Shown here: positions 1 through 64,000 of the stretch, piece after piece | How positions within the stretch are numbered: position 1 is the first letter of the stretch | Layout of the letters: every line of letters begins with the position of its first letter | Notes under the pieces: generated by a model | What the model was told of the DNA's origin: nothing | Databases searched by the model: none | What the model saw: only the letters and a program-made list of their open reading frames with translations | Made by a program: the position numbers and the translations under genes | Assembly: GCA_965637545.1 (NCBI GenBank) | Contig: OZ281499.1 | Location: forward strand, 2,542,001 to 2,606,000 | Direction: 5' to 3' | DNA from: Phallusia mammillata | Taxonomy: Eukaryota | Length of the DNA stretch: 64,000 nt

Positions 1-279
1 ACCAGGGGGACCAGTTTCTCCCTTTTCGCCTTTGATACTGTTATTTCCATTGGTTCCAGGCGTACCCGGTTCCCCCTTGAGTCCTACAGGTCCCATTTTT
101 CCAGGAGGGCCCCTTAATTTGGGACCGACTTGGTTATTATCAATCGCATGACGAATACGAAAGGTATCGAAGCTCCTTGAACCGACAGTACAGGTTAAAT
201 AGTTGTCTTCTGTTGGCTCAGAAGTTGAACAAGAACCAAGTGCAAGAAAAAGCGAAAATATAAAGTATACACTATGCAT
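1..279 (-). CDS. Secreted short collagen-like protein, first exon (runs off the window)
   Basis: ATG at 279-277 opens MHSVYFIFSLFLALGSCSTSEPTEDNYLTCTVGSRSFDTFRIRHAIDNNQVGPKLRGPPGKMGPVGLKGEPGTPG...GEKGETGPPG. It has a signal peptide and Gly-X-Y repeats, and shares the DN(Y/F)LTCTVGS and RGxPGKMGP motifs with the gene at 20817. Confidence 0.85.
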   Translation of the reverse strand, partial: MHSVYFIFSLFLALGSCSTSEPTEDNYLTCTVGSRSFDTFRIRHAIDNNQVGPKLRGPPGKMGPVGLKGEPGTPGTNGNNSIKGEKGETGPPG

Positions 280-1805
280 CACTGTATATTAGGCTACCTG
301 TCGCTGTCTGTTGTATAATCCTAAATAACAAATACTTTTTGAAGACGACCCAAATTTACACATTTTCATAACTTCAAGTTAAGTTAATTTTGTATTGTTT
401 CAGCACCATTTTAATTTTATTTGGTAGGCATAAACAATTCCTAAGTTACAACCTTGCATATATAGGCCTAATTTATTTTGAATTTCTAAACCCAACTGCC
501 TTTAAAAGTTAGTTTGTACGATTTAAGGCAACCAACTGTCGCGAATATAATTAACTCAAACAAACTGCGTTTTACGGTGTAGCTGCAGCGCATTTAGCCA
601 TTATTAACCAATTGTACCTTTTATTATTTTGCGCCCCATACCGTTTTTCACCTTGCTTGTGATTGTTTAAGTGCTATGTTGTGTTTATTTCAACAAGCAA
701 AACAAACTCAATTCAACTACATCAAAGATCCCGTGATCATCTACTGACCAATAGGCTACTCATTCAAAAATTGCTTTTGACTGATGTGATGTATCGCAAT
801 TGGACATGCCAAGAAACGTGCAAAAAGTTCGTGAAGCAAAAAAGACCTTGCAAACTCTTGTGAACTGTTCACTCTTACGTTTGTTGCTTGTCCGCGTCCG
901 TTAGATCTATGCATATTATACAGAATTTTAATACAATAGCATAGCAAGCGTGCCCTTTGAGGCTGTGTTTAAAATTTACAATCTTTGAAAATAAAAATTG
1001 TAGGTAACTTTACACTAATAGTCATATGGGTTCAATTTCAGCATGAACTGGGGTGGTGCCAACGATTTAGTTGGCCAGAAAGGTAAAACATTTTACTTAA
1101 TACTGGTAATTATACCTAGTTTACGTTTAGCTGGCCTGGCGAAGCATTTTTAACGCTCTTCTGAAAATCTAAAAGCAAGATAATTTTTTTCACACAATGT
1201 CCATGTAATCACAAACGTACGAACACAACCAACACGCACGCGTATCATGTATCAGGCTGCTGTTACGAAATTAGATTTAGATTCTCACGAGCCTTGTTTT
1301 GTTTTTCTTATTGTGTTGTATATTCAAGGTTGAAATATGTCGCCTAATCCGTGTAAATACGCCGAATTGGTTTTGCGGGCTTAAACGCCGATGGAATAGG
1401 CCCATTCAGTCCGACTGTTACTTTAAGCGTAGTTTGCCTAAAAAGTTGCAGGAATTCTTGTAGTGAAAATAAGGCTTAGGTTTTGGGTATAAAATCCAAG
1501 ACAAAAATCATTTCACTACGAGTAAAACGCGCGATACCATCGATACAAACGACATTAAGAGAAATTAAAGTTATCGTCAGTAACTATACACGACTCCAAG
1601 ATGAAGTACAACTGAAAAAAACATACATATTGGAGTTTTGAAAAGAAAAAAGACTTTCAGCGAGCTTAATTGAAAAAAGCTTTGACATGATGCATCCAAG
1701 CTCTTTGGTTAAAGAATTAATTTGGTTGAAACCTTTTGTGGGCAGGCATAATTGAGAGTTGTAAGGCAGGCACCAGTTTTTTAAAAAAAACAGGCTTGAT
1801 TCCAG

Positions 1806-2349
1806 CTTGTATATACACTTGGGGTTCTTTGTGCTATAATTTTACTAACTTTCGTGCTAATTCTTACAAATTACTGGTTCGAGCCGGATTACAGGTTTGT
1901 AGTTTCGGAATTTGGTCTCAATTTTGGACCCGTTTACCACTCTGCATGGCACGGATCCGCTTGGTGAAGCAAATCCAGTTTTTCTGCGAAAGAAACTTGA
2001 GCGACTCAAGAAACGTGATGGGTTGACGCTAAATAAATTGGAAGTCAGAAACACCAATATCGAAAATAAAATATCCAACAAAGACATAAAGAAGCAGATA
2101 TTTCTACGGTGGACCCAGCGATTGGTCCACAAGGATCCAAAGGCCAAAAATGCCTTCACGGAGAAGGTGGTTCTGTGGGCAAGAAGGGCCAAAAGGGTAC
2201 AGTTGGTCCTATCGGTACAGTCGACGAAGCTTTGTTAAACAAAATATTATGTAAGAATTATTTCTTTGTTTTTTGCATTTTAGTCAGTTGCCCTATACTA
2301 ATTTGTTGTCTTTTTGTAGCACGATTGGACGCCGTGGAGAAAATAGCTG
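1806..2349 (+). pseudogene. Decayed collagen-like paralog
   Basis: Gly-X-Y stretch IGPQGSKGQKCLHGEGGSVGKKGQKGTVGPIG ends at donor 2250|GT (phase 1). A 30-nt neck exon at 2320-2349 (SRLDAVEKIA) matches the length and phase of exon 20073-20044 (SRLDRLEKTV). An upstream hydrophobic segment (LVYTLGVLCAIILLTFVLIL) and a coiled-coil-like segment are in other frames. There is a stop at 2067-2069 in the collagen frame and one Gly-to-Cys change. Confidence 0.5.
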
Positions 2350-2401
2350 GTGAGCATTGTTCAAACTTTGGTGGTTTGAAATTAATTCAACAACCTTTAC
2401 C

Positions 2402-2565
2402 CAGTGGTTGGATTCAAATTTGTTGTCAGCCGGTTCTCTCACAAAAGTTATATTTTCAGCCGGTTCATTGACAGTATCCAGTAATGCCAACCGGTTCGCT
2501 GATCTCATAAAATTTCGTGAGCCGGTTCGATAGAACCGGTGCGAACCGGCTAAATCCCACCACTG
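2402..2565. mobile_element. hAT-type MITE family 1 (TIR CAGTGGTGGGATT), copy 1
   Basis: CAGTGGTTGGATTC...AATCCCACCACTG termini and a body shared with five other copies. No clear TSD. Confidence 0.8.
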
Positions 2566-2666
2566 GGTATTGTTTCGCAAACTGAGGTTAATAATCAAAT
2601 ATATCAACAAACATGGCGACAACCTAACTAACCCACAATCCATGTGAAACCGAGCCATTGTCAAAA

Positions 2667-5600
2667 TTACGAGTTGTCGTTTTCCAACTCAATTTCCTCA
2701 GTAACCCTGTTGAGTTTTTTCTTGCGACAACATTCGGCAAATTTTTCCGCCCAAAATCGCCTGACGTCACCATGGCGTACGCACGTGACCAGAAAGATAA
2801 GAATTCCCTGAAAAACAAAAATAATCTTGTTTTTAAGTCTTTTACTTAAAACCAAATACTCCCGCCAAATATTTGCAAAATCAACTGTGATTGCTGGTAA
2901 GGCAAAAAAATCATTTATTGCCGAAAAATGCATTTTTGTGATCGCTGTAGCATGTTCTAACTTCCAATTAGGCCGAGAAATTTAGGTTGGAGGTAAAAAC
3001 ATGTGATTTCTACGGTGATTGCAGGTACGGTAAAAAAACGCATTTTCGTGTAATTAAGGATCGCTGTAGCATGTTTTTTCCTCCATTTAGGCCGATAGAT
3101 TTTACCCAGACAAATTTTACCAGGGCCACTTTCAAGCGTTTACGGTCTATTTTCTTTCGTATTTTTGAACTTGCTAAGAACCATAGTTTCTCCAATTCGA
3201 CAAAAACACAAAAATGCTGCAATGTTGGATGTGTAAAAAGCCAATAATTTTCCAATAATTGAGCGATTTCAACACGCAATGGTTTATGCTTCGCACCAAA
3301 CATGCGAGCAATTCGTAAAAAACAAGCTTGTTACCTGGGTAGAAACCATAATCGTAAACAACCAGCTCGATATTTTCAAGTACCATTCATCATTGGAGAT
3401 CAATATAAAAAATCCCGAAACCCAACAAAGGCCGGAAGTTGTTGCAATTGTGACTGCTGACATCAAGTGGTCAATATTAGTCGGTTGTCGCTGGGTGGAC
3501 TGGATCTGTATAAAAAAAAATATTCCAGTTGCAGTCAATGTTCCGTTTAATGCAGCCAGGCAAAACCACCCAGAAAATATTTTCGTGTCTCGCAATATTC
3601 GGAACAATATAGAATGTTTTTTTTTCAATTAACAGCTGGCTGACAATTAATTTTTTCGAAAAATATAGTTTCACCAAAGGCAGCTGACATCGTGAGTTCT
3701 AAATTCTAATAAAACTTAACTAGACGGCAGCAACTATTTAACATATAACGCAAAGTCAGGGCTACATCGAAACAAAACTAAAAAATTTAATGATGAAAGT
3801 AACGGCCCAAATAGACGTAGAAACCGACAGGCTTTGTTTTTCAAACATTTAGGCGAATGCTCGTGCCATGATCAGTTTCACCAGTTTATAACCACTTGAG
3901 TCGCGTAACAGAATTAAATTATAAAAAGGTGTATAAAAACGGGTGCAACTGATGTGGCCTTCAGATCACTGATGATGGCATGAGCATTTGCCGAAACGTT
4001 TGAAAAGCATGTCACTTTTTACGTCTATTTGAGCCGCTATTTTCACCATTAAACTTATGAACAAATTGGTAAGCTTATATAAAGTGTTCTTAAACTAAAA
4101 ACGTGGTTGCAACATAAAGGTAACTCCACAAACCCAGTGACTATATTTAGACTCATTACTTACTTGTTTTCTTGCACAAGTCAATTTTCTGATTATCAGC
4201 ACAAAAAAGAACATATTAACCAAAATAAGACAGGCCAATGGAGTAAGGAAGGAAAAGTACAGATGGTAACCTTTAATCCAACATATACTTTCGTCCAACA
4301 ATTTGCGCGGGAAACCTGAAAATGTTGCACGAAAAAAATTTACTGCGACAGCGAAGTGACAAATTTTGGGGCATTTTTATTTTATCCTACGTCCGTTTTG
4401 ACATTTTTTCATTTGATTTTTTTGTAGGCTACTTTTGGTTACGTGATTGTATATCTATTTTAATTGTGCGTTTTCGGCTCATTTTCTACGTCATTACTTT
4501 TCCATTAATTTTTTTTTTGGAAACACTGCGATGAAGGGATTGAAGCTTTATGTTGTCTTGCCTGTGTCCAAAAATTTCGCTATTCCGACATTTCCACCCA
4601 CAACCAGAACAGGAGCAAAATAGGAAAACGCCATTGCAAACTTGAAGTAATGATCAGATATCAAATCCAATACCTTGAAAAAATAACACATTGAGTAAAA
4701 TGAGCAGCTTAAACAAGCCTTTAACAATTTAATGTGGTTGAAGCAACAGTATACACATATGCTGGTCCTATATGGCAAGGCGTAGGCTAGAAAAATCCAG
4801 CCTGCGGTGGGATTTAAACCCACGACAGGAGTCTTTTGGGGACTCGCTCTCTACCAACTGAGCTACAAAGGCTCAGTGGTGAAACCGCCGAAAGTTTAAT
4901 CACAAGCACCGTTGCCTGCCTTGAATGCTGCACATGTCAGCTTCGAAGCAGGGATCACGAATTTGACCATTATTCAGGTAATGTTAACATACATACTATT
5001 TTTGTCAAGAGTAAGATTTTAAAATTGTAATTTTTTAGTAAGTGCGCCCTTGGGTTAAAAAGTTGGAGAAACACTGGTTTAATAAAACGAAATCGCCGTT
5101 TTTTTTTTTTTTTCTTGTAAAATTACCTTCACAACTTTTCTGCATAAGAAATGCATGTAAACGGCCATCCAACACCAGCTAGTGAGCAGGAAATAATGCA
5201 GAAAGGTAGCACTAACGAGACAGTTGTGCTTTTTAAATATATTTCCAGTTCCGATTATGAAAATAATGTAAGTTGCTGACAGGTTTAGACAAATGTTCAC
5301 AAGTATCTTCATGGGTATTCTCGCTCGCAAAGGTCTACAAAAAACAAGAAAAAGATCCTCAGGAAGGAATATCACAAGTTGGTAAATGTTTATATCCAGG
5401 TTAAAATTCAGTTGACAATTTTATAAAGAACAAATTAATTTCGCTAAAAAGCATCTTCAATGTCTATAGAGAGCAATAAAAGGAATTAAAATTAGTAAAA
5501 GCTAATAGTTCCTTTACAAACACGGTCATTTCTCAACTGAAAGCCTAGGAGACTAAACTGACTAAACGCGCAATGAAAGATAAAAACCATAAAAGCGTTC

Positions 5601-8600
5601 CTCAGAAAAATTAATTCAAAATTTGCGGGAAATCTGAAACCAGGAAAGCACAAAAAATTTTTGATGCACATGTGTAGAAAAACTCACCGGGAAAGCAGAA
5701 TCGATGTGCAAACGGCCAAAAGAGCAACGATTGATAAACCGCACGAAAAAAAATTCCACCATGTCAATGAAACTGAAAACGGGATCTTTGTGCCCTGGAA
5801 ATCATAAAAAAATGGACACGATCAGTGTTTTTTTTAAGGTGTTTTGGGGGACCGTTTCGGCGGTTTCCCAAATAAGCAAATATGGCTATTTTTTGGTATT
5901 TAAATGAAACACTTGCGGTCTCTTAAAACTACTTAGCGGTCACCCAAACCAAACCTTAAAAAAAAACCTGGACACGATTACTAATTTCTCCGTCGTTACT
6001 GCCCAGTGGTGACATCAAACTCGTAGGTAAGACAATACTTTTCAGCCTGTTGCTCCCAACAAACTGGAGTGCCATTATATGGTTATACTTGCCAAATACG
6101 GCCTATGTCTTGTCACTAGCTGCACTGATGAGACTTTATAGGTTGAAACAGTCTGCATTGTCTACAGCAGTGGTTCTCAAACTTTTTTATTGTCGGGGCC
6201 AAATGGTATTTTTTAAGTGTGTAGGGAGCCGCAAAAAAAAGAAACCTTGAGAAAATCACTAAAGAAGATGACTTTGAAAGCTAAAATAGGAATGTTTGGT
6301 GGTTTTCTGAGGTCTGGTGCGAGCCGCAAAATAAGTAGTTGGGAGCCGCATGCGGTCCCGAAAACCGAGTTTGAGAACCACTGGTCTACAGCTTATCATT
6401 TATTAGCTTGATGCTTTACATTGATACTGTGACATTGAGACGACATCACTTTGGTTCCCAGGCAGATGCTTGGCCATTGGGAACCAGTTTCCTCTGTGGT
6501 TTATGCCCGGTTGTGGCGTCGCACAGACTAGGTGAGGCATGGCTTTTATCCTGTTACTCCCAACAAACTGAAATACCGTACGGTGACTATGTTAGCTCAT
6601 TAGGCCTATCTCTTGTCACCCGCTGTACTGATGAGACCTTATTAGGTTAAAACAGTGTGCACTGCCTGTAGCTTATAATATACATGCACTTATTACGCTT
6701 GGGTAAAAGTTATTTACCACAAGGAGTGCAAAGCTGGTGAGATGGTTGCACAGACACGTTGGGAAGGCAGTATTTCCAGCCAACCAGCATCCTTTACTTG
6801 ACCATAGCTGATTTGCATAATCCCAGAAAACGCACGTATACGTTTTATTCCAGTTGAACTTCTAACAAACAGTTACAAACGTTTTTTAATCAGGCAGAAA
6901 ATGCAGCAGAATTATCTCAAAATGAAAATTGCTCGCAGTAAAACGAGTACCCAATATTATCGGCTACCTGAAATATGATTTTTTGTATTTAATCGCCCGG
7001 TATAAAAAGTATAAAATTATGGGAAGTCAGGGAATTTTGGTATAAGCGATTGTCAATTTGAGTTTTAACAGTGGGTAGTTTATTACTCCAGTGAGTACTT
7101 CGAAAAACGCCTTGGAAGTCAGAACTCTAAAAACAATGATACCTTTGACGAGTATTCTATACGGATCGGTGTTACCAGGCTCACAAAGGTGTTCGGTCCC
7201 AAACTGACAACAACAACCTACAAAAATATAAACATATTTATTCATTTTGTGTGTATTGATTGAGGGCAAGTGTTTGTTGACCTACAAATTGACCTGATTG
7301 ACCTGACGAAATTTGCCCGAGCGATTAACCATTCTTTCTTGTGTTAAAGAAGACAGCATCACAAAAAAACGAAATTTTAATTAAAGGAACATCCTTAACG
7401 GAACATATGAGGCTTGTCTGAAGGCTAAATTAGTTTTTTGTTCGTTTCATTTTTATCCTGGGTGAGCGGGCAACGCCTGAATGCGTTATGCTCACAATGA
7501 GTCCGCCGTCGAGCTGCCTGTTTTTATTGCAAGTCCGCTGAATTATTTATTATTTATTTTTTTTCGTTTTTAGGCAGTTGGTGACTTCAATTTAGTTCAA
7601 CCCATCAGGAACCACTGGGTTGGAGCAATGCCGCTTGAGTTTTTTGCTCAGGGAAACACAAGCGACCGAGATAGGGTTAGAACCCATGACCTTGTGATCA
7701 CAAGGCGGTTGCCAAGGGGTCTAGAATTCTTACCTTAAAGCACACCGTAATAACTAACCAAAAAAACTAGAATTTATTGACTTACTGGTCCTAGTTATCA
7801 CTTACCCATTCCGGTTTTTCACTAGAATGGAACAAGGCGCTTCCACGCAGCAGTAAAACAAACACTCTGCGTGTTACGGTCACAGTTGTATTGAATTGAA
7901 AAGCGTTGCCGGGAATATTAATCTTCGTAGGGAAGGTTGCATTCGAAACACTGTTGTAAAATTTTGGACGAAATTCAACCGTTCCGTTGGTTTGGAACAC
8001 TTCGCGAATCTGAAACCGAAGATAAGCGCTTACTATTTTGAAAAAAAATCTTATGATTGTGTAGAAATGGCTGGGGTACTTTAAAACACGCATTCTACGC
8101 AATTTACCAATAAAATGTTGACGGTTAGGGCTATTACGGTTGGGATTGAGGGTTTGCATTAAAATAACATGATAATTCGACCTTGAAGACTACCCCTTCT
8201 ACTTGCCTAATATTTACACATGCGGAAAATATGTTTAACCATTTTTCATGTTACTCAACAGAAACTGCAAAAAGGTGTTAAACTTGGTGAATTTTTTTAA
8301 CAAAAATCCACCAATTATGCAGTCTTGTTTTTTACTGCCAAAAATAAAAATGCCAGTTTTGTTATTTGATTTTCACGATAATGCGTTTTTACACCAACTA
8401 TAGCTGATTTTCATACAAACCAAACCTCTGCCACGTTGTTATAAGTGGAAAAAACCATGGGGTTAGTAAAGTTTGTCACTTTGAATGCCAGATTTGTTAA
8501 ATCTTGAACCACGTGTGTGGTGTCCAATTTTAAATTTGGGCGGGAAACCAAATCCGCTGCCACGTGGTCTGCTATGCTTAAGGCTGAACTGAATGCCACA

Positions 8601-11600
8601 TTCGTCACCTACAAAAAACAAACGATTTTAAGTGAAGGTAGTAATTAGGTGCAGGCAGTGCATGGTGTAATTCAATTTTTTTGTCAGCCGGTTCTATCAC
8701 AAATGTCTTTTTTTTTCAGTCGGTTTATTGACAGTAAATCCATTGACATTATCCAGTAATGCCAACCGGTTCGCTGATATCATAAAATTTCGTGAGACGG
8801 TTCTATAGAACCGGTGCGAACCGGCTAAATCCCACCACTGGTTGCAGGGTATTAATTGTTTAAAAATTAAACCCCCAAACCGTTCGCTTTTATCAGTAGG
8901 GGTGGACAATCTTTTTTAATTATTTTCGGTCGCTTCACAGGCACACTATAGCGTCCGCACATGTGAGCCTAATAAAGTCTAGCGCAGTTTTGGTACCTTC
9001 CCTGTTTCAGGGCCATGGCCAATGTTAAGAATATATTGGCACAATTCTTTTAGTAAGAATAAAGTGAGCATACACGACAAGGATCTTTTTCTTTGTATTT
9101 CAAGTCAAAATGATAAAAATGCTACATAAATGTTCACATTGAATTCTCAATAAAATTTATGCAACTTTTTCCAGTGTACCACCAAATATAGTGGACAACT
9201 TTTTTAATGATACATTTCCACATTAGGTATAACGCACCTTAGTTGAATTTCCTGCGATGTTTGCAAGAAGAGTTACAGATGACTGCAGATCCTTTTGCGT
9301 CGCATTGCCACCAGATGTCAATATATTTGCACGCGCCAAAACACTTTGGGCTTGCAATGGGTCGCTTAGGTTCGCCTAAAACAATACAAATCGCTGGATA
9401 TGTTAATCAAGACTTGACTTGAAGGGGCCAAAAATCCGAGCCCGAATCCGAATCGTTTGTGTGAAGCCCGTTTAGGCCCGTAAGTTTGATTGACAGGCCT
9501 ATAATTAAGAAGACATAAACAATGGACAATGAATTGAACAATTATCCATTGTGATTCAACAAGAATTTCATTGCGGTGTTTAAAATCAGTTCTAAAGGTT
9601 TGATTGACAGACCTATAATAAAAATGATATTCACAACAGACAGTAATAGTAAACAATGGCTTAAACAAGACGTTTAAGATGTTGGACATTAGGTTAAGTC
9701 CGGCAACTAGCAACTTAGCTAAAAAAATCAATATTTTAAAAATTACGGACGCACGCCCGTTCGTTAAAAAACCTGTCCCGACTTACAACTCTGTAGCTAT
9801 CGTTATGAACTCGCTTATGGATTAGCTTTCCAGCATGGGCAAACTTCAGCATTGCCAACCCCAATAGAAGATTCAATTGCGAAAAAAAGCACAGATAGCC
9901 AATAACCGCTTTGCACAATCGTGCCAATCTACAATGTTACATAAATTATTCAGCTGTAGTGCCACGCGATGTGTGGGTTAGGCATAGTTTGCCCATCCTT
10001 ATTCTATATTTTTAGGCTCTAATTAACTTACTGCAGAAATAACTTCGGCTAGAGTTTGATTCTGACATTCCAACACTTTCAAATCTCGCAATCGATAAGG
10101 TGGTTGTGCTGGACAATGCATCAACGCTTTGGGATTGCCTAAAAAACGAGGAAAACAAGTTAATACAGACAAAAAAAAATATTTTTTCTATACCCGCGAC
10201 ACAAAATGGCGTTTATGAGGCTCTATCTCGTAACAATATGTTTCACATAGACCAGTGATTCTCAAACGCGGCTCTCAGGGCCGCATGCGGCTCCCAACTG
10301 CTTATTTCGCGGCTCGCACCAGACCTCAAAAAACCACCAAAGATTGCTATTTTAGCTTTCAAGGTAAAAAATCTTCAGTGATTTTCTCAAGGTCTCGTTT
10401 TTTGCGGCTCCCTACACACTTAAAAAACTACCATTTGACCCCGACAATAAAAGAGTTTGAGAACCACTGATATAGACTCCAATGCAATAACGCTATCCAA
10501 ATATAGCGTAGTAAACACAAAGTAAACGAAAAGTGGCGAATTCGCTGGTAGCTATCCGTCCCTCTATTTACCTCTCGAACATCTCTCCTGTGACGTCATA
10601 GAGCGACCTGGCAGAGCTTCGTGAAAAGTGTAAAGTTGACTTGAGTTTTTGATTTGTGTAGAAGGGCATCTGTCTGTGACGAGATAATGGCTTTATTAGG
10701 TACACACACAAAATTGTCCGAATAAGGCGAAGATCCGGATTAACCGATGTCAATTAGTTAAAGCCTTACCACATTACAAATCATTTGTATCTCAAATTAG
10801 TCCGAATTAGGCGAAGATCCGGATTAACCGATGTCAAATAGTTAAAGCGTTACCACATTAAAAATCATTTGTACTTCAAGTTTTGTCCGAATTAGGCGAA
10901 GATCCGGCTTAACCGATGTCAAATAGTTAAAGCGTTACCACATTAAAAATCATTTGTATCTCAAATTAGTCCGAATTAGGCGAAGATCCGGCTTAACCGA
11001 TGTCAAATAGTTAAAGCGTTACCACATTAAAAATCATTTGTATCTCAAATTAGTCCGAATTAGGCGAAGATCCGGTTTAACCGAGGTTTACTATATTAAC
11101 TGTATTACTGTATTTGCATAATATTCCATTTTTAAACCGTTTCTCACCTGAACCAACTGTCGTATTAAGGATAGATGCAACCGAACATGAACCTATAACA
11201 GAAAAGTTAAATAGAACATCATGATTCTTAAACAGCTAATATAACCATATGCAGTTGATATCGAACAAATGCACACCACATTTGCTCATGCGTAGAAATA
11301 AGCAATGTAGAATCGCGAATCTAGAAGGATCCGAATCCTAAACCAAATTATTCGAATCCTCAGTTTATATCTGCTTTTCTGTTACTAGCATCCTCAGAAA
11401 TATGCATTTTAAGTACAGGTTTAATATCCACATAATTGCGTCCTCTGGTTTCAGATAAACATGTAAATAGTTGTAATTTTGGTTGTTTCAATTGCAGCAA
11501 GGTAAAAATAGAACTGGATTCGTTTAATTGTTAAAGAACAGGGGTGTGCAACATTTTTCGTAGACAGGTCATATAACCAATTTCGACATCAAGCAAGTGC

Positions 11601-14056
11601 CATACAATTTTTTTATGTACACAATAAATTTTAAATTCTTCCAAAGCATCATAAGGGAATTATTACGTCATATTCGGCGAAGTATCTGCAAAGCAAACTT
11701 CTGTACCCAACGGTTGCAAAACGCTGATTTAGCAAAAACTAGTGAAAAATGTTGCTAAATTCTTTGAAGAATTGCGTTTTTTTCTTTGAATCAGTGTGTT
11801 GGTGAGGGCCACACTAAATAGCTTGGCGGGTCGGATTGTGGCCCGCGGGCCGCCTGTTGCACACCCCTGTTTCAGAATGTTTTAGAACAGTGAACTACTT
11901 CGAATTGCCCATCGTATTATGAAGTGAAGTAACAACAACAACGTTATTTTTTCACTTAACCTTCTTAAAATTACATGCGAAAACAAAATTTCGTATAATC
12001 GCATGTATGGTCTAAAATCTGGACGGATTTTCATCACATATGATAGGTCACAATTTCACAAGAAACTTACCTGTAAAATAACAGATGTAGTTGCGGCTTT
12101 GATATCTTTCGTTGTCCCATTTTTGATTCCACGATTTTATTTTGCTAACACATTTATCAATTCGAATATTAGCAGGTTGGCCAAACCGCCAATTGGTGTA
12201 GGTCAGGGGGCTTCCGTCATCCCATCTGTACAAATCCTTTCTGGCTCCATGCGTTGGGGAATATGCGCCTACAAACGAAGTCCTTGAAATTTACGTTAAA
12301 CTAAAGAAAAACGAGACATTTACACAGCTGGAAATACTCGTTGTCACGTTTAATTAAACGTTACAAACTCAATAGCTCTAACAGTCAGCATTTCACAGTT
12401 TATCTTTAATTATTGCGCCGTTCATCAATAGTTAGCAAATTTTGCCTGATGTCAGTTCTTTAGTTAGTAGAATGTCCCTCCTACCCCCAACAGTTTGTGT
12501 TGACTGAAGCTGCATTATCTACGTAAGATAAACTTCGTTTAATCAGGACCCATTTGGACCAACCAAAATTGTCCAAATTATGCGAAGATCCAGGTGAACT
12601 GAATCCAGGTTAACCGACGTTTAATGTGTTTACGAAATGTATTTGATTTTTTTAAAGTTTCGTATATGGATGTCCAAATTTTGTTATCAATTATTGTTTG
12701 CAACTTTTACCGGCTATTACCAGTATTTTAGAACCATAAGCCGGCTACTTAACAAATCTCTAAGCTTACCAATCCGTGCGGCATCAAATGCGGTATTTTG
12801 AAGAAGACAGTTAAGTATTTTTGTTTCCTTGGCATTTTCAACTTTTGCCAAACTACCGCCCCTCTGTTTGCACGCAGCTTTTCCTTCGGAGTAAATCTTT
12901 GTATCTTTAGAAACCACGTATATCTTCACAGCGTTATTTTCTGCAAAGGAAACATTTCAATCGTGGCAAGAAAATTCCAGTCTATACGTCTTGTTATATG
13001 GAATGCTTTATAACCGGTTGATTTGCTATAACGCCGTCAATAAGCCTGCGCGTAAATCAGTGGTGGAATTCGATTTTTTTGTCAGCCGGTTCTATCACCA
13101 AAGTCATATTTTTTCAGCCGGTTCTGTTACAAAAAGTTATATTTGTATTGACAGTAACCAGTAATGCTAACCGGTTCGCTGATTTCATAAAATTTCGTGG
13201 GACGGTTCTATAGAATCAGTGCGAACCGGCTGAATCCCACCACTGCCTATAATGATTTATAATGAACTGATGTAGTTACCTCCGCATGAGCTGGGATCTA
13301 CTTTTTGCAAACACTCATCGTACCTCGTTATTTCCTGAAGGTTGACATCTGTAATAAACAACATGGTTTAAAAACACCGTTATCACAGACTGAGAGTACC
13401 AATGTGGCATTCTTAGTTTATTGATAGAAGATTTGTAAAAAACTTTCATATTGTACGTCACCGCTGTGACACTAAACGCCGCGTGTCATCACATGGAAAC
13501 GCGGTTTCAAAGAACATATACATGTTGCGAAAATTATTTTTTTCCGAACTTTTAATAACATTATATTCTACAGTTTATAGAGCTCTTCTGGTAAAATGTA
13601 TTTTTATTCTTTTCCCTTTGTTTACGCATTCAGTGTTATCTGATGAAGGCGATCTGTATAGGACGTCGAAACGTCGGAATAAAAATACCATTGCCAGAAG
13701 AGCTGTATAAACTTATTATTATGCCTGGCAGCAATAGCTTATGTGTTGTATTCTGAACTCAGGTGCTCTTTTTTCAAGCTTACTTTATCATGCGATTAAC
13801 CTTAAGGTGTTCAGTAATTTAACATCCCATGTAATAGTAGCGTTATCCAAATTTCAGCGCGTTTTTATGTATGTACCGAGATATCAGTTAAGCAAAGCAT
13901 TTAAGGCGCAATTATATCGTTTCAAAAACCTTTTCTGCATGACCACAAACCTGACAAGTGAAAAATCGTCGCTAGAATGTAAGTCTTGTCAGATGTCTTC
14001 AGGCTTTTTACAGCAGAAACGCTTAGCAGCAAAAACGCTACCATCCAAACCGCCAT
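2667..14056 (-). CDS. Adhesion GPCR (C-type lectin - HRM - GAIN/GPS - 7TM), about 795 aa
   Basis: Phase-compatible exons: 14056-13951 (putative signal peptide, least certain), 13348-13280, 12940-12770, 12268-12071 (CTLD), 10673-10572, 10138-10032 (HRM-like Cys), 9375-9238, 8608-8426, 8009-7806, 7217-7143 (GAIN), 6861-6718 (GPS: CVFWDYANQLWSSKGC...CLCNHLTSFALLV), 5794-5688, 5334-5127 (FLHYFLLTSWCWM), 4673-4562, 4315-4164 (CWIKG...LVNMFFF), 3505-3335, 2807-2667 (GILIFLVTCVRHGDVRRFW...stop). Confidence 0.9.
3965..4004 (+). ncRNA. Minimal type I hammerhead ribozyme motif (family C)
   Basis: AUCA-CUGAUGA-U-GGCA[ugagcauu]UGCC-GAAA-CGUU^UGA. Stem I is AUC.A/UGA, stem III is the palindromic ACGU, and cleavage is predicted after 4000. 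A homologous copy lies at about 63405-63540. Confidence 0.65.
4799..4872 (-). pseudogene. tRNA-like cloverleaf (tRNA pseudogene or tRNA-derived SINE head)
   Basis: Reverse complement GCCTTTG-TA-GCTC..GAGC-GAGTC CCCAAAA GACTC-CTGTC-GTGGG TTTAAAT CCCAC-CGCAGGC-T, followed by GGATTTTT. The A box is intact, the T loop is TTTA instead of TTCG, and the anticodon loop CC-CAA-AA is non-canonical. Confidence 0.6.
5985..6168 (+). mobile_element. Hammerhead-terminated retroelement (retrozyme/Penelope-like), family A copy 1
   Basis: GCUGCA-CUGAUGA-GAC[uuuauag]GUU-GAAA-CAGU[cugc]AUUG-UC^UACAGC, with cleavage predicted after 6162. About 130 bp upstream is homologous to copy 2. Confidence 0.85.
6168..6383. 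mobile_element. hAT/Charlie-type MITE family 2 (TIR CAGTGGTTCTCAAAC)
   Basis: TIRs plus perfect TSD gtctacag. It is the reverse-complement homolog of 10253-10469. Confidence 0.9.
6487..6675 (+). mobile_element. Hammerhead retroelement family A copy 2 (core mutated)
   Basis: GCUGUA-CUGAUGA-GACC..GGUU-AAAA-CAGUGUGCACUG-CC^UGUAGC. Stem I is perfect, but G12 is changed to A and the GUC triplet to GCC. Confidence 0.85.
7441..7713 (-). mobile_element. tRNA-derived SINE
   Basis: Reverse-complement homolog of 14720-15014, with a B-box-like GGGTTCTAACCC and a shared CCCTGA.CAA.AAACT.AAG core. Confidence 0.75.
8656..8840. mobile_element. hAT-type MITE family 1, copy 2
   Basis: Same body. Near-TSD ggtgcagg/gttgcagg. 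Confidence 0.8.
10253..10469. mobile_element. hAT/Charlie-type MITE family 2
   Basis: TIRs and TSD acatagac/atatagac. Confidence 0.9.
10713..11085. repeat. 84-bp tandem array (about 4.4 units) derived from a pogo/Tigger-like MITE
   Basis: GTCCGAA recurs at 10716, 10800, 10885, 10969 and 11053. The array ends in the TIR CCGAGGTTTACTA. Confidence 0.9.
11539..11869. mobile_element. hAT-type MITE (TIR CAGGGGTGTGCAAC)
   Basis: TIRs and a degenerate TSD ttaaagaa/tttcagaa. Confidence 0.8.
12528..12626. mobile_element. pogo/Tigger-like MITE remnant (short form)
   Basis: Homologous to 15612-15810 and to the reverse complement of 26114-26210. Confidence 0.6.
13058..13245. mobile_element. hAT-type MITE family 1, copy 3
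   Basis: CAGTGGTGGAATTC...GAATCCCACCACTG. TSD is degenerate. Confidence 0.8.
13572..13713 (+). ncRNA. Minimal hammerhead (family B) enclosed in a roughly 38-bp inverted repeat
   Basis: CUGAUGA (13640-13646)-A-GGCG[..]CGUC-GAAA-CGUC^ (after 13675), followed by AATAAA. Arms 13572-13609 and 13677-13713 are inverted repeats. Confidence 0.8.
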
Positions 14057-14371
14057 TCTTTGTTGCACTAAACAAGGTGCGGCCAAACATACAACTTTGT
14101 AAGCAACCAAACCACAAGAAAGGACACTCATAAAAGAGATCAACTAACGTGGTTACGGAAATAACCCATGTATGTGTTACCTGCTCCTGGGCGACTTTTC
14201 CTGCTAACATAAGCGGAAGCAGATTATAACGTCACAAAAGACGTGTATTGTTTGTGTTTCTTACTTTACATCATTACAACACATATATTGATGTTCCTTG
14301 TATTATGGACAGTGTAGCGTGTTTGTACATGTACATTGGTGACTCTCATTTGAAAAAGATAATAACAATTG

Positions 14372-14545
14372 TACGGTGTAGCTGCAGCGCGTTTAATTAA
14401 TATTCCACCAATTGTGCCCACCACTGTTTTGCGCCCCATAACGTCTTAACGTTGCGCAGCTATTTCTGGGTTGGTGATTGTTCAGTGCAATTGTGTCGCT
14501 ATGTGTTCTTTCACCAAGCGAAATAAACTCAATTCAACTAAAAAA
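14372..14545 (+). repeat. Interspersed repeat homologous to about 573-725
   Basis: Both share TACGGTGTAGCTGCAGCGC...TTTTGCGCCCCATA...AAACTCAATTCAACTA. Confidence 0.7.
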
Positions 14546-14719
14546 CATTTTATTTCTATTTATCGTTACAAAGTGACACGCGTTCTCAAAAATCCCAACA
14601 CGCAAGTTTATTTTAGGCGGTTAAAACTTGTGCTAAAACCCACACAGTTCTGCAAATTGCCAACACTGGCTAATAATCTGCTGCGAGGTTGTCCTTATGG
14701 GTAATAATATAAACTTACT

Positions 14720-15014
14720 TGTAGCCAAGTTGGCCAAGTTAGCGCAGCAGCCTTATGATCACAAGGTCATGGGTTCTAATTCTATCTCCGTCGCTTGTGT
14801 TTCCCTGAACAAGAAACTTAAGCGGCATTGCTCCAACGCAGTGGTTCCCGATGGGCGGAACTTAATTGAAGTCACTGACTGTCAAAAACAAAAAAAATTA
14901 AATAAAATATAACTCAGCGGACTTGCAATAAAACAGGCAGCTCGAGGGTCTCATTGTGAGCATAACACATTCAGGGGTTGCCTGCCCACCGAGGATAAAA
15001 ATTAAACAAACAAA
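14720..15014 (+). mobile_element. tRNA-derived SINE
   Basis: A box TAGCCAAGTTGG, B-box-like GGGTTCTAATTC, internal A-rich linker and a (AAAC)n-like tail. Second copy at 7441-7713. Confidence 0.75.
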
Positions 15015-15611
15015 CCTACAGTATCATTCAGTACAGCGGGAGGCAAGCAGATAGAAACATTTTTTTGCGTCTTTACAACGCTACTTCGGCAATGCAGTGT
15101 TTTTGTTCAACAACATCGCTTTGTCTTTTACAGAAGTTATTCCCAAAGCAGGTATTCATTCCGCAAAGGAGTTATAAGTGAGCAGTCCAAAGTCACACCA
15201 GAAGCGTTCATTTAGTCCCTGCACAACATATACATACAGTTTTGACGACCTGGCATGGCATGGTATTGACAAAAATAGTAATGATCTACTTTATGTAATC
15301 CTGTAGATCTTGTTTTCGCATTATAGTTGTTTCGTTTTCACATTTTACACCATGCCTTGTTTCAGACATGGTGGTTACCGTTATGTTCTTACACCATAAC
15401 ATGGATGTCACCTTCATGCCCTTCCACCTGAGTTAAATTTCTGACAGCTTCCACACGTTTATTGCTTTTTTTGTGTAAACCACCTTTTGACTGCCACATC
15501 TATTTTGGACAGCCAGCATCTCAACAAAATATATTTCAACGTTAAATTGCATTTTAGGCAGTAAGGGATTTAACCACTGATTTTGCACATTGTAAATATA
15601 TAATTCAGGAC

Positions 15612-15810
15612 CAGTGAACTAAAATACACCAAACCTCAGTTAATGTGGACCCATTTAAAGCAAAAATTTGTCTTATATAGGCCAAGATCCAGATTAACTG
15701 ATGTCGCTTAGTTGAAGCCTTACCAAATTACAAATCATTTGTACCTTAAGTTTTGTCCAAATTAGGTGAGAATATGGATTAACCAAATCCGGTTTAACGG
15801 AGGTTTACTG
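15612..15810. mobile_element. pogo/Tigger-like MITE with one full 84-bp internal unit
   Basis: CAGTGAAC...GGAGGTTTACTG termini. The internal unit matches the 10713 array. Confidence 0.7.
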
Positions 15811-16174
15811 AAAAAGACATTAAAAGTACAAGGTAGAATTCAACAAGTCTTTCAAACACTCACATACACAAACAATAGAAACTGAAACTTGTTTACTTTT
15901 TTATGTAGAAAGTGTATATAAAATATATTATAGATTTCTGGCTGTTTTGTAAATGTTAATTTAAGAAAATCATAAAGTAAATCATGAGTCAAACTGTAAA
16001 GTCACCATGTCCAATTTGAACCCAACAGGTTATACAAAATCACCTAAAACTTTTAATATTTTGCCCAAAAACCGTAATATAATAATCATATCACTTCAAG
16101 AATAATATTGAAAATATTATTATTAAAACAAATATATGTATAAATGCTATTGATGCCAGGCATAATATATGTGC

Positions 16175-16247
16175 AGTCTATAGGGCTCTTCTGGCAATTG
16201 TATTTGTATCATATACATTGTATACTGCAAGAAGAGCTCTAAAAACT
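16175..16247. repeat. Inverted repeat of the same family as the 13572 arms, without a hammerhead
   Basis: AGTCTATAGGGCTCTTCTGGCA...TGCAAGAAGAGCTCTAAAAACT. Confidence 0.6.
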
Positions 16248-17773
16248 CAAAAACAATGTGTAGCTGAAATTTACAAGGATTTTGAAAATATAAAGCTCTT
16301 CTGTATTTCTAAAATAATTGGGCTTCCAGAAATTGTTAAATTGGGCTTTCTTTGTTTTTAAAGAAACAGGAACAAAAACTAATTTTAAATTACATTATCT
16401 ACTAGTGCTAAAACTTGCCAGCAGTTGATGTCAAGGCTTATGTTGTTAGTACTGGCATGTTAAGTACTGGCATTAGTATAGAAACTACCAAGAATTAGTG
16501 TTAAAACTAAAATGTAAAAACTCTTAAATGAACAAATCATGAAAAAACAAGAATGGCACAAAAGAGTCAAATATAACAGTTCAATAACAATAAGACCATA
16601 AAGCATTAATCTTTGTGTAATATGAACAGCATCAAAATTATCAATAGTGTCTTAAAGTGAGGTCCAAATCAGGGACGGGAAACTCATGGCAAGGGCCATA
16701 TCTGCACACACTTGATTATTTAATGTGGGGGCAGATCAGTCTGTACAGTTCAAGTTCGGCAGCTGCATGAGTAATTTTTTTCATTTTTTACAGCCATTTT
16801 TAGTACTGTCCAGGGAAATTTAGGAATAAGTCCTGTCTGGTCCATTATCATCTGTATGGTGCCCCTAAAAATGGTCCTGCAGGCCTCAGAAATTATCAGG
16901 AACTGTTATATTCTGCAGACAGGGAGAGAGTATTTTTTGCATATATTTACACATAATCACATGCTATCAAAAGCAAAAACATTAGTTGTTATGTTTTAAA
17001 TTTGTTTGAGACAGTATAGCAATTACTTGGCGTTGGCAACCTACTTTCAATTCAATCTCCATTTGTATTATAAAGTCAAAACGTTTTTATAAAGTATTTT
17101 TATTCTGTATTTAAAAATCAAGTTTTATTAGGCCTGTGAAACGTAAAAGCAAAATAAACTAACCAGTAACCACATAATAAACCAAAAATTACCATTTAGC
17201 ATCCATGTTTTTATAAAGCGATTGGGCGCTGGCTTCTCTCTGGTGTTTTTATTTGGAACGTACAAGCTTCATGCAGGCATACAGCTTAATGTACAGCAAA
17301 TCCCATTTACATAACAATGTCTTTGTTTCGCTAAAATCAAAGAACTCTATAACAGTGTTCTTTGCAGTGTTCGTTATAGTGTTCTTTGCTAAAATGGTCA
17401 TCACATTCATAGCTACTTAATTCCTGACACAGGCCGTTAGATTGTAGTTTTTGTTTAGTTTGGTAAAACAAAAAAAAGTTTTAGCGATTTTATACTTTCG
17501 CGCAATTTCCACGCATGATTGGTTTTCTAGCAATACACTTTCAATCGAAACAAAAGTCGTTGCCATAAAAAAGCTTTTGTGAAAATCGTTAAAAAAGAGT
17601 ATGTACTGTGTAACTAAACAGTTAAAATGCAAATGACACCAACAAGCAAGTTTTCATAGCTGCACAATATGACAATTTTAAATCAGATAATAAAATCAAA
17701 AGCAAGTAAAGTAAATATAGATCTGATAAGTGTCTGTTGTTGCCAAATGGAGGTGTAGTCATTAGTTTATTCG

Positions 17774-20700
17774 CTATTGCAATCGAGGAGGTCCATCCAG
17801 TCTAAACGGAAATCCTGCAGAGAAAACAGATTTGTGTGAGATTTAAAAGATAACATATTGCTGCGTTACACGATTTGTGACAGTAGCATGACAATAAATA
17901 GTCTAGCGCAGGCCTGTCAAACTCGCGGCCAGCGAAGCCCCCCAATGCGGCCCACGAACAGTCAACCACAATTGTAGTATTTTGTCAGATTTTTATCTAA
18001 TATAATAAATTTTTCTAACTGTTTAAAGTGAAACCTATTATTTAAACAGACGTTTACCAAAATTTAATTTATATGTACAAATTCATATGTTATAAATAAA
18101 AACGATAGTAATTAAACCGTTCCTCAAAGTTTCAGTCAAGGGTGTGCAACCTGCGACCGTACGTTCAAATTTAAATATATGTACTGGTGGCCGTGATGTA
18201 ATTAAAACTCCTTTGCCAAAACTTTTGATTTTCAAACTGCCCGAAACAAATTTTGTGTTACTGAAAAGAGATCACCAGCTTAGCAGCCATATGCGTCAGA
18301 CTTTTTGCAGCCTTTTGTGTGCAAACTATGCGAAAAAACAGGTACGAAAGCGTCACAATATAGATTATGACGTAATAAACAGTTAAAACTGATCTTCACA
18401 TTCTGTAGCTCAAACTATGCATCAAGTTGAAAAATAATCTGGGCTTATGGGGCGTCAATAGATTGCATATGAATGATACAAACCTTTTTTCTACATCCGT
18501 AATTTTAAAACAAAAACCAGCAGATATATGGCGGCTGTTGGTGAAATAAGGATCTGCAATGCTTCCGTCAGAGCGAAAAGGTTGTTTAAGTGTATAAAAC
18601 TAGATTAAAAATCACATGCGGCCCTCGGCATAATTTCCAAACTGCAATGTGACCCCCCCACCCCACGAGTTTGACACCCCTGGTCTAGCGTACTTTGACG
18701 CAAAAAAATCCGAGAGAAAATTGCCTACAGCAAACGTATTACTTATAATTTTTAATTTATCGCAGAATTGGACATTACTTAAATCATCGAGGCAAGGCCG
18801 GTTCCCGCCGCAAGGTTCACTTTGTACGGAAGCTCCAGTGCAGGTCTTACTCAGACCCGAACAAACCCGTGTCCTTGTTCGAAACCTTGGGCAAATGCTA
18901 CTGCAAGACGACCAGCTTTTCCAAGACAACCAACTTCCATCTGCGCTCATTTAAAACCAAATGTTTTAATAAAAAGTTGGCACAAAAGCTTGGAGTTTGT
19001 CTGTTTGTGGTGAGTTCGGGTCTGAGTATACATGCCAGCCCTCTAATATAACACTTTATTGTTCTACGATTTGACGGGGTACCAGTCGCAGCTGTAAGTC
19101 AGGCAGTGTTTTTCGGGTCAGATTAAGGCTTAAGGTTTTCGTAAAAGCGAGCCAAATTTGGGAGAGTTCTACATATGCCACATTTGCATCGTAAATATTT
19201 TTCCTTTTTACAAATTTCATGTCTAATTTCAAGTTTTAAAAAGGTCTGGCCTTTAACTTGGGCCCACTTAGCCTTTAATTCTGTTACAACTATTACCTAG
19301 ACAACACATTTTTATGGCTACTTTGTATGACGCACGTAACCTATCCGTGATATTAGCTGTAAAGATGACGTGTTTTTTAAATGTCATGTCAAAAGTGCAA
19401 TTAAATCTTTAGCAACAACGTTGTTTTAATACTATAAGCAGGGTTGCCATACCGTCCTTATTTCTAAGATTTGTCCTTATTTTGAAAGGCTATGTCTTAG
19501 AAAAGTTTATTGTCCTTATTTCTAAGAATTGTCCTTATTTTTGAGTCCTTCTTTTGTGTTATTTTCAACAATTACCGGTAAAATTTCTGCTACAAATGAA
19601 AGTAAACCTAGACCTGAGCTGTTGTGAGATGCACGAAGTATTTTCCACGAACAAGAAGTGACTGAAACAGATTGTTTCTGCCCAAATATTGCATATGATA
19701 TGCCACGGCACGTAAAAATGCAAAGATTTGTTCAAAAACGTTTGTTTTGTTTCGTATGAAAATTTAATTTTTCGGTTGTCCTTATTTTTGGTTTCAAGTC
19801 GATGGCAACCCTGACTATAAGGCTCGACGTGGAATATTTGCAACACCAACCACGTGGAGGCATTGCACCTTTAACGTTTTGTTTGCTTATATTCAAGCCA
19901 GACTAATAGACAGCAAACAAGTTGGTTAAAAAACTAAAGTGTTTTTGATAAACAAGTATCCAACAGTTCGAGTTGTAAGAATCAGTTCTGAGTTGGTCAT
20001 GTGCCCTATTTTACAAATATCCAATGAAATTTGGGATACTTACACACTGTTTTCTCCAAACGATCCAGACGAGCTGCAAATTAAATGTACCATAATCAGT
20101 TTTCAGCAAGATTATTTGTAAGTAAAATGCAAACCTACATTTAATTGCCTTCAGCTGACTGGCATCCACAACTCCAGTAGCACCCTTGGATCCAGGCGGA
20201 CCCTTGGGTCCAAGAGCGCCCTTAATGCCCCGGGGGCCCACAGGACCTTGCGAACCTTTTGCTCCACGAGATCCTGTGGCACCTTTGCTCCCAACGCCTC
20301 CCTGCGATCCACGTTGACCTTTCTGACCTTTTGTGCCTTGCGCACCAGAACCTCCAGTACTTCCGCGGCTGCCCTTGCTTCCAGCTTGACCTTTTGGTCC
20401 AATTGGTCCCTTTCCGCCTTGAGCTCCACGCGCACCTTTAGAACCTTGCGAACCTCTGGCTCCAGCCGCACCTTTGGTACCCACTGCATTTACCCCAGGG
20501 GGTCCAGTTGATCCAAGCTGGCCCTTTTCGCCTTTCTTGCCATCTGGTCCTTTTGGGCCTGCAGCACCAGTTTCCCCTTTAATTCCTTGGGCTCCGGGTT
20601 CACCTTTTGACCCCGACTCCCCTGCTGGGCCCATTTTTCCTGGAAGGCCCCTTTGTTTAGGTTCACCCTGGTGGCTTGGGTTAAAATTACGAATCATAAA

Positions 20701-20817
20701 ACTGTCGACGTTTTTTGAGCCAACTGTGCAAGTAAGGAAATTGTCCGGTTCTTGACCTGAAGTTGATTGACAGAGATACAAAAGAAGAAAGGGCAAAGTG
20801 ATCCAAAAGAGCCGCAT
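17774..20817 (-). CDS. Secreted collagen - coiled-coil neck - thrombospondin type 1 (TSP1) protein
   Basis: Exon 20817-20139 holds the signal peptide MRLFWITLPFLLLYLCQSTSG and about 50 Gly-X-Y triplets. It is followed by 20073-20044 (SRLDRLEKTV), 18940-18779 (GSWLSWKSWSSCSSICPRFRTRTRVC...SEPC, TSP1) and 17814-17774 (RFPFRLDGPPRLQ stop). AATAAA is at 17771-17766. All introns are phase 1. An extra exon between 20044 and 18940 cannot be excluded. Confidence 0.8.
17909..18682. mobile_element. Non-autonomous hAT element (774 bp)
   Basis: TIR CAGGCCTGTCAAACTC / GAGTTTGACACCCCTG with perfect TSD gtctagcg. Confidence 0.9.
19439..19813. mobile_element. hAT-type MITE (TIR CAGGGTTGCCA)
   Basis: Perfect TSD actataag and subterminal GTCCTTATT repeats. 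Confidence 0.9.
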
Positions 20818-21159
20818 CTTTTCAAAATCCATTGTTAAAACAGTTGCCAAGTTACCAACTACGTTAGCTATAGGTATCGGGGGGCAAAAACAATTAAATA
20901 TCACAAATAATGAACCAACAAGAAAAGTTGAAAATACTAAAGCAATCTTTATTTTTTTACTTCGGCGCCGTAGGGCAAAGAAGGTAAAAAGTTGTCCACA
21001 AAAAGATCAAAATCGCAAAATAAAGGTCATGCAGCTTTACACCTTTTAAACAAAAAACTGTTCCTTTACATAAATCTTCCTGAACCAAAACGTGTGCTCA
21101 ATATACAGACGATTTAAGTTACGGATAATCATAGTAAACTAAAACAAATAGAATGTGTC

Positions 21160-21207
21160 TGAATAAGACCTGAGGATGCCATTATATCGACGAAATCCAT
21201 ATTATTT
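21160..21207 (+). ncRNA. Degenerate hammerhead motif
   Basis: AAUAAGAC-CUGAGGA-U-GCC[..]GAC-GAAA-UCC-AUAUUAUU. Core spacing is kept, but stem III and the cleavage site have decayed. Confidence 0.35.
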
Positions 21208-23223
21208 ATGTTGCATTGCAAAACGAAAAACACAGACCGAGTCTGTGGTACTAAAGGTTTGAGTTTGCTACCTTTTTAACTAATGGGTCTTGAACTGGTT
21301 GAGAGGTGTGAGACATTTATCGCGAACGCGCTACAAACATAATTAGACGTTCATTTAGCACAAGTTGTCTGTATACTTTGTTGTGCACCGAACACGCTTG
21401 CATTGAGTTAACAAGTAATTCTATTTCGCAAGTAATTCTTGGCCCATTGTTAGATTGCAGAAAATAACAAACTGATAATTAATGGAGTCTCTTCCTGGCA
21501 CTAGTGCTAGAGCTGTATCAAAGTATTTTAGCGGGCCACTGTTTAATTAAAAATTTCAAACCTCTAATAACTATCTTTTCTCTGCAAAAGGCTTAACTCC
21601 ATTTTTTCTCGTTCTACAACTTAGCAGATAAAGTACACAACTAAAACATATAAAAATTTTAAGCAAACCCAGCCGTATCAAACGCCTTTTCAACTACTTG
21701 CAACGTGAAAAGCCAAGTTAAACCGAAAAAGACCTAAAGGCGTATGATTCATAATTGGTGGCCTTCGGCAATTTTGCCAAGTTTTTACAGCTGTGTAAAA
21801 CGTGGCGAAATATTTGTATCATAATTTATAAAAGCCAACTGCAAACAACGTTTGGAAGTTATTTAGCAAAAAATGAAATTTAAAATATTTCAACCAGCGG
21901 AGCAGCTAATAAGATTTTTTTTTTCGTTTTCTTGAACAGTTTTTTTTTCTGTTTGTGTTTAAACCTCGTGAATTACCCTTTTGACAAAACCCACGAGAGA
22001 ATACATCTTTTTGGGGCCTTAAAACATGTTTTTACACAATTTTGTTAAACTTATTCGGATTGCTGTTATGCTGTGCTGTGTTAAAACATTGTCAAAAAAT
22101 ACAACAGAAACGAGGTTTGTGTATTCAATATACTTTGCTTGGTACAGGCAGTGCAGTCCATTTCCTAAGGCAAATCTTGCCAGTAGGTGTCTCGCAAGAG
22201 TAAAAATTTACCCAATTCCCTCATGGAAAGATTCCACTTCGTACATCTGCTACATCTTGCTTAGCAGGGTTTTAAAAGATCGCACATACAAAGAATCAAT
22301 TGGTTTTAGATAAGAAACCGTGTGAATTGCTTATCTTGCATTGGGCAATACGGTTTTGTTTTATTTAGTTTTCCGTTCCTTAAACAAGACATTAACTTGA
22401 TTTGTATTTGTGTCTGCTTTGAAAAATATTCAGTCAAGTTGGTGAAACAAGACATAGTGACATAATTAAACTAAAACAATCACCAAGTCGGAAATAGCTG
22501 CGCAACGTTGAAACGTTATGGAGCGCAAAACAGTAAAGGTCACAAGAGAGTGAAATGGTACAATTACCATACGTGTTATAAACAGCAGTTGATGGTATGT
22601 ATTTTTCTTTTTTCATACGTTGTCAACCCAGCAAGCAAAATAAAAACGTTTAACTCCTTAATAAACATGTTTTGAAAAAATACCACGGTTTTGCCGCATC
22701 AGAAAAACGACCAAACGGAAAAAACGAGCATTTTACGACCCACTAGCAATTAACCTGAACGAGTAAAAACCTCATGACGAATCGCATATAATTATGTTGT
22801 TTTTAACAGAACAATTAAGTACATTCGGAAAATTCCTTTTTGCTGTGAAACATTTCATCATAAAACGAAGCATGACATGATGAAAAATTTCGCAAAATCG
22901 AATTAAGAATTCGTTTTGATAAAATCTAAAGATTAAAGTTCTCTCGATTTGCTTTAGTAAGTTTGCGAAAGAATAGATCTATTCGAGTGCATATAACCGT
23001 GATAAACTTGTTTTACGCGACTGATCACACCGTACGAAAAAGCAACAAGCTTGCAGTAAGTTACAAGCAGTTATAAGTGCTGTTTACACCATTATTAAGG
23101 CCTTAAGGCATAGCATGTATAAATGGCTGTGAAATTATTTATATTTATATTATTTATATTCAGCGTTTTTTTATGGCAGTCATGCGAGTTTGTGCAGTTA
23201 TATTATCTAGCGAGCAGCAAGAC

Positions 23224-23335
23224 GGTAGCCTATTTATCGACATCAGCAGACGTTTTGCAAGCGTAAATTCCTTCATCACTAAACTGAAAGCATTTGTAAG
23301 GGTTAATATGCAAAATGCATGGCTGTACAAACGAA
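23224..23335 (+). mobile_element. Decayed LINE reverse-transcriptase fragment
   Basis: SLFIDISRRFASVNSFITKLKAF resembles the non-LTR RT motif FlDlSkAFDsVnh..Ll.KL..G (recognised by eye). Confidence 0.4.
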
Positions 23336-24204
23336 TTGCCTTAGTTCGTTTTTTTTCTTGGCTTACAGCACAAGAGAAAGGAAACTGATAAGTTTTACAT
23401 ACATCCGTTGTAACGGTTCAGGAAATGGTTTTCCTATTCTGCAATATGCTAGGGAATGTCTTTTAAGCGTAAGTTTTGCGTAACAGTATGGCATGTGAGG
23501 CAGTTTTGCAACAAAGTGGTAAGGTTTTGCATCTTAGCAGCTTATAGGTGTTGATTAAGGTACCTTTCAACAATAATTAATATTCATTGTGTCAACGGCC
23601 CATAAAGAAAATATGGAAATTGTAAATTTGACGTACTTTAGAAATAATTATTTTGCTAGCATAGAATGGCTAAAAAAAATTTAAGCATATTTTCATTAAC
23701 CGTCCTTGCAATGCAAATGCATGTGCTGCTTAAAATTGCGCTGCAGGATTTCTGAAAGCAGCCAGCAACGCCTACTTTCAGAGAACCCCTATCGCGTCTG
23801 AGAATTGTAGTACTTGGAAAACTGTTCAGGCCAATTTACTGCAAATAATTCAAAAAAATTTCACATATTTACCAAAAAACATTGTCAGGGGTACAAACTG
23901 GTAAAAAACACAATCAGATTGTAAAAATTTGATGTGCATTTCTGATATTAATCACTGCTGGAAAAAGAGAGAATCAATCGCGCCAAAATCAGTTTATCCA
24001 ATGCTGTGTGGCTTTGATTATTTCTTAAATCAAATAAAACTAAAGGAAAATTCGCAAAATGTAAGATCTGGTTGAAAAATGATCACACCAAGGGACATAC
24101 TAAGTGAAATAATACGCCTTAACGCGAAAGAAAAGGCAAAACTGAGGGAGGAAATCTGCCCTTTTTCTTTCCTGAAATGCCACGGTCCAGCAGTTCGTTG
24201 CGAC

Positions 24205-24243
24205 TATATAAGCAGGCGAGTCCATGCTTCGGCCCTCTCAGTT
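24205..24243 (+). promoter_or_regulatory. Candidate TATA box and initiator for MAT
   Basis: TATATAAG at 24205-24212 and TCAGTT at 24238-24243. A donor-like site follows at 24304 and a strong acceptor at 24679. Confidence 0.4.
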
Positions 24244-24734
24244 ACTGCTCGCAAGCAAGCATGGTTGTGCGAGGCTGTTTACGGCTTTTTTGGCAAAAGT
24301 TTAGGTGTTTTATGTTGTGGAAATGGTTAAAAATGATCAATAATTCAGTATTAGTGTTAGTTGGACGATTTTTATTTTGCTAAATATGATTTTTGGGCGT
24401 GTCAAAAGAAAAGGTGACTTGGGTATTTTTTTGTGCTGAGTCACTAAGGTAACCATGTGCTTCTGCGCGGGAAAGTGTGAAACAGCTGATTGTTATTTAA
24501 ATGCAACTTGTGAATCTTTTAAACTTACAAATATAGGTTTAAACTATCCAAAACTTTGTCCGTTATGTCCAGCAATGTTTAGATTATTGTTTATCGATTT
24601 ACTATTTAGTACAAAACTACTAGTGTCTTTTAAATAATACTTTACTTGGACAACATAATAAGGCTTTTTTTTTGTTCAGCTATCTTAGGGTGTTTTTATT
24701 TATTTCGGTGAATTTTATTCATACACATTCCCAA

Positions 24735-27700
24735 ATGGAGGTCAATGGTATCAACGGAAATGGCATCAATGGTCACCATGCTGATGAAACATTTCTTTTT
24801 ACATCTGAGTCTGTCGGTGAAGGCCATCCAGGTATGATAAGCAAAATACAAACTAATGGCATTGCTAGAATATATATCTAGGTTTATTTGTAGCTGTAAT
24901 TGTGTTTAAACCAAGACAAAGATATGCTCAAAATACTGAAGTATCTAAAAAATGCACAACATTTTTGATAAGTGGTGAAAAGTATCAGTTTTATTTAAAT
25001 AATTAAAAAATCTAGGACATACTTATGCAATGTAACAAATGCTCAAGTAATGAAAAAAGTCGCTTTGAAAAGTGGTAAAAACTACACTTTCTATGGTTAA
25101 CCTCCTGATATTAATTTTATTTTTTCTTTCTTGTGTTTTGTTTTGACTTATAAAGTCTTAACTACTGCAGCGGATAACAATGGTTAATTAATTTTTTTTT
25201 TCATTTTTAGATAAACTTTGTGACCAGATCAGTGATGCAATCCTTGACGCTCATCTTGCGATCGATCCAGATGCAAAAGTTGCATGTGGTCAGTTTCATT
25301 ATTCAACAGACTGAATGTTTCTTAGTCTTCCTATTGGATTTAAATACAGAAATTTCAAATTTTAACCATACATGTTCTTAGTAAATTTGCTGCAATCGAT
25401 CTAAACTCAAAATACATGTTTAGAAACATTTGCAAAAACTGGGATGATTTTGGTCGGTGGTGAGATTACTTCCAAAGCTGTCATTGACTACCAGAAAGTT
25501 ATTCGGGACACAGTGAAGCACATCGGTTACGACGACTCCAGCAAGGGTATGTTAAAAGTAGTACTCTGATATCTAAACAACAATTTCAGTAATGGATTAA
25601 AACCATCAACAGCAAGGCTTAAACTGATGATCGATGTGTGTCTTTTTTAACTGTAAAACAGTAAAACCAATATACTTTTATAGTATCCTTGGTTAGAATA
25701 CAACTATTTTATTGTTTATAGTGTTGCAATATTTTTTTGCCAATTTAATTTCATGTTTTTTAGGTTTTGATGGCAAAACATGCAATGTTTTAATCGCCAT
25801 CGAGCAGCAGTGTATTGAAATTGCTGATGCTGTCCACATTGGCAAGAAAGAAGAAGACATTGGTGCTGGAGATCAGGGCTTGATGTTTGGGTACGCTACA
25901 GATGAAACAGAGGAATGCATGCCAATGACAATCATGCTAGCACATCGCCTTAACGCCCAACTGTCCAAGCTCCGAAGAGATGGAACTCTTGGATGGCTTA
26001 GGCCAGACTCCAAAACCCAAGTACTTACATTCATTTCTTATGATACACTATTGATTAGAAAAATATAGTTAGCAAAACAAAACCGACCTTTTAAGATCAT
26101 TAAAAAACCAATACAGTAAACCTTGGTTAAACTGGATTCAGTAAATCCAGATCTTCACCTAATCCGGTCAATTTGGGTCCAATGTGGTCTGCATTAACTG
26201 AAGTTAACTGTTTAGAATGTGACAACTAACAAATATCATAAAAAAATATTAAAAATATGTTTGGCTCTAGGTCACAATTGAGCACCGCCTTCAAGATGGA
26301 GCAGTTATCCCCCTCCGCGTACACACAATTGTAATCTCAACACAGCATGATGAAAGTGTAAATGTCAAAACATTGCGCAAAGAGATTTTGGAAAAGGTTT
26401 GTGTGTTGTTAATTTTTTTGTTGAGCAATGTATGGCAAAAAATTCTGTAAAAACGTGTTCACATAAAATGCAATGTCTATGTGTAATGTAAAAAAGGCGA
26501 AAAGGCGAAATAGAGTCAAAAAAAACTTTTACGCTTTTTGACCTAGAAAATGTTTTGAATTTAATAATAAAGATATACTATGTTCCTTTTAGGTGATCTA
26601 TGCAGTTGTCCCTAACGAATACCTTGACGAAAACACCATTTACCACATTCAGCCTTCTGGACTATTTTTGATTGGAGGCCCAATGGTAAGTACTTGTGAG
26701 CAAAAACTGCTGTGGCTCATCTGTTGTTTTGAGCATTTTCTGTTTTCATCCCACTTCATTGCATGACATTTAACCCACTTTTGTGGTTATTTTCATTTTG
26801 CTAACTCTTTTACGGCTCTGTTTGCATGACCGTCTGAGCGTTGTAAAGAAGTTATAAGAAGTCATGTCAAGACCCATTTAAATTCTGCACAATACCTTTA
26901 GCCTACTAGTGCCAATATTTGCGAAGTAAAACCAATAAAAAGTCCTGGGAATTTCTGCATGAGCAAACAGTTGTTGGCACGCTCACACACGATCTAGCAC
27001 TTTTCAAGTTTCCCTTACTTGGCACTTTTCGTAGAGGGAATACAATTCATCCTTTGTCAAACTTCTTTAAATGCTAATTTGCTCGTCTATTTCTGTTTGA
27101 CTTTATTGCAGCAACGCCCCTTTAGTTGTTGACCGAGGGGTTTATTATCATCTTTGTTTTGAACTTGTCAAGCAAAAGTCAACTTTTGCTCCACAAGAAA
27201 CCTTTTGTTGAGTGAAGCAACAGTATTGGGCTTGTCTGGAAACGATTTTGCTGACTCCGCGATTGTGTTGTCATAAAACTTGATTATTCAGGGAGACGCG
27301 GGCCTTACTGGTCGCAAGATCATTGTTGACACTTACGGCGGCTGGGGCGCACACGGAGGCGGGGCTTTTTCGGGCAAAGATCCCTCCAAAGTCGATCGCT
27401 CAGCCGCCTATGCAGCACGCTGGGTAGCAAAATCTCTTGTGAAGGCTGGACTTTGCAAACGTGTCTTAGTGCAGGTGATTGTTAATGAAATGCCCTCACT
27501 CTTTTTCTATACTACCACCTTCAAAACGAGTTCGTTTTTGCGCTGTAGGTGGCGTACGCGATAGGAATAGCAGAGCCTATGGCGGTGTACGTTCACAGTT
27601 ATGGCACAAGTAAATACAGCAACAACCAACTCCATGACATCGTGTGCCATAACTTTGACTTGCGTCCCGGAATTATCATTAGGTAAACTTGTAGTTGTCT

Positions 27701-27873
27701 ATTAGCGACGAGGACTGCTTTGCCAACCTTTTTACTTTGGTTCTTGCAGGAATCTTAAACTGAAAACTCCGATATACCAGAGCACTTGTGCATGCGGGCA
27801 TTTTGGCAGAGAAGGCTTTACCTGGGAGAAAATCAAACCTATATTGATTCCGGAAAAGCTTAAGGATTACTAA
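24735..27873 (+). CDS. MAT: S-adenosylmethionine synthetase, isoform A (proximal 3' cassette)
   Basis: Shared exons 24735-24831 ([11 protein letters not shown]), 25211-25288, 25424-25546, 25764-26020 ([16 protein letters not shown]), 26271-26396 and 26593-26685. Cassette A exons are 27292-27474 ([19 protein letters not shown]), 27549-27682 and 27750-27873 ([12 protein letters not shown] stop). AATAAA is at 28171. Confidence 0.9.
25345..25353 (+). promoter_or_regulatory. METTL16-type UACAGAAA motif / cryptic 3' splice site in MAT intron 2
   Basis: TACAGAAAT at 25345-25353, in the intron that splits the VAC-E|T codon. Use of the AG at 25348-25349 gives a stop at 25379-25381. Confidence 0.5.
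26114..26210. mobile_element. pogo/Tigger-like MITE (short form) in MAT intron 4
   Basis: TA|CAGTAAACCTTGGTTAA...GAAGTTAACTG. Confidence 0.7.
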
Positions 27874-28860
27874 CAATATTTGATTTTAAACACCTGCAGT
27901 TTTTATCTTACTTTTAAAAGCTCACTTCGCAAACTTTAGACTGCCGATTTCTTCACTTTTCGTATCTTTTTATGCACATCACCGCCACATGCTGTACAGA
28001 TAATTTGAAAAAATGTCCGAAAAACGGTTTCGCTTCTAATTGGAAGTTTTTGGTGATGGGAATTTAAGGGTTGTTGTTTTTATTGTAGTACATGCCTCAG
28101 CAAACGAAGCGTTAGTTTTGAGTACATTTAGACTTGTTAATTCATTCAGTAGTATGGTGTTGATGTCGAAAATAAAAGGTTCTAATACACATCGAGTGAT
28201 ACCTTTTGGCAAACATGTTTGACCTCTTTGATGAGTTCACTTTGACGAAACGCACACAGAACTTTTTCCATCTGTTACTCTCTCAACTTTGGCGCCAGGT
28301 AATGTCTCGTTGTCGGATTTTGGGCAAAACGGTGGGTTAACCAATTAACACTCGGTGATGCGAATGGCCTAGCTTCTCACGCAGAATTGTTTGTCTTTTG
28401 CATGTGGCTTGTTTTTTTTAGCTTCTGCATGTTTAATTTTTGTTTTCTCTTCTTCGCTGTGGGTTTGGTGAGACCAATTTGCTTAAGTTATAATGGGCGT
28501 TTTAGAAGCAAAAGAATTTCAATTTTAACTGAAACTTTTCGTAGTATTTTATGCCAACATTTTCCAATCATGCAAACCATTCGCTTTTGACATTTACTTT
28601 AATCTCTATTATCTTTTTATCCAATGAAAACTTTCTTTTCAGAAATCAAAAAGAATTGAGTTATTACTCTAATTTAGACTTATAATTTTACAAAAATAAA
28701 AAAAAACTAGTAAACAAAATCTAATAATGGCAAGAAAATTGTTTGCTGTTGTATAGCATCCACCAATTTAAGGCCAAATTTCGAATGTAATTTTCACCCA
28801 AAACAACTTCTGCTACACACAGACTTGCACAACTTTCTAACCAATGTGTTATTGCAACAG

Positions 28861-31800
28861 GGTGATGCTGGACTCACTGGACGCAAAATCATCGTCGACA
28901 CTTACGGTGGCTGGGGTGCCCACGGTGGTGGAGCTTTTTCAGGGAAAGATTTCTCCAAAGTTGACCGTTCGGCCGCATATGCTGCACGATGGGTCGCCAA
29001 ATCCCTAGTGAAGGCTGGGCTGTGTCGTCGTGTCCTTGTTCAGGTAAGAACACCTTGAGTAAGCTACAGGCAGTGCACGTTGTTTTTGACATGTAAGTCC
29101 CCATCAGTGCAACTGGTGACAAGACATAGGCCGCATTGGCTAGTGTAGTCATCTAACGGCTCTACAATTGTTGGGTGGGGCAGGCTGAGAGCTCACCTAT
29201 GATAAGGACGCTCCATTTTTGTATATGTTTATGTTGGACTGGGTCAAAGTTTTTTAAGCCATTTGAGTCCCCTGTTACTTATCCAACTGAATGCTTGTAT
29301 GTTAGGAGATTTTTTTCTTACTTATTGCGCTAGTTAGTGCCAACGAAATCAACCTCTTTGTCAATTGTCAACTTAACGTATGATGCAATTGATTTAAGGC
29401 TATTAAAACAGGAACCAACTAAAGGTTAGCAAACCATTCGCTTTTATTACACATTAAAGCTCCTTATGACAAGCACAAGCAATAAAAACCCGATTGTAAT
29501 TTATGATTAAGTTTCTGCAACTCATGGCTTTGCAAACAAACCGCAGTTCGCTTTTCGCCTACATTTGGCATTACACAACCTTTGCACACACAGTTCCAAT
29601 TTAAGCAGCTCCCCAGGTCTCGGAACACACAAAAACCAGTTTACGAGACTCGCAGACTCCAAGCGTGGGACTCTACAAATTTGCTTTCGGTATTTGACTG
29701 CAGCCACACGCGGCCTGCATCAGTGCAAACCCCTTATCGTTGATTGACAGGCGCAAAATAAGCAAAAACCTTAATTGAAGTCCTGTTTATCGTCCCCACG
29801 TATGTAGGTGTGCAGGGGGCTTGACGTCAAATTGCCTGATGTGAAAAATGCGACCTGTTGCTAGTCTGCCTTCTGTTGTAGTGTTTGTGCACATGCTGCA
29901 ACGTGCAACGTGGCTAAACTCGTAGTTTTAAATCATCTTGAAACTCTAATTTTGAGTGTTAACACGTAGCTTTTAAATGTAGGGCCACTGCTTTCAAACA
30001 CACAACTTATGGTACTTGGCTTGTTGATTAGGCTTTACTATTTACCCTGGTGTGTTTACACAAGACATAAAACTCCATGAAATGTAGCGCAGTTGCATTT
30101 TTTTGACAAAACGAAATTCGTGGTGTTTGGTTTTTATGCTTAAATCGCTTTAAAATCATCTTGAACACTTACAGGTGTCTAGTTTTGGGTGGTGAAAAAG
30201 TAGGGACACTACATTTCAACAAAAACAACTTTGTGGTACTTAACCTATTTTGGCCAATTCAACCTAGTATTTTCATGTGTCGACCAGTCTTTTTGACATG
30301 ACCATCTTTAGTGTCTTTAAATTTTATGCTGTTGCTAGCATAAAGGGATATGGTAGAAAAACGCTTCTAACATGTTTTTCTTGCAGGTTTCATACGCCAT
30401 TGGCATTTCTGAGCCCTTGTCCGTATATGTAAGCTCATACGGGACTTCTAAACTCAGTGACAAAGATCTTCTCACAATTATCCATGATAACTTCGATCTT
30501 CGACCAGGAATTATTGTCAAGTAAGCAATACTTTTAAAAAATATCGACCAAATTGCTTTTCAGAGCTTAGTATAAAACTATGTTCGATGATAAGTAAATT
30601 GTATCAGGTGTACATGCACTGATGATGACAACAGTGATTGTTGAAACATCTGCGTAATGTATTGTAGACACACAAGTTCTTTGGCAGTAATGTTTATGAT
30701 TAAATTACCCTTCAGGTCCGTGTATAGTGTTCCCAAATTGTATCTTTTAATTGAAAGCTACATGCTTTTGACTATTGCATGCTAAAACCACGCAATGTTG
30801 CGACTTTTTAAAGCAAAATTTGACAAAAAAAGAAAAAAATAGGACGATTTTTTAGTGCATCAATCAAGTAAAATTCCCATTATTAATAAATTGATAATAT
30901 CTGTTCTCGCTAAGCTGTGACGCAAATCCACGCTTGAAACACATCTTTTTACTCATAGTGTTACGGTATAAGCAGCAATCATGCCATGTGCAATCAAAAC
31001 ACGACTTGTTATGAATCCATGCAGTTGTTTGCATTGCTCTGGCAGTCGATACTCGATGGTGTTTTAATCGACCTACTTTATGCCATCAGTGCCTTTGTTA
31101 GTAATATGTACAATGGCACAATACCTATTCCTAAACATGTACAACTCCTTGTGTAGTGCTTAATAGGGGGAAATTTTGCTTATAGTGGTTGAACATGTAA
31201 ATAATATGTTCTCATTTTACGTGGGAAAGTATCGGATAACGGCCTTGCGCACGTGACAATGATTTTGTTTTCCGTTATCGTGTGCCCATAAAAAAGGCTA
31301 ACTTAAACTTGACAACCTTAAATGCTTAACTTTGTTCGTTTTTATTCTTTGTCTGATTGACACGGGGGAATAAATTGATTTCGGAAAAACCAATTTAATT
31401 ATTATGAGTTGCGCAGACAATAATAAACCGCCAATCACAATGTTCCATATTCATAACATGCAATAGCTATTTTAATATAGGGGGAATTTATGCTTTTTAC
31501 GCCCCTACATCTCCGAATAAACTGTAACAGTGTCCTAGTTATAGTTCACATTAAATGAGACAAAATGATATTTTCACCTCTAAACAAAGGGCCCAAAAAT
31601 ATGTGATAATATATGCATGAATATGCAGAACATTTAAAACGGCGTTTATTGTTGTATGTTATTAACTTGTCTTTTATGTCGTCACAAAGCAGCACGTTCG
31701 TTCCGGTTATGTCGCGTTACATTATCACGAAGTTGTCAAATCATCGACCAGTAAATCCAGTACGGATAAATGACAAAAATGTCTGTGTTATCCAACTTAG

Positions 31801-32805
31801 TTTTTCGTTTCACCAACCTCGTGCAGTTGACCCTTTTAACTATTTAGGCTGGTTTGCACATCACTTTTACACAGCAAACAGTGAAAATTCAAATAATCTA
31901 TATGTAGTACATACAAGGTAGGCTACCACCTGTAAACTATTTCCCACAGCATTTTACAAACCAAACAGGTCGCAAACTTTGTAAAACGCAAAACGTTGTG
32001 TACACGACCAAAGTTTCAAATTGGATGAGACTATAGTCTTTATTCTCATACATTATTGCAAACAGCTGTTTTAAAAGTTACTTGAATGCATTTTTGGTTG
32101 TCTTGAAGAACTATAATTTGTGTGTTTGTTGAATCACTGTTTGCGAGAAGTTGCTGTTTGTTGTCATTTGCTGTTAAGCCAGGCTGCTTGTTGACGCACA
32201 CGCAATATTGCTAAATATAAACAAAACAAGCTTTGAAACAATGTAGAAAATTCCAATCAAGCGCACATTTCAAATAGCCATGGCTAATTGTTCAGCCTAA
32301 AGCAGGGGTGGGCAACCTTTGTCATTGTGGGGCCAAATACAATTCCGATGATTAGATCACGGGCCCCACCTTCATATAAACTAAGGTGCAGCAATGCAGC
32401 ATGTTGTCAGGTCGCAGAAAAATAGCACCCAGCGCACCAATCGGCTCAAAAAAAATAATAATTGGTCTCGTTTGTCAGTACATTTGAAATCCAAGTGTCT
32501 CTGCGGGCCGCACAACAATTGGCCGCAAGTTGTCCACCTCTGGCCTGAAGCCTTTGTTCTGAAAGACTTTTATGTTATTTGAATGCTTTTGGAAATACCC
32601 ACAATTTATTCGTTCATACATTTTGTGCAGGGATTTGGACCTTCGTAAACCAGTCTACAAGAAAACCGCCTGTTACGGCCACTTCGGACGAGATACCTTT
32701 ACTTGGGAAAAACCAAAAGACCTCGAAATTCGACCAAAAATTCAAGCTCTCCTTGAGAAAACCGAATCGCCAGTTTACAAACGCGTTAAGTACGGAAGCC
32801 ATTGA
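28861..32805 (+). CDS. MAT: S-adenosylmethionine synthetase, alternative distal 3' cassette (isoform B; splices to exon 6 ending 26685)
   Basis: Exons 28861-29043 (183 nt, DFSKVDRS), 30387-30520 (134 nt) and 32631-32805 (TACYGHFGR...YKRVKYGSH stop). The first two exons have the same lengths and phases as in cassette A. No second set of 5' exons lies between the cassettes. Confidence 0.92.
29060..29200 (-). mobile_element. Hammerhead retroelement family A copy 3 (degenerate, antisense to MAT)
   Basis: Reverse complement reads GUUGCA-CUGAUGG-GGAC..GUC-AAAA-CAACGUGCACUG-CC-UGUAGC. It ends 16 nt after the exon 7b donor. Confidence 0.75.
30611..30660 (+). ncRNA. Minimal type I hammerhead (family D), sense in MAT intron 8b
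   Basis: UGCA-CUGAUGA-U-GACAA[cagUGA]UUGUU-GAAA-CAUC^UGCG, with cleavage predicted after 30650. Stems I and II pair. Confidence 0.7.
32303..32542. mobile_element. hAT-type MITE (TIR CAGGGGTGGGCAAC)
   Basis: TSD gcctaaag/gcctgaag. It ends 88 nt upstream of MAT exon 9b. Confidence 0.85.
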
Positions 32806-33956
32806 CTCGAACTGCAATACAACATTTAGCTGCCGTGTTTTAAGTCCTGTTGTCCATTACGCATTGTTTTGTCCCCCTTTTTCTCATTTTCACGGTGCAG
32901 ACATGTTTCAATTTGAATTGTGTTTTATTCATTTCAGCGGATATTCCATTTTACTTTAAACCCGACCGCAAATGGCACGGTGAAAGTACTCACACAGAAG
33001 AATTGTTTGCTTGCTTGCGACGTCGGATTTTATCAATTGTTTGTGCCTTTTAAATGTGTTTTTACCGTTTTCCACTGCGTCGGAAACTCGGGCGTTTCAA
33101 ATAAAGTGTTTATGGGTTGTACCATAACACAACACGTGTGTAAAGACCAGTGTAAGATCCAAACTTCGCAATGCCCCTCGTCACGTGTGTACTGTGACGT
33201 CATAAAGTACATTGTCCCTCTGCAAAAATAAACCCCATTTCAAACCCACTTACATCTAATATCGTATGTAATGACTTTTTCGTAACTGACGTGTCATTAT
33301 GATGTAATATATACGCTAAACGTATCGCAAGAGCTTAACACAATTTTCTGTGTCTTGCAAAGCTTGTAAATCCATGTCCTATTTAATAAATGCAAATCGC
33401 CTCGGTGTAACAAAACTAAAAAAACTGAAAGCCTCATTTCGTTGTTTTTACTGAGCCGTTTTCGAAAACACAAAATTGGTGGCTTTCAACTTTTCAACAT
33501 TTTCCCCAAAATGTTAACGAACCCTTACAGTCTTTGTTGCAATTGTTCCCCATTGTGGCGTCACAAACATTACCCGCTTTTTTGTTTCACGCTTCATTTA
33601 CGCACGTTTGTGTTTAAATAGTCGAGTTAAATAAAGTTTTAAACAACGCACTGTTGACTGTCTTGCTATCAGTCGTAAGAGGTGTGACATAAAAACGCTG
33701 AATTGTGGGTAAAAAATGCTGACGCTAAGTGCTATTAAACTGGGGTGAGGGTTTATAACAATGTAAAAAACCATGTGCCTGTGTAAAAGGGATTCAGCAA
33801 TATTCTGACATCAGCAAACATGGCTTTACATCAATTGCATCATACGTTGTCAATGACACTTAAATATAGATCGTGTAGTTGTTGTAACGAGGTTAATTTT
33901 TTTGGCACTAACTAGGGCTATGAGTGAATGGAAATAAATCAACTTCTACATACAAG

Positions 33957-34127
33957 CAATGGTGGGATTCAGCCGGTTTGCACCGGTTCTGTAGAACCGT
34001 CTCACGAAATTTTATGAGATCAGCGAACCGGTTAGCATTACAGGTTACTGTCAATGGACTTTTGGTAACAGAACCGGCTGAAAAATATAACTCTTCGACT
34101 GGCAAAAAAAATTGAATCCAACCACTG
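33957..34127. mobile_element. hAT-type MITE family 1, copy 4
   Basis: Perfect 8-bp TSD catacaag. Confidence 0.9.
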
Positions 34128-35014
34128 CATACAAGCATTAAGTTTGACTAGTAACAGGGGACTTTAATGGCATGAAAAACTTTGTTCCAGTACCACATAA
34201 ACATGTGTAAAAAAGAAGTGTCCTTAAATAAACGCATTACATGATAGGTACGGTTTTCAGCCTGCCTTTCACAACAATGGCCTTTGTATTGTCACAACTG
34301 CACTGGTCAAACCTTACCCCAATTTAAACAGCACCAACCATGAAGAGACTGTGGAAGATTAGAAAGCTTCAAAAGTTTACAAAATTAACTAGGAAATTGC
34401 AAGTACAAATGACCATGTCATGATGATAATGACACCACACGACACAATTCACGTTTTTTCAGGAAACGCTACATCACTCATTGCTTAGTCAGCATTACAT
34501 TGCAGGTTTCTGCACACGCCGAGACCACGGTGTTTGCTAAAGCTTAAGATCTGAAAAACGTTTAATAATTTGACCTTTTAAGTTCGCAGCTTTTCGACCT
34601 ACCAACAGTGTAGTATTAGCAAAGCAAATTGCGCTGGTATATTCCAGTTCAAACCGGTTAGTTCCAGTTCAAACCGAACCCGTTCTTTTTTTGTTTATTG
34701 AGGCAAGATCTAGATCAGCACTTTTAAGTCTGTATGTAGGTCGCGTAACCCATTATTTGCGCAGTAACCAGAAACTGCCTCAATAGAGAAACGTTTACAT
34801 GCCCTTTCCTGCCACCTAACGTACACACCATTTAACATTTTTGTGTCACAAATATTCTGCCAATTTGACTCTGTTTGCCAAAAGCGCTACACTTACAACA
34901 CGGAATATTCGTGGCCCAAAAATGGTAAACGATCGTACGTTAGGTGATTTGTTATCAGTTTCTCAGATCTAAGCTTGAGCAAACTCGCTTTTGTTAGCCA
35001 ATTTGACTCTGTTT

Positions 35015-35125
35015 GGGCAGGAACTTGGCCGAATGGTCCGGCGCGCCTGCCCACATACAGACATAAACAACTTTGACCGGGATTCGTCCCCGGGAGTGTC
35101 CTGGGTTCGAACCCCGTGAAAAAAA
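35015..35125 (+). mobile_element. tRNA-derived element with A and B boxes
   Basis: TGGCCGAATGG (A box) and GGGTTCGAACCCC (B box), followed by an A run. The 5' part resembles tRNA-Leu, but there is no complete cloverleaf. Confidence 0.45.
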
Positions 35126-37913
35126 TGTTTGACATCCAGTTGCAAATTTATTGAGGCCAATGGTTGAAGTACCAGTTCTGTGTCTATTTGTTTTTGAAAG
35201 CAGTTAATTTAGAGTAAAATTTGGGTAGTTCCGGGCTTTTTAATTTACTTCATAGCTTCTGTTGCGCTTTTTGGGCTAGTTCTAACAAGTACAAATTCGA
35301 CTTGATAAAACTAGATCAAATTTTGAACTTATTTCGCACTAAGCGACCTTTTGGTTGCCGTTAAAAGTTGACGCAGCAATTCCTTGTGTAAAACTTGTTT
35401 GGTAAAATATGTTATCGAATTTGCGGTCTAAGCAGAAATGTAATGTCCAACACGAAATACAACGTTTATGGACATCGTGTTCTTGCTTTGCTATGTGTAA
35501 ACCTAAAAAAACTTGCAATCGCGGCATTTTAGTTTAAATGTGAAAAAGAATTGGCGGTAGAGAAAACTCATGGACTAGAAACAATGCAAAAACAGACAGA
35601 AAACTATGTTGGTATGAGCCAGATACTTGTACATAGCTATGTTACAAACTAAGCAAATAAAAAAATGAAGACTTGGCGAGTTGACAAGCAAGGTGTAGCC
35701 TACTGGCAATTGACACCTTAGCAAATAGCATGGCTTTTATTTATCTTCTAGGTTTACGGTGGCACTTGTACAACGGAATGTAAAAAAGGTCCCAAACAGT
35801 TGTTTAGCTGTTCATGGGAACACGAAACTTAAGCTATACGTTCTTTATGCGCAAAAACCTGCACACTCCAGTATAGACTGTGAGAGCAGCTTTTTCAGTA
35901 TAGACTATGTGGGCATGTAATTTGCAATATTAAACATCCAAAATATGCCCCGGAATATTAAAAAATGGTGCTGTACAGATGTTTTTGATACAAAATTGCA
36001 TGCACATTAGCCCCATAACAGTGACAAACACTTCATCCACAGGATTTCAGCAAAAATAATCTCGGGAAAGGGTTATATAAAAGGCTTAAAACCCGGGATA
36101 CAAACCTAAGACTGAGTGCGTTATGTGAAGCTGTCAAGCTGTCTGTCGTGTTGCAATAAAGTCAAGTTTCAAACTAAAAAGACAGACGGACTCTCAATGG
36201 GTATACATAACATGCTGATAGACAAAAACTTTTGTCAGAATGGCAATTGACATCTTCCTTAAGCTGCTGAGTTTTTAACTTACACCAGTGAATCACTACA
36301 TCCATCAGCACTTTTTCGGCAGAATCTTACAAAGGTTACTGAAAACGACTTTTCCCAACACAAATGTGGATGAAGTTGACAGAAAAGCTGCATCACTTGG
36401 ATCAAACAATACTTAGATATTCTCACTCATTTTGAGTTAAAAAGCAATCTGCCTTTTACAATGAGTGATGTCTGACACAATTTGCAACCACTCTGCTTTG
36501 TACAGAACAAACTTACATAATATTTACTCAAAGAAATCTGTAAAATTGCAAAAATGAAACTTTTGAAACAGAAAGTTCTCTGTTGTTGAATTATATAAAT
36601 GTGTATTTTATGTTGTAGACTTTGTTAATCAAAACTTTGTACATGAAATAATTATCTTTACCTGTAAAATCCTACCATAACTCATATCTCTCATTGCAAA
36701 ATTCATTTTGTCGGATCATTTTTCCCAAAAATTTGAAATCAGATGTTTTGTTTATGTCACCAATTGCAAAATGTTGATTGGTTACTTTTAAGAGAGTAAA
36801 CATTTTATTATTGTAAGTTTAACCCAATCAAAACATTATACTTACTGCTGAAAAACATCATTATATAAGTTGTACTGGATGCTTGTCTCTTTTGTGTCAA
36901 TAGCAGTGCATAAATATCAATAGTGAAATATGTCTTCTTTCACTGTCAAATGTCAAATCCAACAAACTTGCAAAATCGCTGGTGGAACATCAAAATTCTT
37001 TCCACGTCAAAAATGCCCAAGGCAAAAACAGTTGATTAGTCCAAACAATCGTGCTGCGTGGCTTGATTCTGGAGAATTTAAGAAATATCTTCTCTACAAC
37101 ATACAGCCAACAAAGACAGGTTTGTTTTACCAACAAACACATGTTATTGTACATTGTGACTGCACAATGCTTTTTTTTCTTTTTACCAATTACCACATAC
37201 TTTACCAATTACCACATACTTGAATCTAGTATACTAAGTGGCAAAGGAAATCAATTATAAAAGAGAATCTGTGAAAGTTTGCGCTGTGGCATACGGATTG
37301 AAGTCTAAAAACTTAGATTCATTAAACTTTTTCCATTCCAAGCTGCTAGAATGTTCGGCGAGGCACCAAACTCGACTGGTCTTATTGTTACCACGATTCA
37401 TGCATATATTTGCAGTTTTTTTTCTACTATTAAGGGATGACATATATATGTGAATGTGAGCATTTCTCATTTTACGACTAAATGATCACACTCCAAAACT
37501 GAACGTGGGGAATGTTGCTCTGCGATCTTATCATAAACAAGTTTGTTAGGAATTGCGGAAGTTGTAAACTGGGTTTCAGTCAGTGATAAAAAGAAATTGA
37601 GAATAGTTTCATAAATGGGACGATTCGGAATTTGTTAATATCGTCCCGATATTTCAAACTACACATAACCAAGGCGATAAAATAAAGGGTGCGTAACATC
37701 GAAAATGTGAAATAGCAGATACTTTAAAACCACAAAAAATCTTAGCTTTTTTATTACAACTTTTAACGTGACTTTGTCAGTAGTCTATTGACACTAATAA
37801 GTCACGGTAAAATGACATCGCTTATAAGCTGCCTTCAAATACATCAGGCTAGAAAACTAACAACAAATTGCTCTCTTTTGCCACCTACCGACTAAAAAAT
37901 ACTGAGCCGTATG

Positions 37914-38086
37914 CAGTGGTGAGATTCATCCAGCAGTTCTACAGAACCGTCTCACGAAATTTTATGAGATCAGCGAAACGGTTAGCATTACTGGTTACTG
38001 TTAATGGACTTTTTGTAACAGAACCGGCTGAAAAATATTACTTTTGTGATAGAATCAGTTGACAAAAAATGTGAATCCCACCACTG
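37914..38086. mobile_element. hAT-type MITE family 1, copy 5
   Basis: Perfect 8-bp TSD gccgtatg. Confidence 0.9.
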
Positions 38087-38669
38087 GCCGTATGTTAGGT
38101 CCGATAAAATATAACAGAAAACAACATTTCTGACATGTTTTAATTTATTATTTCCTTAAACGAAATAAAGCATTCAAAATTTGAATGTGGCGACATTTGA
38201 AAGCAGCTGAAAGTCGTCCAAAGCCGAAAAATAACTGAAACCCCCGTTTATTATCATGCAGCAAAAACAAAAAGAAACAATTCACTTTTGTGTTTGCAAA
38301 ATCGTTGAAATTCCCGAAAATCTCTTGCATTGGTGGAAACAATATCGTGAGAATTGGCATTCAGCTTCAAAACAAACCGATTTGAACTTTGTGTGTTTTG
38401 CATGCTGGTATCACGTGATCTCTTAATAAATCCATCAACGATTTTCGAACCTGAAGTAAAAGAAAATAATTGGGCAATAGGCAAACACTTGTGATCAGCT
38501 TTTCACAAAGCATGTTAGAACGCAGAGCAGGTGAGTAAATCTTATTTCAAAACAGTAAAATCGTAGAAGTGCATTTATTCAAAATCTTCAGCAATGTTTT
38601 TGCTTCACAACTTGTGTTTAAGATTTCAAAGACCACCAGGAATAAAAATTAGCACATTATGTTTAATCA

Positions 38670-38757
38670 GCTACACTAGCCAATACGGCCTTTGTTCTGT
38701 CACCAGATGCACTGATGAGATCTTATTAGTCGAAACAGTGTGCACTGTCTAAAGCTT
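38670..38757 (+). mobile_element. Hammerhead retroelement family A copy 4
   Basis: CUGAUGA (38712-38718)-GAU[cuuauua]GUC-GAAA-CAGU[gugc]ACUG-UC^ (after 38749). The core is perfect and stem I is decayed. Confidence 0.8.
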
Positions 38758-39724
38758 ACTTCTATTTAATCTCATATTGGTAAAACGAAATTTCACATAC
38801 AGTTAAATGATTTTTATCCAGTCTCGTAATTCAATTACAATCTAAGAATACATTACCTCAGGAATATTAACGATCGATTTTCGTTTTACGTCTTGCCAAT
38901 TCATATCCACGATAAAAGCCTTGGTATGTTCGAGAGAAAGGGCATCTAGTAAAAAGAAATAATCACATCAAGGTTTGATTCGGTTAAAAAGCTAACAACG
39001 AATATCAGAAGCAATCTGATGAATATGGACCACGTTTTGTGTTGCGAAGACAGAGGGCAGCAAAAAAAGTCAGCAAGTTTGTATTTTGTTCGCTTTATTA
39101 GGCAGTAAAACCGTAACACAACACAAATAAGGTACACATAATGCGCTAAATAAAATGCAAACAGAAAATCAAACGTTTTTGATTAGTGTGTGATGGTTGC
39201 AACAACATGATAGCTTATGTATTTTCATTTTCTTCGAATAACTACAGGTTTCGTCAAAAGTACAGTTTGTACCTTCGGCCTGTAACTCCGAGAGCAAATT
39301 TGATAACTATTTTGAAATGTAGCCTATAAGCTATTGCTGCCAGGCATAGTATCAAGTTAACTTGATATTTTGAAATGCGTTGTAATCAAACCAAAATCGT
39401 GCACTATATCCAGTTTTGATACCAAATAAGTATCTAGGAAAAGCCTCTTGTTGTAACCAATGGAAAGACGGAGTTGCGTATATAAAACGAAAAATAGTTT
39501 CCATTCTGGCGTCAGGGGAAAGATATGTCTTGGTCGTTTTTATTAAAAGCTTCTGCAAGGCAACCTTATGTAGGATTCGCCCTTAAAGGTTGAAAAACGA
39601 CAAAAGAGTGTCAAAACCAAGAAGTTTTGTGGAGCGTACAGCACCAGTAGTTCCCATCCGTATACAACCCATGGTTCGGCGCATTTGCCGGGAACAGCAA
39701 CAAACAAACAAACAAAGTCAATTC

Positions 39725-42700
39725 TTATACATCATTGTGACGTAAGTGAGGGGGTGGCGGGGGAAGGTCTGAGGGGGAACGAAAAACCGGGTTTTGTAAT
39801 TCATCACTGCGAAGGCTCCCAGCGCCAGATGAAACACTCGACAGAGTTGGGCTGCCTTGAAATGAGGCGCTTGAGCGTTGAGGAACGACAGTCACGTGTT
39901 CCAAGGTCGATGTGGTTGAGTGACTTTCGTCGATGCCGCTGTCGACCCCTGATTGGACGGCGGTGAACGAGCCGAGCGTAGTCGGTTTAGGTACAGCTTC
40001 CTGAGAGGGTAAAACAAGAGATAGTTAAGGTTTGTTTTGGTAGAAGACATAGACATATATATAGAGAGAGAGAGAAACACCGTACAAGATTTGTATCATA
40101 TATATATAGAAAAGTACAGGCTAATAAAACGGAACAAAACTTGACAAAGTTATGACGTTGCTTCCATTGACAAAGTAAAACAGGATAAGATTGATTGCTG
40201 GTTAACTTTGTCCCTTACACTGCTTGGTAAAGTACCACACAAAAACAAACACCCAAAGTCACGTGATGACACTTGGTGCATTATTACGTCACACACATAA
40301 GGCAGAAAAATTTTTCCTTCCGTTTTTCTCGTCGTTGTTAAACCATTTATAAGCATGTCCAAGCGACAATGCACTTTGCCTATATCTAAAAGCAAAGTAA
40401 CGTTTACCTTGTTGGCATCAGCATCCACCCCGGTTGGTCTGACATCGTCCACAGACACGTCATGATACATTTGCGGTACGTTAAACTCACGCTGGTCTTT
40501 GTAACGTCGACGAGGTACCCACTTGCCTATAGAAAACAGTAGCATATTAATTGCAAATCAAGTACAAGCAAAGTATTCGTCTGTTTCATGTATTTGTTGC
40601 TTCTTTTTTATGTAAGTCTTTCAGCGTATAAATGATACCTAATGCAATTTTACAAAGACAAGTATGAAGAAAAGTATTATCACATTAACAGAATGGCTCA
40701 ATGATTTTTATATTTTTGTGTTTGCCGCAAGATGGCGCAAGTTACCCTATTTATGTGGCGTTCTGCCTTCGGGGCCTGGTGTTTACCGATTGCTTGTCTG
40801 CGATCACACAGTTTTGGTTGTGTTTTTGATGTGATTTTAAAATTAAAAATACAAATATTTCGTTAAATTCGTTTGTTCAGTTTTTTAGTAGGAAAATAAT
40901 TTGTTTTTGTGGTCGTCATTTTTTAAACTTTAGTTTGAAGGCAACCCTGCATGACTAAAACTATTCGTTGAATAGAAAGTGTTAACCGTACATTGCGCTT
41001 CTAATGCTAAGCCGGGCACCAAGTACCAAAATAAGGCTAGATCAAGCCCGTTTAGAGCTATAACCAGTGATGGGGTTCAGCCGGTTCGCACCGGTTCTAT
41101 AGAACCGTCTCCCGAAATTTTATGAGACCAGCGATCCGGTTAGCATTACTGGTTACTGTCCTGGTACGTTTTGTAACAGAATTGGCTGAAAAATATGACT
41201 TTTGTGATAGAACCGGCTAAAAAATGACTTTTGTGATGGGGCCGACTGACAAAAAGTTTGAATCCCACCACTGGGTATAACTATTTGTAATGTGGTAATT
41301 TACTGTACATTGCACTACGAACTAACCTCTCTTTCGTCTTTGCTCTGAACAGCAAAACACCAGCGAACAAATAACCACCATTAATATAAGAGCGGCCACC
41401 ACAGCTACGGATATGACCAGAGATAAACTGATTACGGAAAGAAGTGGACGGCGTGGTGACGTAGTAGAGTCTGTGACGTTGCCAGTGACGTTGTTCAGTG
41501 CCGTCGCGGTTGACTGGGTTTCGGAAATAGGCGTTGTAGGCCATCGGTTTTCTCCATCACCTGTGTTAACATTTTATTTTATTGTTTAAACTTTAGAAAT
41601 ATTGAGTTAACTTAAAATGTTTTGTAAAAACATCGGATAAAACAATGCATTTGCCGGAAAAGCATCCTTAAGTTTATATTAGATAAAACTTTATATTATA
41701 TTATTAAGTTAAATATAAAACGTCTGTGTTAAAACTACTGAACTCTAAATTACACAAAATTGTTATGAAAAAAGTAGTTTTTTTTTGTTACAGTTCTATA
41801 GGAGATGATTGAAATTGAAACTTACAAAAGACAAAATCTTATTGAATTTTTGATAATCACCTGAACTTGTAAAATAAACAGTCGAATCTGTGACCACTTG
41901 GGCTGTAGTTTCAATCACTTGGCTCGTTTTCGACGTTGCATCCCCAAAAGTGAAAAGTGTTGTTGGTGACGTCATAGCTGGTGACGTAACTGGATTTAAC
42001 GTAGGTTGTGTCGTTGACGATGCTTCCGTTGGTGTAGGTTTAGTTGTAGATGCTACGACAGAAGTTATTAGGGAGGTGAGACTGCTTGTTGGAACAGCAG
42101 TGGAGGTTGTAGAACTAGTTGGAACAGCTGTGGTCGAACTCTCAAGGGTTGAGGTTGGGCTGTTTGCAAATGCAGAAGTTTGAGTTGTTTGGGAAGGTGT
42201 TGAGGTAACATCTGTGGACGTTGTAAAAACAGTAGTGGTGGCAGGGAGGGAGGTTGTCGTTTCAGTTGGAATAGCTGTACTTGATGCCGATAGGGAGGTT
42301 GTTGCAGAAGTGGGAATAGCTGTGCTGGAAGTTTCAGGGGCAGTGGTAGAGATGACAGCAATAGTAGAACCTGTAGTTAACAGGGGGGATGTAGTAGTGA
42401 TTGGAACAGTCGTCTTCGTAGTTGATGGGGAGGTTGTAGTAGTAGATGTAAGAGCGGGAGTCGAAATACAAACAGGGCAGATTTGCGCGTCAATTTCCTT
42501 TCCGAATCCGCCGTTAGGATCGTGGTAATCTTCAACGTCATAACAACTTGAAGGGAAAACTTCGGAACCAAACTTATTCACACATCGGCGAGTTCTGGTA
42601 GAAATAGACCAAGGTTAAAAAGATTGTTTTGAGTTTGCACAGACAAACAATGTTAGCATTTTATCAAATCGAGTTATTTGCAAACTGATGCAAATTTAAA

Positions 42701-45700
42701 TCTGCCTCTTTTGACAAATAGCATTGAGATAGTGTTACCTTCATTTTTTAACTGCGACCGGTAACATTACCATTAAACTAATCAGAATTTTTATATATAT
42801 ATATTTTAGTATTATCGAGTTTTACTACCAGCGTTTCTAAGTGGATCGCAGCGCTTACGTATTTAAGCGGGTTGCTTAGCAAGCTTCGTGCAGTCAGGTG
42901 ACACAAAATTATGTCATTTAAAAAGGTAAAAATGGTAGCGAAAAACTGTAAAATTTGAACGATCCAAATTCATACCTAAAATCTTTGTATTACCAATTTT
43001 TAAACACGTCACAGGTAGCCGCACGAAACTGGTTAGTAAACCCGCTTAAGCTACGATGGTGTATGGTGTTCCTATTTTGCTGTTAATCATATACGTTTTA
43101 GACACAAGATTTTGAAGAGCAGCTTACATAAGAACAAAGTTGTCATTTAATCACTCAACTTCAGTGCTAATGAAAATAATTTTGTGGGATGTTACAAGGT
43201 TGCCAAGTCTTTAATAGTAATTTTGCTCTCAGTTAGATATTAGTTTTATCAAGCACTTATTACCTGGTACGTGTACAGACGAACGGTTTGTAGCAAGCGC
43301 TCCAAGGTGACCACTCCTGCCAGCGGTAGCAGCCATCTTCGTCAATAGAGTTATTGCAATCCCGGATCCCGTCGCACACTCGGAAAGATCCGATACATTG
43401 CGCGGTAGTTGTGTTCGAAACTTGCGGCAGAATTCGCGCAAGATCGTCGGCCCTCTGGTAGACCGAACAACGGAATTGCATGAAGCAGTACCGACAGTTG
43501 TACTCGTCCGAACCGTCGATGCATTGCTTAGTGCCGTCGCATACCTGTGAAAAAAAGCATCTTTTTTGGAATTGGATTTAATGATAATTATTTCAGTATT
43601 TTTATATCTATGGTGTTGTTTTATTTGTTTCAAAATCGGGCCCCCTTTTCGCAAAAAAATCTCGTATTAGGCCTGAAAGTTGGTGATATTAAAACACAAA
43701 TAAGGTTTAGCGTAAAGTCAAACCCGAATCAATGCCATTTTTCTTTCGCAACATTAAATTTCACCTAAGTTAACTAGGAAAGTTTAAACGCTGTAATAAG
43801 TCAAAAGATTTCATCAACTAGATAAAAGTTCAATAAAAACAGTTCGATTTATTGTTTCTAGGCCATCTTAGTAAATTCTCGTCTTTTTAAGGCAATAAAA
43901 AGACTGAATACTTCAGTTTATTGCATCAATTGACATCAAGGTCACTGCATCAAGGTCATTAGTCATTGTTTACAGTTTCAATGAAAGCCGACCACAAGAA
44001 CCGCGCGTCTTTTTGATACAAGGTCAAATTTAGGACGAGCATCTGGGTCAGACGGGTTAAGACCATTAAGGAACCATAAACAGGGATTTGTACCGCTAGT
44101 GGCTCGTAAAATGTTACGACATAACTACAAGGATTCAGTTCAGTGTAAAAAATTGTAGGTCGTTTGCATTGAACTATTTCACATCTTGAATTCAGAACAT
44201 TTTTCCAAGTTTCTGTTTAACCCGTTTTGTTTAAACAAAGTTAAATGTAAATTGGTATCGCGAAAAACACGCCTTTTAGAAGTTAATTGTTAGCAAAACA
44301 CCAAATAAAAAATTACATGAAGCTTCATAAAATGTTACTAAGGTTTGGCCTAATGAAAAATTTAACGACCAAAACAGACGTAAAAAATATATGTTTAATT
44401 GTTTAGACTTTTCAGCAAATGCTCATGCCATCACCAGTGATTTTGTTTTATCTCTATTTACAACAAGACTCTACACACAGTTTGACAAACAGACTTTCAA
44501 ACAATCAAATACATTTTGTTGGAACTGTTGTAGGCAATGCATCCTGAAATTCAGAACAAATCTTGGCCTGCATGAAGTTAATGGAGCACGTTTCAGATAT
44601 TTGGGCTGTAGGCCAATACACGCAAATCTCTTATGTAACCTTTTTGTGCACCTGCAATTCTTAGTAGTTTAATCGAAATTATGCGCATCATGTTTAACAC
44701 TTCACGTTTCATTCGTCAGAGTTTGTGAATTTTGTTGGAAAGCCAATAAAATAATGTTTAGGGTTTAAATTGATGTTCAAATTTATTGGAAACTCAATGA
44801 AATGACATTTTAGGGTTTAAATTAAAATTTGTAGGGAAGTCAATAAAATGATATTTTAGAGTTTAAATTTATGTTAAAATTTATTGAAAAGTTAAAAATA
44901 ATATACTTTTATAATTGATTTATATGAAAATTTATTGAAAAGTCAATAAATATTTAGAGTCTATATTTATATTTAAAGAGTATTATACAGAAATATATAT
45001 GAAAATAATAATGTTGTTTTCAACGAACTATTTTGTTAGTTTCGTTTTGAGGACATCTCTAAAATCTTACATGTCATCGGAGGAAACTTAATGTTGTTTG
45101 GGAAATGAACTAAGATTGAAACACGTTGCAACAAACAGACAACGCCCTTTTTGTGTTGCTGCGTTGGCGCTTGCATTGTGAAAAAAAACACCGCAAAGTA
45201 CAATAGAAAACTTTTTTACGACCGCTGACCACAAGACAGATTGGGCGCTGATACAAGGCGACATTTTCATCCTTGTTCGAACAAAACTAATTCGTCAAAA
45301 CTTGACAGTAATTGAAAGGTCAGAAAATGTTTACAGGTTTTTTCGAAAGTTAAATGACAGACACGTGGATATGACCATTTGAAACACCTTTTTGTTAAAC
45401 ATTTTTCCACATTCTGTTAACCTTAGTGAGTATATAATGGTGACTTTGGTTGAAAAATCACCTTTGTAAAGTTAAATCAAGATCTTAATTTTATACCATT
45501 TAAGGTTTCTGGATTTGGTTTCTACTGCATAATAAAACGTTTTATACACAAAGATTTGTCAGTTATTTCCAAACCATGCCCGAAAACATGACATGATATG
45601 TTAAAAACGCATTATTTGGCGTTCCTGAAGATAAAAAACACATTGGACCAAATTTTGTGATTGTACTTTTTGCAGGTTGATGGAAAAGTACATACCTGGG

Positions 45701-48700
45701 ATTTGGGAATACATCTTTCATGTGGTTTTCCGCATAAGAAACCATCGCACCAACCTCCGTGCCAGTGACAACCAGTTTCATCCAAACCCTCTGCGCAATC
45801 TTTTGTCCCATCGCACACCTAAACACGAAGATGATTGCTTTATTCAAAGTAACTTGCATATTGCTTAAAAATATCCTACTTTCCATGCACTAAACATAGT
45901 TGTGCATGACAGGATTTAAAACTGGCCGTTAAATGGGGTCTGAACTCGATAGAACAAGCCCTGAACGTAATTTGTTTTGTGACAAAGCCCAAATTAGATC
46001 AGAAAGTTAAAATTGTGACAAAAACAAGGCCAGGTGTAAAGTCAGCTCCAAATCAAGCTTGCTATGTTCCAAGTACAGTCATATTAAACCGATGATCAAA
46101 TTAATATTTGGATTTTGTTTTTAAGGTGAGTCCTTTGGTCATGTTATACAGACAAGTAAATTCATGTAGGTTGGACGTTGGACTACGGCCTGTGAATAAT
46201 CGGATGTTTCACAGCAAACCAAGCCACGAACACCGCGTTTTTATGATTAAAATAGACTGATTTAGCTCGCCTACTCATACGTTGTGGTTTAAGCGCCTTC
46301 TTGCATTAAACACCTAAACCGCATTGGGACCGTGAAAATGTATTTTGTTTGTTGCGGTTTTGTCGCTACAAGTTCAAGTCGCTTGGGCCAGCTGGCGCGA
46401 CTTCCATATGTTTTGGCCGAATGGCTGACATGTGGTTAAAGAACACTTGTACACAAAGATTGTATGCTCGTTTTTTCAACAATCAAATCAGATAGAACCT
46501 TATTACAACTGTTATTGCTTACGTTCAAATTGCGCAATGGTTATATCATGAATTAAACACAGCATCCTTAAGTTTGTTAAGGAAATGCATACTATTCCGG
46601 ACATGAGTATGAATTAGTAATAACCAACTCCGATTGTAGCCCTTACATTCAATTGGCCTGTTGAGTAAATTTGTGAAGCTTAATGCACATTAACCTAAAT
46701 ACTGGATCGATTGAAGGGCATTGGTTTTGATCCTTGAAAACGACAGGGGCAATCTGTTAATCTTGCTGTTACTTATGTCAATCATCGATCTCGCTTTTAA
46801 CCCGATGTGTTATGGTATTTGGTACATGGTAGTTACTACATGCTGTTTAGCGGATTATCTGGTCGCCTGCAACATAGGTTATTGCCTTCAAAAGCCCATA
46901 ATTCTTGTTTACTCCCACGACATTGATTTTCAAGTGCATGAACTTTACTGAAAAATATTTAAAAGAATAACAGCATAGTTTCTAAAATATGCGTTGAAAA
47001 ATGCTTTTTTAATAATTAAAAGTTTCAGTTGGACCACGACAGTTGGATTTAGCTGTCAAAAAAATAAAGTGTATTTTTGCACAGCAATTTCACGTTAGAC
47101 AGCTTATAGTCCATGAATTACCTTTTGACTTAGTTTAATTTCGTATAAAACCAATAAATGTCGGCTTTTGTTATACGCCTGTTTGAAATAAGACAGTTTC
47201 CTACGTACCGATTCGATTTTAATAGCAATGAGCAGTCACAATAATAAGTAAGCTGCAGACAGTGTAGTCTACACCCAATTCTTTTTTCCACATTAATTCA
47301 AGTAAACATTAAATACCTGGCTAGAGGAGATGCATGGCTTAGAATCGGCATGGTGCGCGCAAGTAAATGAAGTAGTTTGATTGCATTCGTTGCATCCAAC
47401 TTCGTCCTGGCCATCAGGGCACTGCTTGATTCCATCACACTACACAAAACAACACAAGTTAATGGACGCTAATGGCTGCTGGGATTGATGCATTAGTTTC
47501 AATTGGAACAAGTAAACAACGTGGAATGGTAAACAAATGCAAAATGTTTATTTGATTCTGTTTACAACGAACAACAGAGGGCCATATGGTAAAGTATTTC
47601 GTGAAGCTAATAAATATGGGAGACAAGGCAGTCCGAATTTATAACGTTGTGTGTACAGTATATGTAATATTTACAGTGAACGATGTAATGTAATAGAGTA
47701 AAATATATACATTATCTCTTTTCAGTCCAGCCGAATATGCGTCCAATTTTTACAACTTTTTAAAAGTACGATTGGCATCCATTTTTAAAATGAGACAGGT
47801 TTTTTTGTATTCTTTCGCTCTAAAACACACACAAAATAGTGTTTTCAATGTAAACTCTTAATTTCTACAATATCACCCTGAAATAACAATCAAAAATAAG
47901 GACATAAGTGGCGAATTAATACGTGTTCCTCTCCTTGCTTTCTATAACACCATGCGGTTTGTCATTTAAAAAATGACATGTCGTGTACGAAAAAGTTGTG
48001 ACAGATTGCGCATTACCTCAAAACGCACTCGCTATAATCCGATGAACACGCGAGAGCACTTATTGCGACACATTATGTTAGTCTGCGACAAAATGAAGCA
48101 TCACATACACGACTAGCTCGACAAATTTATATGGCACCTACCAGCGAGCTTCGTTAAGTGAATTTTTACAATTTTATTTGAAATATGACATTTTATTTAA
48201 AAATCTTATGTCATTCTCAAATATAAAATATGTCGAAACGTTATGTTTTTTACAAATATATTGGATTGTCCGTTTCTAATTAGAATCTTTTAAGCGGTGA
48301 ATTGTGTACCTAAAATATTAAACAGTTTTTTCAGGTCTGCAAAATTAGATTTTTATCTGTATGCAGTCTTTTATTACGTCACATCGTGCATGTTTTGTTA
48401 TTCGGTTGCACCTTTCACGACTTTGCAGCGGCTGCATTGAAACGAATTTGCATGGCAATTGAATGTTCTTACGTGAACAGCTAAAAAGCCCTTTAAATGC
48501 CAGAATGCAAATTTGTAATAAAGAGCAAACTCTATCATGCATCAATGGACAATGATTGCGAGTTAAGATAACCTTAATTAAATTGTTGTTTGGAAATTGT
48601 TATTAAACGCAAAAATGTGCCACCGACGCGCTGTCCCTACAAGATACAATGATGGACAATGTAGTCTATCAAAAGTATTAAAATACAATTGTATTTCCAT

Positions 48701-49183
48701 GATAGTCAAAGATGTCTAGTTTGATAAGAAAAGCATTAGGGATGCGGCTACTATAAGATACACTACAGTAAAATGCAGATAGAAGCTACAATTATTACAC
48801 TGATTGCCTTCCACATTTTTGAGAATATTTTTTATAAGCCAGAATTATATAATCTGGTACTAATGTTAAATCGTACAAACAAGCACATAAATTACCTGAA
48901 CCCCACCGGCACAAAAAGCCCCATTTCCCCGGCTTTGACAGGCTCCCTTCAATTCAGATTTTCCTTCACAACATTCATATTTGTCGACCTTGCTGTTGCT
49001 GAGAAGACCGATGGATTGATTGGAACAATTTAGACAAGTCATCTGCTGGTCATCGTAAGGTATCCAGCCATCAGGGGATATATTGGAGTCGTACAGAGTA
49101 GTAGGGCACCACCTTGTTTCAGCTGATGCTTGCTGGGTTAAATACCCAAGTATTGAGAGGTATAGCACAAGTTTAAGCATCAT
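39725..49183 (-). CDS. Type I membrane protein: LDLa x4 - TSP1 - Ser/Thr mucin stalk - TM - tail with NPVF and PPPPP (about 725 aa)
   Basis: Exons 49183-48896 (signal peptide), 47439-47317, 45818-45696, 43544-43264 (CDG..DC..G.DE..C repeats; WQEWSPWSAC), 42594-41861 (T/S-rich), 41560-41327 (TM ISLSLVISVAVVAALILMVVICSLVF), 40526-40408 and 40000-39725. All phases are compatible. Confidence 0.9.
41065..41273. mobile_element. hAT-type MITE family 1, copy 6
   Basis: TSD gctataac/ggtataac. Has an internal duplication of the TGACTTTTGTGAT subunit. Confidence 0.9.
42867..43045. mobile_element. MITE with TTAA target site (piggyBac/Kolobok-like)
   Basis: TTAA|GCGGGTT...AACCCGC|TTAA with an imperfect inverted repeat of about 35 bp. 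Confidence 0.65.
44745..44960. repeat. Degenerate AT-rich tandem repeat (about 50 bp)
   Basis: TTTAG(G/A)GTTTAAATT recurs near 44757, 44809 and 44856. Confidence 0.6.
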
Positions 49184-50895
49184 GTTCGTCGGTATAACTT
49201 CGGAAAAGTCCACGCTTTTTTGACATTCACAGGATGTTCTCTGCTTTATAATGTACACAGTCTGATCAATGGTAAAAAGACCCTTTTCAAGAAAATATGT
49301 CAGTTGAAACAATGCTTGTATAGGTTACAACAAAAGATGTCAGATTACAGCTCCTGCAAGTCGCACCGTGATACTGATTTAAACAATTAAATCGTCTGTC
49401 TCGAATTTAATTATCTAGCACTTACACGCTGTGAACAAACACACAAGCATTTCTTCTTAGAGTCTTGTCTGGGAAAGCAAATGCTACAATCAACTAAGCT
49501 ACCGGTGCCTGACTGTCCAAACATGTATTGCATTATGCATCCTGTCATATATTACCTGATACATCCTGTTGCTCGTTCGTAAACGCTTTCAATCTTACAT
49601 TACTCGATAATGTAATTTTTAACACAAATTTGTTTTTTACACAAATTTTGCATTTACAACTATGAGTTAAGAGTTAACAACGTCAACGCAATGATTTGGA
49701 CACAATTTTAAAGATATATTTTAACATTGTTTTTTTTGTGTGTTTTCGCAAACAAATATTTTATGCATTATAACACAAAGCCATACGATATCATTTTACC
49801 TTACTTCGCTTGTTTTCACTTATCAAAACATACCTGCGAAATCTGAAAACTTTTTCTGTCTAACTCTAAATATCAACGAACACAACTGAAATCGGGGCCT
49901 TGTGTTAAACTATCGTGACATCCTGGACATCAAACGTTTCGGCCGCCAATCAGGGGCACCCTTGCTGCGTGGAAGTATCTCACGAACTAAACACCAGGAA
50001 CTGAAGGCCCTGGGGTCTATGCAGGAAAAGAAAAACGCCAGTCGCCGTGTTCTAAATAATCAAATCGGCGACGGGTGCCGGTTTAACAACCGTGTCACTG
50101 TTTTCGCTGGTGAACAATAAAGAAGTCACTATTAGGGACACCGATTGGATGTAATACAATGAAATTAGGTGCGAGGTGATGTGATTATTATATACGCGTG
50201 CCATTTTTTCCGATGTAATCAAAAAAAAAGTAATGGAAACTTTCTTGATTTTTGATCCAGTTTTGATATGTATGTAAACTTTTATACATACAGTTATTTG
50301 ACCAAAATGCCAATTTTAATGATTTCAAGTAAAATGGTTATCTCTTATTGACAAAAAAGTGAAAAAAGGACAAGCTTAAAAGACAATAATACACCTATTT
50401 CAGGTAAAATTATCAAAAAAACTTGTTATTGGTTTCTTATAGCAGTCTAGTTTGGGTTTTATCATCGCCTTTGCGTTTTCTTAAAGTATCTACTAAAATA
50501 CATTTTTAAATACAATTCATGAAAATGTCTTTGGCAACGATTTTAGGCCCAAACACCTACAACTATTACTCCATACACACGACCAAATGTCTACTCGCAA
50601 TGTTGAAACAAACAAATAGACGATTTCCAAAACGAACAATCCTTTTCGTAGCAAGAGATAATCCACTAGCAAACAAAACAAAAAGCTGCAACTGTTATGT
50701 TTACACCGGTTCGCGGATTAGAGGCAACACGCACAGAAGGCAATATTGAACTGCGGTGAATTATTAAGGCAAAGGCCAGCTGGTAGATTGCTAACCGATA
50801 CCGGGGAATGCATAACAGACAGCTTAGTGGCAGGTTTTAAACTTGACGATTGGTATTTTTACCTTTATTTTTTGCACAACATTAAATAGCTAGAT

Positions 50896-51093
50896 CAGTG
50901 GTTCTTAACCTGCGGGTAATTACTTTCCAATGGGTAAATATAAGGGAATAATTACATTCTTATTTTTTTCGTGACGTCTACCTTTTTTGACATCATAGTA
51001 AATAATTTTAGTTTTGTTGAATTTAGTTTAGTTTTAGGGGGTGAATAAAGTTTTTCCCAGAGAAAACTATCATGAAAATATTAAAAACCACTG
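50896..51093. mobile_element. hAT-type MITE
   Basis: CAGTGGTTCTTAA / TAAAAACCACTG with perfect TSD agctagat. Confidence 0.85.
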
Positions 51094-53206
51094 AGCTAGA
51101 TGTACCCTAATGCAAACAAAACGTAAATCTACACGAGCAGCTTAAACATGTTTCCTAAATTTTCCTTATTCAACCTGATGCAAAAACTGTGTTCTAAAAT
51201 ATTAAAAACAAACAACCTCAACAGTCCTTCATAATATCAGTGTTATCCTTTTAAAAATACTTTCCTTCATTGGCATGAGACTAGTCATAGAACTTGTATG
51301 CGTAAGCGCTGGAACATATAAGGGGTTGAAACTGGTTTTACTGCGTCAATGGTATAGACTTAGAGCCCTTAGCACTGTTTATCCTTTATAAGTCATTTGT
51401 TCTAATATGGTTTGAATGCCGATTTTTACCAACACTGTTGTAGCAACAAAACTAACTGACGTGAAAATTAATGAAATCATTTCTAATTCCCCTAAAGGAA
51501 TTCCGATATTAATGTTTGGCATTTACAAAACATTGGCTTTAACTGGAAATTTGGTCAAATTGGTTCGGTTGCCGAAATACCGTTTCATGCATATTATAAA
51601 ACGTTTTTGACAAAATTAAAAAACAAACTATTTTCACAGTAATATATATCCGAGTCACGTGATTGCCGGAAATGGTTCGAAATTTTTTTGCAGCAAAAAT
51701 GTTTTTGCAGATCTTTGCAAACGTTACAGTTGATTTAAAAAAAATTCGTGGTAAAAATGTTAAAAGTGAGAAAAAACAAATCTATTTAAGTAAAACTTCA
51801 AATTTAATTAGGTAAAACTCTTGAAAAAAGAACAAGTCTAAAAAGTAAGTTCAAGACTTTGACCTTACATCCAAAACATTTGACCTTACATTTTGTTGGT
51901 AATGGCGACGTTAGGGCTTACCCACCTCTTTGTACTTTTAATGAACTTTTATTGCAAAGACCGACTTTAAACTCGTAAAAAAACGTCTCGTATTTAATCC
52001 ACGACATCGTGGTATGAAACGGAACCGCACATCATTAAACAACTTTCGCATCCAGAGAAGGCGAATTGGCCGAAATTTGGACGCAGAATGATAGGTTACC
52101 TGACATTTATCATCACCAGCCAACTTACCGGCACGCTTGGAGATAAATGTTGCACCAAAGGTCGTTAGTTCAAACCCCGACAGGAAAGACGAATTTATTG
52201 AATCCAAATTTGGAAAGGGTTACACATAAGATATAGCCAATAGGCTGCAGAAGGTAAATGGTGCTATGGGTGAAAAAAATAATTAAATCGATTATATTTG
52301 AATAAGATTTTGAAGATGTAAATATACACAGGGGCTTTTAGTTAGAAGCAATGTTCACCATTTTGAAAATTGTGCCAAGTTAACCCAATATCTTTTTAAA
52401 ATAATTTTTTACGACAATCCGACAACAGTTAGAAAACTAAAAATTGCCCTTTGTCGTGTCATCATGCAACAACAGAAAATGTATTAATGATTGTTACCAC
52501 ACAGTATGTCTAATGTGGGAAAAATGTTATTCAAAAGCTAATACTAGTTCACGCAAAACATATGATTTTATCTATTAAAAACAACTGGTAAATTTGCAAA
52601 CCAGCCCACAGTGAAAGCATAACCAGGGTCATTTTTTAGCACAACACAGTGGTCCGTTGGTTGCGTGATATCGTGCGTGATTGGACCGAATATGACAAGC
52701 GCATCATATGTTCCCGAGTTGATGAATGTTCGCCTGCGTCAAAGAATTTCGCAGAAGTGATGGTCCACAGAATTCACTTCTGAAGAACTTTCTACTGCCG
52801 GAAATGCTAGGGTCCGGCCCTCGTTTCGAAACGCGTCACAAAACACGAGAGTTTTTTTTATGAATGGGCAATCTGCCAGTTACCTTCTAATTTTTTTTTC
52901 CGTTCCAAATAACGTTTTGGGGTTTGGGCTGGGGTTGGCATGAGTTGTGCATTAATCTTTTTTGCAAGAACCGCGCGTACCCTTTGATGAATTTACAACA
53001 GTTCACATGGTAGGTTTGTTAATGCTTGCATGTGGTATACAAGCATTAAAAAGATTGCATTTTTATCCCACCCTAGTACTTATTTCTTACACTAAATCAC
53101 TCGCTTATTTTTATACAATTCTGCAGCTGTTATCTTATTTAGTAATTTTTTTACTTGTACTTTTCGGTATTCAATGGTGGATTTACATGCCTTTTATGGG
53201 TTAAAA

Positions 53207-53421
53207 CAGTGGTTCTCAAACTTTTTTTGTTGCGACGCCTCTGGAAAAGTTTTCAGGACTTGCGACGCACCAGCAAATAAAAGTTAATTAAGAAACTTAA
53301 TATTAAAGTTGTGTTTATTGATACAATAACTAAAAGTTACGAAACGGAAATATTCTGCGACGCCTTTGGAAAATTGAAACGACGCACCAGGGCGTCGCGA
53401 AGCACAGTTTGAGAACCGCTG
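53207..53421. mobile_element. hAT-type MITE
   Basis: CAGTGGTTCTCAAACT / AGTTTGAGAACCGCTG with perfect TSD ggttaaaa and internal GCGACGC repeats. Confidence 0.9.
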
Positions 53422-54559
53422 GGTTAAAAGAATGTCGACGCCTGGCTAACGTATTTACTCGATTGTAGCCTAAGCTGCACAAACTATAGGGTAAAAAAAA
53501 CTTTGAAAGCCGCCGCCCATACGATCACATAAATACGATATTTAAAAAAAGGTTAGAAAGAATAGCCATGAACTTATGCTTTGCGAGAACCAACGCCAAT
53601 CATGTCATTTCTGTCTATGATGCTAACACACACACTTCACCATATACTACACATAACGGTCAACGCACGTTTCGTCCAATTAGAACCTGTTCCAAACATT
53701 AGGCAACTTGACGCAGATTTTAGAGGTCGCATAGAGGCATTGTACTAGGTTTAACTAAATTTGACCAAATTTATTAAGTAAGCCACACGCCTTTTTGCGA
53801 AACACTGCGCAATGGTGACACACACAAAATATGGATTGATTTCGAAATATGTTCAACAGCCAAGGAGTTACCTATAAACCTTAAGCGTAGGAATCGAAGT
53901 TTGCATTGGAAATGCGTGTCATGATAATGAACGTATAGCGTGCGTTTTTGCTGGCACATTGCGTGGTCTTAGCACGAGGTAACACTCTTTTAAACATGCG
54001 CATCAGGAAAACCATTTTGTTTCCACAACGTTGAAAATGCGCGCACAAAAGACACGATGGAGTTTTCTGAAGTTTTATGTTTTGTTTAACTATTTTGCAG
54101 TTACATGCAACGAAACAAGTTATATGTGTTGCAGCATTGGTATTCGCATTTATATGTGTTTATTACTGAAACATTGATAATGGTTTAATACTAATATCAA
54201 ACACCAACCAATGAACAAAATTTAGAAAGTTAATTACAATTACATATACCTTATAAGTTAGTTTTGGCGTCGCCATTTAAGAAATTTCAAACCGCTTTCG
54301 TTCTTCGGAAGCTACTTCCGAAGTGAAATACCAACTTTGGGTTTTAGCCTACAACGTGAATGTTTTAACGTACATTGCCCATTTCCAGGTATAATACATC
54401 GCATTTCATGACATATACAGCAAGCAACGAACCCGCACAAAAGGTCAAACCAATTTCTCTGCATCGCTTATGAGTAATAGTGTACAAGTCGGCAATTATA
54501 ACTCTTTGCGCTTTGTACAGCGGCATAAAAGGAACCTTTATGACCTCGAATAACCCTGA

Positions 54560-54930
54560 AACAGAGGGAGCGGTATCCTTTCATGACGTATTGAGTTCTT
54601 AAAGGTAAATTGTGGGCGTTTAAGGTTGGGGATTTGCTTTTAAAGGAGAACCAAATTTGGGTTCATTTTTGAAGCGGTTTTGCTTGAACCGCAGTTAAAG
54701 TGGAACTGATATGAATAATATTAAATCTATATTTGGAAATCGAAATTAAAATGGAGTTGTTTATCCAAATATTGTAAATAAATTTATATTACTGACAATT
54801 GTACAAACTGCATACCTTGCTACTAAATTTAAAGATTTATCTGAAATTTTACCATAAAAGATTGATAAAAAACGTCAAATCATTCAAAGTTACTGATAAG
54901 TATTTTGGCATATATCGAAAATGGCCCAAA
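54560..54930 (+). mobile_element. Possible highly decayed Penelope-like RT fragment
   Basis: Stop-riddled peptides ETEGAVSFHDVL, NIKSIF..NG..YPNIVNKFI and LAYI occur in the same order as the PLE motifs E..G.lpFLDvl, ik.il..NgYP..I and LPYI (recognised by eye). Confidence 0.3.
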
Positions 54931-56269
54931 CGAGTTTTAACATTTAAGACGGAATTCAGCTGAAATACCGAATCGTTACATGTCATATGAATGTCGAACG
55001 CAAAACGGAGAAACCAGAATTATAAGCTCTTTGGTGTAATGCCTCAAAACAATCAAACGTTTGTTCAATAGAAAAGTCCAATTATTATTTTGCAAAACGT
55101 GAAGTGAAAATATTACAAAAAATTAGAGATTTAAAAAATACACACAGCGTTTTTTTCAAAAAAACATATGAAAGTAAAAGACGTTTAAACGCTGCAAAAA
55201 TGGGTTAATAGAAAATGTTTTGGTTTTTATAAGTTTTGGTAACCTACAAGCACAATTTAATCTTGCAACAAAATGTTAAATAACTCAAGTAAACAACAGC
55301 AGTGTCGATCTTGCGTCAGCAATTTTTCTGTGTATACTGAGTCAACCGGAAATAGATACAAGCATACCCAGAGGCGCTGCGCATATTAGGTTGATAATCG
55401 AATTTGGCTCAATGTGGGCCCATAAAAAACACATTCACTATGAGTTGGGTTTTCTCCCGCCTGCGCAAACGTCACAAACGAAGGCATTATGACGTCATAC
55501 GCATGACACAGAGGATATTGAATTTTTGGAGGCCTAAGTGGGCCCTAGGAAGGCGAAAACAAGAAAACAATCCGTTTAATAGGCTGCTACCGTTCGTCAA
55601 TGCGAAACCTAGTTAAGATTCCTACAATGTTTCGTAATCTTTTTGCTGCGGAAACAATAGGTTTACATCGTAATACGTCGAAAAATTGAGTCAGTAGGGA
55701 ATCTCTAAGAGAAGTTTTGCGAAAACGTCAACACATGGTTAACGGTTTAAATTCCACGCAGGTTTAGTTATCAAAAGCAAACTGTTTTATTTTATACTGA
55801 AACAACTCTCTGCTCTTGGGTTTACAGTAAACTTAGATTAAAGAGCACAATTGTAAATCTTAAAGCCTGAGCGCGTGGGGTTAACGGTTCAAATCCCAGG
55901 CGGACTTATTTGTTCAAACTAAACTACCTTGTTTTATAGTAAAACGTTTTATTGCATGCGTTTTAACAATCTTTGTACTGGGAATAATAATTATGAAATA
56001 ACCTATAGTAAACTGTGTTCACTATTTTTATAATTTTTCCCAAAAATTTTGCAAAGCCTTTTTTTGGTATGTGTCTATAATTTTTTTCGGGATTTGTAAT
56101 GATTTTTAGCCGGGTTGAACAATATTAACCCTTCAACATATGGCGTAGACAAACAAAATCCCTACAAAATCGCTAATATCACACCAAATAGGTCATACGC
56201 ATAGCATTCAGGTCAGAGTCTTAAAACCCGCGAATTCTATAACGTTGTTGTGATTTTTCATTAAGTTTC

Positions 56270-56765
56270 AGTCAGCGTAAACTTGTTAACAGTTATGGGT
56301 AAACAGTAAATAAGGAAAAGATCCTTACAACAAATTTGCTAACATCACATGAAACAGGTCACACATATATCATCATCTCAGTCATAGCGTTATTAGCCGC
56401 GAGTTACCGTACATGTTTATAATGTTTTGGGTTTTGTTGTATATTGTTAAAAGCCAATAAAAACCCGTCAACATTTCTGCGTAAACAAAAAAACAACCTT
56501 ACAATTTTGCTAACATCACATGAAATAGGTCACATACATACATCATCTCGGTCATATTGTTATCAGTCGCGAGTTGCCTTATGTGTCTGTATAATCTTTA
56601 GGGTTATTTTGTTTTATCCAGTTTAAGCAATATAAACCCGTCAACATTTCAGCGTAAACAGAAAACAAGGAAGACAACCTTATGACAAATTTGCTAACAT
56701 CACATGAAACAGGTCATGCACATATCATCCCGGTCATAGTGTTATAAGCCGCGAGGTGCCGCATT
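56270..56765. repeat. Three diverged tandem units of 171-184 bp
   Basis: GCTAACATCACATGAAA at 56338, 56509 and 56693. Confidence 0.85.
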
Positions 56766-57714
56766 ACACTAATGATCGTCGTTATTACTGCTTCCACATC
56801 AAACACATTGTAACACGAAACCGGTGCGTTTTTCCTCACAAACATCAAAGGGGAACTCAGGAGTCCTTACTCGTACATACAATATCGCGTTAAGCGGAAA
56901 ATTTACGAGTTCCCCAACCAATATGAGATTTAAATTGTGCTAAAAGCGGACGACGCCATTCGTCACCGTAAAATATCCCAAACTGTTTTTGAAAAGTTTA
57001 ATAAACTTGAAAACATTCTAGTGAATACAGTTTTCGATTTAGAATGTTCTTGGACATTCGCATGGGCCACTAAAACTGCCGAGATTGTAAGATAATTAAC
57101 TGACACCCGGTTTGGGACAATAAATATTGTTCATTTCGCATACCTATTTCATTTCCGTTTTGTCCGTTCATAATAAATTGGTTCATATAGACAAGATTTT
57201 GCAACAGCGCAAAAATACCTAAACACCATACAGAAAAATAGGCTTTAATCTGACTTCATAGGAGAGGTGTTTTATCATAACTTTTGTTACTACTTAGAAG
57301 AATTTGAGATATTAACAAATTATATATTTTACTAAACGTGATAATATATTCTGTGGACACCCATGAAAATAAAATATCTTCGTTTTATAGCACAGCGAAT
57401 TTTGTGCGGCTAAATAGTTTTTTGAGGTTGGGGGTATACTTCAAGGCCTTGTATAATATCAGATCTATATCTAAAAGTTTATAAATAAAATATGTTTAAA
57501 TAAATTATAAAGTGTCGTTAACCTTCTTTTTGCACAAAAGTTTAAAAATCCTTGGATGTAGGTGACTTTTCAGCTAAATGAAGTCTTTCTAGCTCAACGG
57601 CAGCAATGCAAACTAAATTCTAGGTATTATAATTTGATATCTCTGATCTACGGTGACCGACGCTTCTATATTTAGTTTCCGATTTTATCACGAAGTTAGA
57701 TATGTTAACCCTAT

Positions 57715-57960
57715 AAACATTTCATGTCCAAATTTGGACGCTTCTGCTGGAATTTTACACACTTTTTAAAGCACATTTTTACTATATTTTTTAAATAAAC
57801 AAATAAATCGCTATTATTTAGTATTTACATTTTGCTTTAAGCATTTCATGACAAAATTTTGACGCTTCAGTTGCATGTTTACACAAATTTCAAAGCATAT
57901 TTACAACAGCCTTTTAAAAAAAATAAAGTAACCGTTATGGTCTAGTATTTAAATTTTGCA
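57715..57960. repeat. Diverged tandem duplication of about 123 bp
   Basis: CATTTCATG.CAAA.TT.GACGCTTC...TAGTATTTA.ATTTTGC.TTA occurs twice. Confidence 0.65.
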
Positions 57961-58038
57961 TTAGGTTGGTCTAAAGAAAAATATTTATTGAATGCTTTAA
58001 ACAAGTACATTCATCAACTTTGCCATATTCGAATGTAC

Positions 58039-61000
58039 CTTGTTGTATTAAACCTTTTATTCTTGCGGGTGTTCCCACAGCAAAATGGACGATACCTTTC
58101 CGTAATGATTTAATTTGATCCTCAATTTTCATGTGTTTCGAAAACAACTTTAAAGATCTTCAAGACAATGTGTCAGCATTAATACACAAACGAAAACATT
58201 TCAAAGTTGTCACAATTTAACATTAGGATTTCAATTTATTCTTGGAGTATTCTATAATTCATTAGCACGTTTCCTAAATCAACAACAAAAAATATAAAAA
58301 TACTGCTTTTTATTTTGTTAAAATCACAACTATTAGTGTTAAAATCACAACTACTGAAAGAAATATAGTGAAAGAAAAAAATGTTTAATGACCTTGATTA
58401 CACGTTTCAAATTCTATTTGCATTGGAATACTTAAAAAACAATGAATAAGCACTCACTTGCATTTCTTCCCTTTAAAATCTTGCGCTTGAGTGTTAAGGT
58501 TACAAGCTCGCAGAGCGTTGCCACACACTATGATGACCAGTGGCGACATCTTGTGTTTATAATCAGCTGATACTTTCCGCCACTTGGGGAGCACTGCGCA
58601 CAACACATTGTTTATAGACATCGGCTTTTAAATGGCTAAATGCACAGAACAACAAATCCACAGAATTTCTATTGTAGCGTTTTGCTATGTAAGTTTGAAT
58701 TGATTCCGAGAGACTTTCTACTTGTGGATCGAACTTTCTGACCTAAATCCGGCTTTAAAAACACCTTGGGCCTGTTGTACCATCGCAGTGGTTCTTAACC
58801 AGGGGTACGTGAACCCCTTGGGGGTACGAAGCATCAAATCAGGGGGTACGACATGCAGGGTGAAATTATATGCTATTTAGGCATATTTGTGAAGAATGCG
58901 TAACAAGTTACTTTGTTATGTACAGTATCCAGAGCGTGTTAGTTTTGTACTACTTACAATACTGTTTTCATGCATGCATTCAAAATCCAAGTTATAGATA
59001 CACTGAGTTTAATTGTTACAATTTTATTTACTTCCGTCGGCCATTTTAGACAGGGGGTACGAGAAAATTTTATGAAAGCTCAAAGGGTACGAGCGCAAAA
59101 AAAGGTGTAAGAAACACTGTACTATCGTGTACAACTTTGGTTTGTAATGCAAATGTGTGTGCTTCCTTATCTAAACGGATGGTACAGTGCGAGACAGAAA
59201 AGTTGTCTGTGGTGGGGATAAATTAAACCAGCGCAAGTATCCCATTCTCGTCTATTTTTTATGGTTAAAATAAAAGCAAATTCTTCAAACATGAACGCAC
59301 CTTTTTGCAGGTAGGATGCAATGGAAGGGTCTCTGTCGGTGTTACACGCACAAAAATGTTCATCTGCATTGAAAAAGTTAATTAAACTTAAACCAAATGT
59401 TAATTATAAATTGATAAATTCAACCATAGTCATTTTAAATAGCTAGTAATGAAAAAGTTTAGAACCACTGAACTACAGTTTCATACGTGTATGTATTTGG
59501 ACAAAAAGTGGAATTGCAAATATCCATCTTATCGTTTGTACCATATAATCTCAAATCCTCTTCCTCAACTGATGAGAGTTTTGTGAAATGGCGTTGCAAC
59601 GTTGATATGAGGTCGGTCGAATCGCATCCTTTCTCAGGGATGTTTTCATCCGTAATACGCTGAACAAATACTGGTATGTTACAATTGTTTAAAAATCATG
59701 TAAAACAGTGGTTCCCAACCGGGGAGGAATTCCTCCTAAACTGCAAAAAAATACATTGAAAATGTTTCAGAATATTTTTGTGTATACATTATTATGTCCA
59801 TTATAATTTGGACCCGGTTCACATTTGGTAAAGGATTCTGAATGGGCATCCCTAATTATAAGGTCTATTTCAAATTGCTAAAATTTTTTATGTTATATTT
59901 GTTTTTCTTCTTATGGGGAGGAATGAATAGTTCGAAAATGGGCAAAGGGAGGAATGCAACAAAAAAGGTTGGGAACCACTGATGTAAAACAACGAATCTA
60001 ATGTTGCTTTTTTATCAAGAAAGGCAGATCATTTTATGTCCAAAGCTGTATTGTCGTAGATATAACCACAATAGAAACATTAGTCTCGTAGATATAAGCA
60101 GAATGTAAACAATAATCTCGAAGATATAAGCACTTAGGCGGCAATTTTTATTTTATTTTATCTATTGGGTGAGCATAAACTTGTATGTTACAATTGTTTA
60201 AAAATCACCAAAAGAAATTAATTAAATAAAATTGCTTGTCATAAAAATACGCTGGCCATTTTATGTTTAAATCTGTTGTCGTAGAAATAAGCAGCAAAGA
60301 AACTTAGGCATATTGGCGAAGTTAACCCTGAAGTTTACCTTATTCAAGGGGAAAAATGTCTTGTTTTACACTGTCCACAATCGTTGATAACATCCACTTA
60401 AAAGTGGCAAAGATATCAATAACGTAATACACGTCTATTTAAACGTTAACCAGTTCCACATTGGGTCTTCTTAAAACGCAAATCACAATGATATTTGAAT
60501 ACATACGGTGTGACCCTTTAGCCGTGCATGTGCGACATTAAAGCGCTTGTCATATATGTGCAGAATGGTAATACATCAAACCCAGTATATCAGCTATGGC
60601 TTTTTACTATTGCGTTCGCTATTGTGCAGTTACGCGAAGTCAGGAAGACAGAAGGCCAGGAAATGTGCAGTTTCCTATTAAAAGCCTCAAAAACTGCGCT
60701 GCTGGCTGCGAACGCTCGAGCCTTAACTGGCAGCAAGCGTTCTATATCTCTAATGGTAAACAAAGGCTAAAGCGAGGCGGGCTCCGTGAAACGTGTTTTG
60801 ACTGTGAGGTAAAGGACGCCGGTTCTAATGCTGTACGTCCTTGCAGAACAGTTGAAGTAAAGCTTCTGGTTTGATAAGAGTGGTGCTGCTAATACAGTGC
60901 TTGTTATACACAGCAGGTCGAGCATGTATGAAGCTGTTTTCAGTAAGTTTAATGCACTTAAGAAAGGCTACTTTAAATTAGAACAGAATTTACACCCAGT

Positions 61001-62706
61001 TACTATTACAAACGTTTTTAAAACGTGCATATATCGTTGTTCAAGTATATTGATAAAAATTTGAAAAGCGACTTTTAAGCAATTGAGTGTAACGACCAGT
61101 TAGGCATGTATACAAAAACAAGGAGTGTTTAGGATAAAAGCTGCTTATCAATGCTTGTTCCTGCTTGTTTAGTTCGCAAATGCAACTACAGATATAATGT
61201 TTTTGACAACATAAGTCTATGTCAAATAGTTAATGAGTGTAAGCACTTCTATGTGTGTGAGAAACAAACCGGCGTTAAACATTTAACTATAGCATAACGT
61301 TAAATAACATGTGGTCTGTGAAACTAGCGGGGCCAACGTAAGTTTGTTTGAGGTGTACAGATCGAGTTCGGTATATAAGGCTTAAACATTTAACTAGTTA
61401 CTAAGAACATTATTATCCAATTTTACAAATATCCGTAGTGGTACACTGTTAAAAAGTCAGCAAGTAAAAATATATTGTCGTATTCTGTTCTAAAGTGGTT
61501 GTTTTATTTTAACAAAATTAATCAATTCTTTAACCTCACTTTGATCAAATGAATTATTGAATAGCAAGTAACAGGCAATTGTGTGACTTTCAAAGCCTAT
61601 AATTGTTTAATTTCCTTTGACAAGAATTATAAATTGTCATCACTACTGATGTGTGGTAGTTACAGTTAAAAGCGGCGGATGTAAATTCATGCTTTTTATG
61701 AAAGTTGAAAACCCACAAGCCGATTCACTGCCGGGAGTTTTATAAAATTGAGTGGGTGTGCCGCATGTTACTTATAGAATACATCAGACTACACTGGTTG
61801 CTTTCAAACAAACTTGCTTTTATTTTTTGAAAATAACGGTGAATGGTGGAGTTAAAAGGTTGAGAAAAAGGCCAATTATATATTTTTTAAAGTTAAAAAA
61901 AGGACTCTGGTCCCATCCAATTTTACAATTCGTACCTACGCACAGTGGTTTACCTAACCTGCGACCAGTTTTTTTTGTATAATTGATTTTTATGTGCATG
62001 GATTAGTCCTTTATACCCAAAGGAAGACTGTACAACAATTCCCACGGTAAACGATGCGCCAGCATTTAGTTGCTGCAGCAAATCTGTAACCACAGCCCTG
62101 ATGCGTCAGTTGCTTGTCACGCATTTGTATTACTATAGTTCCTAGGCACGTAAAACATCTGTTTAAACAGAGTTTAAAGATGTGTTAGCAGTTGTGTTAG
62201 ATGAAAGCTTCAATACAATACCTAGTTTGCATGCAACGCGCGTTTTAAAGACATTTTGGTTCCCATTTATCCCCATTAGAAAAAAAAAAATTCTGCTTTT
62301 TGACATTGCTTCTTGCAAACGTCCGCAGAAATCTTCATAAGATTCCGTTTTGTGGCAGTGTGTACAGCACCGATTAGCCTGTGTCCCAATAACCTCCAGA
62401 TGTAGTTATGAGTGGTTACATCCGCACAACAATGGGCGTTTATTTAGGGCTTTGTGACAACAAACTTTTGAATGACTTACAAAACTATTATTGTTGTGAG
62501 ATTTCTACCAAATGCCGAAATTGGGCCAGCCACTCGCCTTGTCGCGCAAACCCATTTTGAATGGCGGCATTTTTCTATCAGACCCACGGAATGTCTATAA
62601 ACATATACCTTTCGTCTTCGGCGCTTCTTTTTCGCTAGAACAACTTCAGCTTCCGCTGGATCTGTCTCTAATTTCCGCTTTTCCGCCACAGGTTCCAAAT
62701 CTTCAC
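58039..62706 (-). CDS. CMSS1: CMS1 ribosomal small subunit homolog, five internal exons (first and last exons not located)
   Basis: 62706-62609 (KKKRRRRK), 59659-59542 (RITDE...LSSVEEEDLRL), 59363-59301 (SIASYLQK), 58593-58458 (VLPKWRK...SPLVIIVCGNALRAC) and 58157-58039 (KLFSKHMKIEDQ...VHFAVGTPARIKGLI). Phases are compatible and the motifs match CMSS1/Cms1 from recall. Confidence 0.85.
58786..59119. mobile_element. hAT-type MITE in a CMSS1 intron
   Basis: CAGTGGTTCTTAAC / GTAAGAAACACTG with TSD taccatcg/tactatcg and GGGGTACG subterminal repeats. Confidence 0.85.
59706..59981. mobile_element. hAT-type MITE in a CMSS1 intron
   Basis: CAGTGGTTCCCAACC / GGTTGGGAACCACTG with perfect TSD atgtaaaa. 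Confidence 0.9.
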
Positions 62707-63404
62707 CTGTAAAACGCGTAAGTTTAAGTATTTTTAAAGCATGAAAACTAACTTGAAGGTATATTCCTCACTTTATTTAGTTGCGTAGGTGCATAATTTG
62801 TTGACAAAAAGCACAAAATATATTTAACTGTAACTTCAAACTTGAAAACAGTCAATATTTACAATAGCTAGCCAAAAAATTAATTTTGGCAACAACAAAC
62901 TATTCCAGTTTTAAATCTCCTCTATGCTATCGCATGGGTAAAATGTCTGCAATCCGAGTTCAAGGCCAAGGCGATGCGTTCACATGGAAAAAGAGTCATA
63001 AATAATTAAGCAGCATGGGGGCTTATATTCACGAAAACGCCGGGGGTAATAAGTCAAGTGCAACGCCATGTCAATTTCACATGAAGTTGTTTTTACTGCA
63101 AGGAAGGTATAGGTTTGTCATTTGTTTGATTGCAAACCGGCTCGATATTTGAAATGAGAGTTGCGAGACACCAGGGACACCGGCTTCACCAACTAATGTG
63201 TCGCCCTGCTGATTTAATTGTTGGTGACAGCAATCAATAAAGGAGAACCCGGAAAATGGCTTTCACTCAGACGGGGTAAAACCTTTAAGTTGAAGTGATT
63301 CATACAGGCAGTTTAAGAGCATAGTTAGTTAGGTGCAACAGCAGTTTTGTGATTGTTGAGAGTATAACTTACGCACAAATACTGATACAAAATGTGAAAT
63401 GTGT

Positions 63405-63540
63405 TCATAAACGGGTGTAAGTGATGTGGCCCCACATATTACTGATGAAGGCATTAGCATTTGTGATTAAATAAAGAAACGTTTGATTAAATAAAGAACC
63501 TGTTTTTTATGTTTATTTGGACCGTTTTAACTTATAAACA
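63405..63540 (+). mobile_element. Hammerhead family C copy with stem II disrupted
   Basis: Homologous to 3935-4070. AUUA-CUGAUGA-AGGCA...GAAACGUU^UGAU. A duplicated TGATTAAATAAAGA segment replaces the 3' arm of stem II. Confidence 0.6.
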
Positions 63541-64000
63541 GAAAGGAAATGGATCCAATGAAATGAATTACATGGAAGATTAAAGACCGTGTTACTAAGT
63601 TTGTGCACCGAATAGAAAAATCTAAAACCTAAAAAGTGAAGTTTTTTAATAATTGCGTTTAAGAACTAGTTTTAAGTGTTACACTGCCAAACACTTAGTA
63701 GTTTACCATGTTAAAAACTGTTCAAAAAATGGGTGTCTTCATTCTTTATACTAAGTCTCAGGTGACCCGTTTTACAAATATTATGGACAGTCAGTTTAGA
63801 CTTGTTAATCTCAGCCCCTGCTTTGACACATCCTTTTGTGCTTAAAGGTTTAAAAGGCATTAAAAAGGTTTGATTGACACGTCCTGGATTTGCGTTTCAA
63901 GTCTGCTTATACACGCACAGGCAAAAGCTTAAACTGAAGAGCAAATGAGTGTTGACAGCGCATGCAGTTAAGTATGTTGATACCACGTAAAAATATTAGA

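Follow-up and report, generated by a model that had tools for sequence, protein, structure and literature searches.

The ascidian Phallusia mammillata very probably makes two forms of methionine adenosyltransferase (MAT, S-adenosylmethionine synthetase) from a single gene, by joining a common set of exons to one or the other of two alternative three-exon terminal cassettes that arose by an old tandem duplication. MAT makes nearly all cellular S-adenosylmethionine (SAM), the cell's main methyl donor. The gene lies in a window of 64,000 nucleotides, the whole stretch of DNA that was analyzed, and all coordinates given here are those of the window. This locus is the sole animal-type MAT gene of the species. 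Exon-wise matches above the curated cut-offs were found to PF00438, PF02772, and PF02773 (the N, M, and C domains), with all three present in one product, while the Pfam C domain is matched by both cassettes, A and B. The translation of exons 1-6 agrees residue for residue with the P. mammillata protein A0A6F9DJM8 in UniProt, which at full length corresponds to exons 1-6 followed by cassette B. Isoform B is identical to this protein at 420 of 421 positions, where comparisons with protein databases were made by aligning exon pieces to database proteins and not whole spliced isoforms. A Pfam profile search of the 240-Mb genome found no second set of N-domain or M-domain exons, and the only other MAT in the assembly is an intronless, bacterial-looking metK on a separate contig. 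A search for a homologue of MAT-beta (MAT2B) returned a single weak match to the RmlD family (29 bits), on a different contig. The parts of the gene are as follows.

24735..24831, + strand: MAT exon 1, coding part; ATG at 24735, with the frame running on into exons 2-6
25211..25288, + strand: MAT exon 2, shared; AG/GT borders, Pfam S-AdoMet_synt_N match at 25210-25296
25424..25546, + strand: MAT exon 3, shared; AG/GT borders, Pfam N-domain match at 25387-25551
25764..26020, + strand: MAT exon 4, shared, including the gating-loop region; Pfam M-domain match at 25856-26116, in-frame translation
26271..26396, + strand: MAT exon 5, shared; Pfam M-domain match at 26271-26408, in-frame translation
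26593..26685, + strand: MAT exon 6, the last shared exon; the GT donor at 26686 is the isoform branch point, which two RNA joints leave
27292..27474, + strand: exon 7a of cassette A, 183 nt; joint 26685>27292 in 4/4 runs
27549..27682, + strand: exon 8a of cassette A, 134 nt; joint 27474>27549 in 4/4 runs
27750..27873, + strand: exon 9a of cassette A, coding part; joint 27682>27750 in 4/4 runs, stop TAA at 27871-27873
27874..28199, + strand: 3′ UTR of cassette A; AATAAA at 28171-28176, A-type RNA contigs of four runs ending at 28170-28199
28861..29043, + strand: exon 7b of cassette B, 183 nt; joint 26685>28861 in 4/4 runs, at the highest depth
30387..30520, + strand: exon 8b of cassette B, 134 nt; joint 29043>30387 in 4/4 runs
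32631..32805, + strand: exon 9b of cassette B, coding part; stop TGA at 32803-32805, translation equal to the C-terminus of A0A6F9DJM8 bar one residue
32806..33650, + strand: 3′ UTR of cassette B, end approximate; B-type contigs run about 1020 nt past exon 8b, last AATAAA at 33630

As an earlier, sequence-only reading of this DNA had described, two complete cassettes with equal exon sizes and phases stand behind shared exon 6, each with its own stop and AATAAA. Each exon of one cassette has its paralogue in the other (183 and 134 nt, in equal phases), and this holds in three species. Stop codon and poly(A) site are separate for the two cassettes, which share no exon further downstream; after cassette B, a scan for poly(A) signals placed AATAAA at 33100, 33227, 33385, and 33630. 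The earlier coordinates of exons 8b and 9b were one base too high, and these borders were corrected to agree with the AG/GT splice rule and with the joint 29043>30387 in RNA. In the strict sense, the cassettes do not constitute mutually exclusive exons, since they lack a common downstream exon and A transcripts end before 7b. In the mechanism that we propose, the exon 6 donor would be spliced either to the proximal exon 7a, to yield 7a-8a-9a, cleaved some 300 nt past the stop (isoform A), or to the distal exon 7b, 2.2 kb away, thereby skipping the whole of cassette A and giving 7b-8b-9b (isoform B). Isoform B would be the canonical, major form and A a minor one, of which assembled sequence is present in all RNA-like runs listed.

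Both routes are found in RNA. The data are contigs assembled in Logan from four transcriptome-like runs, each run from a different study, the RNA nature of the runs being a guess on our part. The two GT..AG joints that leave exon 6, 26685>27292 and 26685>28861, occur in all four runs, and each continues through its own cassette; the joints seen are 6>7a, 7a>8a, 8a>9a, 6>7b, and 7b>8b, and the unaligned contig sequence past 30520 is the start of 9b. The anchor in exon 6 is just 27 nt at each joint, which is the overlap left by the assembler: contigs with the upstream shared exons stop at 26686, and the A contigs, like the B contigs, start 27 nt before the end of exon 6. Among the contigs, none extends from exon 1 to exon 9 or holds a full-length A transcript in a single piece. 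Cross-cassette (hybrid) joints, such as would give 7a-8a-9b, are absent from the Phallusia contigs of the four runs, and Ensembl models of Ciona savignyi with this composition may be prediction artefacts. Isoform B is the major form; the share of A in the summed A+B contig depth is about 3% in three of the runs and about 20% in the fourth, contig depth being a poor measure of abundance. A stretch specific to A is present in 18 RNA-like runs from 5 studies. The earlier proposal of two MAT isoforms made by choice of terminal cassette on one gene is thus supported by both exon 6 joints in every one of the four runs, and its counterpart, that only one cassette is ever spliced, fails on the same two junctions.

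The cassettes have diverged far at the DNA level. Exons 7a and 7b encode peptides that are identical at 59 of 61 residues, while their DNA agrees at 144 of 183 positions and 34 of the 61 third positions differ (pS 0.70, pN 0.041), with synonymous sites near saturation; the near-identity of the two peptides despite changes at most third positions, claimed beforehand, is therefore borne out. For exons 8-9, A and B share 43 of 71 residues, with pS >0.9. Over 396 aligned coding bases, the DNA of the cassettes is 67% identical, whereas their introns are non-alignable and very different in length, and the DNA similarity ends no more than 3 bases from the borders of exon 7 (27289-27476 versus 28858-29045). 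The catalytic motifs of the C-terminal half are intact in the translations of both cassettes, as had been said of GDAG, GRK, SGKD, and KVDRS.

The same arrangement is found in other ascidians. Clavelina lepadiformis and Styela clava have equal exon sizes and the A-then-B order of Phallusia, and RefSeq gives for S. clava an isoform X1 that is B-type and an isoform X2 that is A-type, with a common N-terminus. In three pairs of transcriptome sequences, a near-identical N-terminus (two of the three pairs are identical over the 45 residues shown) is followed by an A or a B C-terminus. A tree of C-termini (about 150 columns) places all 12 A-type tunicate sequences in one clade with support 92/95, and these sequences carry A-specific residues: P287 and M328 in all 12, H346 in 11. 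A cassette resembles its orthologue in another species more closely than its paralogue in the same species: Phallusia and Clavelina share 93 of 105 residues between their A forms and 98 of 105 between their B forms, compared with 88 of 105 between Phallusia A and Phallusia B. Likewise, Phallusia exon 8a is 79.5% identical to Clavelina 8A, and Phallusia 8b is 59% identical to it. The layout in Clavelina and Styela, together with the A clade and its shared substitutions, indicates that the duplication is older than the split of the three ascidian orders. The cassettes would accordingly have originated in a tandem duplication of three exons before these orders diverged, with selection keeping both copies. 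Both are under purifying selection: pN/pS is 0.04-0.19 with pS 0.77-0.88 across cassette comparisons and 0.11 between A orthologues, and all eight strain differences in exon 7b are synonymous. Old duplication with selection on both copies, first put forward from Phallusia, thus holds and extends to Clavelina and Styela; the dN/dS estimate and survey of related genomes recommended at that time gave low pN/pS in both cassettes and the same layout in two species. Among the best 120 matches listed for an A-type C-terminus query (proteins of similar length), no named non-tunicate carries the A-type signature. An apparent second cassette in an over-long Lamellibrachia model proved to be an identical segment repeated, and was rejected as an annotation or assembly artefact.

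At the protein level, residues 1-258 (exons 1-6) are common to all transcripts and the swapped part runs from residue 259 to the end, for a total of 404 amino acids in isoform A and 421 in isoform B. The isoforms have the N-terminal part and most of the central part in common. The swapped region comprises half of the catalytic lysines and aspartates along with the walls of the dimer-interface pocket. In mammals, MAT-beta, the regulatory subunit, docks in this pocket, as do allosteric drugs. The pocket residues of MAT2A are 273-276 and 313-335 (PMC11413503, PMC7271947), and by our own alignment numbering these would map to exons 7-8. Isoform B ends in a tail of about 25 residues, encoded by exon 9b, that, in the tail alignment, is found only in tunicate B forms. 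In 9 of the 12 A-type sequences, the near-universal tyrosine of the A-A-Y-G-H-F-G-R motif (Y377 in MAT2A numbering) is absent, and the A forms of Styela and Ciona have lost the arginine of GHFGR (R382) as well. The loss of Y377, and of the arginine in some species, leaves some doubt whether A is fully competent as a catalyst. Both proteins are inferred to be active enzymes.

These features of A bear on what else the cassettes could be. Cassette A might be a non-productive decoy, in which splicing to 7a and early polyadenylation do no more than adjust the level of B mRNA, with an A protein that has no function. The low share of A in the contig depth would suit such a role, as would the missing Y377, with R382 in some species. 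However, Phallusia, Clavelina, Styela, and Ciona all keep an uninterrupted A reading frame, the A sequences group in a single clade marked by fixed diagnostic residues, and pN/pS among A orthologues stays low despite saturated synonymous sites. A protein conserved in this way across ascidian orders is not expected of a decoy, and we regard this explanation as unlikely.

A good deal less probable still is that one of the cassettes, B or else A, is part of a transcription unit that is separate, partial, or trans-spliced, without a promoter and 5′ exons common to both. Spliced-leader trans-splicing and operons are in use in tunicates, and the contigs do break at exon 6, with none covering the gene from exon 1 to exon 9. 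Against this, A and B contigs begin with the same 27 nt of exon 6, A0A6F9DJM8 joins exons 1-6 to B at full length, and the Styela isoforms X1 and X2 have one N-terminus. The genome is also without other animal-type N-domain or M-domain exons, so that unrecognized 5′ exons belonging to cassette B, an alternative raised before, find no place in it. That the tandem arrangement reflects uncollapsed haplotypes or a fault of the assembly is a general possibility, with nothing further in its favor, and is refuted by the divergence of their coding bases and introns, by the expression of both in RNA contigs, and by the equal layout in the assemblies of two other species; that recurrence also bears out the earlier judgment of an artefact as unlikely, and we give this explanation the least credence of the three.

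With one gene giving rise to two isoforms through alternative terminal cassettes as the preferred reading, A and B may differ in kinetics, regulation, or localization, and the A/B ratio may be regulated. We tentatively suggest that the choice could be a regulated switch, set by stage, tissue, or methionine/SAM level, as a one-gene equivalent of the division of labor between vertebrate MAT1A and MAT2A. In such a switch, A would carry an altered dimer-interface regulatory pocket with another response to product inhibition or to the beta subunit, the B tail would serve localization or turnover, and pairing of A with B in heterodimers would add a third kind of enzyme. METTL16 control, which acts on hairpins in the 3′ UTR of vertebrate MAT2A and on a 3′ splice site of C. 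elegans sams, is also a choice made on MAT pre-mRNA in the 3′ part of the gene, and it is this common 3′ processing choice that led to the earlier suggestion of coupling to SAM. Unlike those systems, the Phallusia MAT gene has no exact UACAGARAA site anywhere. With one mismatch allowed, one site appears, at 27995 in the A 3′ UTR, about the number expected by chance. An exact UACAGARAA spans the 9A acceptor in Clavelina only, where it is partly forced by the acceptor consensus and the following codons, and is absent there from Styela and Phallusia; the motif is thus not conserved across the three species, and Phallusia lacks a METTL16-type element of this kind. A comparison of introns and UTRs among Phallusia, Clavelina, and Styela for conserved non-coding elements returned short, chance-level matches only, with no candidate regulatory RNA structure. 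A hairpin in exon 8a (27593-27658) was set aside, as the fold of the whole exon is not significant (z = -1.3). At the acceptors of both 7a and 7b the pyrimidine tract is weak (11 and 10 of 20), which does not explain the dominance of B.

Literature searches found no paper describing the terminal-cassette arrangement of tunicate MAT, which is in keeping with the first impression that it had not been described, although RefSeq already lists the Styela clava isoforms. To our knowledge, discussion of why animals need two catalytic isoenzymes still draws solely on the mammalian MAT1A/MAT2A pair. In tunicates, which are the sister group of vertebrates, there are very probably two MAT forms too, produced by swapping a three-exon block within one gene. 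The result is a natural domain swap, in which the two proteins are identical to residue 258 and differ in the half that holds catalytic residues and the MAT-beta-binding allosteric pocket targeted by current MAT2A drugs. The selection-fixed A-specific residues P287, M328, and H346, along with the loss of Y377, mark positions that may tune MAT regulation. As a clean and conserved duplication of a multi-exon terminal cassette, the gene also offers a model for coordinated choice of splice site and poly(A) site, and the experimental tractability of Ciona, Phallusia, and Styela makes isoform-specific knock-down and reporter tests feasible.

Vertebrate MAT1A and MAT2A resemble tunicate A and B as two catalytic subunits with conserved motifs that differ in the regions of the dimer interface and regulatory pocket. 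The vertebrate pair, however, consists of two whole genes with separate promoters, whereas the tunicate forms have one promoter and one N-terminal half. Five vertebrate MATs cluster together among other metazoan MATs, apart from A and B, in a tree of about 150 columns whose deep branching is weakly resolved and whose sample was unchecked for MAT2A; this separate clustering suggests that A and B are not orthologues of MAT1A and MAT2A. A similar gene architecture is known from Drosophila lola and mod(mdg4), where a shared 5′ part can be spliced to any one of several exon groups that follow, each with a stop and a poly(A) site. What varies there is the DNA-binding module of a transcription factor, with trans-splicing in mod(mdg4). 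In tunicate MAT, by contrast, half of the catalytic core of a metabolic enzyme is swapped, and the cassettes are strict exon-for-exon paralogues. Arthropod Sam-S, including Drosophila Sam-S (PMC11765297), is also a single MAT gene, which yields two variants from a tandemly duplicated exon by way of mutually exclusive exons. There, in insects and decapods, the duplication concerns one internal exon flanked by common exons, while in tunicates it concerns a terminal block of three exons that brings along a stop and a poly(A) site. If the regulated switch considered above is real, then together with the arthropod gating-loop pair, three animal lineages would have arrived at two MAT isoenzymes by three independent genetic routes. 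The duplicated arthropod exon encodes the region around the gating loop and corresponds to Phallusia exon 4, and both of its copies are concatenated in over-long gene models.

The methionine adenosyltransferase (MAT) gene lies on the + strand from 24735 to ~33650 and is of the nine-exon type, with six shared exons followed by two three-exon cassettes, A and B.

Exons of the MAT gene
24735-24831, 25211-25288, 25424-25546, 25764-26020, 26271-26396, 26593-26685, + strand: shared exons 1-6, stop-free translation of 258 residues
27292-27474, 27549-27682, 27750-27873, + strand: cassette A, exons 7a, 8a and 9a
28861-29043, 30387-30520, 32631-32805, + strand: cassette B, exons 7b, 8b and 9b

Both cassettes contain 183- and 134-nt exons in identical phases with canonical AG/GT borders, and each has its own stop and AATAAA signals downstream; the introns measure 74 and 67 nt in cassette A, and 1343 and 2110 nt in cassette B. 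This layout is as described in the sequence-only reading, apart from the coordinates of 8b and 9b, which it placed one base too high. Across the whole 240-Mb assembly, Pfam scans found one set only of exons for the N and M domains, located on the same contig and upstream of exon 6, and two C-domain sets. The sole other MAT in the assembly, a 401-aa ORF without introns on contig C104 (L001:760-1965), lies in an AT-rich context beside a second, oppositely oriented ORF. It resembles bacterial metK, and the contig presumably comes from a symbiont or contaminant within the animal assembly.

That both cassettes are in use, as the sequence-only reading had proposed, is borne out by assembled RNA contigs (not reads) from four transcriptome-like runs of four studies, their RNA nature being guessed by the index, aligned to 26610-32609. 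In all four, exon 6 is joined to 7a and to 7b through an anchor of just 27 nt (the assembler's leftover overlap), and the GT..AG joints 26685>27292, 27474>27549, 27682>27750, 26685>28861, and 29043>30387 (last base of one exon to first base of the next) are present. Past 30520, the unaligned contig continuation corresponds to the opening bases of 9b, and the contigs of the four runs contain no joint between the two cassettes. The A contigs stop at 28170-28199, directly past the AATAAA at 28171, and the length of the B contigs places their end near 33650, past the AATAAA at 33630. As a rough guide only, contig depth (A/B of 15.9/484.8, 15.4/59.8, 11/330, and 7.4/244 per run) puts the share of A at ~20% in one run and ~3% in the other three. 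In a second index search, 18 RNA-like runs from five studies contained the A-specific stretch. Short RNA-contig pieces also match 32294-32516 and 30615-30647 in the cassette B introns, with unrelated flanks on both sides, and the stretch 32300-32540 contains an inverted repeat (GGGTGGGCAACC ... GTTGTCCACC); these matches appear to be dispersed copies of a MITE-like element that are transcribed elsewhere, rather than MAT exons.

A single exon 6 donor is joined to two alternative acceptors, and this choice fixes both the downstream exons and the poly(A) site. The outcome would depend on how the proximal acceptor, acting with the A poly(A) site, competes with the distal one. The pyrimidine tracts at the 7a and 7b acceptors are weak, and neither a conserved intronic element nor a METTL16-type motif was found for the Phallusia gene. 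In the Clavelina lepadiformis locus (L007:13222-13230), the METTL16 target nonamer is present without mismatch (UACAGAGAA) across the exon 9A acceptor, resembling the splice-site methylation site of the C. elegans sams genes. This nonamer probably reflects chance and coding constraint, because Styela clava has UGCAGAGAA and Phallusia is without a match.

Exons 7a and 7b encode proteins identical at 59/61 residues from DNA identical at 144 of 183 bases, with third positions differing at 34/61 (pS 0.70, pN 0.041), and their DNA likeness stops within three bases of the exon borders. Across exons 8-9, 43 of 71 amino acids are identical between A and B, with pS >0.9. Isoform B (421 aa) matches the Phallusia mammillata S-adenosylmethionine synthase A0A6F9DJM8 of UniProt at 420/421 residues, and A0A6F9DKZ8 is a B form with its frame shifted close to the end. 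Sequencing runs X5 and X9 carry eight strain differences over 181 nt of exon 7b, in the region 28890-29010, all synonymous third-position changes, with zero differences in exon 8b or in the A contig of 766-782 nt. Conversion from 7a was considered as their source and rejected, the 7a base being matched at just one of the eight; the cluster may represent a divergent haplotype.

The order of exons 1-6, an A-like cassette, and then a B-like cassette recurs in Clavelina and in the Styela locus (L008), where the 183/134-nt exon sizes were confirmed at splice borders in the former and are consistent with tblastn matches in the latter. The first Clavelina cassette is 79.5% identical to Phallusia 8a versus 59% to 8b, and the second 84% identical to 8b versus 70% to 8a. 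Over exons 7-8, Phallusia and Clavelina share 93/105 residues for A and 98/105 for B, compared with 88/105 between A and B within Phallusia, at pS of 0.77-0.88 throughout; pN/pS between the orthologues is 0.11 for A and 0.04 for B. A maximum-likelihood tree built on the C-terminal region unites all 12 A-type sequences in a single clade (support 92/95) and places the B-types with other metazoan MATs. The Styela RefSeq isoforms X1 (422 aa) and X2 (403 aa) are B-type and A-type, respectively, Ciona intestinalis 'isoform X1' is A-type, and three transcriptome protein pairs combine near-identical N-termini (identical across the 45 residues shown in two of the three) with A or B C-termini. The shared layout, the A clade, the greater identity of orthologues than of paralogues, the low pN/pS, and the synonymous strain changes together indicate that the cassette duplication is older than the Phlebobranchia/Aplousobranchia/Stolidobranchia split, and that purifying selection acts on both cassettes, non-synonymous sites changing ~2.4 times faster in A than in B. 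Five Ciona savignyi Ensembl models (P0283, P0285, P0287, P0289, and P0299) pair exons 7-8 of A type with a last exon of B type, and one residue is missing from their KDPSK motif; the models represent either genuine hybrid transcripts or artefacts of homology-based prediction. A MYST/MOZ-type histone acetyltransferase gene lies immediately upstream of MAT in Clavelina (L007:1-5418) and Styela (L008:1-1019), a conserved synteny between the two.

In MAT2A numbering, derived here from alignment, the A-specific residues are Y/F287 to P (12/12), L328 to M (12/12), and L346 to H (11/12), along with V361 to I, A375 to S or C, and loss of Y377 in 9/12. The B-form tail is restricted to tunicates and ends in the conserved pattern SP..KR.KY..H. 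Published structures place MAT active sites at the dimer interface, and the walls of the allosteric, MAT-beta-binding pocket comprise Gly273-Ala276, Arg313, Leu315, Gln317, Ser331, Phe333, and Tyr335 (PMC11413503, PMC7271947). With the numbering derived here, the listed pocket residues except Phe20 and Phe139 map to exons 7-8, and because they fall inside the swapped block, regulation or kinetics may differ between A and B.

Full-text literature searches, most of them on MAT isoforms, exon duplication, or tunicates, yielded no description of this arrangement; the isoforms themselves are already listed in database annotation. The tunicate cassettes are real, conserved, and approachable by experiment, and involve no new principle. 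Two genes supply the two MAT catalytic subunits of vertebrates. In insects and decapods, an internal exon around the gating loop is duplicated in tandem, whereas tunicates have a three-exon terminal cassette, a different route affecting a different part of the enzyme. In Drosophila Sam-S, the gating-loop exon pair has been reported as a mutually exclusive event (PMC11765297). Over-long insect and decapod MAT models (P0288, P0282, P0281, P0284, P0152, P0154, and P0291) contain two consecutive copies of the gating-loop-region exon, which implies that a mutually exclusive exon has been duplicated in tandem in pancrustacean Sam-S genes, independently of the tunicate cassette.
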